From Ophelia neglecta (Eukaryota), in contig OZ260667.1 of NCBI GenBank assembly GCA_965285935.1, forward strand, positions 25,234,001 through 25,298,000: DNA of 64,000 nt. Reading direction: 5' to 3'. Below are positions 1 to 64,000 of this stretch, in pieces. A program made the translations under genes and the position numbers. Under the pieces are notes generated by a model. That model saw only the letters and a list, made by a program, of their open reading frames with translations, did no database searches and was not told the origin of the DNA. Numbering within the stretch: the stretch's first letter is position 1; the number at the start of each line of letters is the position of its first letter.

Positions 1-11
1 ATTTTCGTCAG

Positions 12-1274
12 TTGCACCTGCGAGTACGACAAGTTCGAGTGCGAAAATAGGAGAAGACTGTCAAGCAATCCTTGAGCCGCCAACTTACCGGAAGCGTCCT
101 GCAGCAACCAAGCAGCCTGGGGCGAAAAGGGGAAGATCCAGAAAATCAAGTTTCTATCGACCAAATTGTTTCGGTCCTCAGTTGAGTTCTGCAGTTGGAC
201 AAACTGTATCACATACGTTGCCATACCGACGCCGCTTGATGGGCATGGCGCATGAGGCCATGGCGCCACCGGTGGCGACGTTAACAACAATACCTGCTGG
301 ACCGTCAAGTTTATATCATCCTGGTGCTTTGCAGTACGGACCAATTCAGCCTAATTTCCACGAACCTATAGGATGTATCAAGCAACATCCTGGCATGACA
401 GACTTAAGGCGAAAGAATCAAGCAAATAACCAGAGGCAGAAAAATAATATAATGACGGCTCCCGGACGTAAAACACCCGCCCAGGCCGTGTCCAATGCTA
501 ACAGCGCCATGGCTAGTGTGAGTAAAAACAACAACATACAAGAGACAGGCAGAAGTCTTCAAGCTCATAACATGACATCGGATTCGGCATTGCATCGAAA
601 TTACGCTGGAACTTGGCTTTCACAAAAACGGCAGTCTGGTATTAACATTGGCGCCCGGCCTTACTGGGTTCCCACCGGTGCCTCCACCGTGCAAGCTTCT
701 TCTGATAATGGATTTGCTGCCGCTGGTCCTTATCCACAACAGATTCCTGATGTAGTTGGCGGTGTTCCTTTTTACCGTGGCTTGATTCAGCCAGGCCCAA
801 GAAGTCATCAGCCATACAGCGCTGTAGACAAGAATATTGCAAATGTACAAATGTGGCAATTTCCACAACGGTTACAATATATGGTAAGCACCTTCATAAC
901 TTAAGCAATATCTAAATATTCCTGCTTTATAATTTTCTTTCAGTCGGATTTTTGTGTAAAAAGATAACACTTATTGCTCTATAAGATTTACGGCATTAAT
1001 CCTATGCTTTATTTTTTCTCAGTCTGGCAGGCAAAGCGGGTTGATCCCCAATGGCACATTTCCTCTTATGTTTCCATCGTGTCCTCGCCAGAATTATCCT
1101 CACGTGAGCACTCAGGAGAACTTCACCTTAACCACTGTATCTGACTTCTCATCTCGAGTCGCTAACAGTGTCGTCTATCCACAACCGTATTTCCAAAATT
1201 ATAACAACATTAACATTAACCAGATGAGTAACTACAATGCCAATAAGTTATTCTCCCGGGGTAGCTATAATTGA
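12..1274 (+). CDS. 3' end (last two coding exons) of an unidentified gene; low-complexity P/Q/N/S-rich C-terminus with an AT-hook-like basic motif
   Basis: Frame is open from position 2 through 883. Possible acceptor ttttcgtcag at 11. Donor ATG|gtaagc after 883 (phase 0) and acceptor ttttttctcag before 1023 join in frame to SGRQSGLIPNGTF...SRGSYN* ending 1274. AATAAA at 1621 and 1692. The 5' part lies outside the window; no folded domain recognised. Confidence 0.7.
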
Positions 1275-1620
1275 TAAAACCATTTCGAAAGGATAAGAGA
1301 AAGAAATGAACAATCAGCCATGAAATACGTCTTTCTGAGTCTATAAGAACTCATCTTGACATCAATTTGAAACTGTTATGTGACTTTAAAAAAATGTTAT
1401 CATATTTTACAATTGTTTTATCAAATGTTGTTTTACCATACTGTTTCAACATTTCGAACTATTTTCATTTTGTGAAAAGGTAACACGTTTTGGTGTGTCT
1501 TTGTGTGTGTGTCTGGTTGTGTACGCGCGTGTGATTTAGCCGTTATAAATTATGATTGTTTCAGATTTATGACATACATAATCACAACAAACTACCATCT
1601 GGTTGCTTTGAATCAAGTGC

Positions 1621-1626
1621 AATAAA
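1621..1626 (+). terminator. Polyadenylation signal of the first gene
   Basis: AATAAA about 350 nt after the stop at 1274; second AATAAA at 1692-1697. Confidence 0.5.
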
Positions 1627-3434
1627 TCATGCTTTTAACAAGGACGTTGGCATTTTATCAATATAAATTCTAGCATTTTACTACTTTGTGCAATAAACCA
1701 CTCCTCTAAGACTACTTTTACTGCGACCCCGACTTGATCGGCACTCCTTACCAGAACAGGAAACAGGAAAACCCTTCTTATTGAAGATGTTTACTCTTTA
1801 CTGCTGGATAAAAGGGCCAGCCGGAGATATGTCACACTGCTAACCAACAGCCAGATTTCTTACTTTAAAGCCTTATTGCAATTGCAAGCAACAGTGGTCA
1901 ACAAAAGATTTGTATGACCAATTTCATCTGTGCATGGGGATATAACATGGGGAATTTATTTAACTGGCCTTTTCTTGTCAAGCAATAAGTGACAACCATT
2001 ATCACAATTCATGGGTGGATAGTGTATTAAAGAGTTTCCAAATATGTAATTTTAATTTTGATTAATGCCTTCTCGATGAGCTTAATAGCGCTGCAAAAAC
2101 ACAAATTTAGCCTTACTAATGCTGTGAACTAGTCATTGCTCTGCTATCCCCTGCTTGACTAGGAGCTGAACTAGCCTGAGTGATGGCATCTGCGCAGTAT
2201 AGGAAAGAAACTGTCACATGGTCATTGGAATCCCCTTTTAACGGTGACCTCATATTTTTGTGTTTCTGCCAGGTATCCAATCCCTTTTTCATGCTAAGGA
2301 TTGTCGAACAAGGGTTTACAGTTTACACCTGCTGGATAAAGATTTTTTGGCAGCAGCTAAATCTTAGCATTGTTTGTTGTAAGAGGCAGGTCTTCACGGT
2401 TACAGATGTATTTATTTCAAAATTCTATACGGAGGATACTATATATTGTTATAGGCCATGTCTATACCAATATTTCAATTGTCGATTATTTCAATATTTC
2501 TATTTTGTCATTAATGCCCGTTTTTTCGACTACTTATCGGTATAAAAGAATCTCCTTTGTTTTAGATTTATCAATTTTCCCTCTGAATATCCTCAAAAAC
2601 CATGCTTTGAACCCTAAATGTCAATGGTCCGTTTTTTTACCCTGGTATGGTGAGGGTGATATTCTGACTTGGAGACAGCCATAAAAACCTTATCATTTCC
2701 AGCCGGTTTTGTATAGTGCAAACGTAGGAGACAATAAAAAATGGTCTTCCGCTGCACTCGAGCATGTCGGGTAGCCTCCGGCGAAAAGGATTGGCCTTTG
2801 CATTTTCATGTGGCATAATTTCAGTGTAAGACACTGAAAAGGGACTAATATCAGCTCGAATAAATGAATAGCTAAAACGGTACAGAAATTTTTTTAAAGG
2901 TCTCCAACCTCTGATTTGTCCTACTAAATGATTTCGCACTTCAAAAGGAAATGAATAGTAATATACACAGTAAAGTAGAGTAAACATGGCATTTTAAAAA
3001 GAGAACCATGTGAAGCCTAAAACGAAGGGAGCTACATCCATGCAATTCTAACACAAAACGTGTGAAAATTAACATTAACTGTTATAATCAATTTTTGACC
3101 GTTAATCATACATTTATGCATGTGTTCCCATTTAATAGAAACACGTGTTTCATATTTTGTTATTCAATGTCACACAGCAACGTCGTCCTTATATTGTAAG
3201 GATTTAGGTCAATAGTGTTATTTTATGTGACTGTGCATAAGACGATTTCGTTAATAGGAATGTATTCGTTAGATCGTTGCTGTCATGGGACAATTTGTAA
3301 TCAAGTCACAACCAATCAATGGGATTGGAATCAAAAAGTTTATGTGAATAAAAAGAGCACATTAAAATGTAATTTAAATACATTAGTATACACAATCAAA
3401 TCCCCAATATTGATAAACGGATCTAGATGTTTCA

Positions 3435-3502
3435 TATAAAAACCATAAATATATAGGAGAACTGTACATTGAGCATTTCAAAAGGACTCTTCTTAAGCCC
3501 AG
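3435..3502 (+). promoter_or_regulatory. TATA box and short non-coding first exon of metalloprotease A
   Basis: TATAAAA at 3435; donor cag|gttagt after 3502; acceptor tacttcag before 3719, two bases upstream of the ATG. Paralog B has the same layout. Confidence 0.5.
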
Positions 3503-3720
3503 GTTAGTCCGTACTATTATGTTTATTATTTGTTTCTTAAGTTATAAAACTCAGAACCGAATTTCCCGACTGTCATAAATCGCCTCTTTACAAGGAAAAA
3601 AATAATGCCACGCAATCAATTTCAAATTGCTAAATCGTCAGCAAAATCTTAAAAGAACACTTAAATGTAGAGTTCGATGATATTTTAGGGCAATATTTTT
3701 CAATTATAATTACTTCAGAT

Positions 3721-6700
3721 ATGGCTAGGCGACTTTTGATTCTCGCCATTTTGGCGTCGTTTGGGTCGCAGTTAGTTCGGTCAACAGGTGGGTGTATAGT
3801 TACAAAATAGTACCCAATACATCACCGTGCGTGATTATGAAGCAGAAAACGTGATTGATCGACATTATAAATTGTTTAACTGCCCTTTCTATTGTAAAAT
3901 GTAAAAAGATGTGGGGAACGAATTTGAATAAATAACTATTTAAAAGATGACATCCGATTAATGTCTAATTGATCTAACATATGCACAGACGAGTTTGAAG
4001 TACGTGTCAAGGAACATCATCATATTTTGAAACGATCTCCCGGCGAAGCAAGCCTATCAAGGGACAAACAATACGGTTTTAAGAACTTCCGCTTTGACCT
4101 AGAGGGTAGAGAGGTCAACCTAAGGCTGAAACGTAATAATGGTTTTGGAAAATATTTTCCAATTTATGAGCATGTGGGGAGGACAAAGCGAGAGGTGAAG
4201 TTTCGACGAGAGGTGAGTAACAGAAAACGCAAAAAATGCGATAATTTCCAAATAAACACTATCCATCGCATACTCATTCTGTTCATAATTTCTTTCACAG
4301 GAAACTGCCTTGTATCACGACGCGGACAACTTCGCTGCTGTACAGGTGTCTGGCAGAAAACGGCGCTCACTGGTACGCCTATCTGAATAAAATCTATTGC
4401 ATACATGTGTTCTTTGGCACCTTTCATCTAAATGTATAGGATATTGTAGTTTATTTGATTTAACAATGATTTTTGTTTGCCTACCTTCATGAAGCGAGGT
4501 GTGTTCCACCACAAAGGCGATATCTACAGTATAGAGGCGACACCTAGGAGAAATAAGCGAGGCGCCCATAAAGTCAAACGTGTCAAAGGTACTTCTGAAT
4601 TTGCCTTTCATAGCCTTATTCACGGCACATACGTGTGCATCATCTCGGCAGGGGTACACTGTGTGCCCATGTCATTATCGTACAATTATACCATTAACAT
4701 ATTATTGTTTTAAACATATCCTGCAACAATTAAAATTGAGTATTATCCTGCTTACTGATGTGGGTAGCAGCAAGCGCGAGCTCAATGGTTTTGCTAATGT
4801 TTAGTCGTTATTTATCTTACTATTTCCTACACCTCATACTGCTAGCCTGAAAATAATTACAGGGAAGTTTCATTACATACTCAAAAACAGCGGAAACGGA
4901 AGTGGACAGGTTTAGAAGCGTTTTGTTCCTATTGTGCTGATTGTCTCTTAAATAAGCATACAGCAGACTGTTTTATATACTTTTAAAAAGTCTTGCATTT
5001 GAGTGTGTTTCAACCCATATAGAGTTAAAACAAATCGAGCTTGGGCAAACTCTGCCTTTCTTGCGGTTAATAGCAGCCATGTTAGAACTAATCACAATTG
5101 CAAAACACGGATTGTGAACTGAGCGGGGAGAAGGCAATGTTATTGAGTACTGCAGTACTGCAATTAAATATTTCGCCCTTGCTTTACTAATTCTTTCTAT
5201 CTTCAAAGTCGAATGCGTCTTATTCATATTAAGCCATTGGTTATACAAAACATGAAATAGGTCACTTTAACTCCTTCTGAACCCCTTTGTTCGGAATCGT
5301 TAGTACCCCACCTCAGACGTCGGTGGAGTACGTTCCAGGGAGACAGCAAGGATGTAGAAACCGGAAATGAGGACATTAAACTGACCATCAATGGCCTCAC
5401 TCATACCCTTCGGCCTGCACATAAACGACGGAGAAAATGGTCACCCAAAAAGAAAAGGGCGAGATTCCTGAGGCGCAGGAGGGCAGCACCTCCAGTGTAT
5501 GATGTCGAGTTGGATATAGTTGCAGACTGTTCAATGTGGAAAAAGTCAGTCACGTTATCTGATATCTCTATACTGTGCCTAGCATGTGGGTTTACCCGAA
5601 AAGGTGTGTCTAAATAATCAGTACATAGCATGTCACTTATTCTTTAAGTTACTACGCAAATAGCGCCAATGATGAGACCAAGGCAACTAAAGATTTGGCA
5701 GATTACATTTCAATACAGGTTAACACGGTACGTTTACAATAATCTTTTGATATAAAGGATTCTTTTAGAAGACTGGTGCCCGATACTTTCATGAATGCTT
5801 GGAAGACACTACTCGCACACATTGAATCGTCCGATATCTTGCTATATACTTGTCTTTTTTTGAACCGTAGGCCGATCTGGTGTTTAAGGCTATTGACCCG
5901 ACCACAGACGGATTCTCAGTCAACCTTTTCATCCGAAAACTTCACATATTGAAGGTAAGACGCCACATAAACTGTATCGTTATGCACAAGTTTGTCTCAC
6001 ATTAAGCATAATTAGAATCTATGACGTTCATGAATGCATTTGATTTTTTTGTCGCAGGGTAGTTTAATTGAGGGTAAATTGAAATCTTGCAATTTTCCCT
6101 CAGTATCGAGTCGTATATTTTCGTTACAGCGATCAAACAGTGGCTTCATTATTATTTCATACCATCTATTACATTTCACAGACATTAAATTACTAAATTT
6201 ACTTATCTGACAAAACCTACATGGTTAAAATCCATCAAATTGTTTTTCACTCAGTAGCAACCTACAGTTGTATGTGTTTTTTTGTATGGCATGACGTTCC
6301 CTTGATTCCTTTGCAGTCGGGCAGCGCCTGTGACTGGACGAGCAGTCACATTCGCCAGACAGCCGCGGACGACGATGATATTATCATCAACTCAACGGCC
6401 GTCCTCTCGGGTCTGCATGCTTGGAGCTACCCCAAAATTAGCTACTCTTCCCCAGACCACGTCCTTCTCTGGACCAGGTCAGTATTCTGTCTATCAGGGC
6501 ATATGATACTCAACAACTAATTTATGCTAACCCATTGTACTCTGTCTTTATGAGCCCGTCGTGTACTAAAAATCAGGTTTAGAGTTATGTTTCGGGGTCT
6601 AATGAAACATTTGTTCTGTGGAGACCGGAATAGGGCATTCAACCCTGTATCAGCTTAGGGGCCGAAATATCACAATTTATTGTAACCTACTATTGGTCCC

Positions 6701-8909
6701 AGCTAGCTAAAGCATGTTTTCATTCAGGCACAACCTTGATGGGCCTGGGACAAGTTTCTCTGAGCAGGACACAGGAAAAATCGGTAAGAGTATACCCATC
6801 GCTAGTATTGTATTGAACATAAATAAATATGAACAATATTTTTCCCTTGCCTGCCTCAAAATCTACTGTCCTTTATTGAAGCTGTGTACTCTTCATTATT
6901 TCTAAAAAGAAACTTCTACTTCGACATCGCCTATCAATTTGTGGTATATGGCATAATACAATAATATTTATATTTGTGTCTCATTATTCTTGTTCAATCC
7001 CCATCCCATCCCATCCCCCTCCCGAAAAAAAAACAGGTATGGCTTGGCTGGCTCGAGTATGTTCGCCTGGATGGGACGTATCAGTTGTAGAAGACTCGAG
7101 TTTTTTTACTTGGAAAACCGTGGCTCACGAAATAGCCCACAAGTGAGTGCATAGATACTAGGTGTCGTCAAACAGATTGGAATGTGTTTCATTGTGTAAA
7201 AAAAATATTTATTATTAAATAAATGAAATGTTTTTATGAATTGATTGTATTTGAGGGATGAAACTCGATAGTCTTAAAAAATCTACGATGTCGATATCTA
7301 TATCTCGGACCAAATCAAAATACTTAAAGTATATATCTATAGCTAATAGTTGTATATTTGTAAAAACGGTGTTGGTTGTGTAAATGAGCGATCGTTTGGG
7401 ACGTAGTTAATAATAGGGTAAATACAAGAAGGATAAACTGATAACTGTGATATATGTTTACCAACGATAAACATATTGAGGTTAAAATTAAAACTATTCA
7501 CTATCACAATAGACTACACCGAGTAGAGTTTATGCAGGAAAAGAGGTCATAATATCAGTTTGCAATTTTCAATTGTATATCATTTCATCCGTCAATAAAA
7601 CCTGACACTAAAATGAGATATTTTTTTTGCATTTTAGCCTTGGAAGTCCTCACGATGGAGACCCTACCAAGAACACAGATGGGTGTCCTGTAACCTCTGG
7701 TTTCATCATGGCGCCCTCTAACGGCCAAGCAACGCAGGCAAACATTGGTAACTCGTTCCGCTTCTCTCCCTGTTCCATAGGGTGGATGAAATTTGTACTC
7801 GAGGGAAGCTACGACGGGTAGGGCTTACTAGTCATAAACATTTCTTTCATTGTCAATATGCTAAATCAGAAAAGGCATCCACCCCTATTCCAAGTAGTGT
7901 TATATGCGAAACATATTTACGGTAGTCAATAAAAATGTCATCAAAAACTTCAGTTTGCATACTACTTGCCGTCTAGGGGTGTATATTCGCCAGACAAATC
8001 AAAATCGTGAATCGGAAATAGGCCTTTCAATCGGTCCTTAATCATCGCCAAACATCTGATGCACGAACAGATAATCCAGTCCCCGGTTCCTTACAATTAC
8101 GGCTATGCTTGAAATGAATTGAACACAATTGCTTGTGACACAACTTGCCAAGTAATGAAGTCTACAGTTTTAACGCTACGAGTCAGAGCCCAAAATATTT
8201 AGTTTCAAATGTGCAGAATAATGCAAACAATATTTTGTAATAGGATTTTGCTAATACAATGTGCCGTGATAGAACAAAAGTCCTATTTCGAACGTTACAC
8301 CTAAGCCTGAACAGATATAACTGTAAATAAGGAGGCTGAATTAATTTTATGTTCATAATTCAGCCATTAAGTTATCATTCGATGCCGATAATTTAAATGT
8401 GCCTAAGTTTACCGGACAACATTTTCAGTTACCCTAAGCTGTGTTTAACTAACCGACAATGCTCTGATGCTGATTCAAACATTAACCGCGATGTCAGCCA
8501 AATGATAGGAATCAGCTTTAACCCCGACACCTTCTGTGAAGACCAGTTTGGAGCAGGATATTTTCATGACGTAATGGCTTTCAACTATTCGATTATCCCA
8601 TATCGTTTTAAATATCATTCATTCAATATTTGCATTCTATCAAAAGAAGTAAGGCTTATCATGCAAACAAACATGGTAGGTCCAATAGAATGATAAGTGA
8701 GCTGAATAGATATTTCGATCATATAAGTTTGAACTATATGCATCTACGCCATTTAAACGTATACTAGGAGACTGATACGGCTCACAAGGACTCGATGTGC
8801 TGGCAGATGACGTGTAAGAAGCTGGCCAGCCAGGGCTGGTGGGTGGCACCGAGTCCGTACGCAGCTCCTGAGGGTGCCGACTGCGGAGGTACCACTGACA
8901 AGGTCATTT

Positions 8910-8940
<31 letters not shown>

Positions 8941-9683
8941 CCAAATTGTGTGTTTATATATATATATATAAACAGGGAGCTATCCAATCACAATTATCAA
9001 CTGAAATATATTATAGCATTTACGAAAATCATCATTAATTAATTCAACCCCCTTCATGTATAACCACTACTACCCTGCAGATTTTTTATTTCAACTTTTA
9101 CAGTGGTGTCGATCTGGTGATTGTGTATCCAAGGCGTCTCAGCCGGCACCTTCAGCTGGTAATAAGTGTACACTATTAAATTAAGGATTTTTTTTACAAT
9201 GACCGGTGTTACAGTCCAAAGTTCATTTTATACGTGAATAAGCATGATTACGATTTATGACAACCCTTGATCGACTAATGAATGTTTTCAACTCGAATAT
9301 ATCCATATTTATTCAGGAGGATCAAGTTCATGCACGTCTTCTTCGATCACAAAAACGGCACCGTCGAGTAAGTCATTTCGATACCGTCGTTGTTGTTCGT
9401 TTCATTTTACACTTTAAGTTATGTAGAACATGTTATTCAGCCCGGAAAAAAAACGCTTGATCAACTGTATAATACCGCTTATAGTTTATTCCCATGCACG
9501 ATATTTAAAATTATAATAATTTATTTTGTAGCCTGTACCAGCAATCCTCTAGTCCAGCTTAATCTAGGAACTTCTGTAATCGGTTGTTCAGAGGTACCCC
9601 TCAAGAGACCAGACTTGTGTATACTTATGCCGGAAATAGCCCAGTACTGCTGTAAAGATTGTTATGAAGCTGGTCTTATATAA
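3721..9683 (+). CDS. Secreted M12B (reprolysin/ADAMTS-type) zinc metalloprotease, MIG-17-like architecture, copy A (632 aa)
   Basis: 16 coding exons, all GT-AG and phase-consistent: 3721-3787, 3989-4212, 4301-4372, 4495-4588, 5304-5544, 5649-5727, 5871-5954, 6317-6477, 6728-6783, 7037-7142, 7638-7817, 8429-8570, 8768-8902, 9104-9158, 9317-9367, 9532-9683 (1899 nt). Signal peptide MARRLLILAILASFG. Furin site RRRR|AAPP. Catalytic start YDVELDIVAD. Zinc motif HEIAHNLGSPHD, Met-turn GFIMAP, FSPCS. ADAMTS disintegrin-like PEGADCGG...WCRSGDCV. C-terminal 6-Cys PLAC-like domain ending YCCKDC. AATAAA at 9790. Confidence 0.93.
8910..8970. repeat. Interrupted (TA)n microsatellite in an intron of protease A
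   Basis: Two TA runs, 8910-8940 and 8955-8970. Confidence 0.9.
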
Positions 9684-11661
9684 GAGGGCTCTTAGATAAC
9701 AGCTCCTTTTGAGGAACACTTAGTCGGAAAGTACTACGCCACCCATTCTGTAGAATGTACACTCTAGTTATAGCGGATGTAAACCGATTAATAAAGTTTT
9801 ATCACGGCAATGACATGAAACAATCATGTGTGTTCTTTCGTTACAACCCCCATTGCATGTTGTTATACCAGTAGCGATTTAGTCCTTTTATACAAGATTC
9901 CAAAATCAAATTATAATTATTAACCAGAAGCCAAAGTTTGACCTTGCAAGGTGTGGATGATGATTATAATGGGTTAATGATGCATTTAAATAATAACATT
10001 AAAGAAACAAATTTGCTTAACAGCCAGAACATTTCATTGCTTGTGAACGCTATAGCATGTCTAAAATAAACTTTCTATTGATATTTTAAGGTAAAATTTA
10101 CCACCATAAGAATATATATATATTTCATTCAACTGTTTCGAACATTATCATTGGTGATATGGTGAAGTCAGTCCGAAAATTGCCCTAATGTGTGCCTGAG
10201 CTGGGAATAAAGTGCAATTTTACCATATACCACGAAATGAAAAAGATTGAGTTCGGAGTAGAACCCTCATAAATGTGCTGAAAAGAGCATATGAAATATA
10301 TTGACAGGTTTCAAGAATTTGTTTAAGCAAACCAATGGCCTGAATACTAATTATTTTAGTTACTATTTATACTGACATAACCTTTATTCTGGCAAAATTT
10401 TTATTCGAGTTTGTTTGAAGCAAGTGGATTATTGTGAAAAAATAGACTACAGTTAAGCACACTATGCGTGTCGTGTTTAAGGCAATCCCTCATTCAAAAT
10501 TTCTTTGCAGATACAAAAGAATTTTTACAATGAACCAGCTGTTATGTATAAGTTTAATGGCATTAATGGATTTTTTTCATCCATAATAACTTTGCTGGGC
10601 ATGAATATTGCAGATAATGAAAGTCGATACTCTTATCTTCAGGAAAAGACAGCATATTTTACCAATTCAAATTATCTTGGCAGAGCAGAACCTGTGGGGT
10701 GTTGATTTTAATCTTTAAATTATTACCACAGATAATATCCATGTTTTCCTGTCAAAACCTTCATGATTATGAGATTGCAATAAACAACTGTCGTAAGTCA
10801 TGAAATAAAATTGATAGCATTAGGTATGGAAATACTGGGCTTAATAATGTTCGCACACAAGTCCAATTCACGAGGAAACCTTTAAAATTGACCACACAAT
10901 GATATTTCTATAACTTGTGTGTTTGCAACAGATCGTGTCGATTGAGAACTGAACACCGTTATTACGTGTTTTGCAGTATTCTGAATGGAAGTTTTTGCTG
11001 ACTACTTGATAATAAAATACTAGCTGTGCCCTAACCCTTTGTGTAAATGTTATTCCCCGTATTTGGGCCACATATATAAAAAGTATGTCTAGCAGCAAGC
11101 ATGAAAAATCACCCACATTGCCGTTTATTTTTGTTTTGTAATGGTAGTTACAATTGAATTAGCCTTTTGTTGGTTACCTTGTGTCCATGAGAACGGCTAA
11201 AGAAGACATAAAGCAGCATCCGGTTTCTAAGCTATCAAATAAAATCTTTTCGGTAAAAATATAATTCCCGCCTGTGGCAAATAAACCTGCCTACTGATTA
11301 AGGATTTGTAGTTAAATATCATGTTTTTTGATGTCTTGCACAATAAAACCTTGTGAACTGAGAGGTTATTATTCATTGTGCTGATATGTTATGTTTATAG
11401 TTCGCAACGTTAAATGTCATATCGTGGACGTATAATGTCAACCGTGGCCCAGGGCTCGTTCGTAACTTCATCGAAACATCAGTGAAACGATGGATACCAT
11501 TTTACAAACATGCAGTTTATTTATGTTTGATCGGGGTCGTTATTTATATAAAATTATTTTATTGCTTGGCAATATTTAATCAATAGATATCGTCGTTTGA
11601 TTTCATAGAGTTGTGGGATATTTGTCAAATCCTCAAGCCGTTAATCAGGTTACATATTTCG

Positions 11662-11807
11662 TATAAAAGCCATCAGAGCAAATATCTTCTTATATTCTGC
11701 TTTTAGGCAGAAACATCGCCAGATCAGGAGAGTCCGCTTCAGTTCCATTTTAATTCGTCCTGCTTGATACAGCCGTCGGTTTTATAATCGAATCATCGAC
11801 GATTATT
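11662..11807 (+). promoter_or_regulatory. TATA box and non-coding first exon of metalloprotease B
   Basis: TATAAAA at 11662; donor att|gtaagt after 11807; acceptor gccgcag before 11923, five bases upstream of the ATG at 11928. Confidence 0.55.
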
Positions 11808-11927
11808 GTAAGTTTGTTGAATATTACTTAATGATTCGTTTTTCTTCTTTTGACTTGTTTGAAATGATATTGTATAGCAACTCGTTTACGAGAGTTTTGA
11901 AATATAATGCTATTTGCCGCAGGTACA

Positions 11928-24400: not shown

Positions 24401-25547
24401 TTTCTACCAAAGTACGCTGCTGAATTAAACTTTTACTTGAGAATCCCCTTTACTTACTTCTATAAGCCTATCATATTTGTTTGGGGCCTGGGGTCCCTTG
24501 CCATCAAGTGACATACATAAACATGAAACTATGGATAACTGTGTTTCCAATTTGTAGAAATGAGTTGTGGTTGCTGATTATATCGCTAGGGATCGGAGCT
24601 ATAGGAACCGGAAGTCTAGTTGTATCCTACCAACAACTAGTGACTGAAGCCATGGCGATGGGTATGAGCGATACCATGGCAACACAGGGAGTTATAGCAG
24701 GATTGAACAGTTTGTTTGGCTCTGTTGGGTAGGGACCACCTCTCGGCAAAAAGATTCATTTTAATTCCGGACTGGTTTAATCTTCCAGACACTTTTTCGG
24801 TCCGTGCGAAGTAATAACAGAAGTCACTACAAACATAGTGGTGTTTATACACAACTTGATATTTATTCGTTAGTTTATGTAGTTTACTTAATTCATGTTG
24901 TTGTATCACTCCTAGCTCATTCATCGGACCGACTATGGGAGGTATTTTGGTACAAGAGATAGGATTTGCATTTTCTGCTTCAACACTATCTGTCTTGGCA
25001 GCAGCATCTGTAGGTTAAACCGTTTCTGAATTGTGTATGTTATTTGGCACAATTATTCCTTTAAAAAGGTTGAACGATACGAATTAGTAAATTGTCTAGC
25101 GAGGTACGGTGTCGTTGGATAATCCAGCCTACAACACACTGCTTTACTATCTATAGTCAGTTATCAGCATTGATTGCAGATTGACACTTCGCAACAAACT
25201 GATAAAAAATTATCTTTGAACAAAGGCTATTTGGTGTTGTATTTATATATTCAAAGCAACGCACTGTTCTGATTGAGAATGATGGAAATTATTAATATCG
25301 ATTCTCATTCAAAACAGTGATTCGCTTTACAGACTTAATGATCATTGTGAGTACAAATTTCCCATTGAGTCTTAGCGTCGATTGGATTGTTTTTAATTTT
25401 TAATTCTAGGCCATGCTGCTGTTGCTGGTCGCTGTATTGCAGAGGTTATGTTTCGGTGGACTACCAGACCCACCAGCTCCTGACAGAGAAGTTGGAGATA
25501 ACGACGAGCGAAAGCCACTACTACCAGACAGACCTGTAGCAGTGTGA
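21421..25547 (+). CDS. SLC18B1: MFS-type transporter SLC18B1-like (vesicular amine/polyamine transporter family), 590 aa
   Basis: 12 coding exons: 21421-21957, 22061-22156, 22252-22325, 22688-22835, 23109-23177, 23280-23370, 23684-23841, 24061-24162, 24317-24411, 24558-24728, 24916-25009, 25410-25547 (1773 nt). Kozak accATGG. Family motifs: SLLAPFYPTQAKAKGAS, VGFIFG, IGSKFMLVAG, FVAMCFATRSLEALG, GLMIGPPVGGALY, GFVD, IGPCP, GSFIGPTMGG, EIGF. About 12 hydrophobic segments and a C-terminal ERKPLL. Orthology versus paralogy not tested. Confidence 0.9.
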
Positions 25548-28500
25548 TTGTGGGAAATTTACTGAAAGCTGCAAACGAAATAAATAGAATTGCTCTTATA
25601 TACTACTGCTGCGAATTAACCAGAGCTTAACAGCAGTTGACATGGAGTTCGCCCTTGCATCAGTATATTTTTTGGTAGCTTAATGGGTGCATTTTGATAT
25701 CCGGTTGCTCAGTTATAAATACAAAATGCGATGCGATGTAACATTAAATCTTGTGATGTTATTTTACTTTGCTTTGGGGGCAGATGTTAAATGACACAAA
25801 CATTCAAGTCTACTAAGTCCCGGGGTATGTGCAATATGTATGTATGTATTCATTTATGTCAATGTGGTTCTGATATGTAGAGCTACATATATATGTATTA
25901 AACTGTAGGTTGATGTAGTTTGCCTTTTGTAGTAGTCATGAAATGAGCATAACTTGTTAATGTCGATGCATAAGAAGAGCGAGAAAGTGGCGTTATTTCC
26001 GACGAGTATAAAGAGTCTATTATAGTGAAGTTGGCGCAGTGATTGTTCGCTGTCCGAGAACGATAAGGAATCTGATTGGGTTTGATCTGAAGACAACTGC
26101 GCCGACGAGTGATAAAAAAGAAAGAAATGAAATATTCCGTGTGAGATAAAGACACTGGGATCGACGATGATGAATAGTCAAAATCCATTATTAAACAAAT
26201 GAAGGCTGCCAGAGCCATAAAACTAATATTACCTCCAGTTTTAGGACGATTGGCAAGTTTTATAACCTGATTATACCTGCCGTCTATGTTTGGCTTCCGC
26301 GAGACGTTAATGATTTCAATCACAAGACGATTCATTAGATTTCGTTTTCTGAAGTCTAATCAGGGTTCAGACAACATCCAGGCGATTGGGTTCCTTGTTA
26401 AATCATAGAAAAGTCTGATAGTCTACCCCAAAACCCAGACATGAAAAATGTTGATAACAAAGTTATATTTTCGAATTATGTGTTCTCGTTATGATGTTTT
26501 ATTTTCTTTTGATTGCACAAGCCACGTTTGTGTTTTTAAAGTTTATTTCATTCTGTTGAAAATGGCAGGCGGTTTCCGAACACGTGTCGCTCGCATGATG
26601 TGATCATACTGCGGGAAATGCATCGTCCATCACCCCAAAGAAGGGGGGGGGACACTTAATAAGTCTGATAAATGTTTTGCCACCTAATATTCTGCTCGCG
26701 TAATTAATTTTAAAAATTAACATCAACATATAGCTGGGCTAAGATAACCAATATGCTGTTGAGATGTTTCTTTAAACCAGTGACACTAACGGGTGTAGGT
26801 AATTCTAGATTAAAAATAACTTAAGAATGCAATTAAGTTAGATGGACCTAATATTGTTATAATATCGATTATCATAACGCATTTCACATATAATAACTAA
26901 GATGAGGGAACCAGATAACCACGAAACAACATTACCGGCGTACACTGTAACACAAAAAACTGTCAAATTAAGCACTAAGAAAAATTAGGGAAAAAATGAT
27001 CCACTGTTTCAGAAACTTAGATAATATTAAACAAGGATAAAGAGTGATTTCAAATTATTTATAACAATTGTGAATTCCGAGAACAACTCGCTGATATGGT
27101 TAGACATATGGGGAGATTGGGACGGAGAAGGGGACCACACAGACAGGTATATCATATCACCTGCTCATGGTCGGTGCGCATAAAGTGTCCGCTGTTCAAA
27201 GCACCCTCTAACTCTACATGGCTACAACTTAAATAAAGTTACCTACCCCAGTCTTACAGAAAAACGTTTATGACAAAACACTTTTCTATATTAACAGCCT
27301 AGATAACATTCATTTCGATGTTAGTTCCCAGGTTTAAAAGGAATGCGGCACCATGTATCTATAACAAATGTTTCCACGTCTTAAAACCCGTTGCCATGAG
27401 ATTGGTAATGATGTGATTGAGCATCATGTGTTATCAAGATAATGTAATTGTTCTTGTGCGTTCGCATATATTTTGCAGCCCACTGGCATTGGTCTTACTT
27501 GAATATCGCATTGAGTATTAGTTTTTCTCTTGGCTGGTGAGCATGTAATCTCTCTCCTGCGAGCGGTGATGGACTAACGACTCCTTCATTGTACCCTGCT
27601 ACTCTGATGCTGTCTTGTGATCGTGATAAAGTGCCAACCAAACAGCCCACTTTTAATGCATCTTTGTGCAGCCGCTGTCTTAAAAAGAATCTCTTTCCTG
27701 TGGCAATTTGAACTGTTGTGGTTGCCACAAGATGCCAGCCCTATCCATGTTCTCATTGTGCTGCCCCTCAGCAAGTGATGTATCCCTCTGACCCCCTGAC
27801 CTCGCTAGACAGCCATTTCATAGGATTCTGACAACTTAGATAAGTGGCTAAGTACATTTAGGGTGAGAATGTCAACTAGAGCGGCTCAGAACTGACACCA
27901 AGATTACAATTGACAAGACTTGAGGCTGAAAAATGACAAACACTAACGACAATCTATATTTGCTGTCCAAATGGACTCATATTTGTATAATCAGATTCGC
28001 CCCTTGGCTTAAATGGAAATAACATTATACAAATCCAGTGCCAAAATATAACAACTTTGAGAGTATCACACGTGCCTTTAGAACATGCGCATGAGTACTT
28101 GTTCAAGTCGAGTCTGCATAGCTGGGTATCTGAACATTGTTACTACTTGTGCCTGTTGCAAATGGAAATGACAACTGTAATGCGCTCAATATAGAAGTAC
28201 AGAAATGATTTTTGTTCCTTCCATCCAGTAATTTCTATCCCCCATGTTCTCTTTTCAGATGTCATTGAAGGGGCATCCTGTAGCAATCTACCGTATTGAA
28301 ATGAATGAATTAAGGCGATTGGATGCAGGCTTTTCATTATCTCAAAGCACATGGGTTGGACATAACCGGCATGGCCAAGACAGCCAGAAAGGTCAAGTAC
28401 AAAACTGGAACCACTTCAGTTTACTCTGAAAGTTTTTCATGTCAACTCGGGCCACTCATTGCAACGCCTCGTCGGCTCAGCCTACTTAGTAAAATGAATT

Positions 28501-31500
28501 ATATTATTGTAGAATGTATGGAGGTCCTGTAGAGCAGCCTCTTGTGAACACCAGACCTCTTAGCTGGGCTGTCAATGTCTGCAAACCATTAACTTGAAAG
28601 GAAAGTCTGGTCGTGTCATTTTGACGGAAGGACGTGGGGGTCCCGGGATCGCAGAAAATGGAATGTCTTTTCGAGATGCTAGATTTTTTGACAACTTCCA
28701 TTTGAACACCGATTAAACCGCCAGCTGCGCATAATTCAGCATTTGAAGGAAAGACAAGAAATGCTATAAATCCAATTTGTGGCAATCAACCAATTTGACA
28801 GTTTATGAATGAATCTTAAAAGAGTGCTTATAAAAGGCGTTCGAAAAGGACCGTACACACATATATATATATATAGATAGTTTTATGATAGACATTTGGG
28901 TTTTGAACATCATTAATAACTTTACTCTGCTTACTAAGATATGGGCATCATTTTACAAAGGCTCATTCCAGCATGTAATATTATTCCGACGGTGGTCTAT
29001 CGCAATCGTCTTCTTTTCGTCTATCTTTTGAAGCTGGTTGATACGATTATTATAGCTCGACATTGGAGACAGATGAGGTGTAAATAGCTCGGCCAGTAGA
29101 CAATACGCAACGCCGGTATCCCTTGGTATTAGGCGAGTCTTTAATGGCCACAATGAATCAGTGAAAGGATCGAGTCGATAGCGCGGCCAATTTGCTCGAA
29201 CCAACACATCTGGAATTACATTTGAAGTTGGGATTATTTTGTCATTTCTTTCATTCCTATCGCCTCAATTCATCAGCGTCTTTTGACAAAATCTCGTTAT
29301 GTTATCGCGGCGAACCGGGCTGAAGATTCGCTGCTAATCCGGCCCCTGATTTCGTTACATTAATCAAATTCTAAACGCCGCTGAAGAAATAGAAAATAGA
29401 ATTAGGCGGTAATCCTCCACTCTTCTCCGAAATGGAATTTGACTTGAGCTGTCCAATAGCAACGGTTTTCATTTTGCCGGAAGCAGAATATGAGGCAATT
29501 GCGCATAAAGCGGAGATAAAGTCCTGGGGGGCGCAGACGAGACTTGGCCCGCTATTACAAGACACCGCCATATTCTACGCATCCACAAACAAATTGATTC
29601 CGCTGTTCAACCATGCAAATTGCAATCTCGATAATTTGCTACCTAGAGCAGTCTCTTCCTCAACCACTAATTCTAATGGAACCGGACTCGACCGCGGGCT
29701 ATCCATTCCAGCGAACGACTCCGGGAGAACAAGATCGTAACAGGAAACTCCAACAAAGTCTTTGTAAAGAACATACGTCATAGCCTGAAGGAGAACATTA
29801 CTTCGGTGCAAACGACATTTCATCTTAAAATTGCGGGAATTCGAGGTTGCAAACCGTTCGGTTCCTGCCAAGGAAAAAACATAAAAACCAATAATAGCCT
29901 CTGGGATCCAGAGGCAAAAACCTTGCAAAAGAATGAATGTGTAAAGCACTAAAAATAAGAGTACCATTTCGAAAATCACAGCTAGAGTGCTTATTTTTCA
30001 TGGCAGCTGATACTATTTTATGTGGTATAATTTGGAGTAATATATACATTTGCGTACTTATAAAAACAGACGAATCCAAAGCCAACATGGGTCAAAGAGA
30101 TAGGTACAGCTCATGATGCCGCATCCATAACTCATGAGCTATTAGAATTTATCGCGAGTGGTTACCCAAATTTTACTACCCATCGTAATATACACGGCCT
30201 GCGTAAAGAGGGCATTGAAACAACGCATTCGCGCAGCCATGTCCGGGTTATATCGTGAGTCAATCTCAAGTAATAGCTGTCCTTCCTCAAATTGGACGAA
30301 TTAAGTTCAAAATATCAGTAATGAGGAGAAGCGATGTAACAAATTAGAATCATGCTAGCTAAAGACCGCACATGGAAGGGTAATGCATTTGGTCCTATGC
30401 CAAGACCAACTACGCAGAAGTCTCATAGATATGATCACTTTAGACAATTTATTATGTTTGAGACTTAACCCGTTGCCGATTGACTTGATGGTCTTACATA
30501 TGATGAAGCCATCGAGGAACCATGGCCTGACCCGTCTTGGCCTCTTCGGAGTTTTCAATTATCGGTAGCCAATGGCAAGGGCCGCGGAAGCTTTGTGTGT
30601 GGAACAGAATCACAATAAACTATAGATATAACCATTTGCTACAAGCAAAACAAGCCACACGTTGAATACGATTGCTTATCTTTTGGTACGGCCTTTACAG
30701 AGTATTTATATTCATAGAAAGGCTCATTATCCTTCAAATTGGAAGTGGTCCTTCACATTGCAGCGTGCTCATTCATTCGTTTTCTGTTAGAAATCACTCT
30801 CCCTTTTGCTTTCACCCTTTTGTGTGTCTTTCAGGAACATCTGGGAGATATTTTAAATACAGCTGTCTATCTTACTCTGCTGATATCTGTCAAACACCCC
30901 TCAGGGTTTGTTACAGATTGTCTTTGAGCATGTGCGGTCCATTGCACGCCTCTCACGGTCCTGATGCCAGGATGTAGGCCTATTTAATGGCAGAAAGACT
31001 GAGGCGCCACTTACATAAGCCACTCTAGTCGGACTCTAATCTATCCTCGAGCCTCTATAATGACCTGCTACAGCTCTTTACACGCGTAACGAAGCCACCA
31101 GTAAGTCCCTAATACACACTCCACAGCGGTAATTTTCCAATCTGCAAGCCTCCGAATATGTTCATTACCTCGCCGTAACCATATTTGTCGATTTGTTGCC
31201 AATGCTTACGGTTAATGGGTCTGTGGTATAATGTGCGAACGAAGAACTGAAACAGAAGGAAGCGGGAAAGAGGCTGAGTATAAATAGTGCAATCACAGAG
31301 GCTCCACTTGTTTTCCGAATGACATTGGCTCATATTTTCAGTGTCGGTTTCCGTAACATTGAGGTTAATTCTTGTTGAATTTCTTTACCATTGTCAACCG
31401 TTACCAGAACAACGTATACTACAAACACTATGTTAAGATGAACTACTTATTTCATCATCATCAATTGTCTTCTTGATCGTCGAGGGAGGACCGTTGTCCG

Positions 31501-34238
31501 TCAAAGTGCTGAAAGTAGGACGTTTTAGTTTTCAATTTATACTCCTTGCGCTTACAGTCATATAATTTATTCTTTTACCTTGATTTTGTACAATACTTGC
31601 ATTGTTTGTTGCCACTTTTCATACTTATGTGGATTCGTTTATTTCTAGTATTATTCTGTACCGTTTGTATCTTTTTGAACACGCTTTTACTATTAGATTT
31701 CCAACTCAAAGGTGGGATTTTATGTTAGAGTTAAGACCCGAAGAGGCGGGTACCGCCCAATACCCTTGTACTGAATGGCCTATGGCAATTCCTTACCCAA
31801 TGCTCTATACCTATAGGCATCACCGAGTACGAAACATCGGCTCTGCCCGACACCGGAACGGGACAAACAGGACCCAGAGGACTATACATCCCCAAGCCCA
31901 GTCCAATAGTTGTTATCAGAGCGTCTTTAAGTTGGAGGTTTGCTCCCTGGGCGGGCGTCTGCTCTTGTAAAGGATCACCCGAGGCTGTGATCGGATTGAG
32001 ATGGCTACAGATAACCTGTCACGGGGCTTGTCTGCCCGTCCCAGACTTCAAAAAACCCAATTGCTATATGGTTGTAGGGTGGTACCAAAAAGCGCGCATT
32101 AGTGATTTTATGTCATAAAGTTGATCTATGATAATGCCTATCGATTTCTGGGGGTTTGGAATTTGGCAGATAGTAATCGCAGGAGGAAAGCCCTAATCCC
32201 ATATTCGTCTGGATAACGAAATATTAAATGAGGCCCAGTTTGTATCTTGTTGACAAAAGACGTCTAGTGTACATGTACAAGTACCTATCTGTACTTAAGT
32301 TGCAATATTTATTTAGGCCTGGTAAAAAAGGTTGCCCATGGTAATAGTGAATATGAAGGAATCGTTAGGACAAGAAGTATTATTGGCATGCTCCCTCAAT
32401 CCACGGTTAACATTCGTATTATCTTTAAAAAACTATATGTTAGGGTTATTTGCTAAGACAGACGACTTTAAAGACATTGGAATTTCAAGCTGTAGATACT
32501 GCTCCTCTAACTCTTGGTCTGTGATCTCTGCGTACTATACACAAGTGCTCTGAGCCGTCTATTGGAATTGATTTTATGCCGTAGACCACGACTCGATCTG
32601 TGTTGTTTTGTAGGTCTCGGTGAATAAATTCACGCCCCCTGTCCCAAGGTCAAACTTCTCGGGGTAACTGTAAAGCAAGGCGCTATCACGTGGCGCATCA
32701 ACAACGGAATCGTGCTCCAGAAAGCCGAGCAATGCTTAAGGTGGCACTCGACAGCTTCAAGGACTACCTTCAAGTGGAGGAGCTGTCTAGATCGCTAGGC
32801 GATATGCGCGGGCTTGGAAACCGCAAGAAATGAATGTACAAGTGATCCTATCTAAATAGGCAATGCATTAATGGCATGACAAAGTGTTTACAAAGATTTG
32901 TCATTTTTTAGTTTTCACATACTTAGTTCTTCTTGGTTTTGTTGTTTATTTTGATGCGGAAGCTTATATCCCGCGGATTGATTTACAACTCTGACGGCTA
33001 CTGGGTTGGACTGGGAGCAAATTACATTTTCAGTAAATCAGTATCCATCTGGCATTGTGTGCATGGTCCTTTTACAGCACTTTCCATCAGTAAGGTCTTT
33101 TACTTTCTGTTCGATGACGTCATTACTGATGATTGATTGGAGCTGATATTGATTTTAAAACCCTGATTAGTCTATAATATACTGTGGTTAACCTGTATAG
33201 ACAGAGAGTACAAATGTTACTATTGCGACTTACACAGAATGTCCGCACGGGTTTTGTGGTGGCTGTCTCAGGTCACTGCAAAAGAAGCACTGGATATTCA
33301 TGGGCTGAGAAGTACTATGTATCAAGGCGAATTTAGAGGATATATCATCGTTATGGCTCGCTCTGTGGTCGTTTTATCGCCCCCTGTAGGAGAATTTACT
33401 GCGCAGTTCTTGCCCAAAACTGATGGTTCTGATAAGAGTCTTTTGTCGACTTGCTGCCACACGAGATCTACGGTGATCTGGAGATTAATGAGAGAGATTG
33501 GCTCGGATAAAGCCGCAAAGACGGTGTTTAGCTTGGTGTAAATCAAGCCATTACATCCATTATTAGCGAGGTGTTATCACAATGATTGGACCCTGGTGTT
33601 TGTAGGGTCAAACTAAGTAGAACAGGGACGATGTCCATAAAAGGACATGTCACGAATTCACGTATTAATTAGGGTCATATAAAGAAATGCGCTACTTAGA
33701 AAAGACAAATTATTCTAATCTATATTTATGTTGGATATCGTCGCGGTGATGGTAAAATCTAACAAATAATCGATCTTATTCATATTTTCCAAAAAAGCGT
33801 GTTTAGTACAGAAAGATAATTTCTTTGGAGTAAAGAAGAGTCAGTTTAGTTTTAGGTTGCAACATTTCGGTTACTGTACGGTATCGACAAAAACTGTATG
33901 TAAAACATCCTATTTGCTTGGTTCAAATGCAGACTTGATTCCAATAGTTGTCATCGAAAACTGTCATTTTGATAAATCTTAGTTCATTTGCAATGAGGTA
34001 CTGGTCATTTTATTGCCATATTTGACACTCTATGACGTCTTATGTTGCATTTTCCTGTCCGATGTAATAATTTCATTATTTCAAAACAGTTTTCATTATT
34101 TAAAATATTTGATTTATTTGCCTGCATCCTAAACCTCCATACCAGCACATTAGTGTTTCTATGGACAAGTGCCTCATTGCAAATGAAGTTAGATTTATAA
34201 AGATATGTTGGTCTTGTATAATTTTCTTTTAAAAATCA

Positions 34239-34330
34239 CCCCCCCCCCCCCCCCCCAGCCCCCCAACCACAGCCCCCCCACCCCCACCCCACCCCACTAC
34301 CTCCCCACACACATGCACCTCTCCCCTCCT
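34239..34330. repeat. C-rich low-complexity tract (G-quadruplex-forming potential on the minus strand)
   Basis: C18 followed by many C4-C7 runs separated by 1-6 nt. Confidence 0.85.
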
Positions 34331-37230
34331 TCCGTTCCCGGAGTACAGCTGAGCTATTGGGTTATTGGCGGAAGTACTGTCCATCGTATTTTTCTCTCTC
34401 CTTCCTATTTTTCCTCCCTTTACTCCCCAGTGTCCCCTTCAGCCGGTGAACACGCGGTATGATATTTGACGGTAATGGCCACTTCATTACCGACCGGTTC
34501 CCCCGCCGACCAGAGAGTATACAGGACAAATATGATGAATACTCTCCGACGCTGTCTCCTGCCGCCTTTCTTTGACAACCAATACCGATTCATCATCCAC
34601 TAAACATCACTGCCTTCCTCTTGCTCGCGATCGATGCAATCCTCTCTTATTGATAACACCGGTGGTAGAAAGAATTTGTTAACAAGATCGAGGTCTCATA
34701 CAGGCGCTCAGCTGAAAGTCACGGCGTATTTAGTTTTATGAGGTGTGTTGGGTGTAACTGCCAATTGATTTATACGGAATAATGAAGACTTTTAGAGAAG
34801 GCCTTGGGCGTCTTAAGAAATGGCAGAAATGGAAAAAACTTTTGTTCGCTTCGCTTCCTGGCGAAAACGTTTCACGCGAGACTTATGATGTTTTCCTCCG
34901 CTAAGAAGCTTTTCATAGTTCAGATATTGGCGAAGAAATGACGCTTGAATTGAGTTAATGGAGCTAAAAACTGCAAAGCTCAAACAATAGATAACATTAC
35001 CATTCTGCCCAACGACTCTCAAAAGACTGGCTGACGACAGTAAATAGCATTCTGCCTTCCCAAAATTGAAACATTTATGACGCAAATCAACGAAAATATG
35101 GATGATATTAACAAAAGCCATCTACGTAGACGGGACCAACAAAACTAATGCGATGTAATTGCAAAAGCTTACAATAAATAACATGGAAAAACTACGAGTT
35201 TCTTTACTGGTAGGCGACGATGGTCTTTGTGACCATGATGGTGCAGCTCAATACTAAATGGGTTGCTCTGAGCGGCAAGGTCGGCATACGACATCCAGAT
35301 AGAAGGCGGCAAAATTAGTATGGATCACTGCCCTTGGCAGTTACACGTCTGGGGTGACAAAACAAATCAAGGATGGTTGAATGTCAAGGAAGAGGTAGAG
35401 AGAAGGAAGGCCAGTCCTACACTTGATACTGTTATAAAACTAAAATACAGGATAAATGATAAGCCATTCTCAACCCAAAAAAAAGTCAAGCTTACTTTAA
35501 GTTTTAGAATAGGAGTCAGCTTACATTCCCTGGAGATTTATTAAATGTTTATTCCTTTTGTTCTATCCAGTTTCTTACGGGTGGCCGTGTTTTGTACTAG
35601 TATCGGTTATCTGTGCTTTGATAGATGACTCAGACTATCATTTCTGACAAATTGATAAGAAGTTGAGCCAATATTCTCTTATATTAAGATTTATTGGCCA
35701 ATTCAGAGATACATGGAAACATAATGCGCTAAGATACCCATTGAACATAGATTATAAATCTTAAATAGGATGATCTCAAGAAAGAAATTTTAGATTTGTT
35801 ATCATGAAATGAAGACAAATTTTCTTTTCGAATGTCAACTAGTCAAGTACTATTCATGTATACATCTCAAAAAGAAATTGGTATTTGTTTGAAGAAAGAA
35901 GGTTTTTTGTTCAAAAATGTATACGAAGTTAAAAGAGAATCGATAATAATCCATAGCTTTTCCAAGAAATCAGATTGTGTTTCCTTTCTTGAAGAATCAC
36001 AGCTCGAGTTTTTGTTGAATATCACAGTTTTAGGCGAAGAGGGCTTGGCATGAGTAATAGGGAAACTCCGACCTTTATATCTATATATATGTATGTGTGA
36101 GGGTAGTTGGGTGCGTGTGTAGTATGCCTACATGTATAAGTATATATCCCCGGAATCAGAATATCCTCCATACACCATTAGAGCCATTTATAGGCAAAAA
36201 ATGGTTCGATATATTGTGAAACCCCCATAGCCAGTTATGATCTATCTTGGCTTATCGCTGTAATCACGACAACGCTGTAGCATATTGTATGGCCAAGAAT
36301 GTCTCCAATTTCAAACACCATCAAGGAGTAATCTATTGAAGCCCGTATCTATATTGATGCGTCTATTCCTTTCGTGGTTTAGATAGGAACGACGAGAATT
36401 TAAATAGTATGTCCAACCAAATAAATGGCGTGCTGTAGCTATACTAATGTATCGGCCCATATGTCGTCGTATCTGGCCCACAAATAATTGCGTTCTCTCG
36501 ACTGATGGTTTGCAGTGTCATTGCATGCCTGATTTGGCAGGCTTTTAGTTTCCACGGAATATGGCAGTCCCACAAACGTTATTGTACCTTATTGATTGTG
36601 TCATTTCATCGGCTTTCTTTTACTACTTGGCGGTGCTGAGTTATCATTTACCGATAAACAGTTTGCCGCAGACGATAATTATACTTAATGTGTAGCCAAG
36701 GTAGAGATTTATGCAGGAAACGCTGCTTCTAAGCCATTTTTTGTCCATAACGCAGTATTATCCGATGCATACAGCGGACATGGTAAATTCTTTATCTTAG
36801 CATCACGTTATTTAAACACATCTAAGCATGCAAGATGTACATGGGGATTATTACTCTGACAGCCGACATATAAACCAGTTGGTTGTTTCTCATTATTAAA
36901 GCGTGCCTCGGTTTTCTTCCAGCATCCCAGGCAATGTCAATGAAGCCATTCCATTAGCTGTCTCGGCTACTATGCCTGCCCATCCGTCTAGCTTGTCAAT
37001 TCTATCTGTCAGCGATGCCAGCCTTAATTGACTTATCCTGTAGCGTTTGCACGGATCGTCGTGATTTCCTTCTATTGCATCCAGCGCGTGACCGCATGTC
37101 TGTAATATTAGTTTATTTTAATGCCTTTTATAGTTAAGTTAGGAGCAAACGCCAGCTTGTTGCCTTGTTTTGCCTTATCCTAGTCATTTTTAAGTGGGAG
37201 GTATAGGTTGTCTTTTTCACTAAGTAATTG

Positions 37231-39417
37231 CTAGCATCTGGCAGACATACTCATACTGCTGGTGCTGGCCATGGAAGCCGTACTACGTATCTCTTCGATG
37301 TCGTCATCATCAAACATCTCGGCGGCCCTGTTCTCGTAGGTGATGGGCGTGGTATCTGACATCGAGTCTATCGAGGCCAAAAACAGTTGTGACAGATTGT
37401 CTGAATATAACTCTTCCTGCTGCCGCCGGCGTTTGTTAAAACGGCGGACCAGCCATGTGGCCACACACGCCACGCTGACCAGTATGATGAGGAAGGCCGC
37501 GGAGCCTCCGACGATATAACTCCGAACAGATATGACCCCCAAACCTTTATAGTTTTCTTCGCGAGTAGTCACTATTGTACAGTTTATCCGTACAGGGTGG
37601 TCCTCATGCCGCACCGCGATACAGAACTCGTACGCACATTGAGAACACAGTTCGCTAGCAGTATATGTGCGCATGTAGGGCTTTATATAAACATGCTGGT
37701 AGGTGTCGTTGCCGTCACTCTGTCGGTACAGTATCAGGTAGTCGTGAGCGTAACGAGTACTGCGCCACGTCACCGTTACCGCAGATGACGTCACACTTAC
37801 TATGATGACGTTGGCGCGTATATTTTTGACGTGAACTGTAGCAGATTTTTCGTCTCGCCCCCGAGGGTTGGAGGCGAGACAGGTATAAGTCCCGTGGTCC
37901 GTGCCCTGTACGTAGTGTATGTATAGCGTCCCCGTGGCTAACACTTCTATATGCCCGTCCTCTGGTCTGGATCCTGTCTTCAGTAGCCGAACATCATCAT
38001 TGATTAGTCCCGGATGGTGGGAAGGCAGTAGCCAGTTGGTCTGCGGTTTGGGAATGCCCACTGCTCGACAGTCGAGACGAATCTTATCCCCAAGTACCGT
38101 GTTATATTCCCGGGAGAAGAGGGGCAGCAAGCGGGGCTGACAAGAGCCCTGCAGTGACCCCAATGCGTCTTTGTCGCCCTCGAGCCGTGTTCCCTGTAGG
38201 TCAGGCGGTCCAGCGCACACCACTTCCCCGGGTACCTCCAGGGACAGATTACTCTTGCCCTCCACAACCAGCCAACCCAAAGTACAGTCACAAAACATAG
38301 GGTTGCCGTATAAGCTGAGGGATTTGAGCTGTGGCATGGTAGCCACGATGCCGCTTTCTACTGTGCTCAGATTGTTGTTGTGTAAATGGATAGTGGCTAG
38401 TTTGGGGAGGGAAAGGAATGCCTCCGGGTCTATGTACTGAAGGGCCTTGTTTCCACACATCTCCAACCGAGTTAACAATGGTAACTTTACGAAGGCCCTG
38501 GCATTTACCATTTCTAACATGGGCAGGGAGGTGAGTTTTAGCACTGTCACATTACACGACTGAATACTCCCTGTCTCAAGCCGGAGGAAGTGATTCCCAC
38601 TCATGTCCAGTGTCGAAATATTTGAGAATTTTTGCAATGCCATGGTGGGCACCTCGTTCAGATGGTTCTCTGCGAGGTTAAGCTCCAATAATAAAGGATC
38701 ACGCCCAAAAGCATCCTCATGTATATGTTTAAGCTGATTATTTTTCAATAACAACACCCGTAGGCTTGGCAGGCCACTAAAGGCACCGCTCTCCAACTGG
38801 TGAATATTATTGTCCTCCATATTCAGAGTTTCTAGTGACTGCAGGTCAAGCCACCATGTTTTTTTGATCGCAAATATTCTGTTTCCATGGAGATCTAATG
38901 ATATCAAATGAAATAGCCCGCGAAAAGCATCCGCGTGCATCAGTTCTATCTTGTTGTTGGCTACACAGAGGTGGGCGAGGGCGGGTAGAAGTGTAAAGCT
39001 ACGGTTGTGCAGGTAGTCGATTTGGTTTTGGTTTAGCACCAGATACTGCAGTGTTGGAATTAATACCGGCCAGTCTTCAACACTGTATATGTGATTATTA
39101 GTAAGGTCGAGTTCTGACAGGTTAGCCAGCTGTATTATCTTACCCAGAGTTTCTACCCGGATTCTGTCGGCAGCGAGGACAAGGCTTTCTGTGCCGCTGG
39201 TGATGTTGTGCGGCAAAACGGTGAGAAGAGTACGTCCACAGTCAACAGTTCGCCGCCGGGTTTGGGACAGGGAACTGAGTCTGACCTCACAAACACAAGA
39301 CGCCGGGCAATAAGGAGGCCACTGCGCATGGGTAGAATCCGTCTCATTAGTCCGGTTCCCTGTCCCGGAAGTGCCCATCACCATGAAAATCGCCAGTAAG
39401 CAAAAACTCAACCCCAT
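37231..39417 (-). CDS. LRRN: Leucine-rich repeat neuronal protein (LRRN/NLRR family): signal-LRRNT-LRRs-LRRCT-Ig-FN3-TM-cytoplasmic tail, single coding exon, 728 aa
   Basis: Uninterrupted ORF. The track's start at 39432 is TTG; the first in-frame ATG is at 39417 (MGLSFCLLAIFMVMG, signal peptide), with an in-frame TAG near 39460. LRRNT CPASCVC...VDC. About a dozen LxxLxLxxNxI repeats. LRRCT GNPMFCDC...CAGP...CQP. Ig LDCRAVGIPKPQTNW...DHGTYTCLASN. FN3 VTVTW...YEFCI. TM YIVGGSAAFLIILVSVACVATWLV followed by RRFNKRRR. Minus-strand AATAAA at 37117-37112. Confidence 0.93.
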   Translation of the reverse strand: MGLSFCLLAIFMVMGTSGTGNRTNETDSTHAQWPPYCPASCVCEVRLSSLSQTRRRTVDCGRTLLTVLPHNITSGTESLVLAADRIRVETLGKIIQLANLSELDLTNNHIYSVEDWPVLIPTLQYLVLNQNQIDYLHNRSFTLLPALAHLCVANNKIELMHADAFRGLFHLISLDLHGNRIFAIKKTWWLDLQSLETLNMEDNNIHQLESGAFSGLPSLRVLLLKNNQLKHIHEDAFGRDPLLLELNLAENHLNEVPTMALQKFSNISTLDMSGNHFLRLETGSIQSCNVTVLKLTSLPMLEMVNARAFVKLPLLTRLEMCGNKALQYIDPEAFLSLPKLATIHLHNNNLSTVESGIVATMPQLKSLSLYGNPMFCDCTLGWLVVEGKSNLSLEVPGEVVCAGPPDLQGTRLEGDKDALGSLQGSCQPRLLPLFSREYNTVLGDKIRLDCRAVGIPKPQTNWLLPSHHPGLINDDVRLLKTGSRPEDGHIEVLATGTLYIHYVQGTDHGTYTCLASNPRGRDEKSATVHVKNIRANVIIVSVTSSAVTVTWRSTRYAHDYLILYRQSDGNDTYQHVYIKPYMRTYTASELCSQCAYEFCIAVRHEDHPVRINCTIVTTREENYKGLGVISVRSYIVGGSAAFLIILVSVACVATWLVRRFNKRRRQQEELYSDNLSQLFLASIDSMSDTTPITYENRAAEMFDDDDIEEIRSTASMASTSSMSMSARC

Positions 39418-42400
39418 CTTGATGACAGACAATGGACTGAACCTTGAGCAGCCATGAAACTAAATGGCTATATCGCAAGTGAGAATAATAGCAATGTTTT
39501 GATTCAAATTTTAGTCTGATGCCACAAGATGGACTTTAGGATGCAATTACCAAAGCATCTGTTTAACGTGTCCGTTGGACCAGTGGAAGTCACATTGTTA
39601 ATATGGTGAGATCGAATGAGGTGAGCTCTCTTACTCACGTCCCGTGGGAGAGCACGGGATCGAGGTGCCCGCTCGTTTCCTAGGAGACGAACATGCTAAA
39701 TCAGTTAGGCGTCATAAGTGCCAATTGGTAATCGTGTTTCGTTATTCGTGTCCTTACACGACGGCCGAAGTCGCTCGCACGCTGGCAGCAGCCAGAATAC
39801 CCCGAGGCGGGATATCACGACTTACTCTGAGCTGGCCAACTACCAAGCTTACCAATATCAATATAGCTACCGATAAATAATGAGGGCACTGTGCCGACAG
39901 CCTTAATTCAATAGAGTAGTGTAATCCCCAACGGGACGAGACTCTCGCAAATCACGCTGGCGTCTCGGGATCCCTGTTGTATTGATGGATCCTTAGTCAT
40001 TTTCACTAACTCTCACGTTCTCTCATTTCCGTTGGCAAGCCTTCAACCACGGAAAAGCTCCATATTTCTGTTCCGCAGTTCGTGCGGTGGGCGGTGCTGT
40101 TTGTTTTAGACCGCAACTGCGAATATATGACGCTAATATCGTAAATCCTAGTGTAATCACGCCGGAAACTGATTGCACGTGACCGTTGCTGTGATCTCGC
40201 GAGTGCGCAGATGGCTTTACTAGAAATGAGTCAGTTCCACGCACCTCACTATCACTACATCGGACACCCTGAAAGCAGATCCAATTCAATCCGGGCTGTA
40301 CTAGTGGCTGGTGCCTGGTAGTGTTTGTACAAGATGAGAACTCCTGGTTTCAGATCAAACAACTAAAGGCAGGCAGACGACATTATGAGGCATATCAGAC
40401 GAGACGATTATTGCACTAGACACGTTTTCCTTTGTCAAGCTTGTCACTCTCTGCATTTATTTGTTGACAGAGAATATTATCTCACAGGTTCCTCGTTCTG
40501 TCGGCCACTTGAGCAAAGAGACTCCAGATATCAACTACCGGAATTCACAATAATCCACATGCAGCTCTCGCGAAGACAGACTACTTAAACAGTCAAAAAA
40601 TCGCAGAGCAAATTCCCAGGTCAGTGGTAAAGCCGGTTAACTTTAGTTTCCAAGCCCATCAAGCAGTCGTGAACGCTTCTCTTATCTTGTGTTCGCAGGT
40701 CACCTTTATCAGACATCAGTGGCAATCTGAAAGAGAAAATATCCAATTAACCTGCGGCGAATTCTAACAATTTTAGGCTAGCATTCAATGGTTGAAGGTA
40801 CTAAATCCATTACCTACCCAACCTGCGTAATGTATTTATGATATATTGCGTCGATAAGCGTAATTGGGTCTGACGACGTGCCAGTCAAACCTAAGGCTGG
40901 GGGCTGTTTGAAAGAGTCAGGGCATTCCTCTCGTTTGAACAGTTCTCCCTCTTTCCCTCTAAGTTTAGAAGCGATATGCTATCTCACGGGGTGGGTAACG
41001 GACTTATAGCCACCTCTAGTCCACCTCCCTTGACCGGACTCTTTCACCCATACAAGAACTGCCCATGGATCTGACGTATATAGTCGAATCCGTCTTTTGC
41101 GTTGGCACTTTGTTTTGGGTGGTCTGTACACCAAGCAGAATCCTCATGCTGTGGCAAAACAAAATGAGACAGGTTTCGCACACTTACCTGGAAAAACGTG
41201 GGCTCAGCCGGGCAATGTATTATTTTAGTATGTTTTTTATCGCTGTGCTCAGCAGGATATGCTATAAAACTTGGAAGTCATGTGGGAGAAGTGGAAAATA
41301 ACCTTCACTGGAGGTTGGATGTATACACGTTAATCTCCGGGCTTTTGGTACCGTTAAAGCTAACACTCCTGGTTCTGGGCTCCATTGAGCGACAAGGGGT
41401 GGTAAACATAATATATATGTAACTAGTTTTAGACTTTATCTGCAGTTAACTAAACCAGGATAGAAGATCCCCGATCGAAACAGAGTAAGATCTTATAACC
41501 TATTTACATGATATGTTTACTCGAGCAGTCCATGTTTATTAATGTTTGTTAACATACGCAAACTCAGCTATAGGCTTATGCGTTTTGTTGTTAATAGCTT
41601 ATCGACATACATACATAGATTGTTGACCTTGTCACTTAAGGATATGCCACGAATGTAGCACTAGACAAGGTTCCAATACATAGCCGTATGTTAGGCTCTG
41701 AAACTTTCAACTGAATATACAACATCATTGCCATATTAAACGCAATCAGGTATGCGAGTACATGTATATTGAAATCGATACTCTGCATTTGCGCTCCACG
41801 AACTAGGATTTATGTGAATTGATGGCATTGTTTGTGTTACACATACACTTAGATGATACTTAGAAAATGTCAACGTCCCTTGCTTTTTTGGAATCAAAAA
41901 GTTGCCTTGTGTCAGCCATGAGCAAACATTTGCAAAAAAAAAGAACTAAACCTGGTGTAGGATTTGGGTTTTTGGGGCTTAACGACACTGGTGCTAGGCC
42001 ATTATTATTTGGTGGAAAGTCACTCTCTTTAGACACTCTCAGGGAATAATGGTTGATAAATGAAGTGATAAATTGTCATAGGCCGAATTAGTTTTTGTGC
42101 TAAACAGACTTGCAGGGAACGAGTCTCTCGACCAGGAATTTCCGGCTGTATTCATATCATTTCTAGGAAGAAATCAGCAATCCCAAATAAAATTCAGGTT
42201 TTACAAAAAGTATGTGTATATAATGTGCATAAACAAGTATTATTTTTGTCTGTGGGTGTATATGCCTAAAATAATTCGAAACTCAGCAAACACAACTCAG
42301 ATTACAAGAATGGCCCAATCAGCAGTTAACTAAACCGAGGCGGAAGAGTTTCTTTGAAGTTCAGATTACATTCAGATCAAGTTCCCTGTATCTATCAACC

Positions 42401-44825
42401 TTGCTGATCTGCAGACTTTTTAAAGTAAACACAAACCACCCGATATCGCAAAATTATGTTTATATCTCGTACCATGCGGCAATTTCAGATATAGATTTTA
42501 ACACTGCCCTATCTAGACGGGGCTTGATGTCTGCTGAGTCTACAGGTGTCATAAGCAAGGAGCACAAAGTCCCGCGAGACGAGACTCACAAGAAATAAAC
42601 CTCTGGGGAGGGCCTGCTCGATCTCATTGCAACTCCCTGCTCGTTTTTTTGTCGTTTCTTGTGTGTGTGTGTGTTTTTTGTTATATGAATAAACACACAT
42701 TTATGTGTGATTTATTGGCAATGCTAGGTGGGTTTGTTTGCGGGCATAATCGTGAGGATCCGAGCTCGGCATGTCAAAATAAATGCACTTAGGGTATGAT
42801 TCTGAAACGAGAATCCTTCAATCGGAGAGGATTTGACCTCGCTGTTTGCCAGCCCACCATTTTATTTATTGCATGAGGGAACTTCCTGCTGATTACCGAT
42901 TCCGAAAACACCGCTATTACAAATCAAATTGATGTCATGTCGGCAAACTTTTTACCAAATGCTCTCCCTCAAGTAGTCAATGGAAGTCGGTTTGCCTTTC
43001 CACATTTCGATTTGTTCAGTCCATGGCCACCTGGCCCGAGTTGACGTACACGGTTTACGGGTGTTCCCGGGTCGTCTGCTGTTATCCCATCGGTCCGAAG
43101 TCTTGTACATGACATCACCTTGTGATGGCGTCTCCTGCAGATACACAAGCCCATTCTAAACACCCGTATCCTCGTGCTTCTTTCATCCGCTTCATTTACT
43201 TCTGACGGTCGATTGGTTAAATATGCATACGTAGCGTTATTTGTGACGCATCGCAGCACCCTGTACTCGTACCTCACCGGATCTCAAATCACATACAGTG
43301 TTTACTTAGAGCTACGGAGATCAATAAAATGGCAGTTATACGGGGTCAGAACTTATCGCTTATTTTATATAAGTATAAATGCTTTCAATGGTTACTATAG
43401 TTAAACCTACTATAATAACACTAACATTTAGCAACACTTTTCGTCTAAATACTTGGATATGCTGGTAATATAGAGTTAATCTTAAATGTAAAGGTATGAT
43501 CTTCGACGAGGTCCAAGTTTGGTCTAAATATGAAAAAGCGCAGCCTTGTGCTTTAGGAGTGGATTACCCTTTTGATTTTACTAAGACGGCGAGCATGAAA
43601 AGCTTACACGGCTTGTGTAGGATCAGGAGCAAAGCGCAATGAATCCTGGCGAGGATAGCCCATCCCTGTCACTCTGCTTAGCCTAAGAGTTTCTCCGGTG
43701 ATTATATGCCTAAAATATTATAACTATGCCAACATGGACGGATTGAAGTTAGAATCGAAGTTGGGGAACCTCACAAGCAAGTATGAATATTTCTTTGACA
43801 TTGAGTTGCTTTTCACTTCGATGCACCTCAGATTGTTGGTGCTCGATGAGAAGATAAACGACGTGTTGAAGATATATGGGCCCGAAGCCTTATAATAGCA
43901 CATAAATTTGACTGTTATTACTACCGAGATGTGACTGAGAAACAGCCAGTCGTTCATCACCAGCCTACAGGGGAAGGAAGGGGGAAGGAGACCAATCATC
44001 ACCGCGTTCCTCTTCTCTTCAGATGAGTGCGCCAAAATGGTCGCCGGAGTAAAATCACAAAATAAATCTCATATATCTTGCTTCCCGGGGCGAAACATCA
44101 TAAAGCACTTTTGCCGTGTATCGCAGTGCCCAAAACATGAGCCTCAAGCCATACAAATTATTACCTAGAAAATGGCAATAGCTGGTTAGATGGGATGCTT
44201 GTCCCGAAGGTGTTTGGGAGATGGGGTACTGATGGGCTCCTAATGCTCCTAACTCACTAAGCAGGGAGTACAATGTGCCTCGCTTCTTAAAGTAATGTGT
44301 ACTGGTCTCTTGAAGTAAATACACCGGTATAAAATGCTCTCATGTCCTTGAAGTGCGTACGATAGTGCAAGCGCAATGTCTCTATTTGATAAAACAGTAA
44401 AAACTAGCAATTGCATATTTTAAATTTAATTTCGTCCTAAAATTAATGGTGGAAGCTGTTGTAACACCGATAAAAATTTTGCAATCTTGGAAAACATCTT
44501 CCACTTTACAACGCTTGAATGAGAGGAATGTTTCAATATGAAACGTAAACCTTTAAATTCGTGTTTCGAATGGCCAATATACTAAAAATAAACTAAAATC
44601 CGTAAATTTGGCCTCAGTTTCGTGCAAATTCATGACACAAATTAACTAGCTTTACAATGTTTTATCGATAATTTCAAAGCTTTAGAAACGAAAGAAAGCG
44701 CCAGGAAGTCGTTCTTGGAGGAGAACATTGCGGGAACGCATATAGTGCCTAAAAACTGATACCTAGAGGTAACGATTCTTAAAGGATATGTGATTCCTTG
44801 AGATCTGACAACGGTTCCCCCAAAA

Positions 44826-45980
44826 AACAATTCCTAAAGGAAGTGATTCTGAATCAAAGCGATTGCTGGTGGGGTCGAGAAGAAAAGAGTCAATTGCATG
44901 GAGGTAAGCAATGGAGCAAGGGATTGCTGGAGGACCCTATTTACAAAGGATGTTAATCCAAGAGGAACATATTCCTGTGGGTAAGCGTGTCCTGAAGAAA
45001 CCGATTCCTGTAGAATCCAAGAGGAAGCAATCCTCGGAGAAAGCGATTGCTAGAAAAAGTGGATGCTCGAGGAAGCAATTCCGCGAGAAAGCGATTGCTG
45101 GGAGGTAAGCAACATTATGGAGGAAGGGATAGCTGGAGGAGGGGATTGCTACAAGAATTAAAACCACGAAGTCCTCATTCCTGTAGGGAAGCTTGAGGAA
45201 CCCATTCCTTGAGAAAGTGAATCCAGCCGGGAAGACGCGATTGGTTGATAAAGTGTTTGTTGGAGTCTGCAAAGGGATTGCTGGAGGGAGAGAATTCTGA
45301 AGGAAGAAAATCCCGGAAAAGAGCGATTGCTTGAGAAAACAAATGTCGGGGGAAGCAATTCCCGCATACAGCCATTGCTGGAAGGTAAGTAATGGAGAAA
45401 GGGTATGCTGGAAAACGTGATTGCTGTAGGAAGTTAATCCAGGAGAAACTGACTCCTGTGGGGGAACCGATTCCTGGAGAAGGTGATTCCACTTGGGAAG
45501 ACGTGATTGATGGAGGGAACAATCCCCGGAGAAAGCGATAGCTGGAGAAAGCGAAAACCATAGAAAAACAGTCCCTGGAGAAGGCGATTGTCGGAGGAAT
45601 CAACCACAGGAGGAATCGATAGATGAAGGAAGCAATCCCTGAAGAAAGCTAAATTTTTGAGGAAGCAATCGCTGAAAAAGCGATTACTGGAGGAAACAAT
45701 ACTTGCAAAAAACGATTGCTAGAGAGCGCGAATGTCAAAGGAAGCAATCACTGGAGAAACGGATATTTTTGGGGGAGCAATCACTGGAGAATGCAATTTC
45801 GCATTAAGATATCTCTGGAGTAAGCGATTGTTGGAGAAAACAATTTCTGGAAATGGCGTTTGCTGGAGGAAGTTGCCCATGAAGAAAGCGAATGCCGGAG
45901 GAATAGATTGAAGGAAACGAATCTAAGACAAATTTATTGCTGCAAGAAGCTAGTTTGGGAGGAAGCGATTCCTTGAAGAA
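44826..45980 (+). repeat. Degenerate purine-rich minisatellite; ~15-16 bp subunits forming ~31 bp dimers (GGAAGCAATCCCTGGA-GAAAGCGATTGCTGGA)
   Basis: Many recurrences of aagcgattgctgg and ggaagcaat. Higher-order blocks beginning g(g/a)aggtaag...atggag..aggg recur at 44901, 45101 and 45381. Confidence 0.85.
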
Positions 45981-46052
45981 TCATTTGGAAGCGCCCCCTC
46001 ACCCTTCTACCAATAATTCTTTTAGGTCCAATATTTTTTTTTCTCATTTTTA

Positions 46053-46107
46053 CCCCCCCCCCCCCCCCAACACACACACACACACACACCCCACCACCAC
46101 CACCACC
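46053..46107. repeat. Compound microsatellite: poly-C, (CA)n, (CCA)n
   Basis: Directly visible runs immediately downstream of the minisatellite. Confidence 0.9.
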
Positions 46108-49100
46108 TGGTGTTAAGTACTGATCGCTCTCTTAGCTAATCGAGGAAGTAGTGCGAAAGTGTTGCGAGCTCATAAACCTTTAATTGGTCAGCCATATTAC
46201 GCCTGCTCTAGCTGCTTTCCTCCCCTTTATATGTAGTTCAAAGTCAACATGTAAGAATTTGTCCCTCAGTCTAGGACCCACTGAGTAGACAAATATCCGC
46301 TTCTATTTATACTAGGAAACCAGTTGTTGCAGAGCTCCAAACAAATCTATATAACGTTAGTCTGTTATTAGCCATGGCGAAAGTAAATTCTCAAGCTATT
46401 TGCAAATATCTAGGTTTAAAGCGAGCTGACGCCTATTAAGGTTATATTGCGTCCGCCGTGACGTACAGGCCACATATTGAATCTCTCAGTTCACGGAGAA
46501 AATGAAGACATCAATCAAGCCGTCAGTCGTATCGAACGCAGGACACCGTCAAAATGTCAGCGGCGCCACAGTCGGAAAGGGGTTATCAGGAACAACAAGT
46601 CAGTGTTGCCTTCTCTTCATGTGGGCCTATCTATGGAGTATGGACCATTCACATTTCCGTCTCTATGTATATCTCTGTAGATATGTATTGCTTCTATAAG
46701 CTTTGCAGATGCTACATCCAATCACGCCAGGGTTAAAAGGGAGCAACAATCACTCTCTCTATGAAAAGGCCTCATCGCATTTTGGATTCTAGACGGCCCT
46801 GTTTTTCATTGTTAAACGGTTCTGTTGAATAATAGTCTGGTGGACAACACTGCCCTGCCTGTTTTGTATGTCAGTTATCTGGTGGCATTATTTATTGAAA
46901 GGCCCCCTTCCAGAGAAAAATTATCCGCGGAATCCGCAAACAATGCTGTGGGGAGCTTTGACCTTTATCCATTCTTTGCAAACAGATTGACTTAATGGAT
47001 GTCTCATGAACTCAAATAAAATGCACCAAAAGTAGCAAATGGCCATTGTACGTTACAGTATCAGAGACAGCCTTGATATCTCGCCTTCAAACCACGTTCT
47101 GGCCCACGTGACCGATGTAATTAGACGCGATTTGGGTGTTGATCCCATGTATGGCGTTTTTCGTGCGGTGGTAGTAGGCCAATGGAGCCAGTGGACTGTA
47201 TATTCAGCCAGTCTGTTATAGACAGGCAATTACGTGAGGAGACTGCGAAAAACACCTTTTATTGCTAAACAAAACAAGGGCTACCAATCGGTTAAATACT
47301 CTAAGAGAGATTTGCTTTCTTATATTGAATACTACCTCGAACGAAGGTTTTTAGCCATTGTCATTTCAATCCACTTTTCAATTCAACGGCTGATAAATAA
47401 ACCCCTAAAAGGGGTTTTCTACCTGGTCACGAGCAAACAACTGTCTGTTTAGCTTAATGATGATCTCGCGTGTCTAGAGGAGGAAAACAACACGAGTCTT
47501 GCACCACAGCACACGGGGAGATGGCCACCAACAGTAGGAGTCGATACCTCACAGCTACATTAAATGTCTAGTGCCGTTAAGGGATTGAAATGTTAGAGTG
47601 GAAAAAAACCTGATAAATAGCAGTCGATGGAAGCTCCTGCTTTAATGATGCATGGGCAAACTCCAGATGATTCTTTTAGATGGATTCTCTAGAAATTGGA
47701 TCAGGTGATGCTCTGTGGGATAAAATCGTAACTTGCTGCGGGCTATACATACGTTGTAACTGTACATATTTTTTATCTTTATAAACGTTGTATATATACG
47801 TAGGTTGAACACACCACTGGATTGTTTATCTGTCAAAGGAGCTAATTACAGATAAAGTCAAAAATCAACATTTTGTCAGGATGAAACTCCTCATTTTAAG
47901 CCAACCCCTCCAAGGGGTAAGAGGTGTTCAAGGGTCCAAATCCCTCTCGTAAGAAAATATAAACAGCACACTCCCCAAATGAAAAAGATGTCTCCTGTCA
48001 ATCAATCCACGTTCCGCAGGAAGGTACTCAAATCAGTAAAGATACTGTTACTGTGTTATGACCATTTCTGTCTCTTTTTCAGTTCCACCAACACCACCTA
48101 CCTACCTGACCTGCATCGCCGCAAGAAGAAGGACATCAAATGCGTCCATCGGAAATCTGACAGATTCAAAAGTTCATCCTGGATGTCACTGTGTCTCTTT
48201 ACACACATTTACTAACGTTCGTATAGGAAATCAAAACGATTCAGTCTTAAATATCCTATCGGTCCTATCAATAGCGTACTCTTGTTGACTATCAGAGGGT
48301 GTAGAGAAGACAGACTTAATGGTCTATTGCATGCCAATGGTAAATTAAGGGAACTGAACACGCCAAACGACTTTGTAACTCAGATTTATGTATGCTGCAA
48401 CATACGATCTGCAAAGACAAATGCTCCTAATAGATTCTTACTTAATTATATTAGCAAATCTACAATGATTTGTAGAGAGAACCGTGATGGGTTGTTTATA
48501 CAAACTATCTGATCCCTTGGCGATTATCGTATAAAAACTGTTGAGCGCTTGGCAGACTCGCATAAAAATGCCATTGCCGAGTTCTCCACCGCCCGGAATG
48601 CCCCTGTCCCGCACTCCCCGCCGAATGATGGTATCTGCTCCGCATAAGTCAGAGCCATCAAGCCTCTTAATTGCATCACGTACCTTGTTGCTGGGTTAAA
48701 ATTAAGCGAGTGTAATAGCTTTCAAGGATAGTAAAAACGAAGTATAGCTCACCGAACATGAAAACTCGTATTGCGTGCAGGAGGAACGGCGGATTACCCC
48801 AACAGTTACCAGCGATGTCAGTACAAGCTCCATTCACATGTTGTGTCGAATCTAAGGAGCATGATGGATGATAATTGAAGGTACAAATGATATGCTTAAT
48901 AGAGTTAACGTTCGGTTAATAAGCAGATATTTTAGCGAAACATGAGATGGCTTGTTTGGGGCCTTATGTGCCCGACGAATATATATCACTGCAGAGCAAT
49001 GATCTGAAAAAAAAAATGGGAAGGTGTTCCGATACAAATGTGTTGGATGTGGGGCCTCCTCTGGATGGAGAGGGTTCCCAGAGCCAACAGTAGCAAACTT

Positions 49101-50039
49101 AGAAGATAGAAAGTAAAATGAAAAGCCAACCAGGTGTATTACAAATGCCGCGAAAGGTTGTCCTAGTGGGATTACTCCGCGGGGTACCGGAAATTGGCCG
49201 ACCACGGACGTTATTCGGAAGGGAAGCCTCGGGCCAAGCAGATAGTCAAGGGATGTATGACTCTCTAGTCTCGGTATGCTTCCGATGTTTGCTTCCGAAA
49301 GGCAAACATTTAACGCCAACTCGAAGCAACTTTTTTTCTCAATTAGGGTCCAAAATAGAGGTAGAAACAGTCATTTCTCATTCCAGACACGGAGCAGACG
49401 TGTTTGCACACGGGCCACGGTGTTTATACATTAAGCAGTAGAGATGTTGTGAATTGTAGACATTCTGCGCGATTTTCTCGAGGCCCATAGGCGATAGGTC
49501 ATCCGCATTGGCGACCAAGCGTGTAACGGTTTGCTGATCGCTGGCAAACACTGCTCATTCTTATAGGGATTAGACACCATGGAGGCTATACAACCACACA
49601 GGTGAAAGGGAGGTCCACCAGCGACTTGATAACACACAGACCACAGCTAATTTACCTACCTCACAAAGACGCAGAGCCGCCTGTCAATCAGAAGAACCAA
49701 TAATGGGTGTTCTTGCTCAATTCCGAAAGATCCTCTGCCTACGCCCTCCAGTCGTCAAAATACCAGACCGATCCTTGATTCAGGGCCAATTTTGTTTGCC
49801 ATTGGTCATCGACAACTCTGCTTAATATTAACTCACAGCTTAGCTTTCATTTCTGAAAATAACCTTCGGTCGCGAGATCTACCTGTGACTTCAGGTAAAT
49901 AGTCACTACCTTTCGAAATCTTTCAGAGAAAAAATTGATTCTGCATCTGTAGTTAAAGAAAAAACGAACAAGGCTCTCCCAGAATCGAGACCAAAAGCGT
50001 TACATGTGTGATATAAACGAGTCTCTCTATCTGTAACAC

Positions 50040-50230
50040 TTCCCCGAGCCAGTGTGCTTGCCATTTGCGAGCCTGCCGATTTGCGATGGAAGTTCTCTCG
50101 CGAGCAGACGGCAGTGGCGATAGAAGAGCGCGCCTTGCCGAGGAATCGCCCGCCATTGGCCTATCAATTATGTAATGGCGGACCATTGGAGAGATTGGCG
50201 CGGCTCTCTGTTAATAGCGTCATGGACGTG
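50040..50230 (-). promoter_or_regulatory. Candidate CpG-rich promoter (possibly the LRRN transcription start region)
   Basis: Local GC/CpG enrichment, three ATTGG (CCAAT on minus) within ~50 bp, and TCTCGCGAG at ~50096. Minus-strand donor-like sites downstream at ~49882 and ~49659. Confidence 0.3.
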
Positions 50231-50577
50231 CCTGAGACTCTTGTCGACAGCAAGAGGAGGTCCCGGTACAAGACACGAGAGATAGGAAACAAAGACAACA
50301 AATGGGCAAATGAGAAATGGGCAAATAATCCGTCCTAAACTCTGAGGACGCAGAGTCGAATGTCAAGGCCGAATAATTTTATTTATTCATGTTATCGTTC
50401 AGTAATCACTCCAGTGTAGGAACTTGGCAGCAAATCTGCAGAAGAATAAATTAATGAAACACAAAAAAGTGGTCAAAGGTCAACTCAGAGACGCGTCTTG
50501 GTCTGCTGTTGTCCCTTCAGCTGTGTTCAAATAAAGAGGAACTCAATACAAGGCCCTGACGAATCTGCATTACAATC

Positions 50578-50758
50578 TACAGTGAAACCTGACAATTAGG
50601 GACAGCCAAGGGACTGGGAAATCTGTCCTTTTTTCTCAGTTGTCCTTATTTCACAGGTTACTTTACATGTAAAGTATTACAACTGAACAAAAAACAATGT
50701 CCTTAATAGTCAGTGTGTCCCTAATTGTGAGGTGTCCTTTAGGCCAGGTTTTACTGTA
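50578..50758. mobile_element. Tc1/mariner(pogo)-type MITE with TA target-site duplication
   Basis: TA-CAGTGAAACCTG...CAGGTTTTACTG-TA: 11/12 matching terminal inverted repeats extending imperfectly to ~25 bp, flanked by TA. 181 bp, non-coding, with internal tgtcc(t/c) subrepeats. Confidence 0.85.
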
Positions 50759-53700
50759 TTTGGACTTTATCATTTTTGATTTCAGATGCAATTCTGATGC
50801 ATACATTTCATCTAACTGATCAAAACACGGAACTGTCACCTTTCACGTCCACGTTTGTTTCTTCTGGTCCATACGTGTGTTCTCTTATTTGCCAGTACGT
50901 TATGATTACCCAAAAAGGAAACGAGTACTACTGGTTTACTCTCCAGATGCAGGCATATTTCTCTCTTATAAAAGCAACTTTTCGCTTATTTCCAGACTTG
51001 ATCGATAAAATCATGCTAATTTGTGAATAAGGAGACCAATTATTGAAGCGTATCCTCAATAAATGGAAAACAGTTTTGCATGAATGGGTCTTCCAGGTAA
51101 CTGCCAGTATAACTTGTTTTTTGGGGGATTTCGGGAAATGAAGCAGAAGAATGTCCTTCATTTAACTCAATATCATTTCTTATTTATTGAGTCTAATACC
51201 GTTTTCAAAGTGGCATGGCTTCATTTGACGACAAAGCCACTAAGGGCGTTATGAATGTCCCGGTGTCAAAGGCTGTACGGGTTGTGGAGAGCGGGGCGGA
51301 GGCCTTGCCATCATATCGCAAGAGACCACCAAACTGAGGGCCGTTTAATCCTCACTTGATCTCACTCGCCCGTTTATCAGCCCACGGCACGTCTCATTCG
51401 CTGAGTCTAACGTGCTCAACTCCCTCCTTTATTTGCCCTTGTGGTTATTGAAATATACGACTCATTAGGTTGACGGCTTTGCCATTAGCATAACTGTTAA
51501 CTACATTTAAGGCTTATTTAGCTCGGTTTCAGTGGCGATTCGGGACACCTGCTGGATACAAAGTGCCCCCAATTACCTTGTTTACCTCTTCAATAGGACA
51601 TAAACAAGATTATGTCATGCACCTTTTGGCCTGGCCAAACCACTGCCATTTTCGGAGATGATTAGGGTCATGTGTTATTCTTTTCCACATTCAGTCATTG
51701 TTCCCTGCAGTGTATATGCTTCCTTCAGTAATGGCATAGTCATAAATATTCCTTCGCCGTGTACACTGATAAAAACATCGATCACAGATGAATGACGGTT
51801 ACTCAATAATTCCAATTAAAGTGGTAGCCATTTTCATCTTGGCTATTAGCTTATTTAGAGATATGCCGAACAGTTAGGCTCACGTCGTGTTGTTAAGAGT
51901 TTCATCTTCTGTTGGATGCATCCCCCATGGTCGTGTCCAATGACAAAGCATTGAAATATGATCGTTTATCAATCCAACTTCTTTAATTACATTACTTCAT
52001 TAAATTACTCTTAGACTTCTAGGGAGTCGTGCAATTTTCTACTTCCTTTCGCTTTACCTTATTATTAAACATAGTGGGGGATTTTCTCGTTATACATTGC
52101 AAATATTTGGGGTGTTTTGCCAGATGGGGATATCGAGCCAATCAACGTATCCGATTTAACTGGCGCCATTTGCTGCCTGCAGGAGGGTAATAATATTCGA
52201 TGCCCAGTAATACAACTTGGCATTTCTCGACTAAGCGATGACAAATGTTTGATTTTTCAGCCGCTATTCGTCGGTGGTAACCTAGTCGGACGAAAACGTG
52301 TTGTGTTTAAGTAGCAACGGCCGGCGGGTAATTTTCAGTTCTGATTCGAGCAAGGTGGAGCAATTGTCAGATGGCTTTGAGAATCTGTAAACAGGATCAG
52401 CTATCAAGGTACTGCATCAAAAACAGATTACCTGGTAACCGTGTGCAACAACCGGTAAAAGAGTTACCAAACGGAATCAGAAACTGCGGTTCATTAAAGA
52501 CTACTTCCGCTAGGGAGATTTTATACATAGACAAGCCAGCTGATAAAGACAAGGCTTGCCTATCTTGGATATTCACTGCTTAATCTGACTCGCGCCAGTT
52601 ATTCTGTCTGTGAAACATGACCAGCTACAATTATAAATCAACAAATGTAACATTTAAAAGCAACATATCCATTTTTAGATACAAAATTTGTAGCCACATG
52701 ATACCAATCAGAGGCCCCTGTTGCCATAGCAATGAGGCTGGGCGGTTAAGGTCAATCCCCTTTTCCCGAGGTTTGATCACCCCCCACGTGGCTCTGTTAT
52801 TCTGCCCATCACTGGCCGGCCGCCCTGATTCTCCAGTTACTCGACTCCCCTCATCTATCATGTTTTCTGTCAGATAAGGACCACATCAGAACACCTTTGG
52901 CTCTGGTCTGTGTCTTCACAGTTCCGTTTGGGGAGGTTTTCTTCTTCATGTAGCAAGTCAAGCAGAAACTGGATTGTTTTAACACCTGAAGTGCAAACCC
53001 ATCTCTTCTCGAACGAGAGAGTTTCAAAGAAATCTAAAAGGTTTTAGGACCCTGTACATAGATTTAATGTCCGCTTTGCCTCGTTTGATCAAACAATGAT
53101 AGCTAAATTCTCTCTGCCTTCAAGACATGGTCACTAATTAAAAGGTGGGGGCCAAATCTGTTGCAAATATTAGATCAGCTTGCCATTGCTTCCTTTGACT
53201 TTTTCTCAAATCTGCCAGCCTTACCACTTTATCCTTATGTATGCTTGTAATATTTCATCTCATAGATATTTTCAAAATAGGCCACTGTCAAAAAACGACA
53301 ACTGATAAACGAGATGCCGGTGAACAGATAAATATGCTCTGAAGTCATCACATCATTGATTAAGAGATCCGGAATCCGAGTGGGACGTTTTAAATGTGAA
53401 CTGCGGAACTGCAGGTGAAGTTATGCTTGGGCAGGATGCTTTCCGATCATGATAGATAAAGTCCCCTGACTTGACTTTTGCATTTGTCCCCATTGGCCAG
53501 TTATTTGTGCATATGTACATGCTCATACTTTCATTGTGTCCCAGGCCTTTGTAATTCTTTATATATTTGTTCTTTAAGTCCTAAGTTTAGAGGTGTTACC
53601 CCTGAAACACTCCGTTTTCTCGGTAAAAGTGTCATGAATGATGCTATTTCTTGAGTGGAGATGGGGGACTATAAAATTACTTACATGAGTATTCGTTGCA

Positions 53701-56700
53701 TAACAGATTTTTGTGGTCCCTAAAAACAAATACCTTCACAAATTTAGCCTATTGGGGAAATGTTTTCTTCGTGATCTTTTCTGCAGCTAATAACCTTGAC
53801 CTTGAATCATCCGAATTATTTCCCCATTGGAAAACTAGCGTTAAAATACATATGCTCATTTTTTCGTTCAGTATGTGACCTTTATTCTTCCTAAAACTTT
53901 GACTAAAGTTATTTATTATTCCTACTTTTAAGGAAGTATCATGGTATCATGGAAAGAATAAATGTCATTTTTCTCAGAAAAAAAAGGGGAAGAAAGATGT
54001 CTCAGTTTTTTTTTTATTTGAGCAGAGATGAAAGGCTACACAGCCACGTTTAAATCATTAGTGTGGCATATTTGTAGTAAATGTTTCTTCTAAGATTTAG
54101 GAGGTGTTCCATGGTCACGGCTCGGTTGTTTGCGGATAAACTGTAAACCTGAGCTAATCTAGAAATAAAATGGTTCAAGAAAATCTTTGATAGTACTTGC
54201 CCTGTAGGCGGTGATGTCCACCCCCACCACCCACACACTATTGCAGCCGTTTGATCTAAATACAACGTATTGGGTGGCTAAGATATCAAGCCATGTTATA
54301 TTGCCTATATATCGACTTACTAAGACAATCTTAAACCAAGATAAAGAATTTTCAACAAGGAACTCAGGGTTATTATGGTTCAAGTGAAATCAAATGCTCA
54401 TCGCATTTTCAGCGTTCATCTTTAGTAATTTATAGCGCCTACCAATTTGCTATACAACTCATACGAGAGCTTGTTTTATTGTTTGGTAGTTTGATTACCT
54501 CGGTGGAAAGAGAGGTTTACGGCCACGCTATCTGGTTTCCTCTGCCTCGGCGACGTTTGAGGGCACGATTTCAGAGATGGAGAGAAGATTGGAGGCAAAT
54601 AGGAACAGTATATCTAAATGGATCTTGATTGTGTGTCCTTACGGCCAATTCCGGCGGAGGCAGGAAACTCTTATATACACCGAGCACGCGGCGTAATACT
54701 AACCAGAAATTTAAACAGATAGAACGTTCTGATAAATGCTCCTTCTTTCCTGTTATATAGATTCCCGGAGTAGCCTAATCTATCAACTGCCACGTCGAAT
54801 GCTTAATTAGTTGTTTACCTCGTGAGCTGGACGTTAAACAATCTCATTTGTTTGCACTTTGGAGCACAATAAGAAACAAATTTACTGGTAAACTGGCGCC
54901 ACCTGCGTCACCGAAATGGTTTCATTATCCTAAACCGAGAACGACACAACAAATTAAGTTCTGGCTTAACTAATGCGAAGAATTGGTAACACAGAGCACC
55001 CATTTTCGAATCCACATAATCTTAGGTCATAACTGCCATTCTTGAGAATCATTACTTCACAATTTTTTAGTATTTGAACCGGCTTGTGTCAACTTTGTGA
55101 ATCCTAATTGGACATTTTCCCTTTTAATCAATGGCTTTGAACAATTAAGGCTTAGCACATTATGACGCACTAATGTGCCCATGGGCTGCAAGGCATTGAC
55201 TGTCCACGGTTGATTGCATAACGTATCGTATGATTAAACCATATCCAGTAAATGCATTGGAGGAAATTACGCTCCGACTAACCCATCTCGTCAGCTCTCC
55301 ATAACTTCGTCTCTTCGTTCAACGTTTTGTATTCTTCCACCAATCGCTTCCGGCTAACCACTTCTCAAGAGAATATAGAGTTGTCTTTCTCTTCAAAGCC
55401 CTCTGGAATAACTGTTAATTTCGCCTTCCATTATGTGGGATGCCAGGATCCACTGGCAGACGTACAATAGAACACAGCAGTTTAGTATTGATCAGATAAT
55501 GCTGAATGGAGTGGCTTATTTTTTTCTAATTAGGTCACGTCTTAAATAGTAGAGTGCTCTGTGCTTTGCTCAAGGAAATTATGTTCAATGCATCATTGGA
55601 CAATCATTTTCTGTTTCGATACATCAGGATTTCGGGTCATGAAGTGAATGGAAAAACAGTTGATGAACGTGCGGCTTTTGACTAATTAATCTAATTAATC
55701 CAGTGAGAGCCGTGGAAAGTTGATTAAAACAATTAATTGTTGTTTTTTCAAGCGGCATCTGGCGGTTTGATTCGTATCAAATTCATTTTATTGATGAGCG
55801 TGGTAAGCTGAACGGAAAATTATCTGGGAATGAGTGGCGGTAAACAGTGGAACAAAAAATCTCTTTAAAAGGCTTCAAGCTCACAGGAGATAATCTACTT
55901 TGTTCACTTTAAAGCCTAGCTTTAGCCAAACTCGATACGTTTGACAATCAAGCTACTTTGCCAAATCCTCACACAGTATAATCATCACCGGGCTAATTCT
56001 CCCCTTGTGAAGGGCTAGTACCGCTGTGTCTGTATAGATCGGGTCTTCAAGGGTATTTCTGATTTAGTGGCGCCAATTAATAGCATTGTACTTGACAGTG
56101 GTGGTTCTTGTCGTTCAAATGGAATATTGATCTGGCCTTTGCTGAATCGACCTCCCATTTAATAGAAGTGCCATACAGCCATTGATGCGACCGGGACAAG
56201 TGTCTTTGACACCGAGGAGTCCGGCAGGTTAGTACGGACAGCTATCGACCAAACAAGACGGATTTCTCTTGCCTTACACAAGCAAATTTAGCCTGACTTT
56301 ATTTTACAACAAGCAGTGTTACACTGTTTTTTCTTGTCCTCGCTACGACATTCGGTTCTTAAATCACCACGTTGTGGTCGATACACCGTTGGTCTGCGTG
56401 CGTTGCTAAATCCCCTTGATTCGGGCATTATCATCGCTTGGTCGGCCATGGGCAGCCAACAGAAACATTTGTTGTCGACAGGGAGGGAGTGTTTGAGCAA
56501 TGAACATCAAGGAGGAATCAGGACTGAGTGCTTTCGGCTGCGCAAGATACTCTGTGGGGCACTATGGCTAATCAACTGAACATTCGAAATATATTTTCTC
56601 ACGATACGTAATTGCAACTGTTAAGTATTAATGTTGACGACCCCCCCCCCCTTCCCTCCCCCACTCACTGACTTATATTAGGCCTATATAGTTATGATAG

Positions 56701-59700
56701 TATACATTCTAAATAAAAATGAACAGGAACAGTGATAGTTACTTAGAGGCAGGAGAACTTATATGTCACTTATAGGCCGTTTGATGTATGGTTCTAAGAA
56801 TATTTCTCATATTCCCCAGATCGTCGACAGAAATGACCCATTAATATCGCCGAAGGATCCATTTGGTGGGTGATTACTCTCTTAACTCCGATGTGCGACG
56901 AGAGATTGGCGAGTTACTCAGATTAAGAAGAACCAACTGCAGACGACCTCGCTCTAAAATGTCCGTCTGAGAGGGCGTGAAGAATTCCCCTCAATCTGCC
57001 AGTATTCGCTCAATCAGAAAGTCGATTGCAGGCTAGATGAATACACCAGGTCACAACTGGGAGGAATTTTAAAAAGAATTGTTCCCATTATTGTATGAAC
57101 TTTCCATTCCCTAGCCTCTTTTTAACATTGGATTCTTTTAAATGGTATCAGATTTACCTCGTTTCTCAGATTGTATGGTCTGCAAAATAATGGCGTCGTG
57201 CGACTTTTTGAGGCCCGCTCGGCACCAACAGGTTGTAAGGAGACACACAAATATGACAAAAAGAAGCACCCGTTGTCGATTGGAAGACCCCAGCCACTAG
57301 ATTTCATTGCACAGACAGGACTTGTCAATATGAGCTGAAGGCTGTTCGTTAGACAATATAGAAACAACTCCAAAGGTTTTATGTTTGACAAAAATAACGG
57401 TATTATAATAAACGGGTGATTTTTGTCGGGAAGTGAATTAGCACGGCGACATGACAGTTTCAGTGATATGGCTCTCTTCCCTCGCCAAATATCTCATAAA
57501 AATAAAAAAATAGATAACAACGTTCTCCATGGAGGCGATCCTATTAGCGTTTCGTGTCTTGATAGAACGTGACAGCTTTTTGTACCAGACTGGTTTTTGA
57601 CTAAATATACATATCACCGTTATGCCGTGGAGCACGCATTTACTTAAACAAATGTCGGAATTATGTCACGCCAACATCCGGTTTTATGACTTGAAATGAA
57701 ACCAAGCTGAAACTGTGTAAAAAAACGCATAAATCCTCAATGTATTGTTTGATTCCTTTCAATGGGACTTAGTACTTAGTCAAACTTAATGTTTAGTCAT
57801 TTTCCACTCGGAGTTCTATGAGTGTCGTGCTCGAATCAGCAATAATTCATCATTCACTCTCGCAAGCACTCCCACTAGCAAGGTGAAGTCACAAAGATCG
57901 ATGGAAGAGATGAGAGGAGAATACACCATCGACGAAGGAATGAAAGGCATGTGATGCTAAAAGTAGACGTCTTTAAATACTGGATGAGTACACAATTAAA
58001 ACTTAATTACATTAACCAATAGGGAATAAGTACGGTCTGGAACACCGTCTGTCTGGCGTCTCTGTATTAACCCACCTCCTCTCAATTGTCAGCCCCATAG
58101 GAAGGAAATGATATATGGCTTTTTGTGAAGCTTCACTTAAGTCCCTACCATATCTTTTTTACCATCTTTAAATAAGATTTTATTCCCTGCAGTAGGACTG
58201 TAGAATCGAAAATAGTTTCCTCGCCCTATTTGGGGTGCCCATTATGAGAAGTGTGATTGGGTCCACGGACTACACCGGAAATAGTAACTGGTGCGGGCAG
58301 TAATGCCCAAAGTCGTATTTTCTGTCCCTGCACATTATCTTGGGGCCCCTAATGATGTTTACATATTGCGCGATGGTAATCGATCGGGCCGGGCTAAGAT
58401 AGCACTGGGCCACAAATTTGGGTACAGATACTTCTTAACGTTTCATAGATGTTAGGCCTGTGTACTCCTATTGTTGTTTCCAGGTCTATTATTTATCTTC
58501 TTAGGTATATAGGATTAAATTGGTATATATAGGACTTATTTAGTCTTTCTGTAATAATCAAAATTTATCGAAACCTTTAATATCACCAGATTTTCTTATA
58601 GATTCATTATTAGAGATTTTGGGAGAAAGAAACCGAACTTTGTTACCAATCCCCAATCAAAAGAAGCTGCTATGAATTGTTCAATTTTAGTTATGTCAGT
58701 TATCAAGTCGGTTGTATGTATAATATGATTTGGATTTTCAAAGACTTTTTCCAAAACACCATAAATGTGATTCAAAACTTTGAGTTTTCCAAGTTTTCAC
58801 AATACATAAAGTTAAGAACAAAGTACTGAGAATTTATTTAAAATGAAAAAACCTATGAGTTCCATCAATGACGAGGGTGGGCAGTGTCAATGAGGAGACT
58901 ATCGAATGATAGCTGAGAACATCATCAAATAGAACATGAGAGCTGGGTATGGTTAAAACCATCTCCTTAATCTGGTAGGGTGAGAACAAGCTGCACACTG
59001 TACGTCTAACAGATCTCGATCTTTAAATGTGTGATAAAAAGGCGAAAAAGACTTTCAACAAGCTAGAAAAGTATTCAAGCCCCGCTTTCTCCAAGCTGTG
59101 CGAGGGATAGCCAATGAAATGATTGCTTGAAACAATAGGCATACATAAAGTGAACAATTATTTTTATAGTCAATAGGGAAGGTAAGAAAAGCGATCTGAC
59201 CGCAACACGTACACCTCAACCCTTAAATTTACCAGACACACAATTTACTCGTAGATTAATAGGTTTTGCTCACATACGCTTGTCTCACCTTCCCTTACTT
59301 TACCACTGACATTGAGCTTAAAGCTATACATTGATGCTTTATGATTTAATGTTGTCATTGTTCGGAGCTGATTAGGTCATATATTACTGCAATGAACTCT
59401 ACTGAATCAGCATGAAATTGAACATAGTAGATTGATTAATTATATGGCCACATTGCAGAACTTTTTTAAAAACCTTTTTGAACTTTCTATTTACTTTTAT
59501 TTAATTGGAACCATACATCTTATCTTTGGAACTACAAAGAACATGGAATTTTATGTTGTTTCACAATATTCAGGGCAACTACAAACATTCTCTTCTTCTC
59601 TGCATGCATACATGATACTACAAACATAATATGAAGTCGTCTAGGCTTTCTGCGCTGATGCAATACTCTGCAGGGTAATAAACATCGCTGATATGGCGTT

Positions 59701-62700
59701 AAAAACTATTTAACTTCGTGCTAACCCTATTTCATTCAAACTGAAGACGGTGGTACTTGGAGAGCCACCGATAAGTTATTCGAGGTACTTAACTGGCGAT
59801 TGGGCACGTTTGGCCAACATAAACTTGACGTAATTGTGCCATACCGTCGATGGCAAACAAATGAGAACAATATGACTACGCACACATCTCCTAGTATATA
59901 ACTCTCTTGTGTAAAATAAGACGGCCGACTCGTCAGTGTACGACCTTGATAGAATGCCAATGTAAATAGAGCCAACCTTCGCTACAAACTACCAATCTTC
60001 TCCACAGCAATGACAACGAGCGTTCGTCAGTATTCAACAGACTCTTACACCAATGAAAGGCATTTATACATTGCTAATAGTCCCAAGCCATTTCTAATCA
60101 CCAGCAAGACGAGAGCAATAAACACATATTACTGAATTACTGGCGAGCGGAGAAGACTGCTCGACACCAGAGCGATTCCAATTGATGCCATCCCTCATAC
60201 AGGTCACAGGGCAAAGATCCCCGAGACAAGTGAAGGCCCGGCTGGTCCGTGGCGAGTGAACGCCGCTCTGGGGCTTTGAAAGGAAAACAGCCTGGATTAA
60301 GAAGGTTACTTTGCATGTAAAGCTATCCATCTGGATAGAAAATAGAAAAACAGCAAGCAAACAACATCCGTGGGGGATGAACAGAAATGAAATATGAATA
60401 GGCCTATATTTGACATCAATAAAGAAGAGTTTATAACAAATTGCATTACCATTATGCAGTTGACAGTTTGTTGGAAGTCTATCTATCTCGGGACTTTTCT
60501 ATAGTCACAAGCAATCTAGAAAATCATTCTTATCTGAGTTGCCTTCCGCTGCCAATGTTTTGTCGTATGTCATTTTTTTCCATTTTTCATCCACGTAGAA
60601 TTCAAAATAATATAGGGCTGTATACATGTATCAAGAAGAGGACCACGCCATTTTGAAAGGTTGGATTTTTTATTCATATTGTCAGTGTTGAGAGTGGGTG
60701 ATGCTCAGACACAGTTTAGAGTATCGCCAGTGAAGCGTGGTGTACCATGAGCTCTGGTATCAGCTAACTCCTCGGAGATAAACACTCCTCAGGGTATGTG
60801 GTTCTCGCTGTATTTATCATTGGCCAGGTCCTCTCTTTACAGGATACAAGGCACATCAATATCTCGGATTCCTGTCTAACTAACAGCACGTTTGAGCTCT
60901 CTATGGAGAACGAGCCGGGAGATGGAAATAGATATCGTTGTTACATTATTTAATTGAGTATCAACAGTTGCTTTTGACTTTTGCAGCATATTGCAAGTGT
61001 GCAATACTGATTTTATTTTTCTGAGTTCCTTGTTGTATTTTCTACTGTACTACTTTTAACAGTAAACATATTCAAATAATGGGATGATGTAAAGAAATTA
61101 AAGTTACCATTGCTTTTATCTTCTGTGAATTTTAGGCCCATTTTACACGATGAGAAGGTCATTTGTTTGAAGGAAATACAAAACGAAAGACTAGTTAATA
61201 TAATGTATAAAAGTATGTGTTCATTTTCACCTAAATAAGATAACGCTATTTACAAAACTTGCTGACATGTCTCATTCGGATTTTTTTTTTTTTATAACAA
61301 TACAAACAGTTTTGATTAGTTTTTTCCTTCTAAGATAACTATTATAGGTTCGTTAGGGTCTGGAGATATTTGGTGAAATGACATTACGACTATATAGTAA
61401 GCTGCTGGCAGAGGGTATCTTAGACAGAGGAAATGGGAGACTTCTTTGGTAATTGCTGGCTGTCGGTGAAAGAAAGTTGATCTCCATGCAGCAACTACGA
61501 ATTTGCCAGCAACCGGGATGCTGATGTAGTCTGTTATTTGATCAGCACCGTGTTATTACTGGCTACAATGACATCAGTCGCTAGTTAGCTACCACCAGAA
61601 ATCCCCACAATACAACGCCCTACATGGTTGAAAGGCTTGAGAAGAAAATCGATGATGTATTTGTTGTATTTATCAGTTATTTTGGCTGATAAAGGGGAAT
61701 AGTTTGAACTGGGTGAACACGACTTGCAGACTCCAACCACCAAGGAATGTATTCAAAGTGGCGAATAAAATACTAGGCTTGTATTTTTTACGCTAAATCA
61801 TAGATAAAGAGAATACATTATACACATCTATGGCTAAATGAAAACGAAACAGAACAGATTAGAAGTGACGTGAGCCCAATATCGACGCTCAATATCCTCA
61901 TCTATCTCGCGCTATGTCTCGTAACCAGCGTGTTTTTGCACGATCCAGCGATGGTTGGACCCGATGAGACGAGCGGCCTTGTAAATGTTAATAAGTAACA
62001 CCCCGTGTTAGATTTGGCAATTCCAGCTGCCAAGAACAGTTCAAACCATCAACTCTCAACCTCCAAGTCTGCTCATCGCATGATGAATGTGGTATTTGAT
62101 ATGAGTCAGGTGAAGCAAAATGGTGGTGGTGTCGTTTTCTGGTCCGAGCCGTTATAATGCAGCGACCCGTTGGCAATATACTGATCTATTCGATTTCACT
62201 GGTACAAAGTAGTCTCTATAGACTGGAGGCTAACAAATTAGCAGTGTGTATGTCCAGGGTGACCTTTCGACCTCTCTGATCGGATTCACTCCATCCAATT
62301 TGCGTTCGATAACAGCTTAACGCGCTCCATTTGCTAACTAATGACCAATATAGCACAGCTTGGGACGAATTAGCGGATGATGGCAGATGGGTAGTCACTT
62401 CCGAGGTCGATGACATTTGTGATTTCCAGAGCATAATCCCTAGAAAGCGGAAGTCAATTTGGGGAATCTTTAATTTACAATTTAGACTCTTCAATCTGTG
62501 TTCGTTTAAAGGATTCTGTTGCGAGTAATCATTTGTCTTATATGCGTTGGTCTAAGACGTTTTATCGTTCCGGTTATATCGTCCATTACTTGCATAGTAT
62601 CATAAATTGGAACAATTCGCAGCCGCCGCATATGCGACAAATTGAATCCAGCTTAACAGCTGTTTTCGATGAATTTGTAGTGCTCAATGAGCCAGATAGT

Positions 62701-64000
62701 TGGAATTTGGATTATTGATTTTTTAATCTCATAATAAACTGACAAAAATATCTCTAGAGAAACGTGACTGAGCATACTTTCTTTGATTTAAAATGAGTAG
62801 TGCTGTCGTGACATAAAAAGTGTCAAGCCATACCAGCGATGGATTTGAGAGTTTGACAGATGAAAGTTTGGGCAATGAAAGAAATGTAACCATCAGAAAC
62901 GGTCGATTTTCTGCAGACAGGATATGAACGGTCCGCAGAAAGTCGCATTTACGCCTCATCTTCAATTGACGCATATTTCTCGCGACTGGACCTGTTTTAA
63001 GCACAGGAGAATGGACAAGCTTTAATTTATTTTTGCATTCGCATCTACCGAGGCGAGATAGCGCATGGGAGATACTATAAGCATAAGTCTTTTGAAGCGA
63101 GACCCGGGGCGAGACCATTGTCCAACTTAAAATATTTCTTAAGCGATACATTCATGCGTGCGAATCTACAGCTCGAACAACGGTGTGACGTCACAGAAAT
63201 AAAGGCTTTCATGTGTAGTCTATAAGCATCAGTTTTCTCTCCCTTGTGGTTTGCCGGACAACGGCGGATTGTGACACTGACAATTCAGTTGAATCAGGAC
63301 AGGAAGCAGACGACTGTGGGATCGATGGATTCTTCCGAGGTGTATTACCTGTCACTATAAATTACATGAAAGGAGGGAAGCGTGCCATGCAAAGAACAAT
63401 TCAAGCTTTTACTGGCCACTTTAGGGTCATGTTTTGCTAGCAGGATACATTTTAGGCCAACACAATTGCTTATGGATATGCCTCCCGGAGGCAAAATCCG
63501 ATGGATGGCTGACCTCGGTTAACGTCGCGTCTTGAACGTGTTTAAACATCGTCCTAGGCTCGATTGATAAGATCGCATGGAACAATTTGTTTGATGAGCC
63601 TAAACAAAACGGATGTGCTTTTCCATAAAATGAGCAATTGTCCTATAAACTCTTAATATTATCTCCTCCGGTCTTGAATTATTAGAAGAGTGAGACTGTT
63701 TCAGCGTGCATGCAGCTAGTCTGCATGAGTCCTCGGAGTAAAATATAGTTCGTAGACAATGCTCAAAAGAGCAGATGGTATTTACTAATGAGTTATCACT
63801 AACCTTAGTGCTTGAGACATTCACCGACTCTTCATTCTGACACACGTATAGTACCCCTGCTAGTGCCAGTGTGGTCTCTGTTTGTATCCTGGTACATCGC
63901 TTGGCGGACTACGCACACCGTATTGATATACTTCCGATCTTAACAGAGCAGGGAGAGAAATGCCTCTACGGCGTAGGTTTAGCACGTGACCTTTGACGAG

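Follow-up and report, generated by a model that had tools for sequence, protein, structure and literature searches.

Gene A, the first of two tandem intact protease genes in the window (the whole analysed stretch of 64,000 nt, on contig C12 of a 762-Mb animal assembly, G000), belongs to a known protease family and is a genuine outlier in composition, with a prodomain of net charge +32 (53 K/R and 21 D/E in 188 residues) compared with +2 for its neighbour B. The explanations that can be offered for it are of known kinds. We tentatively favour the view that the prodomain of A would bind polyanions and carry a convertase site that is cut very efficiently, and put the probability of this at about 0.4.

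A (3721-9683) and B (11928-17277) are both on the plus strand and have an identical exon series. Coding exon 1 of A (3721..3787) encodes a signal peptide, recognized by eye from its Met, basic N-region and hydrophobic core, and a GT donor comes next. The prodomain occupies exon 2 (3989..4212; 19 K/R and 11 D/E), exon 3 (4301..4372), exon 4 (4495..4588; 10 K/R and 2 D/E) and most of exon 5 (5304..5544), which is 241 nt long in both genes and contains a basic cluster, a linker, a polybasic 21-mer (5420..5482) and the start of the catalytic domain. The mature part (5483..9683) follows in 12 exons with the M12B catalytic domain, a Cys-rich domain, a short linker, a C-terminal Cys domain and the stop codon. 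Splice ends are AG/GT for the first five coding exons of A and B (the exon 5 donor GT of A is at 5545), and the HExxHxxGxxH zinc motif, divided between two exons, and the Met-turn are intact in both genes (in A, HExxH lies at 7126-7140, and the third His with the Met-turn lies within 7639-7818). Both genes were analysed exon by exon, and positions in the fold were transferred from the relative P0107 by means of a profile.

A profile of 13 relatives was matched by 20 of the 24 exon pieces at E < 0.1 (one of the 24 out of frame). Reprolysin Pfam matches to single exons had E 6e-4, under the cut-off because the exons are short, and the B counterpart of A exon 2 gave a weak Pep_M12B_propep match that was also below the cut-off (E 0.033). 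As in M12B proteases, both genes have a signal peptide (by eye) and a prodomain ending in a basic site. The thrombospondin type 1 repeat and spacer that follow the Cys-rich domain in canonical ADAMTS proteins were not seen, there being no TSP1 Pfam match on the scanned exons of A and B, with exons 14 and 15 read by eye only. A prodomain, an M12B domain and an ADAMTS Cys-rich domain without thrombospondin repeat make up the MIG-17/Sona-type architecture, and a Pfam scan of relatives found a prodomain, an M12B domain, an ADAMTS Cys-rich domain and small Cys domains, with ADAMTS_CR_2 in all four scanned relatives of MIG-17/Sona-like architecture. The C-terminal exon of A and B is of the C-x-C-x-C-x-CC-xx-C type and has no Pfam match; MIG-17/Sona-like proteases have a PLAC domain at the C-terminus. 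The relatives that carry names come mainly from molluscs and nemerteans, which makes a lophotrochozoan host probable; one of them (P0164) is called 'mig-17-like', and the structure model of a relative best matches ADAMTS1/4/5 and pro-ADAM17. By domain order, then, A and B are classified as thrombospondin-less ADAMTS-like M12B proteases of MIG-17/Sona architecture. Their mature parts are 64% identical. In the Cys-rich domain (8768-8902 in A, 16391-16501 in B) eight residues, two Trp and two Lys among them, are inserted in A relative to B, a possible difference in substrate specificity. Genome searches with A exons 2 and 5 returned A and B only, ESM Atlas searches with the same exons gave unnamed or weak matches, and a protein search with exon 5 found no match among longer proteins, which is weak evidence; no ortholog of A was found in these searches.

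The charge of A was compared with that of 32 usable prodomains from 50 related proteins longer than 380 residues (nine incomplete and nine unaligned at the marker were dropped), each prodomain being defined as at most 190 residues preceding the boundary. Net charge in these relatives was -0.9 ± 6.0 (range -12 to +8) and the K/R fraction 0.13 ± 0.03, compared with 0.28 in A, which lies about 5 SD above them in both measures. The last 21 prodomain residues align without gaps between the two genes and hold 14 K/R and no D/E in A, but 7 K/R and two E in B (13590..13652, plus strand); the 32 relatives have 4.7 ± 2.0 K/R there with a maximum of 10. Since none of them reaches 14, equally basic ends are not the rule in the family, and the description of A as unusually basic in the sequence-only reading stands against B and relatives alike. 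That B 'lacks the feature', as the same reading put it, does not describe the situation well: B falls within the range of the relatives, so that B appears typical and A a derived outlier. Full furin motifs number five in the prodomain of A, one in B and 0-3 in the 32 relatives. Within the genome, the 14 other M12B boundary exons have at most 10 K/R (those of L015, with 6, and L022, with 4, were counted by eye), and three of the 14 have no KR/RR site. The best 21-residue window of A has 14 K/R compared with 9.9 in exon shuffles (P = 0.002), and basic patches are not unique to A, because the paralog L022 has 11 K/R in 21 residues elsewhere in its prodomain. L022 forms a three-gene group with L021 and L033 (contig C8, about 4.49-5.78 Mb), in which a basic patch ends prodomain exon 4 (8-11 K/R in 21) and the boundary sites are full. 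Three related proteases on contig C9 (L018:3465, L019:5657 and L020:6377) have no KR/RR before the catalytic domain and may be activated by another route.

The excess charge of A is spread over all four prodomain exons and is not confined to the 21-mer. Charge-changing differences between the two prodomains favour A in 35 cases and B in 9 (p = 1e-4), in 26 and 8 without the 21-mer (p = 0.003), and in 20 and 8 without the 21-mer and all furin motifs (p = 0.036). Because 13 of these differences involve the loss of an acidic residue, the charge itself has changed and not only the cleavage motifs. Basic residues gained and acidic residues lost throughout the domain would fit a polyanion-binding surface better than cleavage alone. 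Against such a surface count the lean of the mature part in the same direction (25 differences favour A and 16 B) and the contrast between prodomain and mature part, which is not significant (Fisher p = 0.095). The latter result would also be expected from drift in a weakly constrained domain or linker, with a charge that serves no purpose other than to preserve one convertase site. The 21-mer, which was picked after the fact, shows pN of 0.46 near pS of 0.55, as in a relaxed linker, and its position in the P0107 model is a disordered linker (residues 162-190, pLDDT <50); in ADAM17, density is missing at the matching region. Nevertheless, the distance of A from its 32 relatives and a bias that runs in one direction across all prodomain exons make drift an unlikely explanation. 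dN/dS between A and B is 0.27 for the prodomain and 0.15-0.16 for the mature part, at a dS of 1.3-1.8 that is near saturation; the mature part of A is under purifying selection, and since the ratio is unable to separate selection from relaxation, no positive selection is shown. Together with open reading in all examined exons, canonical checked splice sites and an intact zinc motif, the low ratio in the mature part makes it very improbable that A is silent or decaying and its charge without biology.

GC3 is similar in the two genes (0.49 in A and 0.46 in B) and Arg codons are mixed, which argues against simple slippage or base bias; a slippage or microsatellite origin is ruled out by these mixed codons, the equal length of A and B and the absence of a tandem repeat there. 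An electrostatic match to a more acidic catalytic domain was likewise rejected, because the mature part of A (net charge about -18) is less acidic than that of B (-28). The middle of A exon 5 (5363-5443) resembles the 'beta-hairpin plus basic site' element of exon 4 in the family, with a score of 13.8 bits compared with 15.2 for the true exon 4 and none of 500 shuffles as high, for a piece chosen by eye; the B counterpart gave no score against the element, and the piece is possibly an old internal repeat. Contigs from three public runs of one sample, which may be the source of the assembly and so are not independent of it, were compared with positions 3600-17500. Among the differences listed (10 more lie outside this set), none falls in 3600-6900 and many in the region of B; the contigs cover the A segment, where neither a difference nor an indel is listed within 3989-5482. 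A short contig has a 34-base partial match to the 21-mer DNA, which was attributed to chance.

Five in-frame R-X-K/R-R motifs (the prototype furin motif is described in PMC6682551) are present in the prodomain of A: RLKR (4123-4134), RTKR (4180-4191), RKRR (4355-4366, at a predicted hairpin turn), RNKR (4549-4560) and the predicted boundary site RRRR (5471-5482). By alignment, B has RLKR, LTR, YQR, RGAR and NKKR at these positions, and ten residues that start after the first two mature residues are identical in A and B. The motifs, counts and coordinates given earlier from the sequence alone are all correct, but the list of sites omitted a KR common to A and B (4030-4035 in A) and the basic cluster that opens exon 5 near 5315-5323 (RRR in A, RR in B), and it overlooked that RGAR of B (13303..13314, plus strand) is a minimal R-X-X-R. 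The number of motifs in A exceeds the mean of 1.3 in exon shuffles (P = 0.007), and dibasic pairs number 18 compared with 8.7 expected from composition (P = 0.0002). Three of the five motifs occupy family-conserved positions. RLKR aligns with the L-x-L-K-R strand of the family, whose two Leu are shared without exception by all 13 relatives and which lies in a beta-strand of the P0107 model (overall pLDDT 68.9), and it is probably structural, as had been suspected. RNKR is at the internal processing-type site of the family, which carries a basic motif in 10 of 13 relatives (five full, four dibasic and one R-X-X-R); the position is a low-confidence loop in the P0107 model, and B keeps its R-X-X-R there. 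RRRR is at the boundary. RTKR and RKRR are specific to A, and two such motifs are about what chance would give, with 1.3 expected from composition.

At the boundary, 18 of the 32 relatives have a full R-X-K/R-R, 7 are dibasic only and 7 have neither. Because 14 relatives are thus without the full consensus, the boundary of B, which ends in a dibasic KR without P4 Arg, is ordinary. Furin prefers Arg at P4, and the earlier view of this boundary as the weaker furin site agrees with our comparison: B is likely the poorer substrate.

The excess of dibasic pairs and full motifs over the composition of A would suit a difference in processing only, in which furin would process A at several sites, early and to completion, so that it leaves the cell active, and B would be cut later or by another convertase. 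Such arrangements have precedents. ADAM9/10/17 need an upstream cut besides the boundary cut (PMC7590139, PMC12184519), and the upstream KR shared by A and B is positioned like their upstream site, from which we infer equivalence. ADAMTS5 is cleaved after five Arg (PMC9620172), and in ADAMTS10, whose site is degenerate, processing is poor (PMC8275829). ADAMTS propeptides commonly carry several furin sites, for example three in ADAMTS17 (PMC5296908), but often only one is used, and ADAMTS1 and ADAMTS5 are cut at one of several (PMC8275829). Moreover, a single full motif suffices in the 18 relatives above, and many changes in A are acid losses away from any site. Processing alone is hence possible, but we consider it doubtful.

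The sequence-only reading had proposed a two-in-one product, with either a series of released cationic peptides or a propeptide tethered to matrix or mucus. The latter option is our best guess, while the former was not supported. For convertases to free antimicrobial or cell-penetrating pieces from the prodomain, its very high charge would be suitable, and a cut at the basic cluster that opens exon 5 could release a linker piece of 53 residues (5324-5482). The antimicrobial peptide of pepsinogen stems from its prosegment. Nona-D-arginine has some bactericidal activity (PMC6682551), and pepsinogen and similar protease precursors hide cryptic antimicrobial peptides, which like the basic region of A are cationic stretches inside a protease precursor (PMC12469503). 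Unlike these, the 21-mer lacks amphipathicity and consists of cleavage motifs. It is 19% hydrophobic, and its helical moment of 0.07, compared with 0.27 in shuffles, is lower than in 95% of them. Cationic amphipathic antimicrobial peptides have a hydrophobic share of about 40-50%. Dibasic clusters are present at both ends and in the middle of the 21-mer, with no full motif just upstream; carboxypeptidase trimming follows convertase cuts, and the two together would strip the 21-mer of most of its charge and leave a few neutral residues of it. The other prodomain pieces are strands of a folded domain. Unlike in a prohormone, the sites lie in or between strands of this conserved beta-sheet domain, three of the five being family-conserved, and neither repeats nor peptide-family matches were found in the prodomain. 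A release of cationic peptides is therefore improbable. It is more improbable still that the prodomain became a second product after the duplication, with the 5324-5482 piece or larger fragments acting as host-defence or cell-penetrating peptides in secretions. An assay might well show activity of a synthetic 21-mer, which alone would be no proof of a natural role. The likeness of PKKKRAR to a nuclear localization signal, pointed out earlier, would be of no consequence in a protein that carries a signal peptide.

If the prodomain of A does bind polyanions, A would be a secreted ADAMTS-like zinc protease whose zymogen is held by the charge of its whole, strongly positive prodomain on heparan-sulfate proteoglycan, sulfated mucus or a granule matrix. 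A furin-type convertase would then cut the Arg-rich linker at 5482 and free the acidic mature enzyme, and the extra basic motifs would help to dismantle the inhibitory prodomain rather than yield a peptide series. B would be the untethered copy, less readily cut by furin. Inhibition by a cysteine switch was ruled out, because prodomain exons 2-5 have no Cys. A very good furin site, however, would favour early removal in the Golgi and leave little time for an extracellular tether.

Comparable roles of prodomains have been described. The proform of MIG-17 is secreted and depends on its glycosylated prodomain for localisation (PMC11232982, PMC5560668); prodomain fragments of Sona are found in the matrix (PMC4989167), and the propeptide of ADAMTS9 is still attached after cleavage (PMC8275829). 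A resembles MIG-17 and Sona in its signal peptide, prodomain, M12B domain, Cys-rich domain and short C-terminal Cys domain (PMC4989167), a likeness of architecture, orthology aside, and we propose that its prodomain takes part in targeting as that of MIG-17 does. In contrast to A, MIG-17 is targeted by prodomain N-glycans and activates itself (PMC5560668, PMC11232982), whereas A has a strong predicted furin site and no sequon in prodomain exons 2-5 (B has one; junction-spanning sequons were not counted), so that charge could take the place of targeting by glycans. PCSK9 likewise has a basic cluster in a protease prodomain, whose residues bind heparan sulfate and serve in cell-surface capture (PMC5593881), but its fold is unrelated, the cluster is six residues on a folded surface, and the prodomain is never released. 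Vertebrate ADAMTS1/4/5/9/10/17 are like A and B in having at least one furin site, a multibasic boundary (five Arg in ADAMTS5) and paralogs with degenerate sites (ADAMTS10), and unlike them in that A and B have no visible thrombospondin repeat or spacer and no Cys in prodomain exons 2-5. If the tether exists, A and B would be a natural pair that differs in destination or activation time by prodomain charge alone, and would bear on how ADAMTS-like propeptides control targeting, which the reviews consulted call unclear. The gain would be modest, as the principle of prodomain targeting is already known from MIG-17, ADAMTS9 and PCSK9; among the papers listed in literature searches, none dealt with a polycationic prodomain of a MIG-17-like protease from an invertebrate.

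Elsewhere in the window, a single-exon frame of 742 codons at 37231-39459 (minus strand) encodes a membrane protein with LRR, Ig and FN3 domains, presumably LRRN-like. Two long, GC-richer open frames on the plus strand (2-904 and 21373-22044, the latter with a hydrophobic stretch at its end) have no Pfam match and are probably exons of neighbouring genes. A purine-skewed region of degenerate 16-base repeats with overlapping open frames, also without Pfam match, is present at 44937-45718. On contig C1 of the same assembly, an intronless M12B gene of 872 codons (L025:1430) is ADAM10/17-like by eye and perhaps a retrocopy.
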